A stretch of 64,000 bases of DNA, taken from contig CBDFKF010000001.1 of assembly GCA_965248765.1 (NCBI GenBank), positions 134,772 through 198,771 of the forward strand, in the 5' to 3' direction. Of this stretch, positions 1-64,000 are shown in pieces (the first letter of the stretch is position 1; every line of letters begins with the position of its first letter). Position numbers and translations under genes: made by a program. The notes beneath the pieces are model-generated. The model had not been told where the DNA came from. It worked only from the letters and a program-made list of their open reading frames with translations, and ran no database searches. The stretch comes from Alphaproteobacteria bacterium. Lineage in GTDB: Bacteria; Pseudomonadota; Alphaproteobacteria; VGEJ01.

Positions 1-141
1 AGCGATGTCGGGATGATCCTTGATAATCAAGCCACCACGTATCTCACGGTCGGCCGCAACTCAAATGGAGACCGCCTGTATTTGAAGCCCCAATCGAACA
101 TTTACGGGCAAGTCCCGGCTATCTGGGGCGGCGACTTCTAG
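1..141 (+). CDS. 3' end of a prophage gene (partial, runs off window)
   Basis: Open frame 1 to TAG at 139-141 (SDVGMILDNQATTYLTVGRNSNGDRLYLKPQSNIYGQVPAIWGGDF); upstream of the lysis genes. Confidence 0.4.
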   Translation, partial: SDVGMILDNQATTYLTVGRNSNGDRLYLKPQSNIYGQVPAIWGGDF

Positions 142-191
142 ACCCGGCAGGCCGCATTCGCAATTGCCATGAACTCTCGAAGGAGGTGCGG

Positions 192-314
192 ATGACCGAT
201 GCGGCGGACGCCCTTCGGCTGGAAATCGAGCAAAGCTCGCTCGCCAAGGATCAGCATCAGGGAGAGGCAGAACATAAACGTGCCGTGTACGTACTACATG
301 GGAACGCGACATGA
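192..314 (+). CDS. Small phage hypothetical protein (40 aa, not in ORF track)
   Basis: AGGAGG RBS at 181-186, ATG 192, TGA 312-314 overlaps next ATG (ATGA coupling). Confidence 0.55.
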   Translation: MTDAADALRLEIEQSSLAKDQHQGEAEHKRAVYVLHGNAT

Positions 315-544
315 GCAAAGAGCCAACAGCGACCGGGATCATCGCCAAGCTCGCGGTGCTGGAGACCAAGCTGGACGCTCGGCACCGGCGCCAGGACAAG
401 CTCGTCGAGCGGGTCGATGAGCTGTCCAAGGTCGCCAACGTCGGCAAGGGCGCGCTGTGGGCGGTGCTCAAACTCGGCGGCATCGCGGTCGCGATCGGGG
501 CAATGATCGCCGCGCTCACCGGCCACATCCCGCCCATCAAGTAG
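311..544 (+). CDS. Phage membrane protein, holin/haemolysin XhlA-like (coiled coil + C-terminal TM)
   Basis: 77 aa, coiled-coil-like N-terminus then hydrophobic ALWAVLKLGGIAVAIGAMIAAL; directly upstream of endolysin. Confidence 0.65.
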   Translation: MSKEPTATGIIAKLAVLETKLDARHRRQDKLVERVDELSKVANVGKGALWAVLKLGGIAVAIGAMIAALTGHIPPIK

Positions 545-557
545 GAAGTGGGGGTCA

Positions 558-989
558 ATGATCGTGCGGGCATACGACATCGAGGCCATGACCGCCCAGC
601 TGATCGAGCACGAGGGGCTGCGCCTGAAGCCCTACCGCTGCCCGGCCGGCAAGCTCACCATCGGCATCGGACGCAACCTCGACGATCGGGGGATATCGGA
701 GCAGGAAGCGGCGGTGCTCTGCCGCAACGACATCGACGGCGCCGAACGCGACCTCGACCGCAATGTCCCGTGGTGGCGGGAGCTGAGCGCCGTCCGCCAG
801 ATGGCCCTGGTCGATATGTGCCTCAACCTCGGCTGGCCGCGCCTGTCGGGCTTCAAGCGGATGCTCGCCGCCCTTGAGCGCGCCAACTATGAAACGGCGG
901 CTGACGAGATGCTCGATTCCAAATGGGCGCGCCAGGACGTTCAGCCGGAACGCTCGCAACGACTGGCCCGGATAATGCGGGAGGGCTGA
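558..989 (+). CDS. Phage endolysin (GH24/T4-type lysozyme)
   Basis: HEGLRLKPYRCPAGKLTIGIGRNL, ALVDMCLNLG and EMLDSKWARQ motifs. Confidence 0.92.
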   Translation: MIVRAYDIEAMTAQLIEHEGLRLKPYRCPAGKLTIGIGRNLDDRGISEQEAAVLCRNDIDGAERDLDRNVPWWRELSAVRQMALVDMCLNLGWPRLSGFKRMLAALERANYETAADEMLDSKWARQDVQPERSQRLARIMREG

Positions 990-991
990 GC

Positions 992-1411
992 ATGCTTCAG
1001 AAGATATTCAGCTCGATCGTCGGTGGCGGGATCGTGTCCGCCGCCGAGGGCGTAGCCAACATCATCGACAAGTTCGTCGAGACCGACGAAGAACGCGCGG
1101 TTGCGGAGCGCCTGAAGATCGCCATGGCGATGAAGCCGGCGGAGCTACAGGTGGAGCTGAACAAGATCGAGGCTGGCCACCGGTCCGTGTTCGTCGCCGG
1201 GTGGCGGCCCTTTTGCGGATGGGTGTACGCGGGGGCCCTTCTCTACAGCTTCGTCCTCCGCGACATCCTGGCCTGGGTGATGGTCAACACCGGCTCCGAG
1301 GCGAGCATGCCGCCTGAGCTGGCGATGGAGCATCTGCTCGTCGTGCTGCTCGGGATGCTCGGACTCGGAACGGCCCGCACGTTCGAGAAGCTACGAGGGA
1401 AGGCGAAGTGA
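992..1411 (+). CDS. Phage holin (3TM / GTA-type holin family)
   Basis: ELNKIEAGH-SVFVAGWRPFCGWV and LLGMLGLGTARTFEK motifs; follows lysozyme. Confidence 0.85.
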   Translation: MLQKIFSSIVGGGIVSAAEGVANIIDKFVETDEERAVAERLKIAMAMKPAELQVELNKIEAGHRSVFVAGWRPFCGWVYAGALLYSFVLRDILAWVMVNTGSEASMPPELAMEHLLVVLLGMLGLGTARTFEKLRGKAK

Positions 1412-1548
1412 TGGACAAGGTGAAGGCCTGGGTCAGCGCACACCGCAGCTGGGCGATCGTGCTCGCCGCCGCGGTGGTCATCATCTTGGTCGGTATCAGC
1501 TTGGGCGGCTGCCGGCTGTGCGTCCTGGGGCAGTGCGCCGCAGGGTAA
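1411..1548 (+). CDS. Small membrane/lipoprotein (45 aa, not in ORF track)
   Basis: TGATG overlap with holin; MDKVKAWVSAHRSWAIVLAAAVVIILVGISLGGCRLCVLGQCAAG with LGGC lipobox-like motif. Confidence 0.6.
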   Translation: MDKVKAWVSAHRSWAIVLAAAVVIILVGISLGGCRLCVLGQCAAG

Positions 1549-1692
1549 CGCGAACACCTCTTGAACAACCTGCCCGGACTGTGCCGACTTTTGTGCGGCT
1601 ACGTTCGCGCTCCAGTCCGCTGAGTCCGACCAGTCCGAGGGCCAAAAACCGCAGAAATCTGGGCGTTACTGGCTTTTTGGCCGTTTTGCACG

Positions 1693-1741
1693 GCGGACTG
1701 CAAATCCGCGTACACCGGTTCGAATCCGGTCCTGGCCTCCA
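1693..1741 (+). mobile_element. 3' fragment of tRNA-Cys(GCA); probable prophage attachment site (attR)
   Basis: Anticodon arm GCGGA-CTGCAAA-TCCGC, T-arm ACCGG-TTCGAAT-CCGGT, acceptor 3' strand CCTGGCC-TCCA; no matching 5' GGCCAGG or D-arm upstream. Confidence 0.85.
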
Positions 1742-1891
1742 ATCTGTCCCTGATCGCGATTACCCGTAGCGACGATCGCTCGAGGCATTCCGTTCCGAGA
1801 GCCAGAAAACGGGTGCCGGGAGGCAGTTGTCAAGATCGCCGCGTTGCTGTGTTTTGCGGCGTCAACAGCGCCCGCGCTCGCCGAGCCCGCA

Positions 1892-3273
<1,382 letters not shown>

Positions 3274-3323
3274 GCGGCTCGCGCACTGTAACAGCTAACA
3301 ACCTAAGCCCTGAGGACCGAGCT

Positions 3324-4736
3324 ATGGCTGATGACATCAAAGCGGTCTTGAAGACTATCAAGGATAATGAGGTCGCCTACGTCGACCTTCGCTTTAGCGA
3401 TCCGCGCGGTACGTGGCAGCATTTGGCCATGGCCGCCAACATGATCGACGAGGCGGCCTTCGCTGACGGAATCATGTTCGACGGCTCATCGATCGCCGGC
3501 TGGAAGTCGATCCATGAATCCGACATGGCGCTGATGCCCGATGCGACGACCGCTGTGATGGATCCCTTCTCGGCGCAGCCTTCGCTCATCCTGATTTGCG
3601 ACGTGCACGAGCCCTCAACCGGCGAGGAATACAGCCGCGACCCGCGATCCGCCGCCAAACGCGCTGAGGCCTACCTCAAGTACACCGGAATCGGCGACAC
3701 CGCTTCCTTCGGGCCCGAGGCGGAGTTCTTTGTTTTCGATGACGTCCGTTTCAACGTCAGCGCGAACAACACCTCCTACTCAATTGACCAGGAAGAGGGC
3801 CCCTACAACGCCGGTCGCGAGTTCGATTCGGGTAACTACGGCCACCGTCCGAGCATCAAGGGTGGCTATTTCCCGGTACCGCCAGTCGATTCGATGAGCG
3901 ACCTACGCGCCGAGATGTTGTCGGTGATGGCCGATATGGGGCTCACGATCGAGAAGCACCATCACGAGGTGGCGCCGAGTCAGAACGAGCTCGGCATCAC
4001 CAGGGACAGCCTCGTGCGCACGGCCGATAACCTGCACATCTACAAATACGTCGTCCAGAATGTCGCGCATTCCTATGGCAAGTCGGCGACGTTCATGCCC
4101 AAGCCCGTGATCGAGGACAACGGCTCGGGCATGCACGTCCACCAGTCGATCTGGAAAAACGGGAAGCCGCTGTTTGCCGGCAGCGCCTACGCCGATCTCT
4201 CCGAGATGGCGCTCTTTTACATCGGCGGCATCATGCGCCACGCCAAGGCGATAAACGCCTTCACCAACCCAACCACCAACAGCTACAAACGATTGATCCC
4301 CGGGTTCGAAGCGCCGGTGCTCCTCGCCTATTCAGCCCGGAACCGCTCAGCTTCGTGCCGCATCCCGTTCTCGGCGAGCCCGAGTGGTAAGCGGGTGGAG
4401 GTGCGTTTCCCCGATCCCACCGCCAACCCCTACCTCGGCTTTGCGGCGATGTTGATGGCTGGCATAGACGGCATCGAGAACAAGACCCATCCGGGCGATC
4501 CGATGGACAAAAATCTATACGATCTCCCGCCTGAGGAGCTCAAGGATGTGCCGACAGTATGCGGGAGTCTACGCGAGGCGTTGGAGTCGCTAGATCGCGA
4601 CCGCGACTTCCTCAAAAAGGGCGACGTGCTGAGCGACGATCTGATCGACGGTTATCTCGAGCTCAAGTGGGAAGAAGTGCACAAGCTAGAGCACACCCCC
4701 CACCCGATCGAGTTCTCTATGTACTATTCGGCTTGA
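3324..4736 (+). CDS. glnA: Type I glutamine synthetase
   Basis: FDGSSI, HHEVA, ATFMPKP, NGSGMH, adenylylation site NLYDLP. Confidence 0.98.
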
Positions 4737-4866
4737 TCCGCTTCGGCGAGCAGGACATCGCCTGTCACCAGCGGCAGAGAAGTGAGCGTCAGGCGCGGTC
4801 GATCGCCGGGAATGCTTGTGTGACTTTGATCACGATCGCGTCGGCGCTTCAAGCGGTCCAGCGACA

Positions 4867-5262
4867 TCAACCGCCCTGGTCGACAGGCCGGGGCCGCCTT
4901 TGATCGTCGACCGCGACATAGGTGAACAGGCCTTCGGTCACAGTGACTTCCTCGCCAAGCCGCTGGCGGCGGGCCACGGTCTCGACATCGACGGTCACCG
5001 ACGTCCGCCCGACCCGCACCACTTTGGCATGGCAACTCACCATATCGCCGATGAACACCGGCCGGTGGAACTTCATGCCCTCCACGGCGACCGTGACCAC
5101 CCGCCCACCGGCCCGCTCCGCGGCGACCACGCCACCCGCGATGTCCATTTGCGAAAGGATCCACCCGCCGAAAATATCCCCGCTCGCATTGGCATCACGC
5201 GGCAACGGCATTGTGCGGATCGCGGGTTCGGGCCGCTCGCTACTGGCCGTTTCGTCGACCAT
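4867..5262 (-). CDS. Acyl-CoA thioesterase (YciA-like hotdog fold)
   Basis: DANASGDIFGGWILSQMDIAG motif. Confidence 0.9.
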   Translation of the reverse strand: MVDETASSERPEPAIRTMPLPRDANASGDIFGGWILSQMDIAGGVVAAERAGGRVVTVAVEGMKFHRPVFIGDMVSCHAKVVRVGRTSVTVDVETVARRQRLGEEVTVTEGLFTYVAVDDQRRPRPVDQGG

Positions 5263-5369
5263 TAGATTACCATATCTAGTTGTTGCCTTCTTCAGTTATA
5301 CCCTATAGTCCAGCGACCCACGTCAGTGCTTCGCTTCGCGTCCGTTTTGTGCGCCCCTGACTGCCCGGC

Positions 5370-7334
5370 ATGAGTGATCTTTTCGCGCACGCGCGCAAGC
5401 CCGCTAAGGACTACACAGCTGCTGACATCGAGGTCCTTGAGGGCCTCGAGCCAGTGCGGCGTCGGCCCGGCATGTTCATTGGCAGCACCGATGAGCGCGG
5501 GCTGCACCACCTCGCCGCCGAGGTCCTGGACAACGCGATGGATGAGGTAGTCGCCGGCGCGGCGAGCCGTATCGAGATCGAGCTCACGGCTGATGGCGCC
5601 TTGACCGTGCGCGACAACGGTCGCGGCATCCCCGTTGAACAGCACTCCAAGTTCAAGAACAGGTCCGCGCTCGAAGTGATCCTCACCACCTTGCATTCGG
5701 GCGGCAAGTTCAGCGCTAAGGTCTATCAGACCGCGGGGGGGCTGCATGGCGTCGGGCTCTCGGTGGTGAACGCGCTGTCCGATTGGCTGGAGATCGAGGT
5801 CGCGCGCGAGAGCAAATTGTGGACCCAACGCTACGAGAAGGGCATAGCCAAAACCAAGCTCAAATCCCGCTCGGTCTCCAATCGACGCGGTACGGCGATC
5901 CGCTTCCACCCTGATCCTGGCGTCTTCGGCAAAACGCTGGCTCTTAGGGCTGCCCCGCTCTACCGCATGGCCCGTTCGAAGGCTTTTCTGTTCGCCGGCG
6001 CCGAGGTTCGCTGGCGCTGCGATGCGGCGCTGCTCAAGGCTGGCGAAGCGGTGCCGGAGGCCGAGACCCTGCGTTTTCCCGGCGGCCTCGAGGAGTACTT
6101 GGCGGAGACGCTTGGCGACAACGCGACCGTTACACCAATGCCGTTCGCGGGGCGGGCTCGGATCAACGGCGACGATGGCCGTATGGAATGGGCGATAGCC
6201 TGGACCGCTGGCGGCGAGCCCAACGTTGCATCCTACTGCAACACCGTGCCGACGCCGGCCGGCGGCACCCACGAGGCGGGTTTCCGGGCCGCGTTGACGA
6301 AAGGTCTCAAGGCCTACGGTGAACGCATTGGCAATCGCCGCGCCGTGCAGATCACCGCCGACGACGTCCTCGGCGGCGCCACCGGCCTGCTATCGCTGTT
6401 TATTCGCGAACCGCAGTTCCACGGCCAGACCAAGGAAAAGCTGGGCAACCCGGAGGCTCAGCGCTTGGTCGACGGCGTCGTCCGTGACCATTTCGACCAC
6501 TGGCTGGGCGGGGCGCCGAACCACGCCAGCGCCCTCCTCGGCGCGATTCTCGTGCGCGCTGAGGAGCGCCTGCGCCGCCGTGAGGAGAAGGAGGTGGCGC
6601 GGCGGAGCGCCACACGCAAGCTTCGTCTACCTGGCAAACTTACCGATTGTACGCGCGCCGAATCCGCCGGTACCGAGCTGTTCCTGGTCGAGGGTGACTC
6701 AGCGGGAGGCTCAGCCAAGCAAGCCCGTGATCGCGTGACGCAGGCAGTCCTCCCACTCCGCGGCAAGATCCTCAATGTCGTTAGCGCGGCTCGCGCTAAG
6801 GTTCGTGGCAACCAGGAACTCGCTGATCTCGTTCAGGCCCTGGGCTGTGGTACCGGTGATCTCTTCGCGGATAGCGATCTGCGGTACGAGAAGGTCATCA
6901 TCATGACCGATGCCGATGTCGATGGCGCGCACATCGCGGCCCTCCTGATGAGTTACTTCTATCGCGAGATGCCCGGGCTCATCGCCAGCGGCCACCTCTA
7001 CATTGCCCAACCGCCGCTCTACCGCCTGAGCCACGGGGGCACCGTCCTCTACGCGCGGGATGAGGCCCACAAGGCGGAACTGGTCGAAACCACCTTCGCC
7101 GGGTTAACCAACGTCGAGATTAGTCGCTTCAAAGGGCTGGGCGAGATGCCCTCCAGCCAGCTCCGCGAGACAACGATGCACCCGGCGACGCGTAAGCTCG
7201 CCCGTGTCGAGATCGCCGAGGGCGAGGAACGTCGTGCTAGCGACAGAGTCGAGCAGTTGATGGGGCGCAAACCCGAGCTGCGCCTCGCCTTCATCCAGGA
7301 GCGCGCGAACTCGGTCGAGGACCTCGACGTCTAG
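5370..7334 (+). CDS. parE: DNA topoisomerase IV subunit B
   Basis: LEGLEPVRRRPGMFIG, GGLHGVG, VEGDSAGG, IMTDADVDG; 654 aa, lacks GyrB insertion. Confidence 0.95.
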   Translation: MSDLFAHARKPAKDYTAADIEVLEGLEPVRRRPGMFIGSTDERGLHHLAAEVLDNAMDEVVAGAASRIEIELTADGALTVRDNGRGIPVEQHSKFKNRSALEVILTTLHSGGKFSAKVYQTAGGLHGVGLSVVNALSDWLEIEVARESKLWTQRYEKGIAKTKLKSRSVSNRRGTAIRFHPDPGVFGKTLALRAAPLYRMARSKAFLFAGAEVRWRCDAALLKAGEAVPEAETLRFPGGLEEYLAETLGDNATVTPMPFAGRARINGDDGRMEWAIAWTAGGEPNVASYCNTVPTPAGGTHEAGFRAALTKGLKAYGERIGNRRAVQITADDVLGGATGLLSLFIREPQFHGQTKEKLGNPEAQRLVDGVVRDHFDHWLGGAPNHASALLGAILVRAEERLRRREEKEVARRSATRKLRLPGKLTDCTRAESAGTELFLVEGDSAGGSAKQARDRVTQAVLPLRGKILNVVSAARAKVRGNQELADLVQALGCGTGDLFADSDLRYEKVIIMTDADVDGAHIAALLMSYFYREMPGLIASGHLYIAQPPLYRLSHGGTVLYARDEAHKAELVETTFAGLTNVEISRFKGLGEMPSSQLRETTMHPATRKLARVEIAEGEERRASDRVEQLMGRKPELRLAFIQERANSVEDLDV

Positions 7335-7433
7335 GGCACGCGCTAGGGGCAAGCTGGTTCGACCTCACGCTGGTAACATGGCACACTAACTCCGCGCGCG
7401 CGGGGGCGTGGGCGAGGCTTTTGGGGAAGCCGC

Positions 7434-7997
7434 ATGAAACGAGCCGTGCTCTGTCTCGCTGGACTTATCCTCCTCGAAGCCTGTGCTGGCGACCCGCTGA
7501 ACGTCTTCGCGCCGCCCGATCGCGAATCTCGCAGCCCGTTCTATGCGCCCCACCTCGTCCAATACGTGGCGCGCGAGGGCACTTTTCCGGTGGTCATCCA
7601 CGGCAACCCGCTGGCGGTACCCAAGGCGCACGCGGATGCGGCCATCGCCGAGCACCTGCGCCTTCCGGCATGGACGAGCGGTGCGCGCTTCGTCACAGTG
7701 GCCGACCAAGTCAGTCGCCAGAGTCTGCGCCTGGTAGTGATCTTCGATCCAGCCGGAAGGCGCCTCCGCGGCAACAGCGCGTGCGCCGCACCATCAACGA
7801 TTCCGATGGCGCCGACCGGCAAAACGATCGCGATGCTAGCGCTGTTCTGCAACGCCAACGAGGCCCTCAGCGAGGCCCTGGCGATCGGCCCCACCCCGCG
7901 AGACGCCGCGGATCCTCGCTTGCAGGATGTTCTCGATCGCGTCACACGCGTGGTCTTCGCGTACGACTACCCAAATCGTCCTCGTGGCGCCCGTTAG
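7434..7997 (+). CDS. Hypothetical lipoprotein
   Basis: Signal peptide with LEAC lipobox; paralogous to next gene. Confidence 0.75.
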   Translation: MKRAVLCLAGLILLEACAGDPLNVFAPPDRESRSPFYAPHLVQYVAREGTFPVVIHGNPLAVPKAHADAAIAEHLRLPAWTSGARFVTVADQVSRQSLRLVVIFDPAGRRLRGNSACAAPSTIPMAPTGKTIAMLALFCNANEALSEALAIGPTPRDAADPRLQDVLDRVTRVVFAYDYPNRPRGAR

Positions 7998-8109
7998 CGG
8001 CTACAACCCGGAAATGTGTGATTTCTTAGCAGTTTAGGGCATTTGCGCCTTGCCCAATGCGGGCATGTGCACAATATTGGGGCTAAGGAAAACAGAAATG
8101 GTGACGGCT

Positions 8110-8685
8110 ATGACCCGTTCTGCGGTGGCCGTCGCGCTAGCTGCTGGCCTCGGGCTCGCGGCATGTACGACGACAAACAGTATTTGGATCACGGACGTTT
8201 ATCAGGAACTGCCCTACAGCAAGAGCCTCGTGCAGTACACGGCCGCGCCCGGCGAGGTAACGGTGCAGATCCACGGCAAAGCCTTCGCTGGGCAGCTGCC
8301 AGGTGACGATGAGGCCATCGCCGAGAAACTTAGGATGCCTGCTTGGGTCGCGCCGGCCCGCTTTACCACGCTCCCGAGCGATGTTGCGCGGCGTAGCCAG
8401 CGCATCGTGCTGGCGTTCAACCCCGCGGCGCGGGGCCCCGTAAGCTATCGCCTGTGCGACGACCCCGAAACGGTCGAATATGCGCCGGTTGGCGCCCGCA
8501 CGCGACTTGAAGCGGCGTTCTGCTCAGGCGGACGGATGGTGGCGAACGCCATTGGCGAGACCGCCGCTTTATCGGGTGTGGACGATCCGCAGCTTGCTGT
8601 GCTGACCAGGCAGCTCATGGTGAACCTTCTACCGTTCCGTAACCCATTCAAGCCGAATCCAGCGTGTCCGGACGGGGCGTGCTGA
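8110..8685 (+). CDS. Hypothetical lipoprotein, paralog of upstream gene
   Basis: LAAC lipobox; shared LVQY, IHG, LRxPAW, ARF, RxVxxFxP and AxFC motifs. Confidence 0.75.
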   Translation: MTRSAVAVALAAGLGLAACTTTNSIWITDVYQELPYSKSLVQYTAAPGEVTVQIHGKAFAGQLPGDDEAIAEKLRMPAWVAPARFTTLPSDVARRSQRIVLAFNPAARGPVSYRLCDDPETVEYAPVGARTRLEAAFCSGGRMVANAIGETAALSGVDDPQLAVLTRQLMVNLLPFRNPFKPNPACPDGAC

Positions 8686-8825
8686 CGAGATGTGCTAATC
8701 TGATCCCACGGCAGGCGCGCCCGCATGCGGGCCGCGGCTGTTTTGGCGGAGCGCCGTGCGGCCCAAAATGCGCCTTGCAACCACCGCGTACGCGGCGAAA
8801 CGAAACCCCACAAAGATAGAAAAGT

Positions 8826-10283
8826 ATGCCATTTGAACAACTGGGGCTAAGCCCCGAAGTCCTTCGCGCGATCGCCGATTCCGGCTATGCCGAGCCGACC
8901 CCGATCCAGGCACGCGCCATTCCCGTCATACTCCAAGGCCGCGATTTGCTTGGTTCGGCGCAGACAGGGACCGGCAAGACCGCTTCCTTCACGTGGCCGA
9001 TGATCGATATCCTCGCGACCGGCCGGGTGCGGGCCCGCATGCCGCGCTCACTGATCCTCGAGCCCACGCGCGAGCTCGCCGCCCAGGTCGCCGAGAACTT
9101 CGACGCGTACGGCAAGTATTCGAAACTCACAAAGGCGCTGCTCGTCGGCGGCGAGTCCTTTACCGAGCAGGACCAGAAGATCGACCGCGGCGTGGATGTC
9201 CTTATCGCCACGCCGGGCCGCCTACTCGATCACGTCGAACGCGGCAAGCTGATGCTGACCGGCGTGAGTATACTGGTGATCGACGAGGCCGATCGCATGC
9301 TGGACATGGGCTTCATCCCCGATGTCGAGCGCATCGTTCAGCTGACGCCGTCGCGGCGCCAGACCATGCTGTTCTCGGCGACCCTTTTCCCCGAGATCCG
9401 GCGCTTCGCCGCCGCCTTCTTGAACGATCCGAAGGAGATCAGCGTCGCACCGCCCGCGTCGACGGTCGATCGGGTCAGCCAGGGCCTGGCGATCGTACGC
9501 GAGGACGACAAGCGTGAGGCCCTGCGCCGCTTGCTGCGCCAGAAGGGAATCGACAGCGCCATTATCTTCAGCAACCGCAAGCGTCATGTCGATATCTTGA
9601 CGGCATCACTACGCAAACACGGATTCGAGGCGAGCGGCCTGCACGGCGACATGAACCAGGCGATAAGAACGGCGACGCTTGAGCGCTTCCGCGGCGGTGA
9701 GATCAAACTGTTGGTGGCAAGCGATGTAGCGGCGCGCGGTCTCGACATCGAAGCACTGCCGCACGTCATCAACTTCGACGTGCCGATCCATGCAGAAGAC
9801 TATGTACACCGGATCGGCCGCACGGCCCGCGCCGGCATGGACGGTGCTGCCTATACGATCGCGACGCCAGAGGAAGCGCCTTTCGTCGAGGCCATCATTA
9901 AGCTCACTGGTGAAGAAATTCCGCGCGTATTGGTCGAGGGGATGGACAATCTGGAGCTCGACCACGACGAGGGACGTCGGCGCCGCGGCCGTGGCGCCCG
10001 TCGCGGAGCAGAGCGCAAGCGCCCTGCAAAGCGCACCCCGGCGACCAAGTCACCGCCACCAGAACGCGACGCCGAGGCTACCGCGGAGCCGGCGCCGGTC
10101 GCAGCAATCACCGTTGAGTCAGCTGAAGCGTTGCCGGAGAGTAACGGCGGCACGGTCGTCGCGGTTCGCTCTCGTGCCAAGTCGGCCGATCGGCGGCGTC
10201 AAGGCGCGACGTGGGATTCCAACAGCCCTGTGCCCGCTTTCCTCCTCAAGCCGGCTGCCGCCGGTCGCCGACCTAAGACCTAG
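8826..10283 (+). CDS. DEAD-box RNA helicase (RhlE-like)
   Basis: Q motif, AQTGTGKT, PTRELA, DEAD, SAT, HRIGRTAR. Confidence 0.95.
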   Translation: MPFEQLGLSPEVLRAIADSGYAEPTPIQARAIPVILQGRDLLGSAQTGTGKTASFTWPMIDILATGRVRARMPRSLILEPTRELAAQVAENFDAYGKYSKLTKALLVGGESFTEQDQKIDRGVDVLIATPGRLLDHVERGKLMLTGVSILVIDEADRMLDMGFIPDVERIVQLTPSRRQTMLFSATLFPEIRRFAAAFLNDPKEISVAPPASTVDRVSQGLAIVREDDKREALRRLLRQKGIDSAIIFSNRKRHVDILTASLRKHGFEASGLHGDMNQAIRTATLERFRGGEIKLLVASDVAARGLDIEALPHVINFDVPIHAEDYVHRIGRTARAGMDGAAYTIATPEEAPFVEAIIKLTGEEIPRVLVEGMDNLELDHDEGRRRRGRGARRGAERKRPAKRTPATKSPPPERDAEATAEPAPVAAITVESAEALPESNGGTVVAVRSRAKSADRRRQGATWDSNSPVPAFLLKPAAAGRRPKT

Positions 10284-10297
10284 GTTCTGAAGCCGGG

Positions 10298-11404
10298 CTA
10301 TTGGGCGGCCGTCCGCGTGCCAATCGCGGCACGAAGCCTCGGCATCACCTCGTGGGCCATCAGCGCCATTGAGTTGCGAGTTCGCGCGCAATCGTCGTAT
10401 TCGAGCCCGGCGATAATGAGCGTTCCGAAGTCGCCGATCTCCTCGCGCAGGGCCAAGAGCTTCTCCACCACGGTGTCCGGCCCACCGCAGATAAGATTGT
10501 CCTCCCGGTAGTCGTCGCGCGAGAAGTCCGCTGGGTCGGCATCCGGATTGGGCATTGCGACGTTCAGGATACCGCCGTCGGACAACAACCCGTGCATATG
10601 GGCGTAGTAGTACTGGAAGAGATTCTTCTCCCCTGTGACATACGCCTCGGCCTCACGGTCGCTGTCGGCAACGAAGACGGTCCGTCCCACCCGCCAGATT
10701 TCGCGATCGGCGACGTGCCCGGCTTCCTCGCAGCCCTCCGCGTACTTCTGCCACTGGCTAGCTGCGCTGTAGGTCGGAATGAGGTTCGACGAGATCGGGA
10801 TCCAGCCGCGCTGACCGGCGATCTTCATCGTGCCTGAATAGGGACTCATCGCCGGCAGGGCGATCGGCGGATGCGGCTTTTGATAGGGCTTCACCGTCAC
10901 GCCCACCCCGAACTCCTCAAGCACCATGTCGGTCAACTTGAAGTTCCAGAACTTACCCTCGAAGATGAACGGAGCGTCCATCGTCCATAGCTTGAGGATG
11001 ACGTCGATCGACTCCATCATCATCGCGCCGCGGACCTTGGGATCGGTGGCGCCGAACATCTCAAGGTCGCTGCCCAGGCCGCCAGGGCCGATGCCGAACA
11101 GCAGGCGGCCTTCGCTGATGTGGTCGAGGTAGCCGATGTGAGCCGCTACCTGCGCCGGGTGGCATTGGGGAAGATTGACCACCCCGGTCCCGAGCTTCAT
11201 GTGCTTGGTCCTTGCAAGCAGATTGGCGATGAAGATCATCGGTGCCGGTACAGGCTCCGAGCTCGCCGTGTAGTGCTCGCCGATCCAGAACTCGTCGAAC
11301 CCCAGCTCATCGCAATAAGCCGCGATCTCGACGTCCTCCAACAATACTTCGTGGTTATCCCGTGCAGGATCGTGCAGGGACATCATGAACATGCCGAGGC
11401 GCAT
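10298..11404 (-). CDS. LLM-class flavin-dependent oxidoreductase
   Basis: MRLGMF..., GFDEFWIGEHY, LGTGVVNLP. Confidence 0.9.
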   Translation of the reverse strand: MRLGMFMMSLHDPARDNHEVLLEDVEIAAYCDELGFDEFWIGEHYTASSEPVPAPMIFIANLLARTKHMKLGTGVVNLPQCHPAQVAAHIGYLDHISEGRLLFGIGPGGLGSDLEMFGATDPKVRGAMMMESIDVILKLWTMDAPFIFEGKFWNFKLTDMVLEEFGVGVTVKPYQKPHPPIALPAMSPYSGTMKIAGQRGWIPISSNLIPTYSAASQWQKYAEGCEEAGHVADREIWRVGRTVFVADSDREAEAYVTGEKNLFQYYYAHMHGLLSDGGILNVAMPNPDADPADFSRDDYREDNLICGGPDTVVEKLLALREEIGDFGTLIIAGLEYDDCARTRNSMALMAHEVMPRLRAAIGTRTAAQ

Positions 11405-11414
11405 GGCGTCCTCC

Positions 11415-12518
11415 CTATTCGGCGGCGGCGGCGAAGGCGCCCGAGAACCTGGGCGCCACCTCGCGGGCGAACCGCTCCATCGACCGCCGCCGACTGTCGG
11501 TCGGTCGGTCGGGCTGTGCGGTGTTGATGGCAACTTGGGTAATGCCGATGTCTAGGTAGCGCTGCACCTGCGCCGCCACCTGATCAGGCGTACCAACCAA
11601 CTGGTTCTCGATAAAAGGCGGCAGGTTGGCCGGATCAGCCATCGCCTCCATCCGCCGCATTTGTTCGACGTTTCGCTCGTACGTCGGCACGTCCTTCCAC
11701 GGATTGGCGTGGGTCTCGTAGTGTTCAATCACGGCTCGGAAGAAGGCGACAAGATACGTCGTCGCCTCCTCGCGTGCCTCTTCTTCGCTATCAGCGATGA
11801 AGCAATGGATCCACAACGGGATGTTGGCGTCGGCATTCCCGCCTTTTGCCGCCGTAATCACCTTCCACACTTTGATCGCCTCGACGTTTTGCTGGAACGG
11901 CGAGGCGGAGGTGCAGAGCAGAAGGAGGCCCATCTCTGCCATGCGCTCAGCGGTTCCTGGGTTGTTGCACCCCCCGTACATGTGAATGCGATCACGCGCC
12001 GGCCCCGGCCGCAACGTCACCTCCCGTGGGATCGTGAAGTGTTTGCCCTCGTAGCGAAACGGCTCGCCACTCAAGAGGCCTGCGGTAACCTCGTAGCCCT
12101 CCTGGAACAGCTCGCGGGAGTGCGCCATGTCGATGTTGCGGGCATCGTACTCGATCTTGGCGACACCGCGCCCAAGGCCCAGGTGCACGTCGGCGTCGGT
12201 CATGAGACTCAGCATGGCCACTTCTTCGGCGAACCTGACGGGCTCGTACCACGGCAGCACGATGACCGCCGTCCCGAGACCAAGCCCAGGACACGCGGCT
12301 GCCACATGGCTCAGGAAAAACAGCGGGCTCGGTGAAGGGTAGTAGTCGGTGAAGTGGTGCTCCAGCGCCCACACGCTGCCGAAGCCGAGTGACTGCCCAA
12401 AGCGGCAGTCGTCCAAGACCTCGCCGTAACGCTGCTTGTCGCCGGCAGCGCCCTCGCGATCGGCCGGCATGACCGGCCCAACAGTGAATCCAAACGCGAC
12501 GTCGTTCGTCTCGGCCAT
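11415..12518 (-). CDS. LLM-class flavin-dependent oxidoreductase
   Basis: VWALEHHF, LGTAVIVLPW, LGLGRG. Confidence 0.9.
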   Translation of the reverse strand: MAETNDVAFGFTVGPVMPADREGAAGDKQRYGEVLDDCRFGQSLGFGSVWALEHHFTDYYPSPSPLFFLSHVAAACPGLGLGTAVIVLPWYEPVRFAEEVAMLSLMTDADVHLGLGRGVAKIEYDARNIDMAHSRELFQEGYEVTAGLLSGEPFRYEGKHFTIPREVTLRPGPARDRIHMYGGCNNPGTAERMAEMGLLLLCTSASPFQQNVEAIKVWKVITAAKGGNADANIPLWIHCFIADSEEEAREEATTYLVAFFRAVIEHYETHANPWKDVPTYERNVEQMRRMEAMADPANLPPFIENQLVGTPDQVAAQVQRYLDIGITQVAINTAQPDRPTDSRRRSMERFAREVAPRFSGAFAAAAE

Positions 12519-12784
12519 CGCTGACCTCCTAGCCCGAATCGCCCGCACCCTTGAGCTTGCACCCATGTTGTGGGCGCAGGCCCCCGGCGGTCAACCGCTT
12601 GGATTGCATGGCGCCCATGTCGCAGCCGTATCCGGTGCGGTGCCGGTCATCCCCCATTGTGGTCCAACCAGGGAGAAGAAGAAGGCCGGTTGAAGTTGAC
12701 GATGCCGAGACACAGACGCCAGACTGGCGCGGCGCCGCCGACCGGCGGCGTTCGACGTGGGGGCAACTCAGGGATGGTGCTGGG

Positions 12785-13222
12785 ATGGCAATGAACGCGA
12801 AGACGATGGCGCGCGGCAAGAAGATGCGGTGGGACATCATCGGCAAGGAGATCATGGACCCGATCTATGCGAACCTCGGTCCGGCCACGCGCGATCAGCA
12901 GGACTACGTCACTGAGTTCGCCTGGGGCGAGGTCTTCGCGCGGTCCGGTCTTCCGGCCAAGACCCGCATACTGCTCAACCTGGCGATGCTGACACAGCTC
13001 GGCGAGTGGCAGGTGCTGCGCTTCCACATCGGCGGAGCGCTGCGCCTGGGCTGCACACGAACCGAGATTCGCGAGACCCTCATCCAGACCAACACCTTCG
13101 CCGGCTTCGTCCGCTCGACCCTGGCGTGCGGCGTCGCCCAGGAGGTGTTCAAAGAGGCCGATGCCGCAAAGCGGGCGGTGGCCCGGACCCGAAGCAAGCC
13201 CAAGCGTCGGGCGAAACGCTAA
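12785..13222 (+). CDS. Carboxymuconolactone decarboxylase family protein
   Basis: EFAWGEVFARSGL, HIGGALRLGCTRTEIRE. Confidence 0.85.
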   Translation: MAMNAKTMARGKKMRWDIIGKEIMDPIYANLGPATRDQQDYVTEFAWGEVFARSGLPAKTRILLNLAMLTQLGEWQVLRFHIGGALRLGCTRTEIRETLIQTNTFAGFVRSTLACGVAQEVFKEADAAKRAVARTRSKPKRRAKR

Positions 13223-13227
13223 GCGGA

Positions 13228-14259
13228 CTATCCGCTGTGCAGTCTTAGGAGATCGGCAAGGATCGCATAGCCCGTCGGACCCGGCCCCGCGCCGGGCCCG
13301 ACGATCGTGATCTCGCCGAGGAGGTCGGTGGCGAAGGTGAGCGCGTTGGTCGCGCTACCGATCCCTGCCAGCGGATCGTCGAGCGCGAGCTGTCGTAGGG
13401 CGACCTCGCCGAGGATGCGGTCGCCCGAACGCCGGGCCGCACCAATCAGTTTGTAGCGGTGGCCCTCGCCTCGGGCGCGCTGGATGTCCGCGATAGTGAT
13501 CTCAGTAATCCCTTGGCACGCGACGTCACTGGGCTTGAGATCGCCCCCCATCAACGTATTCGCGAGGATCACGACCTTGGCGCGAGCATCGAAGCCCCTG
13601 ACGTCAGCGTCGGGCTTGGCCTCGGCATAGCCGGCCGCCTGGGCCTGGGCCAAAGCTTCGGCGTAGGCGACGCCTGCTTCCATCTCGCTGAGAATGTAGT
13701 TTGTGGTGCCGTTGAGAATTCCGCGCATCTCTCGAATCTCATTGCCCACGAAGCAGTGGCGCGCCAGGTTGAAGACAGGAGTTCCGCTCAGCACCGTCCC
13801 CTCGAAAAGGAACTGGGCCCCGTGCGCGACGGCGAGCGCGCCGAGCTCGCGATGCGCAAGCGCCACCGGCCCCTTGTTGCTCGTCACGATGCTCTTTCCC
13901 GCCTCCAGGGCCGCCCGGCAATGGGAAATTGCCGGCTCGCCCGTCTCTAGGTCCGTGTAGGCGAGCTCGGCGACCGTATCGGCATTGCATTCGCGGATCA
14001 TCGTGAGCGCATCCCAGTTTCGCGTAGCGTCCGCGAAACGCCCACGATCACGCACATCGCACAGCAACTGGCCGAGGTCGAGCCCATCAGGGTCGTAGAC
14101 CGTGCCCCACCGAAGGTCGCTCACGGCGACGACGTCGCAGCGAAAGCCGTTCGCCATCTCGAGTGCCGCCTGCTTGTCGCGCAGGATCTCGCAAAGCGCC
14201 TGCCCGACGACACCGAATCCGACCAGCGCGAGACGTATTTTCTTGGGTTGTGTGGCCAC
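13228..14259 (-). CDS. Homoserine dehydrogenase (short form)
   Basis: GFGVVG, VTSNKGP, GILNGTTNYIL, GPGAG. Confidence 0.92.
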   Translation of the reverse strand: MATQPKKIRLALVGFGVVGQALCEILRDKQAALEMANGFRCDVVAVSDLRWGTVYDPDGLDLGQLLCDVRDRGRFADATRNWDALTMIRECNADTVAELAYTDLETGEPAISHCRAALEAGKSIVTSNKGPVALAHRELGALAVAHGAQFLFEGTVLSGTPVFNLARHCFVGNEIREMRGILNGTTNYILSEMEAGVAYAEALAQAQAAGYAEAKPDADVRGFDARAKVVILANTLMGGDLKPSDVACQGITEITIADIQRARGEGHRYKLIGAARRSGDRILGEVALRQLALDDPLAGIGSATNALTFATDLLGEITIVGPGAGPGPTGYAILADLLRLHSG

Positions 14260-14434
14260 GGCGAGCCGAGTGCTGTGAGGTACTGAGGCCGGATCGTAGG
14301 CGGCCGTCGAGTGAAGGCCAACCCCAACGATCGGGGCGCTAGTCGCTTTGCACAGACGCGAGAATCGTGCGACTGACTAGGCGCCGCCGCGATCGCGGCT
14401 CATCACCCCCCGCCGACGCCGCAAACCTCGCGCG

Positions 14435-15325
14435 ATGATGAGCACCGCCGCCCTTTACCTCGCCATCGTCCTGTTCTGGGGAACTCTTTTCTTCGCGGTG
14501 ACATTCCAGGTCGACGCGGTCGCGCCAGAGGTGTCCGTGGCCTACCGCTTTGCGCTGGCTGGCGTGCTCGTCCTTGCGTGGTGCGTATGGCGCAGGCGGC
14601 GCCTTGTTTTCACCTGGCGCCAGCATTTGTTGTTAGCGCTCCAGGGCGTGATCATGTTCTCGCTGACCGATCTCTTGCTCTACAACGCCATTCGCTTCAT
14701 CTCGAGCGGACTCGTTGCTCTGATCCTCAGCACGCTGCCCATCATGAACATCCTGTTCGCCGCGCTGTTGTTGGGGATGCCGATCCGCCCGGTGGTTTTG
14801 GCCGGTGCGTTGATGGGCCTCGCCGGCATCGCCATGGTGTTCTGGCGCGACCTCGCCGCATTCGATTTGTCGAGCCCCGGGCTCATCGGCTTCGTCCTTT
14901 GCCTGGGGACAACCGCAGCAGGCTCGCTCGCGCAGATCCTGTCCGCACGCAATCAGCGGGCTGGCATACCTGTGGTTGAGACCGTGGGCTTCTGTATGCT
15001 CTACGGAGCCGGCTTTTCCACGATCGTATGCCTGTGGCTCGGCCGCTCGTTTACGTGGGACTGGTCAGCCGCATACGTCGTTTCATTTGTTTACATCCTA
15101 TTGCCCTGCACGCTGTTCGCCTGGACGTTCTACCTGGTCGTCCTCGGTCGGATCGGCCCCGACCGCTCCGCCTACGTCAATATCCTCGCCCCGATCGTCG
15201 CGCTGGCCATCTCGACTTTGTTCGAGGACTTCCGCTGGACCGGCCTCTCGCTTGCCGGTGCCGCCGCGATCCTCGGCGGCAGCCTGCTGATCCTCACGAG
15301 CTTCCGCCGCCCCGTCGCAGCCTAG
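14435..15325 (+). CDS. DMT/EamA family transporter
   Basis: About 10 hydrophobic helices, WGT and RF motifs. Confidence 0.9.
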   Translation: MMSTAALYLAIVLFWGTLFFAVTFQVDAVAPEVSVAYRFALAGVLVLAWCVWRRRRLVFTWRQHLLLALQGVIMFSLTDLLLYNAIRFISSGLVALILSTLPIMNILFAALLLGMPIRPVVLAGALMGLAGIAMVFWRDLAAFDLSSPGLIGFVLCLGTTAAGSLAQILSARNQRAGIPVVETVGFCMLYGAGFSTIVCLWLGRSFTWDWSAAYVVSFVYILLPCTLFAWTFYLVVLGRIGPDRSAYVNILAPIVALAISTLFEDFRWTGLSLAGAAAILGGSLLILTSFRRPVAA

Positions 15326-15396
15326 GCGCTTACCGAGACCGGCGGTGCCTGCGAACACGAGCTCGCGTACTCCCGCCCGCGTGTTAGCCTCAGGTC

Positions 15397-16162
15397 ATGC
15401 GTCTGGTGGTCGCCATGATTCTGGCCATCGTCACCTTCAGCTCAGCGGCCACCGCAAGCGGGGTTTGGCGTGCCGGACAAATCCCATCGGATCCGGCAAT
15501 CCGCCTGCTCATTCTGATCCATCAGTTTGAGAGAGTGGTCCTAAGTGCTCCTGAGGGGTTGCTGCACGCCGTTTGGCGCTATGAGACGCCGCTCAGCTAC
15601 GCCCTCGTTAGCGACGATGACGATGCGCTCGCGATCTACGGTCCGGTGATCGAACGGCGCATGGAGCTGTTGGCAGAGCTCACCGGGCGATCGATAACGA
15701 AATCCCCGGTCGCGGCTGCAACGGTCCGTATCGGCCTAGTCCCCGGCCCCGAGGTCTCGCGATTCGTGCGTACGCAAACTTGATATCAGCCGGGACCCCG
15801 AGGCCGGCGCGGTACCCCTGCGCTGCTATGGACTTGCTTTGAACAGCGAGGATGGGGAACTTGGGCGGGCGGCCGTCGCTGTTGCTACCGACTATCCCAG
15901 TCGTGTCATTCGACACTGCATTGCGCAGGAATTGACGCTATTCGTGGGCCTGGTCGGCTGGAGCTGCTTCATTCGGCCGTCGATCTTTTGCCAAGAAGAT
16001 CTGTTGCCAGAGCTCCCCTGGTACGACCGGCTCATGATTCGCGTGCTTTACGATCCAGACCTACCGGCCGGTACGCCCCGCAAGGAAGCGCTAGCCACCG
16101 CGCGCGAAGTCATCGCCAGCTACCTTGTAAACGAGCCACCCCCAGGTGATGTATCGCCCTGA
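15397..16162 (+). pseudogene. DUF2927-like exported protein, copy 1, +1 frameshift near 15778
   Basis: ORFs 15397-15783 and 15839-16162 align end to end with copy 2 if one A is removed from CAAACTT. Confidence 0.8.
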
Positions 16163-16416
16163 ACATCCGCTCGTATACCTACTCCCAGAGTGGGTGTCTT
16201 TCCGGTGTACGGCGAACTGCCCAGCCAAACAGGTATCGCAGCGAGCAAATCGAAGATCCAGTGTCGAGGCTCTGTGAATTCCGCGAGTCCGTGAAGGTCA
16301 GCCTGCTGATCCTCACGAGCTTCCGCCGCCCCGTCGCAGCCTAGGCGCTTACCAAGACCGGGCGGTGCCTGCGAACACGAGCTCGCGTACTCCCGCCCGC
16401 GTGTTAGCCTCAGGTC

Positions 16417-17181
16417 ATGCGTCTGGTGGTCGCCATGATTCTAGCCATCGTCACCTTCAGCTCAGCGGCCACCGCAAGCGGGGTTTGGCGTGCCGGACAA
16501 ATCCCGGCCGATCCCGAAATCCGCCTACTCATCCTGATCCATCAGTTTGAGAGAGTGGCATTGCACGCCCCGGAGGGGCTCTTACCCGTGATCTCGCGTT
16601 ACGAGAGTCCGCTCAGCTACGCTCTCGTTAGCGACGACCGCGATGCCCTGGCGATTTACGGTCCCGTGATTGAGCGACGCATGGAGCAGTTGGCCGAGCT
16701 CACGGGGCAATCCGCGACGAAATCACCGGCAGCGACCGCGACCGTCAATATCAGTTTGGTCCCGGCTGTCGATGTGTCACGATTTGTTGACGGGCATCTC
16801 GATCTTGGCCCTGACCCCGAGACTGATGGGATGTCGTTTCATTGCTATGGCTTCGCCCTCTCGGGCGAACACGCTCAGCTGGAGCGGGCGGCCGTCGCCT
16901 TCGCTACCGACATAATCAGCCGCTTTATTCGGCACTGTATCGCGCGGGAACTCACGAGACTCGTAGGCCTGGCCGGTTCAAGTTGCTTCATTCGGCCATC
17001 GATCTTTTGCCCGGACGACTTGCTGCTGGAGCTCGCCTGGTACGATCGGCTGATGATTCGGGTGCTCTACCATCCAGACCTGCGGGCCGGTACACCCCGC
17101 AAGGAGGCGCTAGCCACTGCCCGCCAAGTCATCGCCAGCTACCTTGTAAACGAGCCACCCCCAGGTGATGTATCGCCCTGA
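16417..17181 (+). CDS. DUF2927-like exported protein, copy 2 (intact)
   Basis: Signal peptide; RHCIARELT, RPSIF, DRLMIRVLYHPDLRAG resemble the DUF2927 C-terminus. Confidence 0.75.
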   Translation: MRLVVAMILAIVTFSSAATASGVWRAGQIPADPEIRLLILIHQFERVALHAPEGLLPVISRYESPLSYALVSDDRDALAIYGPVIERRMEQLAELTGQSATKSPAATATVNISLVPAVDVSRFVDGHLDLGPDPETDGMSFHCYGFALSGEHAQLERAAVAFATDIISRFIRHCIARELTRLVGLAGSSCFIRPSIFCPDDLLLELAWYDRLMIRVLYHPDLRAGTPRKEALATARQVIASYLVNEPPPGDVSP

Positions 17182-17867
17182 ACATCCGCTCGTATACCTA
17201 CTCCCAGGGTGGGTGTCTTTCCGGTGTACGGCGAACTCCCCAGCCAAACAGGTATCGCGGCGAGCAAGTCGAAGATCCAATGTCGTGGCTCGGTGAATTC
17301 CGCGAGTCCGTGAAGGTCAGCCGGGTCGCTGAAATCGCCTCCAGTTACACGCTCCACTGCCTGGCGATCAGCTTCCGTCACCTCCGAGGCGAGCTGATTC
17401 CGCATCTTCTGCGCCTTGAGAGCGTGCGGACGGATGTTGGCCTTTGCCTGAGGCGTGAGCTGTAAGGGCGGCTGCCTCGCCTCGCTAGAGCCATCATCGC
17501 CATCCAATCCGGGTTGCGCCAGTGCCAACAGGGCCAATAGCCCGTCGGCCGCCGCGAGATCCGATCTTGAAGGCCGCGCCCGCGGTGCGGCGGTCGGTAT
17601 CGTCTCCAAGGGGCGGCGGGCCGCCTGCCCCGGATTGGCGGTCCCACGCGATGCGGACGGCGCTGCGGTTGGTAGGTCTTCGAAGGGACTGCGCGTCGTC
17701 CGGCCCAGATCGTCAGCGCCGCTCCCGCCTATCAGGCCGCTAGATTCGCCATTGCCGTCGAAATCGGTCGGCGTGAACATGCGTCGCTCACGATCCCGGG
17801 CGCCGAGCTTGGCGCGTACCTGCCTGCGTCTAATCTCATCGAGCAGCCGCGGATCGATCTCATACAC
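17139..17867 (-). CDS. Hypothetical protein, low-complexity centre, convergent overlap with DUF2927-like gene
   Basis: GGGAGGG RBS before GTG at 17867; 242 aa open frame; AT-rich upstream region. Confidence 0.55.
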   Translation of the reverse strand: MYEIDPRLLDEIRRRQVRAKLGARDRERRMFTPTDFDGNGESSGLIGGSGADDLGRTTRSPFEDLPTAAPSASRGTANPGQAARRPLETIPTAAPRARPSRSDLAAADGLLALLALAQPGLDGDDGSSEARQPPLQLTPQAKANIRPHALKAQKMRNQLASEVTEADRQAVERVTGGDFSDPADLHGLAEFTEPRHWIFDLLAAIPVWLGSSPYTGKTPTLGVGIRADVQGDTSPGGGSFTR

Positions 17868-18106
17868 CAGCGAGCCCTCCCGCCGCTTCGGGACTGCTAC
17901 CCAGACCCAGAATGTTGGCATTCCTCATCGCTATGTCCTCCCACGCCCACATATATCATATATATGTTACATATTAGCAACCGCGATTGCTTGTGTCGAG
18001 GACGAATACCGCTATAACGCTGTGAGGTCGGTCCGAGCCAGCTATCGCCGCCAGGATCGGCAGAACATCAATATGTGATGTTCTGCGTTGGAGGACGGGT
18101 GTGGCG

Positions 18107-19102
18107 TCAGGCGCTGAGGTCGACGACCGTCCGGCCGCGGACGCGACCCTTGAGAATCTCGCTAGCGAGATCCGGCAATGCTGCCAACGGCGCGATGTTG
18201 GTCATGACCTTTAGCTTGTCCTTGGGCAGATCGCGGGCGAGGCGACCCCACGCCTCCTTGCGGGCGGCCAAGGGCGCGGCCGGCGAGTTGATGCCGATCA
18301 GGCTCACGCCACGCAGGATGAACGGCAGGACGGTCGTCGCCAGCTCGATGCCGGCGGCGTTCCCGCAGGCCGCGACCGCCCCGTTCTCGCCGGTTTGGCG
18401 TAGCACCGAGGCGAGCGGCGCGCCGCCGACCGAATCGATGGCGCCGGCAAACCGCCCCTTTTCGAGCGGCCGGTCCGAGGCCGCGGCCAGCTCTTCGCGG
18501 GCGATGATCTCCGAGGCCCCGAGATCGCCGAGATACGCATGAACCTCCGCCCGCCCGGTGCTCGCGGCAACCCTGTAGCCGAGCGCGGCCAACAGGGCCA
18601 CGGCCATGCTGCCGACGCCACCCGCCGCCCCGGTCACGACGACCGGCGAATCGCCCGGCGCCACTCCGTGCCGCTCGAGCGCCATCACGCTCAGCATCGC
18701 CGTCAGGCCAGCCGTGCCGATCGCCATCGCCTCGCGCAAATCCAGACCGTCGGGCAGACGCGTTAGCCATTCCGCCTGCACCCGCGCCTTCTGGGCGAAG
18801 CCACCCCAATGGCTCTCGCCAAGGCCCCAGCCGGTGGCCAGCACACGATCGCCGGACGCGTAATCCGGTGACGTCGATTCCTCGACGGTCCCGGCGAGAT
18901 CGATCCCGGGCACCATCGGAAGGCGGCGGAGGATGCGGGCCTTGTTGCCGTCGATCGCCAGGCCGTCCTTGTAATTGAGGCTCGAGTACGCGACCGCGAC
19001 CGTCACCTCGCCATCTGGCAGGTCGGCAACAGCAACGTCTTTGACACCGACCGTAAACCCGCCGTCGTCCTCGGCGACCAGCGCCTTGAAAGTGGCGGCC
19101 AT
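18107..19102 (-). CDS. acuI: Acryloyl-CoA reductase, AcuI/YhdH family (MDR)
   Basis: YSSLNYKDGLA, PGIDLAG, GTAGLTA, TGAAGGVGS, PFILRGV. Confidence 0.85.
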   Translation of the reverse strand: MAATFKALVAEDDGGFTVGVKDVAVADLPDGEVTVAVAYSSLNYKDGLAIDGNKARILRRLPMVPGIDLAGTVEESTSPDYASGDRVLATGWGLGESHWGGFAQKARVQAEWLTRLPDGLDLREAMAIGTAGLTAMLSVMALERHGVAPGDSPVVVTGAAGGVGSMAVALLAALGYRVAASTGRAEVHAYLGDLGASEIIAREELAAASDRPLEKGRFAGAIDSVGGAPLASVLRQTGENGAVAACGNAAGIELATTVLPFILRGVSLIGINSPAAPLAARKEAWGRLARDLPKDKLKVMTNIAPLAALPDLASEILKGRVRGRTVVDLSA

Positions 19103-19110
19103 GGGTGCGG

Positions 19111-20277
19111 CTAGCGCAGCGCCTCGAGGACCGAGGCGTAATTCGCGACCATTGCCCCGCCCATATTGAAGACTGCCGCGAGTTGCGCATCGGGCACCTG
19201 GATGGCACCGGCAGTACCTGTGACCTGCCGCGCGGCCAGCACGTGCATGCTGACCCCTGTCGCGCCGACCGGGTGCCCCTTGGCCTTGAGGCCGCCAGAG
19301 GGGTTGATCGGCAGGCGCCCGTCCTTCTCGGTCCAGCCCTCCTCGATCGCTCGCGCCCCCTCGCCTTCCGGGGTCAAGCCGATCGCCTCGTACTCCAGAA
19401 GCTCGGCGACGGTGAAACAGTCGTGCACCTCGGCGAGGCTCAGATCGTCGAGCCCGATGCCGGCCTGCGCGAGCGCGCGCTGCCAGGCGAGCCTCGGCGC
19501 CTCCATCGCCAGCACGTCACGCTTCGACATCGGCAGGATATCGTTGACGTGCTGGGCGGCCCGGAACACCACCGCCTTTTTCATGCCGAGCGCGGTGTCG
19601 ACATCGGTGAGCACGGCGGCGGCGGCCCCATCCGCGACGGTCGAGCAATCGGTGCGCTTGAGCGGCGCGGCGACGATCGGGTTCTTGTCCGATTCGGTGC
19701 GGCAGAACTCGAAACCGAGGTCCTTCTGCAGGTGCGCCAGCGGATTGACCGAGCCGTTGCGGTGGTTCTTGGCGGCGATGCGGGCGAGCGCATCGCTCTG
19801 ATCGCCATATTTCTGAAAGTAGCGCTGCGCGAGCTGACCGAAGATGCCTGGGAAACTCAGCCCCTCGCCGGCCTCCTCCTTGTAGTAGCTCGCCTTGGCG
19901 AGCGAGTCCGTCACCCGATCGAGGCTCGCCGCCGTCATCTTCTCGACGCCGACTACGAGCGCGAGGCGGCTCCGTCCCGCGCGAATCGCGTCGATCGCAC
20001 CGTACATCGCGGCCGAGCCCGAGGCGCACGCGTTCTCGAACCGAGTCGCCGGCGTGAAGCGCATCGCCTCATCCACCTGCAGCACCAGTGAAGCGGCGAA
20101 GTCTTGGTTCTCCATCCCGGCGTTGAAGGTGCCGAGGAAGATTTCGTCGATGTCGCCCGGCCCGACCCCGGCGTCCGCAATGGCATCCGCCGCGGCGGTG
20201 GTGACCAGCGCCTCGAGGTCCATGTCGTCGAGCTTGCCGAAGCGGGTGTGGCTCCAGCCCACCATGCAGACGCTCAT
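19111..20277 (-). CDS. Thiolase-family acetyl-CoA acetyltransferase
   Basis: ENACASG, EVHDCF, NPSGGLKAKGHPVGATG. Confidence 0.92.
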   Translation of the reverse strand: MSVCMVGWSHTRFGKLDDMDLEALVTTAAADAIADAGVGPGDIDEIFLGTFNAGMENQDFAASLVLQVDEAMRFTPATRFENACASGSAAMYGAIDAIRAGRSRLALVVGVEKMTAASLDRVTDSLAKASYYKEEAGEGLSFPGIFGQLAQRYFQKYGDQSDALARIAAKNHRNGSVNPLAHLQKDLGFEFCRTESDKNPIVAAPLKRTDCSTVADGAAAAVLTDVDTALGMKKAVVFRAAQHVNDILPMSKRDVLAMEAPRLAWQRALAQAGIGLDDLSLAEVHDCFTVAELLEYEAIGLTPEGEGARAIEEGWTEKDGRLPINPSGGLKAKGHPVGATGVSMHVLAARQVTGTAGAIQVPDAQLAAVFNMGGAMVANYASVLEALR

Positions 20278-20497
20278 ATCGCGCTCCTGTTCCTAACGTG
20301 AGTGCGCGGCGCACCATGCTGCGACCCGCCGCAACCTAGCAGATGTGATGGGCCTAACCGAGTGCGACATGGGATCGACCGTTCAGAGGTCAACTTGCAT
20401 GCGTCACGGCCACCCCTCGTTGCTTGACTTTCATGGGGCTCGGGCAAACAGTGCGCCCGAGCGCAAGGCCCTGACCGAGCGTGAGATTCGCGGCGTC

Positions 20498-21079
20498 GTG
20501 ATCCATAAGACCGCTTCCATCCACCCGACTGCCTGCATCGACGAGCCGGTGGAAATCGGCGCTGGTGCCCGCATCTGGCATTTCTGCCACGTGCTCGCGG
20601 GCTCGCGCATCGGCCGCGATTGCGTCATCGGCCAGAACGTGATGATCGGGCCCGATGTGGAGATCGGCGATCGCTGCAAAATCCAGAACAACGTCAGCGT
20701 CTATCCCGGCGTTACGCTGGAGGACGGCGTGTTCTGCGGACCGAGCTGCGTTTTCACCAACGTGATCAACCCGCGCGCCGAGATCGAACGCAAGGACGAG
20801 TTCCGACCGACCGTGGTGCGTCGCGGGGCGACCATCGGCGCCAACGCCACCATCGTCTGCGGGGTCACGCTCGGGGCGTGGTGCCTGATCGGCGCCGGCG
20901 CCGTCATCGTCCGCGACGTCCCCGCCTTCGCCCTCATGGCCGGCGTACCGGCCCGGCGCATCGGCTGGGTTTCCCGCGCGGGCGAGACTCTGGGCCCGGA
21001 TCTCGTGTGCCCGCGCACCGGCGAGCGGTATGCGCTGAGCGCCAACGAGACGCTGGTCGAAGCCGAAACGGCCGCCTGA
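20498..21079 (+). CDS. Sugar N-acetyltransferase, WbpD/WlbB-like (hexapeptide repeat); start uncertain
   Basis: [32 protein letters not shown]. Confidence 0.88.
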
Positions 21080-22242
21080 TGAGCCGCACCGCTGCCACCA
21101 CCACCGCAGCGCTGGATGCACCGCTGCCGTTCGTCGATCTTGCGGCCCAGCAGCGCCGGCTCGGCCCCCGGCTCGACGCCGCGATCGCGGCGGTCCTCGA
21201 CCACGGCCAGTTCATCATGGGGCCTGAGGTCGCAGCCCTCGAGGAGGCCCTCGTCGCCTTCTGCGGCGCCCGTTTCGCCGTGAGTTGCGCGAACGGCACC
21301 GATGCCCTGTGTCTTGCGCTGATGGCCAAGGGGATCGGCCCGGGCGATGCGGTGTTCGTGCCGGCTTTCACGTTTGCGGCGACCGCCGGGGCGGTGGCGC
21401 TTGGCGGTGCGGTGCCGGTGTTCGTGGACGTCGATGCGACGAGCTTCAACATGGATCCGGAGAGCCTCGCGCCGGCGGTCGAGTCCATTCGCCGGGGCGG
21501 CACACTGCGCCCGGCGGCCGTCATCCCCGTCGATCTGTTCGGCCAGCCGGCCGATTATGCCGAGGTCGGGGCGATCGCCGATGAGTACGGCCTGGTGGTC
21601 ATCGCCGATGCCGCGCAGAGCTTCGGTGCCACCTATCGCGCCAGGCCGGTCGGCACCTTGGCGGCGCTGACGACGACGAGCTTCTTCCCGGCCAAGCCAT
21701 TGGGCTGCTACGGCGATGGCGGGGCGATCTTCACGGGCGATGCGGCGGCGGCCGAGACGCTGCGCTCATTGCGCCAGCATGGCCGGGGGCGCGACAAGCA
21801 CGACATCGAGCGCGTTGGCACCAACAGCCGGCTCGATACCCTGCAGGCGGCGATCCTGCTGGCCAAGCTCGAGGTGTTCGCCGACGAGCTCGTGGCGCGG
21901 GGGGACGCGGCGCGGCGTTACGGCGAGGGCTTGGCCGATGTGGTCGAGGCGCCGAGGCTGCCGAGCGAGGCGACATCGAGCTGGGCGCAGTACACGATCA
22001 AACTTGACAATGGTGACACGGTGGCCGCCCGAATGAAGGCGGAAGGCATACCCGCGGCTGTGTATTATCCTAAGCCAATCAACCATTGCGCGGCCTACGC
22101 ACACTGTCCCACCGCGCCCGGCGGCACCCCGGTGGCGGAGGCATTGACGGGGCGGGTCCTCAGCCTGCCGATGCACGCCGACCTCGATCCCGCCACCCAG
22201 GACCGCATCATCGCGGCGGTGCACCGGGCCGTCCGAGCCTGA
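21079..22242 (+). CDS. DegT/DnrJ/EryC1 aminotransferase, WbpE-like
   Basis: ANGTDAL, DAAQSFG, SFFPAKPLGCYGDGG, NSRLDTLQAA. Confidence 0.93.
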   Translation: MSRTAATTTAALDAPLPFVDLAAQQRRLGPRLDAAIAAVLDHGQFIMGPEVAALEEALVAFCGARFAVSCANGTDALCLALMAKGIGPGDAVFVPAFTFAATAGAVALGGAVPVFVDVDATSFNMDPESLAPAVESIRRGGTLRPAAVIPVDLFGQPADYAEVGAIADEYGLVVIADAAQSFGATYRARPVGTLAALTTTSFFPAKPLGCYGDGGAIFTGDAAAAETLRSLRQHGRGRDKHDIERVGTNSRLDTLQAAILLAKLEVFADELVARGDAARRYGEGLADVVEAPRLPSEATSSWAQYTIKLDNGDTVAARMKAEGIPAAVYYPKPINHCAAYAHCPTAPGGTPVAEALTGRVLSLPMHADLDPATQDRIIAAVHRAVRA

Positions 22243-22247
22243 GCCCG

Positions 22248-23093
22248 ATGGCTGCGCGCACCGCCGAGCCCGCGGCGCGCCAGCGCGCGATCGATCGCGA
22301 CAACCGGGCGTTCTGGGACGAGGCCTGCGGGACGGTGCTGGCCCGTGAGCTGGGCCTGAGGGATAACGACCCGGAATCGCTTCGCCGCTACGATGCCGCC
22401 TACTTCGCGATCTACCCCTACCTTGCCCGGCATATCCCGTTCGCGGACCTGAACGGCCAGCGGGTTCTGGAAGTGGGCCTCGGCCACGGCAACGTCGCCC
22501 AACGGCTCGCCGAGGCCGGCGCGGTGTACACCGGCATTGACATCGCGGCCGGGCCGGTCGCCATGGTCCGCCATCGGTTTGGCCAAGCCGCCCTCCCCGG
22601 CCGCGCGCTGCAGGCGAGCATCCTCGCCGCCCCGTTCGCCGAGGGCAGCTTCGATGCGGTGATCTCGATCGGCGTCCTCCACCACACCGGCGATGCCGCC
22701 GCCGCGCTCGCCGAGGTGCACCGGCTGTTGAAGCCGGGCGGCCGGGCGGTCGTGATGGTCTACAACGCCTATTCGTACCGACGCTGGCTGCGTTTCCCCG
22801 GGCCGACGGTGCGCTACTGGCTGTGGGATTTTCTCGGGATGGGCGCCCGGCCCGAGGCGGGTGCGGCCGAGCGGCTGGCCTACGATCACGATTCGCAAGG
22901 GGACGACGCACCCGCCACCGCTTTTCTGTCGCGCCGCGAGCTGCGCCGGATCGGCGCACGGTTTCGCACGGTGCGTGCCTCGCTCGAGCAGAGCGGCGGC
23001 TTGCGCACGTTGGGCTTGCGGGGCCGGCTGATCCTGTGTGCGACCCTGGGCCGGGCCTGGGGCCTCGACATCTACGTCACGCTCATCAAGTGA
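22248..23093 (+). CDS. Class I SAM-dependent methyltransferase
   Basis: VLEVGLGHG, FDAVISIGVLHH, LLKPGG. Confidence 0.9.
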   Translation: MAARTAEPAARQRAIDRDNRAFWDEACGTVLARELGLRDNDPESLRRYDAAYFAIYPYLARHIPFADLNGQRVLEVGLGHGNVAQRLAEAGAVYTGIDIAAGPVAMVRHRFGQAALPGRALQASILAAPFAEGSFDAVISIGVLHHTGDAAAALAEVHRLLKPGGRAVVMVYNAYSYRRWLRFPGPTVRYWLWDFLGMGARPEAGAAERLAYDHDSQGDDAPATAFLSRRELRRIGARFRTVRASLEQSGGLRTLGLRGRLILCATLGRAWGLDIYVTLIK

Positions 23094-23128
23094 GGCGGGC
23101 GGAGGGGCGCGCCACGGGACAGCGGAGT

Positions 23129-24043
23129 TCAGTCCCCCTCGTAGCGGCTGACGCCGAAGATGACATAGTTGTAGGGGATGAGGGCATTGGGCTCGATGCG
23201 GGAGACGATAAGGCCGCTCTTGGGTTCATAGAGCCAATCGTCCCAGGTCCAAACGCGCTGCAGGCTCTCAGGGATCTGGACCGCGATGTAATCGCCCTCA
23301 GCGAGCCGCGCGCCCATGGCCGTGCCGGCGAAGTCGAGACCCAGGTAGCAATCCTGGACCGAGACGTTGCGGTTCCGCTTCGCGACGCTCTTGGTGAGCG
23401 CCAGCGCCATGCCGGCCAGCGGCGCGATTGCCGGCTGCACCGTCGTCGCCAGCTTCAAACCTTTCTTGAAGGCATCACCCTCGAGAACATCGAGGAAGGC
23501 TTCGTCGGCGTCGTTCTTCACGTTGACCGTGTGGAAATGAAAGGCGACGCCCTCCGCGCTGAGGCCGAGGCCAACGAAGATGGGATAGCCGCGGACCGCC
23601 GCGCGCTTGCCCTCTCGCACCCGGTAGGTGGCGTTGAAGTGCAGGTCCTCGGAGGCACCGGGCACTTGGTTGCGGGCGTAGAAGTCTAACAGCACGCGGT
23701 GCGTGCCGCCGCCGGGATAGTCCGCGACCCGGAGCCCGTTGAGCGCGATCTTGATGCGCTGGTCCTTGAGCGATGTGTCCGCCGCCACCTCGCCGACGCC
23801 GAGGATGGCGCGCGGCTCCGCGCCGCCGTCGGTCGGCAGGAACCCGATGCTGTGCGCCGTGTGCTGAAAATGGCGCTCGCGAAACGGCCACAAATCGGAC
23901 AGGCCGAACCGCGCCGTACCCGCCGCCGCCTCCCCGACCGCATCCGCCGCTGCGTCCTCTTCCACCTCGCGCAACTTGGCCGCCGCGTCCGAGCGCGACA
24001 GCGCCCCGATCACCGGCAGATCATCGAACGGAGCGCCGCTCAT
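23129..24043 (-). CDS. Uncharacterised 304-aa protein coupled to the CHAT-NTPase-TPR gene
   Basis: Intact ORF, ATG overlaps upstream TGA (ATGA 24043-24040); beta-rich with central amphipathic/hydrophobic helical segment. Confidence 0.85.
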   Translation of the reverse strand: MSGAPFDDLPVIGALSRSDAAAKLREVEEDAAADAVGEAAAGTARFGLSDLWPFRERHFQHTAHSIGFLPTDGGAEPRAILGVGEVAADTSLKDQRIKIALNGLRVADYPGGGTHRVLLDFYARNQVPGASEDLHFNATYRVREGKRAAVRGYPIFVGLGLSAEGVAFHFHTVNVKNDADEAFLDVLEGDAFKKGLKLATTVQPAIAPLAGMALALTKSVAKRNRNVSVQDCYLGLDFAGTAMGARLAEGDYIAVQIPESLQRVWTWDDWLYEPKSGLIVSRIEPNALIPYNYVIFGVSRYEGD

Positions 24044-27000
24044 CCGCTTCCCGCCTGCGCTTCGGCCTGGTCGATCGCGGCGATCAAGTCCTCGGTGTGT
24101 TGGATGTCGTCCGCCGCACGATCGCCGAATTCGCGGAAGTTGGCGAGCGCCGCGTCGGCGTAGACGCGGGCGTCGTCCAGCCGGCCCGCTGCAGCCAGCA
24201 CACGGGCGGAGTTGCGACGTGTCACGCCGGCTCCGTGGAGATCACCAGCTTGCTCACAGTAGCGAATGTCCTGCTGGAAGTGATGCAGCGCGCGGTCGAT
24301 GTCGCCAGCATTGGCCCAAATGGTGCCGAGCTGGTTGTGAATAACACCGCGATCGTGGACGGCAGTGTCGGGCAGCAGGTCGAGCGCGTCCGTGTAAGAT
24401 CGCATCGCGTCGGTGGGGTGGCGGGCGAGCTCGTCGGCGGGCCGTTCGGCATCGCGCGCTTCCTCAAAGCGTTCGCACGCGACGCCGCCGAGTTGGGCGA
24501 GAGACCTGCCGCGGCCGAGGTCGTCGCCCGGCGCCCGCAGGTCCAGGCGCTGTCGGTACCAGCGCTCGGCCTCATCGAGATCGCGCAGCTCGACGATGTC
24601 CTTGTAGGCATGGCCCAAGTTGAAGGCGCACACGCCCTCCGCGACGGTGTCGCCGATGGCCTTATCAAGGCCGAGGGATTCGCGGTAGGTGTCGGCGCAG
24701 GCCGGGTCCTCCTGTTCCCGTTGGATGTCCGCGAGTTCGTGCAAGGCTACAGACAAACGGCGGATGACGTGGCGCTGCTGAGCGTCTCGGTTCTCGGGCG
24801 CGGCATCCAGCGCCGGTCCGACGTGTTGCCGGTTGTGTCCTACGTCCGCGTGCTGTAGACGCTCGGCCGCTGCCCAGTCGGCTCCTCCCGGGCCAGACGC
24901 ACGCGGTACTCCACTGCTCCTCGAGGCCGGGCAGCGGGCCAGTGCTCACGGGGTCGACGAACTCCGGGATTATGGCCTCCACCAGCCGCCGCCAGGCGGC
25001 GGCGCGGCCGGTGTCCATATACAGCGTCCGCAGGCCCTGCATCACGTTGATTGTGCAATCTCTCCAGCCGCGGTCACGGGCGAGGTACCAGGCGGCGAGC
25101 AGGTTGTCCTCCTCAACAGCGACGACCGATAGGAGGTCGCGATTACCTTTCTGGTACTGCTCGCTGTAGTAGTTGCCGAGTGCTCCCATCGCTACTACGA
25201 AGGCGCGGCGGGCGCGGTCGGCGTCGCCGGTCCCAGGCGGGTAATGCCGCTCAAACAGGTTGCGGAAGTACCAGGGCAAAGCCGGGTGGATGGCGTAGTA
25301 GCCGCCGCTGCGAGCATTCAAAAGGCCGATTTCGGCGGCACGGTCGAGCAGGGCGATGCCCTGCTCCCTCGTCAGCCCGCGCACCGCCTTAAGGCACCAG
25401 TCCTTGTCCGGATCACCCATCATGCGCAGCGCGTCGACGTCGACGAAGCCCTGGAACAGGTGTAGGAGCGCCAGCACCTTACGCTCGTCCTCGTCGAACG
25501 CGCGGCCGAAGCCGTAGGACAGGGAGGCGCCGAGAGATCGAGAGCGACCCTCAGTCCCCTCGTCCTCGAACGCCGCCTCGCCGGTACGGAGGCTTTCAAC
25601 GAAGGCGTCGAGCCGCTCCTTCGTGTCGACGCCGGTACGGAGCGCTTCACCGACGGCGATCAGGATGGTCAGCGGGTTGCCTTGCGTGAAGTCGAGCAAC
25701 GGCGTCAGATCCGGCATGTCGGCCAAGCGCGCGCCGCGATTCTTGGCTATAGCGCTGGCGAGCTGCAGGCGCTCCTGCATCGGCATGGGTGGCACGCGCA
25801 CGCGACGCGGCAGCTCCCCGAGCCACGTTTGCTCGTCGCGGCGCGAGGTGAGAAGGAACTTGGCCTTCGTCTCGCGCCCAGCATCGAGGAAGGCGCGCAG
25901 CCCCTCCTGTTCCTCGGCGCTCCATTCGGACTCGGTGCCCGCGGGGAATCCCGTGATCGGCTCGACGTTGTCCCAGATCCACGGCACCGGCACCTGTTTC
26001 AGGACCTGCAAGGCAATATCCCGACGCTTGGTCGTATCGGTTTCGGCGTCCCACTGGATGCCGGCACCCTCTAGCGCCTGGCTGAAGACCTCTCCGATCT
26101 TGTCAAGGACGCGCGCGAGCGGCAGATGGCGCTCAAAGCTAGTGAACAGCACCGGCCCCTCGACGCCGCCAGTCAGCGCGTACCAGCGCGCGAACTCCAC
26201 CGCGGTCGCCGTCTTGCCGCTGCCGGCGTAAGCATGCAGCAGCACGAAAGAATGGGTGTCGAAGGCGCGATCGAGGGCGTAGAGCGTCTCGTCGCGGCCG
26301 AAGAAGCCGACCTCCGGCGGCGCCGGCAGCGCCGCATCGAGCGCGCCGGGCCGCGCCGCCGCTCCTTCGTCCAACGTGATTCTGATCGGCGCGGCGTCCG
26401 CCTCGGGCCACAGGCGCAGCGGCGACGGCTCCCACACCACCGGCACCGACCAATCCTGCAACGCCCGCGCCTCGTAGGCGATCCGTCGTTCCGGCTGGTC
26501 GGCCAAGTTCTTGCGCGCCCACGCCACCGCCTCTCCCAGCGTCCGCCCGCGCGCCAGCGCCCCGTACAGCTCGGCCACGAACTGCGCCGCCGTCACCACA
26601 TAGACCGAGTAGCGCATAGCGACCACGCCCGCGGCGCCGGCGTCCATAACCGCCTGCGCCAGGGAGCCGTAGGCCGCGATCTCCTCGCGCGTATCCTGCG
26701 CCGTCGCAGTCTCCGGCTCTGCTGGCGCTTCGGCGAACGCCGATTGGCAGGCGTTCAGGACGAGAAGCGGAACACCCGACTCGCGCAAAAGCGCGCCAAG
26801 CTGCAAGCCATCGACGAACTCGCTCCGCGTTTCGCTGCCGGGATCCTCGAACATCAGGAAACCGTGGGCGCCAGCCGTGCCTCCGGCGTCCAGTCTGAGG
26901 TTGCTCAACACCTTGCCAACGTTCGCGAGATCGGCCGGATCGGCGTACGCACCATGCCCGTCGAAATGAACGACGTGGTACGGCCGTTCCTGCTCCTTCG

Positions 27001-27658
27001 CGAGGCGCTGCGCTGCGGCCGGCTGCTCGTATGTGGGCGGACGCAGGACATCGAGGTCGAACGCACCGCGCGCCTCGTCGCTGAGGCGCGTCACCAGCCG
27101 CCCGGCGACCGAGCGGAATGGCACATCATCACCGCCTTTCGGCCGGCAGATGACTAGCAAGATTCGGACCTTCTCCGCCTCCTGCTTGTGCGGCAGCAAA
27201 GCGGCCATCGTGCCACGCTGGCCCCTTACGAAGGCTTGCGCTGACAGCGCGAGCGGGACTTCAAGGCGCGGATCGCGGATCAGCTCCCACGGGATCGCCG
27301 TGGCCTCGGCGATCTCCGTCGTGACCTCAATGCGCGTATCCGCGAGCCGCGGCCCGATCGCCCCCCACAGTTCACGCAGGTCGTCGGAGCCATGGAAGAT
27401 GTCGCGGAACAGCTCTTCGTCGCGCTCCGCCAAAAGCACTTCGACCTGCTTTGCGATCAGCGGTGCAGGGTCGTGGTCAAACTGGAGGAAGTCCTCGAGA
27501 TACCAGCGGATGCGTTCTTGATCGTGCGGCGACAGCTGAAACGCGATCTCGGTACTCCGGCTCTGTGGCTGAAGGCCGGGAATATCCTCGGCGCTGACCT
27601 CGATGCGGTAGCGGTTCTCGGCGGCGCCGGGATGCTGATTGATGCGCAGTATCGGCAT
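24040..27658 (-). pseudogene. CHAT (caspase-like) protease + STAND/NB-ARC-like NTPase + TPR protein, two frameshifts at about 24880-24912
   Basis: HFDGHG and LNACQS catalytic His/Cys motifs, FFGR, Walker A AYAGSGKT, Walker B WIWDNVE, TSRR, GNPL; TPR repeats continue across three frames (EEQWS / EYRVRLAREE / DWAAAERLQ). Confidence 0.88.
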
Positions 27659-28005
27659 ACGACCACCCTCCCCGCCGCGAACGGCTGATTTCTCGTCAAC
27701 CTCGTGGCCCAATAATAGTGAGAAAATGGTGCGACCACGAGCATAGGTTGCGACTACTAGCTAGGCGCCATCTCCAGCTGCGTATTCTCGCACCGCTCGA
27801 TCTCCGCTCGCCAATCCACAACGGCGGCCTCAAACGCGGCTTGCGGCTACTCCGACTGTCGTATCTACCGTTGAGCCGTGGCCGCTCTAACCTTCAGACC
27901 TGTCGTCAGGGCTCTTGGTCGGCAATTGTTGCGCGTCCCGGGCCATCAATGAACGTCCGCGCGCGCGAGTGACGCCGAGCCGGCATCAATCTGTCGCGAC
28001 GCTCG

Positions 28006-28121
28006 CCCTCAGGATGAGGTGGGCCAGGCATTCAAAAACCCGACCTCATGCGACGCGCCGTCTCGAACCATGAGCGCTCGTGTCATCCTTCGAGACGCAC
28101 GCGATGCGTGCTCCTCAGGAT
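28006..28121. repeat. Cluster of palindromic intergenic repeats (alphaproteobacterial REP-like)
   Basis: TCATCCTTCGAGACGCACGCGATGCGTGCTCCTCAGGAT hairpin plus CTCAGGATGAG and GTCTCGAACCATGAG remnants. Confidence 0.6.
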
Positions 28122-28140
28122 TAGGAGAGAGGCGTGGCCA

Positions 28141-28292
28141 GGGGAGCGCGGTGGTGCTGCCGTCGCCGGTGACGTAGCTGGCCTTGTCGGAGCGCAGGAA
28201 TAGGCAGGCGTTGGCCTTGTCCTCGGGCGTGCCAATGCGGCCCAGGGGCACCGCGCTGGCGATCGCCGCCTGGATTGTCCGCCTTGCCTCCC
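28141..28292 (-). pseudogene. Degenerate copy of the 3' end of the SDR gene at 35985-36734
   Basis: [28 protein letters not shown]; 15-bp deletion and lost stop relative to intact gene. Confidence 0.85.
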
Positions 28293-28377
28293 GCCCGCTG
28301 CCCGGCGCGGATTCCGGAGGCTGCCGCCACTACCGCCGGGCCGGCGATCGTTACGCCTTCCGCCGGCTATCCACCGA

Positions 28378-28658
28378 TCAGGGCAGCGCGCCGACGATCT
28401 GGCGGAACTCGGCATCGCCGAACGCCCTCAGCGTCGTCGTGCGGACATTGCCGCGCGAGCCCATCATGAGCGCAAAGCGCGCCGCCACTTCATTGCTTGG
28501 CACCTCGACGATGGCGACGGCATCGTAGCCGCCCATCGTCAGATAGAAGTCCTTCATCTCGCCGCCGAGCTCCTTGAGCGCCTGCCGCGCGGCGTCGAGC
28601 CGGCTCGGCGAGTCCTTGATGGTTGCAACGCCCTGCTCGGGGTGACGAATGTGGCCAT
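28378..28658 (-). pseudogene. GYD domain protein with 5' frameshift deletion (absent from ORF track)
   Basis: EQGVATIKDSPSRLDAARQALKELGGEMKDFYLTMGGYDAVAIVEVP...GNVRTTTLRAF; RBS plus ATG 28658 out of frame. Confidence 0.82.
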
Positions 28659-28820
28659 TGCTCCCTCCCTTTCGCTATCCGGCGGATTCACCATCGCCGG
28701 GTGGTCCAGATTAGCAGCGTTGCGCACCCGCCGTGCACGGTGACGTCGCCACCATCCGCCGCCCGATCAAAGGGGGGACGGGTGTGGGTCGACGGTGAAA
28801 CGCGCCTCGTGGCGAGGAGG

Positions 28821-28883
28821 CCCTCACCTCCCGCTCGGCTTTCGCTCGCGGGTCCCTTCCTCTCCCGCCGGGCCGGAGAGGGT
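28821..28883. repeat. Palindromic REP-like element
   Basis: CCCTCACC...CCTCTCCCGCCGGGCCGGAGAGGG nested hairpins. Confidence 0.65.
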
Positions 28884-28900
28884 CAAGTTGCGGATTGGAG

Positions 28901-29044
28901 TTAGGGGAGCGCGGTGATGCCGCCGTCGACGATCAGCTCGGTGCCGGTGATGTAGCTGGCCTTGTCGGAGAGCAGGAACAGGCAGGCATTGGCCATGTCC
29001 CCGGGCGTGCCGATGCGGCCCAGGGGCACCGCGCCCGCGATCGC
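28901..29044 (-). repeat. Near-identical copy of the last 144 bp of the SDR gene (35985-36128)
   Basis: Manual alignment gives 4 mismatches in 144 bp; includes the stop codon. Confidence 0.92.
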
Positions 29045-29169
29045 CGCGGGACATAGCGGGAGGACGGCGGCAGCAGGCCGGCAGAGTCCGCAAGAAGTGA
29101 TATAGTCGATGTTGGCATTGTCGGGGCAAGTTGCTTGCCCCGCGCGCAGCCATCGCCCGGGAGGGAATC

Positions 29170-30297
29170 ATGAGACTCGGAATGTTCATGCAACCGGTGC
29201 ACGACCCGAAGCGCGACGTCCACAGGCTGTTCATGGAGGACCTGGAGGTCGCGACCTATCTGGACGAGCTCGGCTTCGATGAGTTCTGGTGTGGCGAGCA
29301 CTACGTGGTCCGCGCCGAGCCGATCCCATCACCAATGATTTTTCTCGCTCAAGTAGCGCAGCGCACGAAGAAGATGAAGCTCGGTACCGGGGTGATCTGC
29401 CTGCCGCAGGCGCATCCGGCCCGCATCGCGTCGCACATCGCCTTCCTCGATCACCTGTTGGAGGGCCGGTTCATGTTCGGCGTCGGGCCCGGCGGCATCC
29501 TCGCCGACCTCGAGATGTTCGGCGCGCCCGATCCATCTCAGCACGCGAAGATGATGCAGGAATCGCTCGACATCATCCTCGATCTTTGGTCGCAGGACGA
29601 GCCGTTCCGTCCAGTCGAGGGCGAATACTGGAACTTCAAGGTGAGCGAGAAGTTGCACTTCGATCGCCACGGCATCGGCCTGACCTTGAAGCCGTATCAA
29701 AAGCCGCACCCACCGATCATGATGCCGGCGATGAGCCCGTCGTCGGGAACCATGAGGTTGGCCGGCGAGCGCGGCTACATCCCGGTCTCCTCGCAGCTCA
29801 TCCCGACCTACAGCGTCGCCAGTCATCTGCCTACGCTACAGGAGGGGTGTGAGGCGGCGGGACGCGTGTTCGATCCTGCGAACTGGCGAGTGGGCCGCAG
29901 CGTGTTCGTCGCCGAAACCGACGCCGAGGCGGAGAAAGAGGTGCGATCGGGCGAGCGGCTCGATGCCGACTATTACTACCGGTACTGCTACGACATCATC
30001 GATTACAGCGGCATGAAGAAGATGATCATGCCCGATCCGGCGATGATCGGGACCGCCGCCGCCGACGAATACAAACGTCAGGATTACATGCGCGACAACC
30101 TCATCTACGGCAGTCCCGACACCGTCGCCGAGAAGTTGCTCGCGTTCCGCGAGGAGGTCGGCCCGTTCGGAACCCTGATCTTAGGCGCACTCGACTTCCC
30201 CGATGTCGAGCTGCACAAGAACTCGGTCAGGCTGGTGGCCGAGGAGGTCATGCCGCGCATTCGCGCCGCGATCGGCGAGCAGGCGGCGGCGCAATAG
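29170..30297 (+). CDS. LLM-class flavin-dependent oxidoreductase (paralog of 10298-11404)
   Basis: MRLGMFMQP, GFDEFWCGEHY, KPYQKPHPPI shared with the earlier LLM gene. Confidence 0.92.
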   Translation: MRLGMFMQPVHDPKRDVHRLFMEDLEVATYLDELGFDEFWCGEHYVVRAEPIPSPMIFLAQVAQRTKKMKLGTGVICLPQAHPARIASHIAFLDHLLEGRFMFGVGPGGILADLEMFGAPDPSQHAKMMQESLDIILDLWSQDEPFRPVEGEYWNFKVSEKLHFDRHGIGLTLKPYQKPHPPIMMPAMSPSSGTMRLAGERGYIPVSSQLIPTYSVASHLPTLQEGCEAAGRVFDPANWRVGRSVFVAETDAEAEKEVRSGERLDADYYYRYCYDIIDYSGMKKMIMPDPAMIGTAAADEYKRQDYMRDNLIYGSPDTVAEKLLAFREEVGPFGTLILGALDFPDVELHKNSVRLVAEEVMPRIRAAIGEQAAAQ

Positions 30298-30646
30298 CGA
30301 AGAGACCTCGGTCCGGGGGAATGGACGCGGCCGAGACTGTTGTGGCACGGAGACGGCTGTGTCTGATCGCGAGCCTGGTCGCGCTCGTGATGTGTTCGGG
30401 AGGCGCGCTGGCTGGTAGTGAGCCGGTGCCACCCGCAGCGACCGAGGTGGCAGCGCCGGTCGGTCACGGTAACTTCCTGAATCTGGAGGCCAGAGCCGCC
30501 TACAACCGGACGGTCGTGCTGCAGGAGCTGGCGCTGACGGATCTGGTGGCGGAGCTTGGGGCCGATCACCCCAACGTGGCTGTTCGGCTCAATGATCTGG
30601 CCGGCATCCACCACGGCTGGGGCGAGCGCGGTAGGGCCGATCTCAT

Positions 30647-32309
30647 CCCGGATTCCCTAGATAGATTGCAATTTTACTGACCTTGGGCGCCGATTCTAAT
30701 ATAAGAATCAATAGCTTGTCACTACTTTGGGGGCTCGGTCATAGCGTACCCGATGGGTGAAGCAAAATTGGAGCCTTCGGGTCGATTTCGACCGGCGCCT
30801 GAAGCTGGAATTCCACGGCAGCGACATCTCATCCGATGGTGGTCTTCTTCCCTACCGCGAGCTCGACGATGCTCTCGGGCTGACCGAGCTGGGCGGAGAG
30901 GTTCTGTCGGAGACGCGGCGTGGCAAGAACACCCGACATATCCTGGTGGGACTTCTTCGGCAATCAGTGTTCGGCCGTCTTGCTGGTTATGAGGACGTGA
31001 ACGATGCCCAGCGCCTGTCGCACGATCCCGTCATGCGCGCCATCGTGGACCGTAAGGGCCTGCCTCGACCAGCCAGATGGGAAGGTTCGAGACGGAATGG
31101 CTGGCGACGGATGATAACCTGGCGGCATTGACCGCCCTGTCCGGCGTTTGGATCGACCGGGTGCACGACCGCCGACCGCCGAAGATGATCATCCTCGACA
31201 TGGACAGCAGCGTCAGCCCGACCCATGGCGGACAGGAAGGAACCGCCTACAACGGCCATTTCGGCTGCTCCTGTTACCATCCGCTGTTCTGCTTCAACCA
31301 GTTCGGCGATCTTGAACGGTGCGCCCTGCGTCCCGGCAACGTGCATAGCGCCCATGGCTGGCGCGAGGTGCTGGAGCCGGTCGTTGAAAGATACCGAAAA
31401 CGGAAGCTGCGGCGCTACTTTCGTGCCGATGCCGCCTTCGCCTCGCTGGAGGTGTACGAGTTCCTGGAGGCTGAGGGCTTCCTGTATGCGATCCGCCTTC
31501 CTGCCAATCGAGTGCTGTGGGAATACATCGCGCACCTGCTCACGCGACCGGTTGGCCGTCCGCCTAATCATGTACGACGCTACTACGCCAGCTTCGGCTA
31601 CCGGGCCAAGAGCTGGGACAAGGCCCGCCGCGTCGTGGCCAAGGTGGAGTGGCATCCCGGCGAGCTGTTTCCCCGTGTCGGGTTCATCGTCACCAATCTC
31701 AGCCGGCCTGCCGAGCGGGTGGTGGCCTTCTACAATCGGCGCGGCACGGCGGAGCAGCACATCAAGGAGGGCAAGAACGCCATCAACTGGACACGGCTTT
31801 CCTGCCACGGCTTCCGCAACAACGAGGTGCGCCTTCAGCTGCACGCGCTCGCCTACAACCTGGGCAACTTCCTGCGCACGCTTGCGCTGCCCGAGGCGGT
31901 GGAACATTGGTCGCTGACGACGCTTCGGGAAAAGCTAATCAAGATCGGCGCCAAAGTCGTGCGCCACGGTCGCTATATCACGTTCCAACTCGCCGAAGTC
32001 GCAATCTCGAGAAGCCTGTTCGCAAACATCCTGTGCCTGATTGATGATCTGCGACCAGACCCCCTACCGCCATGACGGCGTTCCAGCCTGCTGCATCGAG
32101 GTCGATCGACAGGCTGGGTTGTGCGCTGTCCATGCCACGGCGCGCCCCCGGAACGTGAAATGACCATTGGGCACGGTCTCGCATCGCCCAATCAGCCCGA
32201 TAAAGGCCCGATCACGACCTGCCAAGCCAGTTTGGAGGCGGATTGGTGTTGGGGCGCCCGGAGTGTTACCGTCGTTGGCAACCGCGGAGAGCCATCTGGG
32301 GAATCCCGG
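30647..32309 (+). mobile_element. IS1380-family insertion sequence, 1,663 bp
   Basis: 16-bp imperfect IRs CCCGGATTCCCTAGAT / ATCTGGGGAATCCCGG; 5-bp TSD CTCAT at 30642-30646 and 32310-32314. Confidence 0.93.
30753..32075 (+). pseudogene. IS1380 transposase with two 5' frameshifts (about 30773 and 31060)
   Basis: SSDGGLL, LDMDSS, YHPL, RADAAF, YNRRGTAEQHIKEGK; N-terminal part spread over three frames. Confidence 0.88.
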
Positions 32310-32588
32310 CTCATATACCGGCAGGCTTTGCGGATCGCTGAAAAGGCCTTCGATCCGGGGCATCCGAGCGTAACGACGATCCTCCTAAACTATTCCTTGT
32401 TGCTCACAGACCTCGGGCGTAGCGTGGAGGCACGAGAGCTGAAGAAACGCGCAGACGAGTGGCACACCGTTGAAGTAAGCGACGATGGTTTGGAGGTGCC
32501 GATTTCCTACCACTGAAAGTATCTGAAAGACCGTTTGGTAATTGTCTCGACCACAATGTGTCCACTGAAGAAACCCAGGGAGGGCGTG

Positions 32589-33992
32589 ATGGACGATAGA
32601 GCATACCAGGTCTACAAGCGGACGATGGCCCTGGCGGAACATCACCGCAGAACGGCGGTGACCCGGCGGCGCATGATGCAGCTCACCGCGGCGAGCTCGA
32701 TCGCCGCAATTACTGCAAACTTTGCGCCGCGGGAGGTCCAGGCGGATGTATCGGGCAAGTTGGTGCACTTCTCGGCCGCTGGCAAACGGCTGGATGGCGC
32801 CTGTCGTGAAGTGATCCCGTTATTCCAGAAGCTGTACCCCAACGTCGACATCGAACTCGCGTCGATCCCGATGAGCGAGTTCGAACGCAAGACGCTCACG
32901 ACCATGCGCAACAAGAGCGACGCGTACGACACGATCCTGGTGGACTACGGTTTCTGTACGACCCTCGACAAGATGGGGGCGATGGTGCCGCTTCAACCCT
33001 ACGTCGATCAGGATCCTGGGTGGTACGAGGACTACGTGAACGACGTCAGCGAGGCCTACCGGCTCTTCTACAACGTGCCGCTCGGCGACCCGAATGGGAC
33101 GCTCTACGGTTTGGCTTTCGATGGCAACGTCAACATTCAATACTACCGCAAGGACGTCTTCGAGAAGAAAGGGCTCAAGCCCCCGTTGGTTTGGGACGAG
33201 GTGCTCGACGTCGTCAAAGAGCTGCATGATCCGGACCGTGAGGTGTACGGATTCGCGGCTCACCTGAAGCGCGACTTCTGGGCCGGGATTCCGTTTTACG
33301 CGATCATGCTGGCCCACGGTGGCAACTGGTTCGACAAGAATGAGCCGGGCGGCTGGAATCCCCAGTTTGAAAGCGAAGCCGGATATCAGGCGCTCAACTA
33401 CCTTACCCAGCTCAAGCCCTATGCCCATCCACTGTCAGCAAACGCCGGGGAAGATGAGATCAACACCACGTTTGCCGACGGCAGCTCGGTGTACAGCCCG
33501 ACCTCGATGGGCGCCGCGGTGGTCAACGATGCGTCGTTCTCGAGGCATCACGCGGACTGGTTCTTCGAGATAGTGCCGCGCGGCGCCAACGCCGAGGGCG
33601 TTCACAAGTCGATATCCGGGGGATTTGGCAACATTGTCCCCACCTTCGCCTCGAACCACGATCTCGCGTTCTTGTGGACGAAGTTCATGTGTTCGGGTGA
33701 CAGGGACTACCCCGAGATTGGGGACGTCCAGGTCGCGGCCGGTGGCCAGCCTGCGCGGACGACGACGCTTAACCGCTACCGAGCGCAGAAGCCCTATCTC
33801 GACGGGTTGATGCGGTCTTACCCCTACGTGACCCCGTGGATCGTCAACATCCCCGAGGGCTTCACCATCATGGTTCTCATAGGTGAAGAAACGGCGGATG
33901 CGTTCAACGGCGTTATCGACATCGAGACCGCGCTCAAGAACATGGACAAGAAAGTCCGCCGGCTGATGGAGAAGTCAGGCTACTACGGCTAA
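32589..33992 (+). CDS. Carbohydrate-type ABC transporter substrate-binding protein, Tat signal
   Basis: TRRRMMQL twin-arginine motif; YYRKDVF..GLKPP..WDE. Confidence 0.9.
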   Translation: MDDRAYQVYKRTMALAEHHRRTAVTRRRMMQLTAASSIAAITANFAPREVQADVSGKLVHFSAAGKRLDGACREVIPLFQKLYPNVDIELASIPMSEFERKTLTTMRNKSDAYDTILVDYGFCTTLDKMGAMVPLQPYVDQDPGWYEDYVNDVSEAYRLFYNVPLGDPNGTLYGLAFDGNVNIQYYRKDVFEKKGLKPPLVWDEVLDVVKELHDPDREVYGFAAHLKRDFWAGIPFYAIMLAHGGNWFDKNEPGGWNPQFESEAGYQALNYLTQLKPYAHPLSANAGEDEINTTFADGSSVYSPTSMGAAVVNDASFSRHHADWFFEIVPRGANAEGVHKSISGGFGNIVPTFASNHDLAFLWTKFMCSGDRDYPEIGDVQVAAGGQPARTTTLNRYRAQKPYLDGLMRSYPYVTPWIVNIPEGFTIMVLIGEETADAFNGVIDIETALKNMDKKVRRLMEKSGYYG

Positions 33993-34021
33993 ACGCGTTC
34001 CGGCGTGGCGCGAATCAAGAC

Positions 34022-34960
34022 GTGAGTAAGGTGCGGAGTGAGACCTGGCTGCCGCCACGGGCAGCCAGGTCCCGCCGCCTCTTGTGGGGTGGTTACGGGT
34101 ATCTGCTGCCGTGCCTGATAATCCTGTTCGGATCGGCGATCTTTCCCCTGTTCTACGCGGGTTGGGTCTCGTTTAGATACGAGCCGCTGTTCGACCCGAC
34201 GATTGCTCATTTCATCGGCTGGGAGAACTACGAGGAGCTGTTCGACGACGTCCGCTTCTGGGAGAGTATGCGCCTCACCATCCTTTGGACGATTGTCGTC
34301 GTCAGCATCCAGATGGTCTTGGGCTTTCTCGTCGCTGCCCTTCTCGATCGCAGGATGCGCGGGATCGGGATCCTCCGCACATTGTTGATCATCCCGGTGT
34401 TCATCTCACCGGTCGCCATGGGGCTGACCTGGCGCTTCATCTTCGAGCCGGTCAATGGGCTCGCCAATTGGATCCTTCACTCCGCGTTGGGCCTCGAAAA
34501 GGCGACCTGGCTTTCGAGCACCGACACCGCGCTCAGCACCATCATGATCGTCGACTGCTGGCAATGGACGCCGTTCGTCGCTCTGATTCTCCTAGCCGGC
34601 CTGCAGAGCATTCCTGTGGAAGTCACCGAGGCGGCTCGCTTGGACCGGGTGCGGGGCATCACCTACTACATGCGCATCGCCATACCCATGATCCGGCCCG
34701 TCATCCTCGTCGTTCTTTTGATCCGGCTAGTGGATTCCATCCGCATCTTCGATGTCGCCTATATTATGACCAAAGGCGGACCCGGCAGCTCCACGCTGTT
34801 GGCGAGCGTCAACGCGTATTTTACGTTCGAAGCGCATCTCATCGGCAAGATGGCCGCCTACGGGTTCTTCATACTCCTGCTCGTCAACATCATCGTCGTT
34901 CTATTTCTGAACACGCTCTACCGCCAGGAAAAGGCAGCCCGGGCCCAGGCAACGCCATGA
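34022..34960 (+). CDS. Carbohydrate ABC transporter permease
   Basis: WQWTPF..LILLAGLQSIP..EAARLD; TKGGPG. Confidence 0.92.
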   Translation: MSKVRSETWLPPRAARSRRLLWGGYGYLLPCLIILFGSAIFPLFYAGWVSFRYEPLFDPTIAHFIGWENYEELFDDVRFWESMRLTILWTIVVVSIQMVLGFLVAALLDRRMRGIGILRTLLIIPVFISPVAMGLTWRFIFEPVNGLANWILHSALGLEKATWLSSTDTALSTIMIVDCWQWTPFVALILLAGLQSIPVEVTEAARLDRVRGITYYMRIAIPMIRPVILVVLLIRLVDSIRIFDVAYIMTKGGPGSSTLLASVNAYFTFEAHLIGKMAAYGFFILLLVNIIVVLFLNTLYRQEKAARAQATP

Positions 34961-35778
34961 CTACGACACCCTTGCAGCGGTGTTTGAACTGGCTCGCGGT
35001 CATTGTCGTTGGGCTATGGCTCGTTCCCGTAGTGTGGGTGGCGCTCAACTCGATCAAGCCCAACTACGACATCAACTCGCCGGTGCCGGTCGTTTTCGAT
35101 TTCGAGCCAACGACGGACCACTACTTTGAGATTTTCGACCGCTTCCAGTTCGACGAAGCGATCGCCAACAGCCTTATCGTAGTGGGGCTTTCGACGCTGA
35201 TCGTGATGTTGATTGCAATGCCGGCCGCCTATGCCTGCGCGCGGATTGGGCTGAAGGGCGCCGACACCTGGGCAGTCGTTATTCTCTCCCTGCGGTTTAT
35301 GCCCGCGGTGGTCGTCGTTCTCCCCTACTACATGATGGCGACCTGGGTCGATCTGGTCGACAGTCGGACGGTTCTGATCGTCGTTTATATCGCGTTCGGG
35401 CTGCCGTTCGCGGTCTGGGTCCTACGCGGATTTCTGTTGGACCTTCCGCGGGAAGTCGAGGAGGCGGCACGCCTGGACGGGTTGAGGCGATTGCAGATCA
35501 TCTGGCGCATCATTCTGCCAATGGCGATGCCGGGGGTGGCGGTAACGACGATATTTACGTTCGTATTCAGCTGGAATGAGTTCCTGTTTGCGCTGTTCCT
35601 GACTGACTACAAGGCGACAACCATTCCGGTCGCCCTGCAGAAAACGATAGATCAATACAATGTGCTGTGGGGCTCGCTGAGCGCCGGCGCAGTGATCCAG
35701 CTGTTGCCAATGCTCGTGGTGGTGTTCCTGCTGCAGCGCCACATCGCCCGCGGCCTCGCGCTCGGCGCCGTCAAGTAA
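34957..35778 (+). CDS. Carbohydrate ABC transporter permease
   Basis: EEAARLDG, FSWNEFLFAL, GLALGAVK; ATGA overlap. Confidence 0.92.
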   Translation: MTTTPLQRCLNWLAVIVVGLWLVPVVWVALNSIKPNYDINSPVPVVFDFEPTTDHYFEIFDRFQFDEAIANSLIVVGLSTLIVMLIAMPAAYACARIGLKGADTWAVVILSLRFMPAVVVVLPYYMMATWVDLVDSRTVLIVVYIAFGLPFAVWVLRGFLLDLPREVEEAARLDGLRRLQIIWRIILPMAMPGVAVTTIFTFVFSWNEFLFALFLTDYKATTIPVALQKTIDQYNVLWGSLSAGAVIQLLPMLVVVFLLQRHIARGLALGAVK

Positions 35779-35984
35779 GGCAGGGAATATTGGGACGCCT
35801 CCCGCAGGCACAGGGATTAACTTTCGGGCCGGCGACTTACTTGCGGCAACACCAACCCTTCCATGTCGGCTCCTGGCTATTCGTAGCCGTCGTATCCACG
35901 GTCGAGGTGTGACCGCTCTCGCCTTGAGAACGGTCGTCAACGCCCGGGGCAAAACAAGATGCGCCTGATGGAAGCGCGTCGGGG

Positions 35985-36734
35985 TTAGGGGAGCGCGGTG
36001 ATGCCGCCGTCGACGATCAGCTCGGTGCCGGTGATGTAGCTCGCCTTGTCGGAGAGCAGGAACAGGCAGGCATTCGCCATGTCCTCGGGCGTGCCGATGC
36101 GGCCCAAGGGCACCGCGCCCGCGATCGCGGCCTGGACGTCGGCCTTGCCTTCCCACCGGGCCTGCATCGGCGTCATCGTCGCGCCCGGCAGGATGACGTT
36201 GGAGCGGATACCCTCACCCGCGAACTGGACGGCGATCGATTTGGACAGCGTGCGGATCGCGCCCTTGGAGGCGCCGTAAGCCTCCTGCGGCTTGGGATCG
36301 CCCCTGAGCGCCTGGACCGAGGAAAAATGGACCATGGCGCCGCCGCCGGCCTTGCGCATCTCCGGGATGACGTGGCGCGCGGTCAGCACGAACGATTTCA
36401 GGTTGATGGCGAGCACCACGTCCCAGACGTCGAGATCCATGTCGAGGAGGGATTTATCGCGGTCCAACCACAGCACGCCAGTGGTGTTCACGAGGTAGTC
36501 GAGGCGGCCGAACGCGGCCACCGTCTCGGCCACCGCGCTGGCGACGAAGGCCTCATCGGTCGCATCGCCGCGGTGATAGCGGTGCAGGCCAGGGCCCGCG
36601 GCAATGTCGGCGGGTCTCTCCTTGAGATCGAGCAGCGCGGTGTCGCAGCCCTCAGCGATGAGCGCGTTGGCGATGGCGAGACCCATGCCGCCGCCGGCGC
36701 CGGCGACCAGCGCCGCCTTGTCGGCAAAGCTCAC
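35985..36734 (-). CDS. Short-chain dehydrogenase/reductase (intact parent of the 3'-end copies)
   Basis: [23 protein letters not shown]. Confidence 0.92.
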   Translation of the reverse strand: MSFADKAALVAGAGGGMGLAIANALIAEGCDTALLDLKERPADIAAGPGLHRYHRGDATDEAFVASAVAETVAAFGRLDYLVNTTGVLWLDRDKSLLDMDLDVWDVVLAINLKSFVLTARHVIPEMRKAGGGAMVHFSSVQALRGDPKPQEAYGASKGAIRTLSKSIAVQFAGEGIRSNVILPGATMTPMQARWEGKADVQAAIAGAVPLGRIGTPEDMANACLFLLSDKASYITGTELIVDGGITALP

Positions 36735-36765
36735 GGCATCGTCTCCCCTGCCCTACGCGGCACTA

Positions 36766-37622
36766 TCATGCAGACAGCGCGGCCAGATCATCAGGGAGCA
36801 AGCGCAACCGCGCGGCAGCGACGTTCTCCTCGAGATGCGCCACCGAGGAGGTCCCCGGAATGGGTAGCATCACCGGCGAGCGGGCGAGCAGCCAGGCGAT
36901 CCCGAGCTGGACGGGAGTCGCGTCGGTGCGGGTGGCGATCCGCGCGAGCCCGCGCATCTCGCCGCGGTTGCCCGCGCCCAGGGGAGGAACGCGATTCCCT
37001 CGCGCTCGCACTCCACCAGCACGTCGTCGGACGAGCGGTCGGTGTGGTTGAAGCGGTTTTGCACGGCCTCGATGGGCACGATCGCGCGGGCGCGGCGCAG
37101 CTCCTCGACACTCACGTTGGAGAGGCCGATGTGGCGGATCTTGCCCTGGGTCTTAAGGTCAGCAAGCGCGCCGACCGAATCCTCCAGGGGCACACGCCGG
37201 TCGACCGTGTGGAGCTGATAGAGATCGATGCGTTCGAGCTTGAGACGCTTGAGGCTGGCCTCGCAGGCGCCACGCAGGTGCTGAGGCCGGCAGTCCGGGT
37301 CCCAGCGCTCGCGCCGCGGGCGCACCACCCCGCCCTTGGTCGCGATCACCAGGCCCTCAGGGTATGGATGCAGGGTCTCGGCGATGCGGCTCTCGCTGAC
37401 CTCGGGCCCGCAGGCATCGGCGGTGTCGATCAGGGTAATGCCGAGGTCGACAGCGCGCCGCAGCACGTGCCCGGCTTTCTCAGGATCAGGCTCGCCCCAG
37501 GACCCGGGACCGGTCAGCCGCATGGCCCCGAACCCGAGCCGGTCGACCACGAGATCGTCACCGAGCTTCAGGGTTCCTCCCGGGCGATCGCAGTCAGGCG
37601 TAGCCGCCGGTCTCCGGGGCAT
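36766..37622 (-). pseudogene. Aldo/keto reductase with frameshift at about 36980
   Basis: LGFGAMRL, IDTAD, IDLYQLH, HIGLSN in one frame; [24 protein letters not shown] in another. Confidence 0.85.
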
Positions 37623-37716
37623 AGCATCACTCCTTGTCAGCGCGCGACGCTAGCCCATTTCTTCTGGCGGCGCACCGCGTGTTCGGACGTGACGCTAACT
37701 TGCCAGGCGGTTGACG

Positions 37717-38685
37717 CTAGAGCAGCGCGATCAAACGTGTGAGCTCGGCGGCGCGTTCGGCGATGATCTGGCGGGCTTCGGCCTTCAGGTTCTCGATATT
37801 ACCGGCGGTGGCGGCATCCATGTCGTCGAGCGCGAGGTCGAGCGCGGTGTCGAAGCGGAAGTATCGCTGCTGATCGGCCGCCGTTTCATCGGGCAGAAGG
37901 TGCCGGAGGTGGTAGTCCGCCGCATCGGCCTCGCCGTCCATCATCACGCTGATGATCGGGCGCACCCAGCCGAGCGCGCCCCAGTCCTTGGCGTCCTCGT
38001 AGGCGATCTTGCGTGTCGCGATCTCGGTGCCGAGCGAGACCATCACGATGTCGTCGGGCCTGGCGCCAAGCGAAAAGGCCTCGACAAAGGCGCACATCGC
38101 AGGATTGTTCGCGAACACGCCGCCATCGATGAGAACGCGGCGGGTGCGGCTCGCCGCGAGGCTCGGGACAACCTCGGGCTCGAAAAAGGTGGGCGCCGCC
38201 GAGGTCGCGCGGGCGACATCCCTGAGGAGGTGGTTGCGGTCCTGATCATCCCGCGCCTTGCTCGTCTTAAAGAAGTAGGGCGATCGTTGCTCGATGTCAT
38301 AGCTGGTGGCGACGATGGGCTTTATGCAGTCGGTGAGCGTCGCACTGCCCAAGTACTCCCTAAGAAGATTCTCCAATGGCGCGTGATCGTACTGCTCGTC
38401 GATAGCCCCGCCGAGAGAGGTGATCCCCCGCCAAAAGGAACGCGCGAAGAGCTCCCGGCCGCCATCGGCGTATAGCGTGAGCATGTCCTCAGCGCGGAAC
38501 TTCGGCGCGCCGCCGTGTCCCGGCACGGTCAGTCCGGCCGCGAGAATCCCGCCGGTGGACGTGCCGACGAGAAGATCGAACAGGCTGGCGATGGGTGTGC
38601 CGGTCCGTTCCTCGATGTGCTGGAGGAGGACCGCCGGTATCACTCCGCGAATGCCGCCGCCATCGATCGACAACACTTTGAACAT
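37717..38685 (-). CDS. Patatin-like phospholipase
   Basis: DGGGIRG, GTSTG nucleophile, TSAAPTFF, DGG. Confidence 0.93.
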   Translation of the reverse strand: MFKVLSIDGGGIRGVIPAVLLQHIEERTGTPIASLFDLLVGTSTGGILAAGLTVPGHGGAPKFRAEDMLTLYADGGRELFARSFWRGITSLGGAIDEQYDHAPLENLLREYLGSATLTDCIKPIVATSYDIEQRSPYFFKTSKARDDQDRNHLLRDVARATSAAPTFFEPEVVPSLAASRTRRVLIDGGVFANNPAMCAFVEAFSLGARPDDIVMVSLGTEIATRKIAYEDAKDWGALGWVRPIISVMMDGEADAADYHLRHLLPDETAADQQRYFRFDTALDLALDDMDAATAGNIENLKAEARQIIAERAAELTRLIALL

Positions 38686-38739
38686 GGCCTCCTCCTCTCG
38701 TGGGTGCGCCCGACGCCGCGGAGCCGATAGCCGCGCGGT

Positions 38740-39843
38740 TCAGAAGGTGACGACGCTGCGCAGTGTGTCGCCGGCCTCCAGCGCCTCGTAGGCCTGGTTG
38801 ATTTCCTCGAGCGGGTAGCTGCGCGAGAGCAGCTCATCCAACTTGAGGCGGCCGGCCCGATAGAGATCGATCAACGTCGGAATGTCGGTCCGCGGCGCCG
38901 CCGAGCCGTAGATCGAGCCGGTCAGCACCCGCTCCTCATAGACCAGCGACAGCGCCGGCACCGTCACCTCGGCGGTGGTCGGCGGGATGCCCACAACCAT
39001 CGCCACACCGCGCTTGGCCAGGGAGTCGTACGCCTGCCGTATGGTCTCGGGTAGCCCGATCACTTCAAACGCGTAGTCGACGCCTTTGCCACCGGTGAGC
39101 GCGCGAATCTGCTCGACCGGGTCGCCGGCGGCGGCATTCACCGCATGGGTGGCGCCGAACCGTCTGGCGTGGTCCAGCCGGCTTGCGAGGAGATCGACGG
39201 CGATGATCTTCTCGGCTCCGGCCAGGACCGCTCCTTGCACCACGTTGATGCCAACGCCGCCGGTGCCGAACACCGCCACCGTGCGCCCCGGCCGCACCTC
39301 GGCCGCGTTGACCACGGCGCCGACGCCGGTGATCACGGCACAGCCGAGCAGCGCCGCCCGTTCGAGCGGCAGGTCGTCGGGGATCTTCAGCACCGCTTTC
39401 TCAGGCACTACCGTGTAGTGGGAAAAGCTGGAGACGCCGGCGAAGTGCTTGATCTCTTGGCCATCGAGGCTGAAGCGGCTGGTGCCGTCGGCCAGAAGGC
39501 CCGACCAGCGAACCCCGACGCCGACCGGACACAGCGCCGGACGCCCGCCGGTGCAGTACTCGCACTCGCCGCACGACAGGCGCCACAGCGGGATCACGTG
39601 GTCGCCGGGTCGCAACGAGGTCACGCCTGCGCCGACGTCGGCGACGATGCCGGCCCCTTCGTGACCGAGGATCGCCGGAAGCGGTGCGCTCAGGTGACCG
39701 GTGGTGACGTGAAGGTCGCTGTGACAGACCCCGCCCGCGACCATCCGGATGCGCACCTCGCCCGGGCCCGGGTCCTGTACGTCGACCTCGCGGATCTCGA
39801 GCTTCTGGCCCACCTCAAAGAGAATCGCCGCTCGGGATTTCAT
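38740..39843 (-). CDS. Zn-dependent alcohol dehydrogenase (class III-like)
   Basis: CHSD, GHEGAG, CGECEYC, GTGGVG. Confidence 0.93.
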   Translation of the reverse strand: MKSRAAILFEVGQKLEIREVDVQDPGPGEVRIRMVAGGVCHSDLHVTTGHLSAPLPAILGHEGAGIVADVGAGVTSLRPGDHVIPLWRLSCGECEYCTGGRPALCPVGVGVRWSGLLADGTSRFSLDGQEIKHFAGVSSFSHYTVVPEKAVLKIPDDLPLERAALLGCAVITGVGAVVNAAEVRPGRTVAVFGTGGVGINVVQGAVLAGAEKIIAVDLLASRLDHARRFGATHAVNAAAGDPVEQIRALTGGKGVDYAFEVIGLPETIRQAYDSLAKRGVAMVVGIPPTTAEVTVPALSLVYEERVLTGSIYGSAAPRTDIPTLIDLYRAGRLKLDELLSRSYPLEEINQAYEALEAGDTLRSVVTF

Positions 39844-39970
39844 CGTTGCCACACTCCCGCTCACCGGGCGCGCCGCGCCCAGGAGCATCTTAAGGCGGCG
39901 CCAAGACCTTCGCCCACCGTATTCCCTTCAAGGACTCCAAGGGCGTTCCGGGGATCCAGCGCTCGCCCGG

Positions 39971-40204
39971 CTATTGCAAGGCGGCCACCACGAGCGTGAT
40001 CAGGATCAGAAAGGCGACGACCGCACCCACGACGAGGCCGGCCGCCAGCCAGGGCCGCGGCCGCTTATCGAGGTTGACGCGCTCCTCGGCCATGCCCTTG
40101 GCGCGTTCGGGGTGAGACGACCGCTGGTAGAGTTGTTCGGCCTGGGCGAATTCCTTGCGCGCCAGCTCAATATTGCCGTTGCGCCGGTAGTAGCGGGCGA
40201 GGTC
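39971..40204 (-). pseudogene. C-terminal fragment of a TPR-like membrane-anchored protein
   Basis: Startless frame DLARYYRRNGNIELARKEFAQAEQLYQRS...WLAAGLVVGAVVAFLILITLVVAALQ*. Confidence 0.5.
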
Positions 40205-40209
40205 GCGGC

Positions 40210-41595
40210 CGCCCGATCACGGCGCCGAGCTGCGCCACCTCCTTCGCCGAGCCGAGGCGATCGAGGCGTGCCATCAACGAATCCTGAAGGGTGGCCGGAA
40301 CCGGCATTGGTCGGGCGGAATCGACCGAGCAGGGCCCCGCCTCGACGATGGCTTTGGTCAGCTCCTCGACGAACAGCGGCACCCCTTCGGTTCGCGCCGC
40401 GATCTCTTCTTGGACACCCTCGGGCAGCGTCTGGCTGCCGGGCACATGGGCCACGAGTTCGACACAGCGGCGGCGGTTCAAGCGGCTGAGGATGAGCGCG
40501 GTCACGTGCGGTGTTCCCATCCACGGCGCTACGTACTCCGGCCTGAAGGCGATGAGCACGAGAACGGGGAGTTCGCTCACATGATCGACTATCAGGTCTA
40601 GAAGTTCCTGGGTGGTCGGATCGATCCAGTGGACATCCTCGAAGATCATCAGGACGGGCTGCTCAGCCGCGAGGCCCGAGAGCTGGCCCAATAAGGCGGT
40701 GAGGGTCAGCTCCTTCTGTCGCTGCGGCGTGTAGTCGAGGGCGGGGTAGCGATAGCCCGCCGGGATGGTGAGGAGCTCGGCGAACAGCCAGGCGACGGCA
40801 GCGACCTCGGATGTGGCTCGCTTGATGAGGGCTTCGAGCTTGTCGAGCTTCGCGGGCGCCGGATCGTCGGTCTGGATGCCCGCCGCAAACGTCATTTGTG
40901 TAATGAGTGGATGGAGCGCGCTGCTCGCGTGGTGTTGGGAACACTGATAGCGGAGCCGCGTGTGCGGCGTATCTCCGATCCGCTCCCTGATCTCGCGCGT
41001 CAGACGGGACTTGCCGATGCCTGGCTCGCCCGAGATCAGCACGACCTGCCCTTCGCCCGCGCTGGCTTCGCCCCAACGCCGCGACAGGACATCCATCTCC
41101 AGATCCCGGCCGACGAACTCGGTCAGCGCCCCTGGATGCCGCGCCTCGAAGCGGCTTTGAGTCCGCCGCTCGCCGGCCACACGCCAAGCCGACACCGGCT
41201 CAGCGCCGGCCGTGAGATCCTGTGGCCCGAGATCCGCGAACTCGAAGGTGGAACCCAACAGGCGGTGCGTGCGTTCGCCCACGACGATGGAGCCGGCCTG
41301 GGCGAGCCGCTGGAGGCGCGCGGCCAGACTCGGGGTCTGGCCTGAGACCGCCTGCGTCTCGCCGCCGTCGCCGTCGGCGACCTCGTCAACCACCACTTGG
41401 CCGGTGGCGATCCCGACACGCGGCAATATTCCGACCTCGTCGGGTTCGGGTGGGTTTGCAGCGCCTCGACGATACCGAGGCCTGCATGCACGGAACGCTC
41501 GGCGGCGTCTTCATGACCGCCGCCAGCGGCGCTCCGCATTCATCGCAAAAGCGACTGTCGGCGCTATTCTCGTGGCTGCAGGCGGGGCATTGCAT
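40210..41595 (-). pseudogene. Zn-ribbon + adenylate/guanylate cyclase + AAA ATPase protein remnant (internal deletions, 3' truncated)
   Basis: CPAC...CDECG, HEDAAERSVHAGL, RVGIATG, GEPGIGKS, FEDVHW, GVPLFVEEL; stops at AVIGR. Confidence 0.85.
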
Positions 41596-41807
41596 GGCCG
41601 AGAAGGTGCGCGATCAGTGCGTGCCTCCGGTCCCGCGCTGGGAAACAACGCGACGGCCGGTGTTCGGAGCCATCCTAGCAAACGCTTGGCGAGATGGCCG
41701 CGTGCATCGTCGAGCCCCAAGTTTCTTGGCCAGCCCGGTTGATGGACTCGGGTTGGGGCCTTACCTAGACTGAAGCTACGGCAAAGACGCCGGCCAGCGA
41801 GGAAAGC

Positions 41808-43565
41808 ATGGAGCGCGCAAGCGTCGAGCGCAGACTGGCGGCCATCGTGGCGGCCGACGTCACCGGCTACTCCCGCTTGATGGGCGAGGACGAGGCGGGC
41901 ACGCTGGCCGCGCTGATGACGCTGCGCAAGGACCTCATCGATCCTAAGATCGGCGAGCACCACGGTCGGCTGGTGAGCACAGCGGGCGACGGCTTCCTGA
42001 TCGAATTCGGCAGCGCTGTCGATGCGGTGAACTACTCGGTGGAGCTCCAGGAAGAACTGATCGTGCGCACCGCCGATGTCCCCGAACCCCGGCGCATCCG
42101 CCTGCGCATCGGCATCAACGTCGGCGACGTCATCGTCGAGGGCGACGATCTCTACGGCGACGGCGTCAATGTCGCGGCGCGACTCGAAGGACTGGCCGAG
42201 CCCGGCGGTGTCTGCATCTCGCGCACCGCCCGTGATCAAGTCCGCGACAAGCTGCCCTTGCAGCTCGAGGATCTCGGCGAGCAGGAAGTCAAGAACATCG
42301 CCCGCCCGGTACGGGCATTTCGCGTGCTGATCGGTACAACACCAGAGCCGACGGCTGCGCCAGCGGCGGCGCAGAGCCTGCCTGACAAGCCGTCGATCGC
42401 GGTGCTGCCGCTCGAGAACATGAGCGGTGACCCCGAACAGGAGTACTTCGGCGACGGCATCGCCGAGGACATCTTGACCGCGCTCTCGAAGATCGACAGC
42501 CTGTTCGTGATCGCCCGCAACTCGAGCTTCGCCTACAAGGGCAAGACCGTCGATATGCGCGAGATGAGCCGCGAGCTCAACGTGCGCTACGTGCTCGAAG
42601 GCAGCGTGCGCAAGGCCGGCAACCGGGTACGCATAACCGCGCAGCTGATCGACGGCGAGAGCGGCGGGCACCTGTGGGCCGAACGCTACGACGGCGATCT
42701 GACCGATATCTTTGGGTTGCAGGACGAGGTCACCCAAAAAATTGTCGAGGCGCTTCAGATCAAGCTGACGGCGGAGCAGCGCGAGCGGCTGGTGCGTCAG
42801 AAAACCTCCAACATAGAGGCCTACGACTGCGTGCTGCGCGGGCGGGAGCTGATGCTCAAGTCGACGATCGAGTCCAACCGCGAGGCGGAGGACCTGGTGG
42901 AACGCGCGATCGCACTCGATCCCAACTACGCCTTGGCCCATGCGGCGCTGAGCCAGGTGCATATGCAGAGGGTTTCGGTCGGCTGGGCCGAGGATCAGGT
43001 GAGAGCCCTTACGGCAGCCGGTGAATGCGCGCAGAAAGCATTGACGCTCAACGAGACTCTGGCCATGGCGCATCGCGCCATGGCTTTCGTCGCTCTCTGG
43101 CAGCGGGATCACGAGCGGGCCCTGGCTGAGGCGGAGCGGGCGCACGAACTCGAGCCCAACGACGCCGATTGCTACGACAGTCTTGCCGGCTTGTGTTGCT
43201 TCATCGGTCGTCCCGCAGAGGCAGTTGAGCACGCGAAGCATTCCATGCGGCTCAATCCGCACTACACAGGGATGGCGCCGTTCAACATGGGGCACGCCCA
43301 CTTCCTGACAGGGAACTACGACGAGGCGGCCGACTGGTTCCGCCGGGGCCTGGAACGCAACCCGAACTTCCTGCCGAACCACGCGCTGTTGGCCGCATTG
43401 CACGGCCTGCGGGGCGAGACCGAGGCTGCAGCCAAAGCGCTGGCTGAGGCCCGCCGCCTCAATCCGAACCTGACGATGGACGCGGTGGGGTCGCGCTTGC
43501 CGTACACCGATCCGGCGGTACTCGGCGTTCTCGTGAAGGGGCTGCGGGCCGCCGGCCTTGAATAA
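41808..43565 (+). CDS. Adenylate/guanylate cyclase with TolB-like and TPR domains
   Basis: ADVTGYSRLM, GDG, GDGVNVAARL, PSIAVLP, TPR repeats. Confidence 0.93.
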   Translation: MERASVERRLAAIVAADVTGYSRLMGEDEAGTLAALMTLRKDLIDPKIGEHHGRLVSTAGDGFLIEFGSAVDAVNYSVELQEELIVRTADVPEPRRIRLRIGINVGDVIVEGDDLYGDGVNVAARLEGLAEPGGVCISRTARDQVRDKLPLQLEDLGEQEVKNIARPVRAFRVLIGTTPEPTAAPAAAQSLPDKPSIAVLPLENMSGDPEQEYFGDGIAEDILTALSKIDSLFVIARNSSFAYKGKTVDMREMSRELNVRYVLEGSVRKAGNRVRITAQLIDGESGGHLWAERYDGDLTDIFGLQDEVTQKIVEALQIKLTAEQRERLVRQKTSNIEAYDCVLRGRELMLKSTIESNREAEDLVERAIALDPNYALAHAALSQVHMQRVSVGWAEDQVRALTAAGECAQKALTLNETLAMAHRAMAFVALWQRDHERALAEAERAHELEPNDADCYDSLAGLCCFIGRPAEAVEHAKHSMRLNPHYTGMAPFNMGHAHFLTGNYDEAADWFRRGLERNPNFLPNHALLAALHGLRGETEAAAKALAEARRLNPNLTMDAVGSRLPYTDPAVLGVLVKGLRAAGLE

Positions 43566-43619
43566 CGAGCGGACGGTCCCGGGCAAGACCGTTGTCGGGC
43601 TCAGCGGGAGGACGAGTGC

Positions 43620-43905
43620 ATGGCGGAGAGGATCGTCGGACATGTGCGGGTGGACAGCGGCTATCTGCTGCTGTGCGACCCGACGCGGTTACAGGCGGAG
43701 GATTTCGAACTGCTGCGCGACTGGTTCGCGGTGATCGGCAATCACGGCGGCATGTGGCCCGACGCGGCGCCGGTGCAGACGCTGGGCGGGGGGCTTGGTG
43801 GTCGAGGTTGCCGGCGGCGATGGCCACGTGGTGCAGGACCCGGAGAGCGGCACGACCACGCTGATCGTGGATCAGCACGGAGCACCGGTCGTGGTGAGTG
43901 ACTGA
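43620..43905 (+). pseudogene. Small hypothetical protein, possible +1 slip in a G6 tract
   Basis: RBS plus ATG 43620; VDSGYLLLCDP; plausible C-terminus (LVVEVAGGDG...) in another frame after GGGGGG 43788-43793. Confidence 0.4.
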
Positions 43906-44004
43906 CTGCGCGGTGCCGCGCCGCTCGTTCGTGCCGCGGCGAGGCATCGGCGCACGGTACGGTTAAGCTCACCACCTCCACACACTCCGTCGTCCCCGCC
44001 CGAC

Positions 44005-45201
44005 ATGCGCGCCCAATCCTCTCGCCTGCCGCTCGTCTTCTCGTCTGTCGCGCACACGTACGCGCATCTGACGATGCTGCTCTATCCCACGGTGGTGCTG
44101 GCGCTTGAGCCGGTCTACGGGCTGCCATACGACGAGCTCGTCATACTCGCATTGCCAGGCTTCATCCTGTTCGGCGCCGGCGCCCTGCCGGCCGGATGGC
44201 TGGGCGATCGCTGGAGCAGCAGCGGCATGATGGCCGTCTTCTTCTTTGGTACCGGCGCCGCCGCCGTCACCACGGGATTCGCCGGAAACCCATTCGAGAT
44301 CGCCGTCGGGCTGGGTCTCATCGGTCTTTTCGCCTCGATATACCATCCCGTCGGGATCGCCTGGCTCGTGCGCAATGCGGTCAACCGCGGGCGGGCTCTC
44401 GGCATCAACGGGGTATTCGGCAGCATCGGGACAGCGGGCGGCGCCTTGGTTGCCGGCGGTCTGACCGACACGCTGGGTTGGCGGGCCGCCTTCATCGTGC
44501 CGGGTGTGATGTGCATGGCGACCGGCCTGGTCTTCGTCTGGGTGCTACGGCGGCGCGGTTTCGGCGATCCGGTCGAGGAACCACCAACGATGCGTACCGG
44601 CGGCGGGCCACAGCTGCGGCTGGCATTCGGCCTGATGGCTTTCACGATCATCATGATCGGCCTGATCTATCAGAGCACCACGATCGGTCTGCCGAAGCTC
44701 ATGAGCGAGCGGTTCCATGAGATCGCCGCCGGCGGCACCTTTGGTATCGGGCTGTTGGTGGCGATCGTCTACGTCATCGCGGGCGTTGCGCAGATCGTCG
44801 GCGGCGAGCTGGCCGACCGCCTCGATCTTAAGCGGATCTACGCGCTCGGCTTGTTTGCGGGGGCGCCGTTCGCGGCGGCCGCGTTCAGTGCCGGCCACGT
44901 CTGGTTCGTCGGGGCAGCGGCGATACTGATGGCTTTGCAGACGATGATCATGCCGGCAGAGAATGCGCTGCTTGCGCGCTATACCCCGGTCGACTGGCGC
45001 GCCCGGATGTTCGGGCTGAAGTTCGTTCTGGCCCTGGGCGTGAGCTCGGCCGGTGTCGCGCTCGTACCCGTCGTTCACCGCCTGACCGGTGCGCTCGATG
45101 CGCTCTATCTCATTATCGCGGCGATGACCGTGGCGGCGGGAATTGCCGCTTCGCAGCTGCCCGGTCGACCCAGCGCGACCCGCATCAGGGTGCGCGCCTA
45201 A
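44005..45201 (+). CDS. MFS transporter
   Basis: About 12 TM; GWLGDRW, ASIYHP. Confidence 0.9.
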   Translation: MRAQSSRLPLVFSSVAHTYAHLTMLLYPTVVLALEPVYGLPYDELVILALPGFILFGAGALPAGWLGDRWSSSGMMAVFFFGTGAAAVTTGFAGNPFEIAVGLGLIGLFASIYHPVGIAWLVRNAVNRGRALGINGVFGSIGTAGGALVAGGLTDTLGWRAAFIVPGVMCMATGLVFVWVLRRRGFGDPVEEPPTMRTGGGPQLRLAFGLMAFTIIMIGLIYQSTTIGLPKLMSERFHEIAAGGTFGIGLLVAIVYVIAGVAQIVGGELADRLDLKRIYALGLFAGAPFAAAAFSAGHVWFVGAAAILMALQTMIMPAENALLARYTPVDWRARMFGLKFVLALGVSSAGVALVPVVHRLTGALDALYLIIAAMTVAAGIAASQLPGRPSATRIRVRA

Positions 45202-45206
45202 TCGGC

Positions 45207-46049
45207 CTATTCAGGAAGCTCGCTCGACAGCGTGCCGTCGCCGTGACTCTCTGGACCACGCGCAGCGGCCGCGGTGATCGCGTCCGGATAGCGGGCGGCG
45301 AGGTAACGGTCGAATACCCCGAGCAGTGCCGTAACGTCGGGATTGAGCGCATCCCACAGCCTCATCTCCGCTGCCGCGCTCACCGCCATGTACTCTTTGA
45401 AGTCAGAGCACCAGCGCTGTTCGAGGGAGTTGCGGAACGCGACCATTTCGCGCGATCGCTTGTCGAGGCCGAGATCCTGGTGCGCGATCTCTTGGTAGAG
45501 GTACGCCTGGCACTCGGAATCGAGCTCGCGCAGGTAGCGCAGAGAACCGTGCAGATACTGCATGCCGTGCCCCACGAGCTCGTGGGCAACGATGACGGCC
45601 AGGGCTTCGGGCGACCATTTGATGCCGTAGCGCCCGACCACGACCGCAAACCGCTTGGGCGCGGCGGGATCGGCGTCCGGATCATGGTGGAAGGCGGCCA
45701 GGCGTAGTCCGTTGAAGCCCGCCGTCTTCTTGGGGAAGCGCGGATCGTAGACGATGGTCACGGTGCCGTTGCCGGTCAACGTTGCCACCGCGGCCACGGC
45801 TGTCGGCGAGCGGCGCATCAGCTCGTCGAGGGCGGCGCGCAGATTGCGCAGGCCGGTGCGGGCATCGACGATACCGATGGAATAGGCAGAGCGCACCGGT
45901 GCCGGCACGGCCACCAGGTTGATGTCAGCGTAGGTCTCGCGCAGGGGCTCGGTGGCGGCTGGCTTGGGCCACAGCGCGCCGTGCACAAGCATTGTCACGC
46001 ACGCGAACAAGACCACAGATGCATGCCGGCCGAGCATCACAACAACCAT
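45207..46049 (-). CDS. Exported hypothetical protein with HELVGH zinc-binding-like motif
   Basis: Hydrophobic N-terminus; VAHELVGH followed by a downstream Glu. Confidence 0.65.
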   Translation of the reverse strand: MVVVMLGRHASVVLFACVTMLVHGALWPKPAATEPLRETYADINLVAVPAPVRSAYSIGIVDARTGLRNLRAALDELMRRSPTAVAAVATLTGNGTVTIVYDPRFPKKTAGFNGLRLAAFHHDPDADPAAPKRFAVVVGRYGIKWSPEALAVIVAHELVGHGMQYLHGSLRYLRELDSECQAYLYQEIAHQDLGLDKRSREMVAFRNSLEQRWCSDFKEYMAVSAAAEMRLWDALNPDVTALLGVFDRYLAARYPDAITAAAARGPESHGDGTLSSELPE

Positions 46050-46062
46050 CCCCCCAATTCGA

Positions 46063-49000
46063 CTACTCGATCTTAATGTCGTCCGCTGTTACCTGATCGC
46101 CTTGGACCGCGGCGACCACGGTATAGCCGGGATCGACCGGGTCGGAATCATAGTAGAGGATGCCGCCGTCGGCCGTTATCTCGTAAACGAACCCGGCTTG
46201 ATCGAGGCCGGAACTGCCGCCGGTGCCATCGCCGCCGGTGCCATCATAAGGTGCGGTGCCGTCGCTGTTATCGACCACGGCAAAGGCAATCTCGTCGCTG
46301 GTGCCCGTCTTAATGGCATCGGCGAACACAGCGCCGTCGAACACGAAGCTGTCGGTGCCGCTCGCGAAGTCGGTGACGGTATCGGCGCCGGCGAGATCGG
46401 CGCTGATCTCGGCGAGGGTGCGGAACTCAAAACGATCAGCGCCCGTGCCGCCGGTCAGCTCGTCGATGCCGACACCGCCGATCAGGGCATCAACGCCACC
46501 GTTGCCGAACAGCTGATCGTCACCACTGCCACCGACCAGGATCTCATCGTCACCGTCGCCGACCAGATCGTCATCGCCCTCGGTGCCGACGATCAGGGCT
46601 GGCGCGCACGGTGCACAAGGCGCGCAGGGGTTCGGCTCGGTCACCGTTACGCTGAGGGTTGCCTCGGCACTGGTCTTGCCCTCGAGATCGGTGGCGGAGA
46701 AAGTGACGTCGCGCGCGCCGGTGTCGGAATTGCGCACCGGATTTTCGAAGCGGATGGCGCGCAGCACGTCTTGATACTGCGCCGCGCTCGCCTCGCCGGT
46801 CAGCATGATCGTGTCGGTGCCGTCGCCGACGATCGAGAGCGGCGTGCCGTCGATGTCGCCATTGAGGATGGTGAAGAGGTTCTCGTCGAGGGCAAGCCGG
46901 TCGCCTGCGAGCGCGCCGTCGATGGAGATCACTGCCTGGATCAGCGGCAGCGCGTCGGGACTCTGGACGATCAGTCCGGGATCCAGGGTCGTCGCGGGCA
47001 GCAACTCGACGTCGTTGGGGACCGGATCAACGCGGAAAATCACATCCTGGTAATCGGCATCGCCCCCACCCAGAAGATCCTCAAACCCGATCTGCATCTC
47101 GCCGGTCGCGGAGTCGGCACCGGAGATGGCGTGCTGTATGCCGTCCGGATTGAGGCCCAACGTGGCCGACTCGAACGCGCGGGTATGGAAGATATTGCCC
47201 TCGAGCTCGACCTCCGGCCCGCCGCCCGACGGCACGACGTGGAAGGTGGGTGTGGCGTCGGTCACCTTGGCGGGGTCGCCGATGCCATTGCGGAACTCCA
47301 GGGTACTGGTGCCGAAATCGATGCCGGCGTAGTCGTCGTTGAGCGTCGAGCCGTTGGCGATGAGAAAAAAGCCGATCTGGTCGCCGACCGCCAAGCCGGC
47401 CAATACCACCGATGATATGCCGGGCTGGAGGCTGCCGCCGCTCCCCGCCTCGGACGCGTTCTCAAAAATGATCTCCGGATCGGTAATAGTGCCGTCCGGC
47501 GCGATCTTGTAGAAGCCGAGCGTTGAGCGGAAGCCAGCGTTCTCGCTGGCGAACGTGACCGTGATCGAGCCTTCTTCGGTGATGATGAGATCCGCCGGGA
47601 TCACGCCTTGGACATCGGCGGGATCGATCGAGGCGCCCTCGCCGACGTCCGGGAACACCGGCGTTGCCACCTCGAGTGCGATGTCGAGGCTGCAGGCGGA
47701 GAGCAGGACGGACGGCGGATCACCGGTTAGCGCCTCGACGGTGAAGGCAAAGCTCGCCGGTGGCAGGGTGGTTGTGCCGTCACTAACCGTAAAGCTGATG
47801 CTGGTTGCCGTGCCGGGCGAGCCGTCGTGGGCGTAGGAAACGAGGCCGCCGATGAGCTCAGCCTGGGTAAAGTTCGTGGCGGCGATGCCGCCTACCCGAA
47901 CCTCGCTAGCGCCGGCATCGTTCACCGTGTAAATGATGTCGACATCCGCCGTATCGGGATCGGTTGCAGCCAGCACCGTTGCCCCCAGAACAACCTCGCC
48001 ACCTTCGGTCACCGTCGCCCCGGCGTTGGTGGTGATCTCAGGCGGATCGTCAACCGCCGGATCGATCGTGATATCGAAGCTCGCGGCGGCCAGCGTCGTC
48101 GTGCCGTCGGTCACGGTGAAGCTGAAGCTCGTCGCCGGCGCTTCGGAGCCGTCATGGGCATAGGAAATGAGACCGGCGTTCAGCTCGGCCTGGGTGAAGC
48201 TCGTCGTGCCAACGCCGCCGACGCGGATCTCGCCAGCGCCCGCATCGCTCACGGTGTAGGTAATGTTGCCATCCGCGGTGTCGGGATCGGTGACATCGAG
48301 CGAGGCCGCGCTGAGGAAGAACTCGCCACCCTCCGCCACCGTGGCGCCGGTGTTGGTTGTAATCTCAGGCGGATCGTCGTCAGCGGTGACAGTGATATCG
48401 AAGCTCGCCGCGGCGAGGGTCGTGGTGTCGTCGCTGACCGTGAAGCTGAAGCCCGTGGTCGACCCGTCAGAGCCGTCATGGGCATAGGAGACGAGGCCGC
48501 CGTTGAGCTCAGCTTGGGTAAAGTTCGTAGCGGGGATGCCATTGACGCGCACCTCGCCGGCGCCGGCATCGGTCACCGTGTAGACGATGTCGGCAGCCGC
48601 GGTGTCCGGGTCGGTCACCGCGAGCAGCGTCGCGCTCAGCGCCACAACGCCGCCTTCGGCTACGGTAGCCCCGGCGTTGGTGGTGATCTCAGGCGGATCG
48701 TCAACCGCCGGATCGATCGTGATATCGAAGCTCGCGGCGGCCAGCGTCGTCGTGCCGTCGGTCACGGTGAAGCTGAAGCTCGTCGCCGGCGCTTCGGAGC
48801 CGTCGTGGGCGTAGGAGATGAGGCCGGCGTTCAGATCGGCTTGGGTAAAGCTGGCCACCGCGATGCCCCCGACCCGGACCTCGCCGGCACCGGCATCGGT
48901 CACCGCGTAGATGATGTCCGCAGCCGCGGTATCGGCATCGCTAACGGTGAGTAGCGCTGCGGTCAAAGTCACCTCGGCGCCTTCGGCCACCGTGGCACCA

Positions 49001-51354
49001 ACGTTGGTGCTGATCACCGGCGCATCGTCAACCGGTGTCACGGCAAGATCGAAACTCGCCGGGCCGATCGGGGTAGTGCCGTCGGTGACGGTGAAGCTCA
49101 CGCTCGTGGCCGGCGTTTCCGATCCGTCGTGGGCGAACGAGACCACGCCAGCGGCGAGCTGGGCCTGGGTGAAGCTTGCCGCGGGTACGCCGCTCACGCG
49201 GACCTCGCCGTCCCCGGCATCAATCACGGTAAAGGTGATATTGGCATTCGCGGTGCCGGGATCACTGACCTCGAGGAGGGCGGCGCTCAACGCCACCACA
49301 CCGCCTTCGGTCACCGTCGCCCCGGCGTTGGTGGTCAGCGCTGGTGGATCATCGTCGACGACGATCGAGATGACCGAGGCGACGGCGGGACTGCTGTCGT
49401 CGCCGTCGTCTGCAACCACGGTGATCTGCCGCGCCGTCGAGTCGGGATCGTCCGACGGATTGTCAAAGCGGATCTGGCCGATCGCGGTCTGGTAGTCGGC
49501 GAGCGGAGCACTGCCGTTGAGGATGATCTGGCTGGCCGTGACGTTGGCAGAAATACCCGCCGGCAGCGCGCCGTCGACCGAGAGCGAATCATTGCTCTGC
49601 GGGTTGGTCAGCGTGATCGTGACCGACACGAGATCGGCATCGTCCGCGTCGGTGATCAACACATCGACATCCGAGATGGCGATCGGTCCGCCGTTCTCGG
49701 TAAACGCGGTTTGGAACGGTGCTGGTCCGTCGGCATCGAGATCGACGACCGGCGCATCGTTCACCGGCTGGACCGCGATGGTGGCGACGGCGGGATCGCC
49801 GGCGAGGCCGTCGCCGTCGGTGGCGATGACGGTCACCGTGCGGTCGATTGCACTCGGATCCTGGCTCGGATTGTCGAACCGGACCTCGGCGATGGCCGCC
49901 TGGTACTCGGCCGGCGTGGCGATGCCGTCGAGCACCACCTGATCGGCGCTGATGGTCGCGGTGATGCCGCCCGGCAGGGCTCCGGCCACCGACAGGGCGT
50001 CCCCGGCCTGCGGATTGGTCAGCGTGACTGTGACCTGGTTGAGCGTCGGGTTGTCCGGATCGGTGATCAGGACGTCATCGGCGATGGCGATAGGTCCGCC
50101 GTCCTCGGTGAAGGTGGTGGCAAACCCGGTGCCGGCTGCGTCGTCGTCGAGATCGACCCCCGGCGCATCATTGACCCGGGTTACCGCGACCGTGCTCTCG
50201 CCAACGGTGCTTCCGGCGACGGCGTCAAAGGCCTGGAACGCGATCGTGCGGTCGGCCGCCGAGGGATCATCGCCGGTGTTCTCAAAAGTCACCGCGCGTA
50301 GCGCCGCCTGGTACTGGGCGACGGTCGCATTGCCGCTGAGGGTGAGCACGCCGGCGTTGAAGCTGCCGCCGATCTCCGGCGTATCGGCGAACGCCAACAC
50401 ATCGTTGGGATCGAGGTTGGCGGTGATCGAGACCGTTGCGCCAACGAGCTCAGTGTCGTCGACGTCGTCGAGGACGATGCCGCCGTTGACGATCTGCGGC
50501 GCGTCGTTCTCGGTGTAGTCGAGTGTCGCGGCCGGCACCGTGAGGTCCGGCGGATTGTTCATCGGGGCAACTGTGATCGTGTTGAAGGTGCTGTCCGCAT
50601 CGAGGCCGTCGCTCGCGACCACCTCGAGGATGCGGTCGGTCGGGTCCGGGTCCCCGGAGTCGTTGTCGAAGCGGACCTGGGCGATCGCGGTCTCGTAGTC
50701 CGCGAGTAGAGCACTGCCGCTCAGGACGATCTGGTTGGTGGTGACGTTGGCAGATATACCCGCCGGCAGCGCGCCGGCGACGGAGAGCGCATCACCGCTT
50801 TGCGGGTTGGTCAGCGTGATTGTTACTGACTCGAGGTTCGCATCGTCGACGTCGGTGACCTGAATACTGGGCGATATCGCGACCGGGCCGCCACCCTCGA
50901 CGAACGCTGCGGCGGCTAGCGCTACATCAGGGGCGTCGTTGATTCCGTCGACCGTCAGCGTGACCGTTTCCGGGCCGCTGGTCGCGCTGTGGCTGTCCGT
51001 CGCTTGGTAGGTAAAGCTGACTTGGCGGCTCTCGCCCGGGGCGAGGTCGTCAAAATCGGCGCCGGGATTGAACGTGAAGGTGCCGTCCGGGTTGGTGACG
51101 ACCGAGCCGTCGCCCGGCGCGAGATCGTCGACGATCGAATAGCTCAGGCTCGCGGTGTCGTCGTCGGAGTCAACATCGTCGCCGCCAAAGGACCGGGTGA
51201 TGGCGTTGTCCTCATCGGCATCGCTAACGGCGACCACCGCGACGGTAGGCGCATCGTTGACGCCGGTGACCGTGATCTCGGCGCCATGGCTGTCGGTTGC
51301 TGTGTAGTCGAAAGTGACGGTGCGGGCCTCGCCGAGCGCCAGATCCTGGTAGAA
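46063..51354 (-). CDS. Large repetitive adhesin (Ig/VCBS, cadherin-like repeats, DUF4114-like, RTX C-terminus), 5'-truncated
   Basis: VNDAP repeats, YAHDGSE repeats, GFEDLLGGGDADYQDVIF, GGxGxD nonapeptides; repeat homology runs up to an in-frame stop at 51355 with no convincing start. Confidence 0.85.
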   Translation of the reverse strand, partial: FYQDLALGEARTVTFDYTATDSHGAEITVTGVNDAPTVAVVAVSDADEDNAITRSFGGDDVDSDDDTASLSYSIVDDLAPGDGSVVTNPDGTFTFNPGADFDDLAPGESRQVSFTYQATDSHSATSGPETVTLTVDGINDAPDVALAAAAFVEGGGPVAISPSIQVTDVDDANLESVTITLTNPQSGDALSVAGALPAGISANVTTNQIVLSGSALLADYETAIAQVRFDNDSGDPDPTDRILEVVASDGLDADSTFNTITVAPMNNPPDLTVPAATLDYTENDAPQIVNGGIVLDDVDDTELVGATVSITANLDPNDVLAFADTPEIGGSFNAGVLTLSGNATVAQYQAALRAVTFENTGDDPSAADRTIAFQAFDAVAGSTVGESTVAVTRVNDAPGVDLDDDAAGTGFATTFTEDGGPIAIADDVLITDPDNPTLNQVTVTLTNPQAGDALSVAGALPGGITATISADQVVLDGIATPAEYQAAIAEVRFDNPSQDPSAIDRTVTVIATDGDGLAGDPAVATIAVQPVNDAPVVDLDADGPAPFQTAFTENGGPIAISDVDVLITDADDADLVSVTITLTNPQSNDSLSVDGALPAGISANVTASQIILNGSAPLADYQTAIGQIRFDNPSDDPDSTARQITVVADDGDDSSPAVASVISIVVDDDPPALTTNAGATVTEGGVVALSAALLEVSDPGTANANITFTVIDAGDGEVRVSGVPAASFTQAQLAAGVVSFAHDGSETPATSVSFTVTDGTTPIGPASFDLAVTPVDDAPVISTNVGATVAEGAEVTLTAALLTVSDADTAAADIIYAVTDAGAGEVRVGGIAVASFTQADLNAGLISYAHDGSEAPATSFSFTVTDGTTTLAAASFDITIDPAVDDPPEITTNAGATVAEGGVVALSATLLAVTDPDTAAADIVYTVTDAGAGEVRVNGIPATNFTQAELNGGLVSYAHDGSDGSTTGFSFTVSDDTTTLAAASFDITVTADDDPPEITTNTGATVAEGGEFFLSAASLDVTDPDTADGNITYTVSDAGAGEIRVGGVGTTSFTQAELNAGLISYAHDGSEAPATSFSFTVTDGTTTLAAASFDITIDPAVDDPPEITTNAGATVTEGGEVVLGATVLAATDPDTADVDIIYTVNDAGASEVRVGGIAATNFTQAELIGGLVSYAHDGSPGTATSISFTVSDGTTTLPPASFAFTVEALTGDPPSVLLSACSLDIALEVATPVFPDVGEGASIDPADVQGVIPADLIITEEGSITVTFASENAGFRSTLGFYKIAPDGTITDPEIIFENASEAGSGGSLQPGISSVVLAGLAVGDQIGFFLIANGSTLNDDYAGIDFGTSTLEFRNGIGDPAKVTDATPTFHVVPSGGGPEVELEGNIFHTRAFESATLGLNPDGIQHAISGADSATGEMQIGFEDLLGGGDADYQDVIFRVDPVPNDVELLPATTLDPGLIVQSPDALPLIQAVISIDGALAGDRLALDENLFTILNGDIDGTPLSIVGDGTDTIMLTGEASAAQYQDVLRAIRFENPVRNSDTGARDVTFSATDLEGKTSAEATLSVTVTEPNPCAPCAPCAPALIVGTEGDDDLVGDGDDEILVGGSGDDQLFGNGGVDALIGGVGIDELTGGTGADRFEFRTLAEISADLAGADTVTDFASGTDSFVFDGAVFADAIKTGTSDEIAFAVVDNSDGTAPYDGTGGDGTGGSSGLDQAGFVYEITADGGILYYDSDPVDPGYTVVAAVQGDQVTADDIKIE

Positions 51355-51627
51355 TCACTGTGCGATTGGTACAACCGACGGCCGCGACAAAGACGGTATA
51401 AAGCGGCGACGGTTGCCGCCGGCGTGCGGGTGTCGTGGGACATTGCCGCACAACGGTCTCAATGCGTCACCCGCGGTGTACCGGATCATAAACCCGCGTA
51501 TCGACGACGGGAGCATGCCATAGCTGAGCGCGGACACAGCCTTACGGTGCTGTGTTGCTACGCATTCTGTCGATCGTGACGTAACTCCTTGGTATACAGA
51601 GAGAATACGCCGACGACAAGTGCCGAG

Positions 51628-52098
51628 CTAGGCGACAGCGGCGCTCTCGGCGCCTGGCCGGGGAAATCGGCTATTGAAAGTGAAGGCTGTCGGGCTCGGC
51701 CCAATGCGCCGCAGCTCGTCGAGCCGGGCCTTTCCTTCGGCGACCGACGGGACGTGGCCGGCGGGAACCCACCACATCACGAGGGTGGGGGCGTCGGCCT
51801 TTTCAAACCAGCGCCCGCGATCACGCAGCAGCTCGCCATGGTCGCTGCGGTAGGCGAAGGCGAGGAGATCCTCGATACCCCGCCAGACCGACATGTTGAT
51901 GAGGATGTCGTCATCATCGTATGGGCGTATCGCAGTAGCATTGCCCCCGTCGTCGGCGAGACGCCAGATGAAGCCGGGGCTTTCGTCGGCGAGCGCGTTG
52001 ATCTCGTCGAGGCGGGCGACGAAGTCGGCCATCCCCGGATGTTCGATCTCGTAGCGCATGCGGCCGATGTTGAACTGGGCGAGGTGGTAATCCGACAT
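51628..52098 (-). CDS. DUF3291 family protein
   Basis: HLAQFNI, SPGFIWRL, NMSVW, WWVPAGH, GPSPTAFTF. Confidence 0.88.
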   Translation of the reverse strand: MSDYHLAQFNIGRMRYEIEHPGMADFVARLDEINALADESPGFIWRLADDGGNATAIRPYDDDDILINMSVWRGIEDLLAFAYRSDHGELLRDRGRWFEKADAPTLVMWWVPAGHVPSVAEGKARLDELRRIGPSPTAFTFNSRFPRPGAESAAVA

Positions 52099-52191
52099 GG
52101 GGCCACTGTTCGATTTTCTACAATCGGGCGTCGATAGTGCGCGGTCGAGAGACTAACCTGCCGGCGGTAGCGACGAAAGGAGCCCGCATCC

Positions 52192-52854
52192 ATGGCATTG
52201 ATCATCAACGAGGCGCCCGCTGAGCGCCTGTCCGATACGGAACTCGCCGCCTGGCGTAACATCCCGCCCGCGGTAATCAGCGATGAGCTGAACCGCTCGG
52301 GCGCGATGGCGGCCGCGATCAAGCCGCTTGCGCCGGGCATGGCCTGCGTCGGGCAAGCGCTGACGGTGCAGTGCATGGTGGGCGACAACGCGCCGTTGCA
52401 CTACGCCGTGACCAAGGCGTGGCCGGGCGCGGTGGTGGTGGCCGATGCTCGCGGTCACACCGACACCGCGGTGTGGGGCGGCATCCTGACGTTTGCCGCG
52501 AAGCAGCGGGGGATCGTCGGCGTGGTCGTCGATGGCGGTGTGCGCGACGTGGCCGAGCTACGCGAATCGGGCATCGCGGTGTTCGCCCGCGGCGCGGTGC
52601 CACGCGGCCCCCATAAGGGCTTTGGCGGTGAAATCAACGGCGCGGTGCAATGCGGTGGCGTCGCGGTCGATCCCGGGGACCTGATCGTCGCCGACGATGA
52701 CGGGGTGGTGGTGATTACGCCGGCGCAACGGGCCGGCCTGCTCGAACGCTGCCAGGCGCGCATTGCCAAGGAGCAGGAGATGCTCGCGGGCCTGAAGGCG
52801 GGCAAGACGACGGTGGAACTGAGCGGCATGCCGCCGCCCGAGAAGATCGGCTAG
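52192..52854 (+). CDS. RraA family / HMG aldolase-like protein
   Basis: GQALTV, GDN, AVWGG, DGGVRD, PGDLIVADDDGVV. Confidence 0.9.
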   Translation: MALIINEAPAERLSDTELAAWRNIPPAVISDELNRSGAMAAAIKPLAPGMACVGQALTVQCMVGDNAPLHYAVTKAWPGAVVVADARGHTDTAVWGGILTFAAKQRGIVGVVVDGGVRDVAELRESGIAVFARGAVPRGPHKGFGGEINGAVQCGGVAVDPGDLIVADDDGVVVITPAQRAGLLERCQARIAKEQEMLAGLKAGKTTVELSGMPPPEKIG

Positions 52855-52975
52855 GGTGAGAAGGAGAAGTGCGCCGCAACTCTTCGAACATCGACCGATC
52901 TGCAGTGTGGGGTAGCGTGCGGCGCAACGACGGCCGCGTGGCTGATCGACGAAGCGCGTAACTTTCCAGCTTGCG

Positions 52976-54351
52976 CTAAATGATCTCGAAGTAGCGGGCG
53001 AGCTCCCAGTCGGTCACGGTGTCACGAAAGCGAGCGGCCTCTGCCTCGCGGGTGGTCGCGAAGTGATCGACGAAGACATCGCCAAACAGCTTGCGCGCGG
53101 CGGTCGAGCGGCGGAAGCGCTGAGCCGCCTCGGTCAGTGAAGCGGGAAAGCGCTGCCGTACCGGGGGTGACTTGGCGTAGGCATTGCCCTTGGTCGCGCG
53201 CGAGGGTTCCAGTCGATGCTCGATGCCATAGAGGCCGGCGCCGAGTGCCGGTGCATAGGCGAGGTAGGGATTGACGTCGGCGCCGCTCGGGCGGAACTCG
53301 ATACGGGTGTGCTCGGGCGCGGGCCCGGGAATCACGCGAAGCGCGCAGGTCCGGTTCTCAATGCCCCAGTTTGCCGCGGTCGGGGCCCACGCGCCGGGCG
53401 CGAAGCGTCGGTACGAGTTGATGGTGGGAGCGATCAGGGCGAAGAACTCCGGCAGCAGTGCCTGCTGACCGGCGAGGAAATGGCGCAGCGTCGCGTTCAT
53501 CGTCTTGTCGGCCGCGGCGAAGTGGAAGCGGGGCCGGCCGGTATCGGTGTCGCGGAGCGAGAGGTGGAGATGGGCGCTCTGCCCGGGGACACCCGCATCC
53601 CACCGCGCCATGAACGTCGCGATCAGGTTCTCGCGCTGGGCGGCGATCTTGGTGAAGGTCTTGAAGATGACCGCCCGATCGGCGACCGCGACATCGGCAT
53701 CGGCGGCGATCGCGGCTTCGATGGCGCCGGGCCCAACCTCTTCGTGGCAGCCTTCGAGCGGCATGTCCATGGCCAGGAACAGGCTCAGGAGGCGCTGGTA
53801 GAACGGCGAAGCGACGGTCGCGCGCAGCACCGAGTAGCCGAAGTTGCCCGGGGTGAGTGAATTCAGGTCGCGGTAGTTCTTCTCCCGCACTGAGTGCGGC
53901 GTTTCCTGGAACATGAAGAACTCGTACTCAAAGCCGCCGTAGGGGACGAAGCCCATGGCGCGGGCCTTGCCGACCATGCGCCGCGCCAGCGACCGCGTGC
54001 AGTACGCCTCCGTCGCCTCATCGAACTCGCACAGGAAGAACAGCCCGCCACCATCGAAGTCGAAGGGCACCCCGCGGCACGTCTCCGGCACGATCCGCAT
54101 CGGCGCGTCGGCAAAGCCGGCGTGCCAGCCGGTGGTCTTGGTCTCCACGACGTCATCGTCGATGCCGAAGCTGATGAGGTCGCGGAGCGCGTGGATGCCG
54201 TGCTCGAGCGCGGAGAAGAACTTGACGCGCGAGATGTACTTGCCGCGGATGATGCCGTCGATGTCGACGAAGCCGATCTTGACGTAGTCGAGGTTCCGCT
54301 CCTCGACGATCTGGCGCGCATCCTCGGCGCTTTGACCTCCAGTGGCCGCAT
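52976..54351 (-). pseudogene. Glutamine synthetase-like (gamma-glutamyl ligase) with 1-nt frameshift near the 5' end
   Basis: DIDGIIRGK, EYEFF, HEEVGPG, ATFMA, NWGIENRT, IEFR; ATG 54351 with RBS is out of frame at the A-run near 54331-54333. Confidence 0.8.
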
Positions 54352-54431
54352 TGCCCGGTCCCTCCCACGCACAGTCGAGACGCCAGACTATAGCGTGCGC
54401 TGGCCGCCGCCAGTAGCGGCGCGGTCCGGTA

Positions 54432-58037
<3,606 letters not shown>

Positions 58038-58205
58038 ATGCCTGGGCGAAGCGGGTCCGACGGGAGGGCGCCGCCACTTTAGCCGAGAGCCGCGCCGGTC
58101 GCCCACACAAACCCTCGCTCGCGTTCAGGTGCTCGGCCCTGTTCACGCGCCCAGCCCGCCGCTAAGCTCGATCGGCACCAGATTGGGCGGGAAGGGGAGG
58201 CGCAA

Positions 58206-58979
58206 ATGGCCTATGAGACGATCGTCTGCGAAACGCATGGGCCGATCGGCCTGATCCGTCTCAACCGGCCCGAGGTGCTGAACGCGCTCAACGCGGTGCT
58301 GATCGACGAGGTGTCGCAGGCGCTCGACGAGTTCGAAGCCTCGGACGCGATCGGCGCGATGGTCCTGACCGGCAACGAGCGGGCGTTCGCGGCCGGCGCC
58401 GACATCAAAGAAATGCGGGATCGTACCGCCATCGACGTATACAGCGGGGAGTTCATCAGCCGCTGGGAGCGCATCGCCCAGTGTCGCAAGCCGGTCATCG
58501 CCGCCGTTGCCGGCGTGGCGCTCGGCGGTGGCTGTGAAATCGCGATGATGTGCGATTTCATCCTGGCCGCGGACACCGCCAAGTTCGGCCAACCCGAGAT
58601 ACGCATTGGCACCATACCCGGCGCCGGCGGCTCTCAGCGGCTCACCCGCTTCGTCGGCAAATCGAAGGCCATGGAGATGATCCTGACCGGACGCTTGATG
58701 GACGCCGAAGAGGCTGAGCGAGCCGGGCTGGTCAGCCGAGTCGTGCCCGCGGATAAGCTGATCGATGAGGCGCTAGAGGCAGCGACAACGATCGCCGAGT
58801 TCTCGCGCCCCAGCGTCATGATGGCCAAGGAGGCGATCAACCGGGCCTATGAGACGACGCTCGCCGAGGGGGCCCGGTTCGAGCGGCGGTTGTTCTACCT
58901 GACGTTCGCCACCGAGGACCGTGCCGAAGGCATGGCCGCCTTCGTCGAGAAGCGGAAGCCTGACTTCCGCCACCGCTGA
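58206..58979 (+). CDS. Enoyl-CoA hydratase
   Basis: [32 protein letters not shown]. Confidence 0.95.
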
Positions 58980-59029
58980 GAATCGACGATGTCTGATGGC
59001 GTTCGCCACCAGCGCCGCGACCGGCACTG

Positions 59030-60169
59030 ATGGACTTCGAGCTCTCTGAAGAACAGCGCGCCTTCCAGGCGCTGGCGCGCGACTTCGCGGCCGACAAGCT
59101 GGCGCCCCATGCCGCCGAATGGGACGAGAACGAGATCTTTCCGGAGGAGGCCTTGCGGGCCGCCGCGGCGCTCGGCTTCGCCGGCATCTATATCGGCGAG
59201 GACGTCGGCGGCGCGGGGCTCAGCCGGCTCGATTCCACGCTGATCTTGGAAGAGTTGGCCGGCGGCTGCACCTCGACCGCTGCCTACATCTCTATCCATA
59301 ACATGGCGGCGTGGATGATCGATCGCTTCGGCGATTCGACACAGCGCAACAAATGGCTGCCGCAACTTTGCAGCATGGAGAGCTTCGCGAGCTATTGCCT
59401 GACCGAGCCCGGCGCCGGCTCGGATGCCGCGGCGCTCAAAACAAAGGCTGAGCGCGACGGGGATCATTACGTCCTCAACGGGACCAAGGCCTTCACCTCC
59501 GGCGGTTCGGCATCGGGCTTGTACGTCTGCATGGTGCGCACCGGCGCGGCGGGCGCAGGCGGCATCTCGTGCGTCGTTGTTGAGGACGGGACGCCGGGAC
59601 TGAGCTTCGGCCGGCGTGAGAAGAAGCTCGGTTGGCACAGCCAGCCGACGACGATGGTGACTTTCAGCGATTGCCGGGTGCCGGTCGCGAACCGGATCGC
59701 CGCCGAGGGCGATGGCTTCAAGATTGCCATGCAGGGGCTGGACGGCGGCCGCCTCAACATCGGTGCGTGTTCGCTAGGCGCCGGGCGCGCGTGCCTGACG
59801 GCAGCGACCGATTACCTGAAAGGTCGCGAGCAGTTCGGGCGCAAGCTGGCCGAATTCCAGGCGTTGCAATTCAAGCTCGCCGATATGGCGACCGAGCTCG
59901 AGGCCGCGCGCCTGTTGCTATGGCGGGCGGCTCGCGCGGTGGATACGGATGCGGCCGAGGCGACGCTGCAGGCGGCGATGGCGAAACGGTTCGCGACCGA
60001 CGTCGGCTTCGCCGTGGTCAACGAGGCCCTGCAGATACACGGCGGCTATGGGTACCTCCGCGATTTCCCGATCGAGCGCTACCTGCGCGACGTGCGAGTC
60101 CATCAGATCCTCGAAGGGACGAACGAGATCATGCGGGTGATCATCGCCCGCAAGCTGCTGGACGCGTGA
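59030..60169 (+). CDS. Acyl-CoA dehydrogenase (isobutyryl-CoA dehydrogenase-like)
   Basis: [34 protein letters not shown]. Confidence 0.93.
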
Positions 60170-61236
60170 GCAGGCGCGTGGCCGAAACCGACATTCTATT
60201 CGAGCGGCAAGGCGGGATCGGCCTGATCACGCTCAACCGTCCGGACGCGCTCAATGCCCTTACCCACGAGATGAGCCTCGCCATGCACGCGATGCTGCGG
60301 CGCTGGGAGGCCGATGCGGCGGTCGGCGCAGTGGTGGTGCGCGGGGCCGGCGAGCGCGCTTTTTGCGCCGGTGGTGACATTCACGCGCTCTACCGCGCGC
60401 GCGCGACCGACTTGGCGTGGTCTTACCGCTTTTATTGGGATGAGTATCGGCTCAACGCCTACATCAAGCACTTCACGAAGCCATACGTCGCGCTGATCGA
60501 CGGGATCGTGATGGGCGGCGGCGGCGGCGTCTCGGTCCACGGCTCGCACCGGGTGGTGAGCGAAAAGGCGTTGTTCGCGATGCCGGAGACCGGCATCGGC
60601 CTGTTCCCGGACGTCGGTGGCACCTATTTCTTGCCGCGGTGCCCTGGCGAGATTGGTCTTTTTCTGGGCCTGACCGGCGAGCGGCTGCGGGCGGCCGATA
60701 TGCTGTTCGCCGGCATCGCTACCCATCACGTGTCATCGGATCAGCTCGATGCCGTCGCGGAGGCGCTGGCGGCCGATCCTGGCGCCATCGACGATATTCT
60801 GCGCGACAACGCAGCGGCGACCGAGAACGAGAACCCGATGCTGCGGCGGCTCACCCGCGACATCGATGCGTTGTTCGGTAAGGACTCGGTCGAGGCCATC
60901 CTCGGTCCGCTGGCGCGTGATCCGAGCCCGTGGGCCGAGAGGATCGCGGAAATTATCCACGCCAAGTCGCCGACCAGCCTGAAGGTGACGTTCCGCCAGC
61001 TTCGCGAAGGGCGGGACCTCTCCTTCGATGATTGCATGCGCCTCGAATACCGATTGGTGCGCCGCTTCATGCGGGGGCACGATTTCTACGAAGGTATCCG
61101 GGCCGCGGTCATCGACAAGGACCGGGCGCCGATGTGGCAGCCGGCGAGCCTCGATGCGGTCACGGGCGACGATCTCGATCACTACTTCGAGAACCTGGGC
61201 GAAGACGAGCTCAACCTCGAGGACTTGGGCGGTTAG
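60166..61236 (+). CDS. 3-hydroxyisobutyryl-CoA hydrolase (crotonase family)
   Basis: [34 protein letters not shown]. Confidence 0.92.
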
Positions 61237-61246
61237 GGAGGGGACG

Positions 61247-62134
61247 ATGACGGAGATCGGTTTCATCGGACTGGGCAACATGGGCAAGCCGATGGTCCGC
61301 AACCTGGCGGCTGCTGGCCACACGATCCGTGCGTTCGACATCGTTGCCAGTGCGGCGGAGGCCGCGGGAGTGCCGGCGGCGGCCTCGGCGCAAGATGCCG
61401 TCGCCGGTGTCGACATCGCGATCACCATGCTGCCGGCGGGCCCGCAGGTGCGCGAGGTCTATCTCGGCGACGGCGGTATCTTGGATGCCGTGGGCGGCGA
61501 GACGCTGCTGATCGACTGCTCGACGATCGATGTGGCGACGGCGCGCGAGGTCAGCGCCGCGGCCACCGCGCGCGGCCTCGCCGTGGTCGATGCGCCGGTC
61601 TCGGGCGGCGTGGCCGGTGCCGAGGCGGCGGGCCTCACCTTCATGGTCGGCGGTGCGGAAGCCGCGTTCGCACGGGCCGAGCCGATCCTCCAGGCAATGG
61701 GCAAGACTATCGTGCATGCCGGTGGGGCCGGCAACGGCCAGGCCGCCAAGATCTGCAATAACATGATCCTCGCCGTCTCGATGATCGGGGTCTCGGAGGC
61801 CTTCGTGCTGGCCGAACGCTTAGGCCTCGATCACCAGAAGCTGTTCGACATCGTCTCCACCGCCTCGGGCCAGTGCTGGGCGCTCACCACCTATTGTCCG
61901 GTGCCGGGGCCGGTGCCGACCTCGCCGGCCAATCGCGACTATCAGGCGGGGTTTACCGCCGCGATGATGCTCAAGGACTTGCGGCTCGCCCAGGATGCGG
62001 CACAGAAGGCGGGTGCTGCCACTCCGCTCGGTGCCGGTGCCGCCGCGCTCTACGCGCTGTTCGACGGTACCGGCCAGGGCGCGCGCGATTTCTCCGGCAT
62101 CATCGAGTTGATCCGCGGGACCGCCGCTAGCTGA
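61247..62134 (+). CDS. mmsB: 3-hydroxyisobutyrate dehydrogenase
   Basis: GFIGLGNMG, DAPVSGG, AKICNNM, YCPVPGPVPTSPAN. Confidence 0.95.
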   Translation: MTEIGFIGLGNMGKPMVRNLAAAGHTIRAFDIVASAAEAAGVPAAASAQDAVAGVDIAITMLPAGPQVREVYLGDGGILDAVGGETLLIDCSTIDVATAREVSAAATARGLAVVDAPVSGGVAGAEAAGLTFMVGGAEAAFARAEPILQAMGKTIVHAGGAGNGQAAKICNNMILAVSMIGVSEAFVLAERLGLDHQKLFDIVSTASGQCWALTTYCPVPGPVPTSPANRDYQAGFTAAMMLKDLRLAQDAAQKAGAATPLGAGAAALYALFDGTGQGARDFSGIIELIRGTAAS

Positions 62135-62163
62135 TCGGCACGCGGTTCGGCGGGGGCTGTGCC

Positions 62164-62820
62164 CTATTCGGCGGCGACCAGGCTGGTACGGCGCTCGGCC
62201 AGGGCGCGGCGCACCACCTGCGCGGAAGCGAACAGCGCCAGGCCGGCCATGATGGCGGCGACCGCAAGGTCGGGCCACACCGTGCCGGTGCCCAACACTC
62301 CGAGGGCGGCGACGACGACGGCGAGATTGCCGATGGCATCGTTGCGGCTGCACAGCCACACCGAGCGCATGTTGGAATCGCCGCCGCGATAGCGGTAGAG
62401 GAGCGCGGCGACGCTGAGGTTGACGACGAGCGCAAGTATCCCGGTGGCGCCCATGACCTCAGGCACGGGGAGCGGTTGGGTCCAGGCGGCATGGGCCGCA
62501 CTGCCGAGCACCCAGGTGCCGAACAGCGCCATCGCGATGCCTTTGACAAGCGCCGCGGTGGCGCGGTGGGCGAGGCTCATGCCGAGGACGGCGAGGCTGA
62601 TGCCGTAGGTCAGCGCATCGCCGAGGAAGTCGAGCGTATCGGCCTGCAGCGCCACCGAATCGGCGCTGAGGCCGGCCGCCATCTCGAACACGAACATCGC
62701 GGCGTTGAGTACGGGCGCGATGACGAGCACGCGCCGCACACCGGGCGCGCTAAACCCGGAGAGCGTGGCCGTACTGCAACAGGTTTGGACCGATTCCTCG
62801 CGCTGCCTGGACAACAACAT
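62164..62820 (-). CDS. Cation diffusion facilitator (Co/Zn/Cd) transporter, short form; start uncertain
   Basis: SVALQADTLDFLGD, NMRSVWLCSRNDAIGN; N-terminal CC. Confidence 0.88.
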   Translation of the reverse strand: MLLSRQREESVQTCCSTATLSGFSAPGVRRVLVIAPVLNAAMFVFEMAAGLSADSVALQADTLDFLGDALTYGISLAVLGMSLAHRATAALVKGIAMALFGTWVLGSAAHAAWTQPLPVPEVMGATGILALVVNLSVAALLYRYRGGDSNMRSVWLCSRNDAIGNLAVVVAALGVLGTGTVWPDLAVAAIMAGLALFASAQVVRRALAERRTSLVAAE

Positions 62821-62840
62821 ATGAACATATATTCATATGT
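62817..62840. promoter_or_regulatory. ArsR/SmtB-type operator palindrome
   Basis: ACATATGAA-CATATA-TTCATATGT perfect 9-6-9 inverted repeat just upstream of the CDF gene. Confidence 0.75.
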
Positions 62841-62892
62841 TGGGCGGAATGTCGATGGGGCTACATCGCCCGTTGCAGCGCTGCGCCAGCCG

Positions 62893-63537
62893 TTAGCTCA
62901 GGATTGATTTTTCGGTGAGGTCGCCGCCCCGCCAAAGATAGAGCGCCAACAGCGGCTCGACCGCCGTACGCATCGCATGTGACATCGAGGGCGCGTGGTG
63001 CACCGGCGCGCCTGGCCCCCGTTCCTGCCAGGGCTCCACGCCGCGTCGCCAGAACGCGGTGCCGGACAGGACGAGATAGACCTCTTCGGCAGCGTGGTGG
63101 TGATCGGGATAGGTGGTCTCGGGGCCGAGGAGGAGGAAGCCGCAGGCGAGACGGTCGCCGGGGATGGGGCCGCGCATGCCGATCAGCTCCGACCATCCGT
63201 AGCGGTCGAGAAAGGACCGATCCACTTCGTCTTCGGTATAGCTCTGCGCCCAGGCCAGCCGCTCCATGCACGCGGCGAAGGCCCGGACCAGCGGCGCGGT
63301 CGCAGGCGCAGGCGCAGGCACAGGCACAGGCACGGTCACCGCCTCGCCCGCCCAGTCGAGCACGGGCAAGCGTTTGGACGAGTGCGTGCGGCGTATCGCC
63401 GGCTCATTCGGCCAGTCGTGTAGGAAAGGCCGCAGTGCCGCGCTGCGCTGGCGTCGCAAAAGCATGTGAACACCTGCCGCGAGCGAGGTGATTTCGGCCC
63501 CGCTCAAGGATGTATCGGCGAGGTCAGCAGCACTCAC
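62893..63537 (-). CDS. Cupin of the DMSP lyase (DddQ-like) family
   Basis: WAQSY, ELIG..GP, YPDHHHAAEEVYLVLSG, HAMRT..EPLLALYLW. Confidence 0.78.
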   Translation of the reverse strand: MSAADLADTSLSGAEITSLAAGVHMLLRRQRSAALRPFLHDWPNEPAIRRTHSSKRLPVLDWAGEAVTVPVPVPAPAPATAPLVRAFAACMERLAWAQSYTEDEVDRSFLDRYGWSELIGMRGPIPGDRLACGFLLLGPETTYPDHHHAAEEVYLVLSGTAFWRRGVEPWQERGPGAPVHHAPSMSHAMRTAVEPLLALYLWRGGDLTEKSILS

Positions 63538-64000
63538 TTGGCGCTGAGGAAGGGGTAGATGCGGGTGAAATCGGCGTCCGGCTCGGCGGCGAGAAAGCGC
63601 CCCCAGATCTCGGCGATACAGCCACCGACCTCCGCGCTCGTCCCGGCGTTGCGCACCCCTTCGAGATAAAGCCCGAGGTCCTTGCTCATGAGCGTGGCGG
63701 CAAAGCCTGCATCGTAGCGGCCCGGCAGGATGCGATTCGGGAACTTGTCGGCGGTCGCCGTGTTGCGCCCGGTCGAGGCATTGAGCACCTCGAGCATCAG
63801 CGCGGGCTCCAGACCCTGGCTGATCCCGAAGGCGATGGCCTCGCTTGTCGCCGCCATCGCCGTGCCGGAGAGGAAGTTGTTGAGGAGCTTCATCGCCTGG
63901 CCCTGGCCGGCTTCACGGCCGACGTGAAACGGGCGCCCGATCGCCCCCAGCAGCGGCGCCAGCCTGTCGAACAGGTCGGGCTCGGCCGCGACCATGACGG
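63534..64000 (-). CDS. NAD(P)-dependent oxidoreductase, beta-hydroxyacid dehydrogenase family (partial)
   Basis: GQAMKLLNN, GF...LMSKDL; runs off window. Confidence 0.85.
   Translation of the reverse strand, partial: VMVAAEPDLFDRLAPLLGAIGRPFHVGREAGQGQAMKLLNNFLSGTAMAATSEAIAFGISQGLEPALMLEVLNASTGRNTATADKFPNRILPGRYDAGFAATLMSKDLGLYLEGVRNAGTSAEVGGCIAEIWGRFLAAEPDADFTRIYPFLSAK

Follow-up and report, generated by a model that had tools for sequence, protein, structure and literature searches.

The locus raises the question of how the 3' end of a single SDR gene came to be present three times in a row, with unrelated genes lodged between the copies and no integrase among them. We analysed it in a window of 64 kb, the whole stretch of DNA considered here (G000:C1:134772-198771), from a genome of 4.59 Mb in four contigs that is 98% complete (G000). 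BLAST and alignment recovered the three direct copies that the initial annotation had described from the letters alone (Table 1). Copy 2, the nearer displaced tail, had been placed at 28901-29044 with a stop codon and four mismatches, which is exact; the match extends further, to 28897-29047, with 145 of 151 positions identical to the intact tail (96%) and the TAA stop retained. Copy 3, rightly called more decayed and placed at 28141-28292, begins at 28140. It differs from the intact tail by substitution at 17 of 152 aligned coding sites, has one deletion of 15 nt and one insertion of 1 nt and has lost its stop, with 80% identity over ~168 alignment columns when gaps are counted. The two copies, with E-values of 2e-65 and 3e-39 in a BLAST search of the genome, lie in the same orientation as the gene. 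Decay was said to rise with distance, which is true of copy 3 relative to copy 2, a trend of two fragments only. The next best genomic matches to the tail (~75%) are probably paralogous SDRs, and no further tail copy was found within the 64-kb window. Copies 2 and 3 do not start at the same point of the gene (nt 604 vs 582, 22 nt apart).

The resemblance continues into the intergenic DNA. A segment of 86 nt follows the intact SDR and has a homolog, ~75% identical, that follows copy 3 past the intervening hairpins; it is absent behind copy 2 and occurs nowhere else in the genome. The local alignment score of this pair (67) was reached by none of 1000 random genomic segments, the best of which scored 47.

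Table 1. Features of the SDR locus, in positions of the window
Feature	Position	Strand	Evidence
CHAT-AAA gene	24665-27658	-	PF12770
Old resident copy of the SDR-downstream intergenic segment	27837-27925	-	Local alignment
Low-copy hairpin repeats between copy 3 and the old intergenic segment	27975-28135		2-5 BLAST matches each; alignment gap
Copy 3, older displaced SDR tail, gene nt 582-748, decayed	28140-28292	-	BLAST, alignment
GYD-domain gene, block 1	28378-28658	-	PF08734
Dispersed palindromic REP-like hairpin	28800-28890		21 BLAST matches in genome, itself included
Copy 2, displaced SDR tail, gene nt 604-750 plus 4 nt	28897-29047	-	BLAST, alignment
Luciferase-like monooxygenase (LLM), block 2	29170-30297	+	PF00296
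TPR gene in two pieces	30321-30641 + 32310-32516	+	TPR_12 on C-terminal piece, below cut-off
IS1380-family insertion sequence, frameshifted	30642-32309	+	PF13701 DDE_Tnp_1_4
Sugar-type ABC solute-binding protein and two permeases, block 2, converging on SDR	32586-35778	+	Pfam SBP_bac_1, BPD_transp_1
86-nt intergenic segment behind intact SDR, homologous to 27837-27925	35867-35952	-	Local alignment
Intact SDR gene, 249 aa	35985-36734	-	Pfam PF13561 adh_short_C2, E 4.5e-61

Two blocks of cargo separate the copies. Block 2, between the intact gene and copy 2, measures 6937 nt and holds the LLM gene, the TPR gene split by IS1380, the solute-binding protein and the two permeases; block 1, between copies 2 and 3, measures 604 nt and consists of the dispersed hairpin and the GYD gene. 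Pfam agreed with the identities first given to the LLM, the TPR piece, the IS1380-type element, the solute-binding protein, the permeases and the GYD and CHAT genes, and of the proposed ABC operon the binding protein and both permeases stood, but the block 2 cluster holds no ATPase gene. The GC3 of this ABC cargo lies at the 32nd-45th percentile of the genome, the order LLM-SBP-permease-permease recurs in the relative G002, and paralogs are present in G000; the cargo is typical of the bacterial family. IS1380, of which near-identical copies lie elsewhere in the genome, arrived later as a strain-specific insertion and interrupts the TPR gene: contigs of the sequencing runs X16, X17 and X19 skip its 1668 nt (joint of 30641 to 32310), and the two TPR pieces are adjacent in these three runs. 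The GYD gene is frameshifted near its start in this strain, where it is 13 nt shorter than in X16, X19 and X20. A search of 27000-37500 against Rfam at E<=0.1 returned no match, and the 98%-complete genome has no match to PF01797, the REP-associated or IS200 transposase. The CHAT-AAA gene is part of a flank older than both insertions, with no SDR tail beyond it.

To see the locus in other strains we made eight comparisons of the window with contigs from other sequencing runs, X16 being used twice; X15 is identical to the window, may be its source and was excluded as independent evidence, and the evidence draws on no run among X2-X14, whose word shares with the window are small. Contigs of X18, X19 and X20 with SNPs of their own bridge both junctions of copy 2, and copy 3 is spanned by single contigs of X15, X16, X19 and X20. 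No difference within copy 2 is listed for X18 or X20, and in X16, as in the window, four differences separate the intact tail from copy 2. Because blocks and copies are shared by strains with their own SNPs, the insertions are older than the split of these strains. The initial annotation had looked to empty-site alleles and alternative cargo, but no empty allele of the SDR site was seen in the strains compared and the 6.9-kb block 2 is present in all four runs compared across it, X16, X17 and X19 among them with the IS absent; SDR orthologs of other genera have different neighbours. None of the 15 joints listed, out of 50, skips block 2, and among the joints listed none corresponds to an excision, a circle or an empty attB, in Logan contigs that drop rare variants. 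The arrangement is fixed in the strains seen, and an active or site-specific island is not supported. Separately, the X16 sequence diverges from the window at 29087 and lacks a long contig for 28777-29086, a gap that alone proves nothing; one X18 contig departs from the window at 28675, and X1 gave no long contig matching the window.

The same footprint is not confined to the SDR gene. A scan of G000 gave 372 local repeat pairs, 54 of which passed filters on copy number, identity and length, with gene calls from a simple caller that misses short or frameshifted genes. Ten of the 54 had only one arm in a called gene, and in seven of these, from six genes, a 3' end was repeated downstream and in direct orientation: SDR twice, a pyridine-nucleotide oxidoreductase, an APH-family kinase, asparaginase II, a DAO-family oxidoreductase and a gene that we take, from its sequence, to be mutS. 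The remaining three comprised one 3' end repeated upstream and two internal repeats, and no 5' end (3' bias of six genes to 0, p 0.03). One more case, a yjbR-like gene, was overlooked by the gene caller, and the footprint is found behind at least five unrelated genes besides SDR. The duplicated coding length ranges from 76 to 393 nt across the seven pairs, and the cargo at the other footprints from 1 to 5 kb, often one whole gene (a TPR protein, panE-like, LysE, LLM); the panE-like gene is clearly foreign (block GC 0.54). At mutS an empty site exists in G003 and G004, where mutS is followed directly by an EamA gene. In 1.65 Mb sampled from G001 we found one 3' case and three 5' calls, one of them convincing, a mirror case that carries one-gene cargo; 0.8 Mb sampled from G011 gave one 3' case, and 1.12 Mb of mixed loci gave two cases. 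The footprint is a common scar and its 3' bias is not absolute. Because it recurs at unrelated genes across the genome, the SDR gene is not a special target.

Could an integrase nevertheless have built the locus? The observation that none is visible in the window was borne out: not one of the genome's 42 PF00589, 2 PF07508 and 3 PF00239 matches lies in it, and the PF00589 match closest to copy 3, ~41 kb away, is at tRNA-Cys. The suggestion of a recombinase in trans keeps its candidates in the genome, whose 42 tyrosine- and 2 large serine-recombinase matches might supply one, and finds none in the window. Across the genome, similarity to recombinases was seen in 0 of 8 comparable cargo blocks at protein-coding genes vs 5 of 8 blocks at tRNA-type repeats, which are larger (Fisher p 0.026). 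We further examined 69 of 107 SDR ortholog loci, after distant or truncated matches had been dropped and with a few contigs counted twice, and found no downstream duplicate of the gene's own tail in any of the 40 loci with at least 7.3 kb of downstream sequence. SDR orthologs in G001 and G005, of the same family, have 71-74% protein identity, different neighbours and no tail duplicate. A role of this SDR family as a cross-taxon hot spot was rejected on these 0 of 40 duplicated loci. A degenerate SDR tail pattern had no match in viral_contigs, an attP-like SDR tail was absent from phages (short matches of at most 87% or partial ones of ~74%) and from plasmids among the best 20 of 347 matches, and no sibling element at the same target was found in ortholog loci, viral_contigs or phages.

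An origin from decayed integrase-driven elements is possible but in our judgement unlikely. Such elements would have used the SDR tail as target, brought a replacement tail and integrated in tandem, and would afterwards have lost their integrases or been mobilised in trans, as are elements of the CIME type. The 3' polarity fits this, as do the recombinase matches in the genome, and there are precedents: icdC of e14 differs from icd largely by synonymous changes, according to the accessible part of PMC13626634, and integrase-free CIMEs accrete in tandem at gene 3' ends, according to that of PMC5704250. None of the 8 blocks carries a recombinase remnant, however, the targets are unrelated and mostly accessory genes, the fragment starts differ (604 vs 582; erosion or extra donor homology could blur them), no ortholog locus or viral contig supplied a sibling, phage matches were short or partial, and the repeats far exceed the 8-60 bp att cores of IMEs given in the available text of PMC5704250. 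The reading of the SDR 3' end as an att-like, site-specific or active integration point is not supported, given the differing fragment starts, the 40 unduplicated ortholog loci and the presence of block 2 in all four runs compared across it. What is retained of integrase-free accretion as first proposed is a pair of insertions, one after the other, behind the SDR stop, with a displaced tail left by each; the att-like integration point is not retained.

The alleles of the three tails give a further line of evidence. At four synonymous sites copies 2 and 3 agree with each other and differ from the intact tail, and a single substitution is private to copy 2. The three-copy layout allows such changes to be polarised, unlike two-copy cases, and points to the intact tail as the newcomer: because four synonymous changes fall on the intact tail vs one on copy 2, the last ~150 nt of the intact SDR most likely came from another, incoming allele. 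The shared synonymous states, together with the 86-nt homolog behind the intact gene and copy 3, suggest that a relative's chromosome, at the orthologous site, supplied the DNA behind the intact SDR. The attachment region of an element could carry the 86-nt segment too, and the allele pattern could come from later ordinary recombination in the intact gene. Genome-wide, the synonymous excess is weak (51/92 after removal of four double-counted sites, p 0.007-0.09), and it vanishes without the asparaginase locus (27/54, p 0.15-0.43). Donor-type synteny was not found in loci L001-L123, where no match to a block 2 gene above ~30% identity neighbours an SDR ortholog.

These alleles bear on a second alternative, local duplication of the target in break repair, in which unrelated DNA was inserted, the gene's own tail was copied by end joining or template switching and the copies then diverged through decay and subsequent exchange of alleles. 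The genome has a Ku match, some cargo is clearly foreign (the panE-like gene), the genome-wide synonymous share is compatible with such an origin once the asparaginase locus is set aside, and long target duplication is tied to double-strand breaks in the accessible part of PMC2853133. Local duplication with neutral decay gives the 4-vs-1 split a probability of 0.008-0.013, and it would need an extra allele exchange to account for four changes in the intact tail against one in copy 2; the 86-nt homolog behind the intact gene and copy 3, and not behind copy 2, is left without explanation. We consider it rather improbable.

The explanation that we favour, and regard as fairly probable, is that the locus was built by two successive additive insertions of chromosomal DNA from related bacteria, anchored by homologous recombination in the SDR gene and without a recombinase of their own. 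We infer donor, order of events and route of recombination as follows. The incoming DNA would have comprised an allele of the SDR tail and the donor sequence downstream of that tail. A single crossover within the tail common to donor and resident would give a whole SDR gene that ends in the donor allele; the far end would be joined, by an illegitimate joint or by way of a small circle, 150-170 nt ahead of the resident stop with no fixed position, and the resident tail would be stranded behind the cargo. A first event of this kind would have brought in the 0.6-kb hairpin-GYD block and stranded copy 3, and a second the 6.9-kb ABC-TPR-LLM block, stranding copy 2; IS1380 would have entered afterwards. 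In a variant, unequal crossover between two strains with one block each would yield an identical product.

We favour this homology-anchored reading because the fragment starts vary and the duplicated lengths range so widely, because recombinase similarity is confined to tRNA-type blocks in the comparison above and because the mutS case has its empty site in G003 and G004. The 5'-end mirror case in G001 also counts for it, since a sequence-independent process would allow such a case, as do the family-typical cargo and the ComEC, DprA and Ku matches in G000; ComEC has a match in 10 and DprA in 11 of 14 control genomes, hence these two carry little weight. The four-to-one allele split and the 86-nt homolog speak for it as well, and so do the seven downstream, direct 3'-end pairs among the 54, with no 5' end beside them. 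Against it count the donor not found in L001-L123 and the empty SDR allele not seen in the strains compared, the weak genome-wide synonymous excess that is gone without the asparaginase locus, and the strict 3' bias in G000, which is what integrases produce. Laboratory products of homology-facilitated illegitimate recombination have usually lost resident DNA instead of gaining a second copy of it, which likewise counts against our reading.

We think it doubtful that in this lineage a sequence-tolerant capture process acting in trans inserts cassettes of 1-5 genes just past the stop codon of any gene at all and rebuilds the gene's tail. Just as doubtfully, such capture would be the gene-tail counterpart of integron accretion, 3'-biased and stackable and without a recombinase in cis. 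Copy 2 of SDR and the pyridine-nucleotide oxidoreductase fragment start with an identical 9-mer, and a common 9-mer at two fragment starts would hint at a preferred joining site. The template repeat of a diversity-generating retroelement looks similar, being a direct copy of ~150 nt of a 3' end that lies downstream; such a repeat, or a retro-copied gene end, is highly improbable here, since adenine stands in the coding strand of copy 2 at 0 of 6 differences, copy 2 is identical in the strains compared, near fragments are solely downstream and direct, and no reverse transcriptase was found among the 20 ORFs scanned with Pfam. An assembly artefact has next to no chance, as the copies differ from each other and contigs from other studies bridge the junctions of copy 2 (X18, X19, X20) and span copy 3 (X16, X19, X20).

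Taken together, the SDR locus illustrates that accessory metabolic genes accumulate behind an ordinary enzyme gene without mobile-element machinery, which has happened twice here and six times or more across the genome. Island finders that require an integrase or a tRNA would miss such insertions. A literature search that had most subscription journals outside its coverage showed no paper in which long target duplication occurs serially at a single protein-coding tail.

Insertion with long target duplication was reportedly described by Nobusato et al. in 2000. In its accessible part, the study of Furuta, Abe and Kobayashi 2010 (PMC2853133) deals with insertions with long target duplication, mostly in naturally competent species, that have RM cargo and intergenic or partly genic targets, and tabulates repeats of ~400 bp at 93-99%; the available text of PMC3457768 recognises the mechanism for other DNAs besides restriction-modification. 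As in the cases given there, the SDR locus has direct repeats of more than 30 bp (151 nt at 96% and ~168 columns at 80%), inserts of less than 20 kb (6937 and 604 nt) with no responsible mobile element and an IS that came later, and a repeat length that varies (76-393 coding nt in seven pairs). Unlike the RM cargo of that work, the cargo here is metabolic, with LLM, TPR, ABC and GYD genes; the repeat is a coding tail that makes the gene whole again, and two such events lie one behind the other.

Three further systems share parts of this pattern, as far as the accessible parts of the sources describe them. For the T6SS effector-immunity arrays of V. cholerae and orphan 3' ends of Rhs genes, sequential displacement by homology-facilitated illegitimate recombination has been proposed (PMC5361080), and serial displacement via one-sided homology has been proposed for dimorphic loci generally (PMC2884548). 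The SDR locus resembles the arrays in its anchoring by homology on one side, the displacement of older parts downstream and the lack of a known integrase, whereas the arrays consist of toxin tails and immunity genes under conflict selection and the SDR locus of a near-identical enzyme tail with unrelated cargo. The prophage e14 at icd likewise has a protein-coding target, a replacement tail and a displaced C-terminal fragment with mainly synonymous changes (PMC13626634), but it measures 15 kb and is excised site-specifically upon SOS induction, and neither a recombinase nor a phage gene nor a fixed crossover was found here. CIME accretion among streptococcal ICEs and IMEs stacks integrase-free blocks at the 3' end of a target gene, as at SDR (PMC5704250); CIMEs have attL and attR with cores of 8-60 bp and integrase-bearing parents that recur at the target, neither of which is seen here. 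The locus is best read as an insertion with long target duplication, repeated and anchored by homology, with no dedicated element. It reveals no new mechanism and is a clean serial example of a type of scar that is already known.

The content between the mutS tail (the gene being named from its sequence) and its downstream repeat is an IS and an LLM gene, and comparison of the relatives' loci showed that the mutS site is empty in both G003 and G004. At the yjbR-like locus a second copy of the 56-nt tail lies behind a LysE gene, and an adjoining 79-nt segment has a further copy behind a 456-aa ORF, for which a Pfam search gave no match. The panE-like block within the APH-family tail repeats has a GC of 0.54. 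In the related genome G001 the first 147 nt of a gene are repeated upstream with one gene in between; from their sequences we take the repeated gene to be cysteine-synthase-like and the intervening one HigA-like.

Loci with displaced gene or tRNA fragments in the source genome (G000) and in G001
Locus	Coordinates	Footprint
mutS (L124)	G000:C4:2770032-2776194	110-nt tail, 85% identity, second copy 3.4 kb downstream
yjbR-like (L129)	G000:C4:1767169-1770596	nested repeats
APH-family gene (L128)	G000:C4:664776-667171	95-nt tail on both sides of one panE-like gene
Presumed cysteine-synthase-like gene (L168)	G001:C3:1372327-1374246	5' mirror of tail footprint
tRNA-Lys	G000:C2:190099-227986	classical tandem accretion, two displaced tRNA fragments
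tRNA-Phe	G000:C2:550394-581993	classical tandem accretion, two displaced tRNA fragments

An identical 9-mer opens SDR copy 2 (window 29039-29047) and the displaced oxidoreductase fragment (G000:C3:181193-181201); it occurs 774 times genome-wide, and the remaining five junctions do not begin with it. In sequencing run X16 the sequence diverges from the window at 29087 and no long contig crosses 28777-29086; an X18 contig carries 1.9 kb of unlike sequence joining the window at 28675. These departures (28675-29087) are possible strain variants of copy 2 or of block 1, the hairpin and GYD cargo behind it.

Elsewhere in the window, tandem units of ~1020 nt (14435-17181; 63 nt at 98%, 300 nt at 72-87%) contain the tail of gene 14435-15325 and DUF2927-type ORFs, possibly reflecting the same process as the SDR tail insertions. 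At 23129-27658 a CHAT-AAA gene is followed by a TPR ORF in a different frame and a 304-aa ORF (no match in a Pfam search), which together look like a single frameshifted caspase-like system. The DegT-type aminotransferase gene (20420-22242) has a protein copy, 94-96% identical, at G000:C4:2170211-2171300.

Classical accretion is also seen in the source genome, at two tRNA genes, each with an integrase in one of its two blocks and none in the other.
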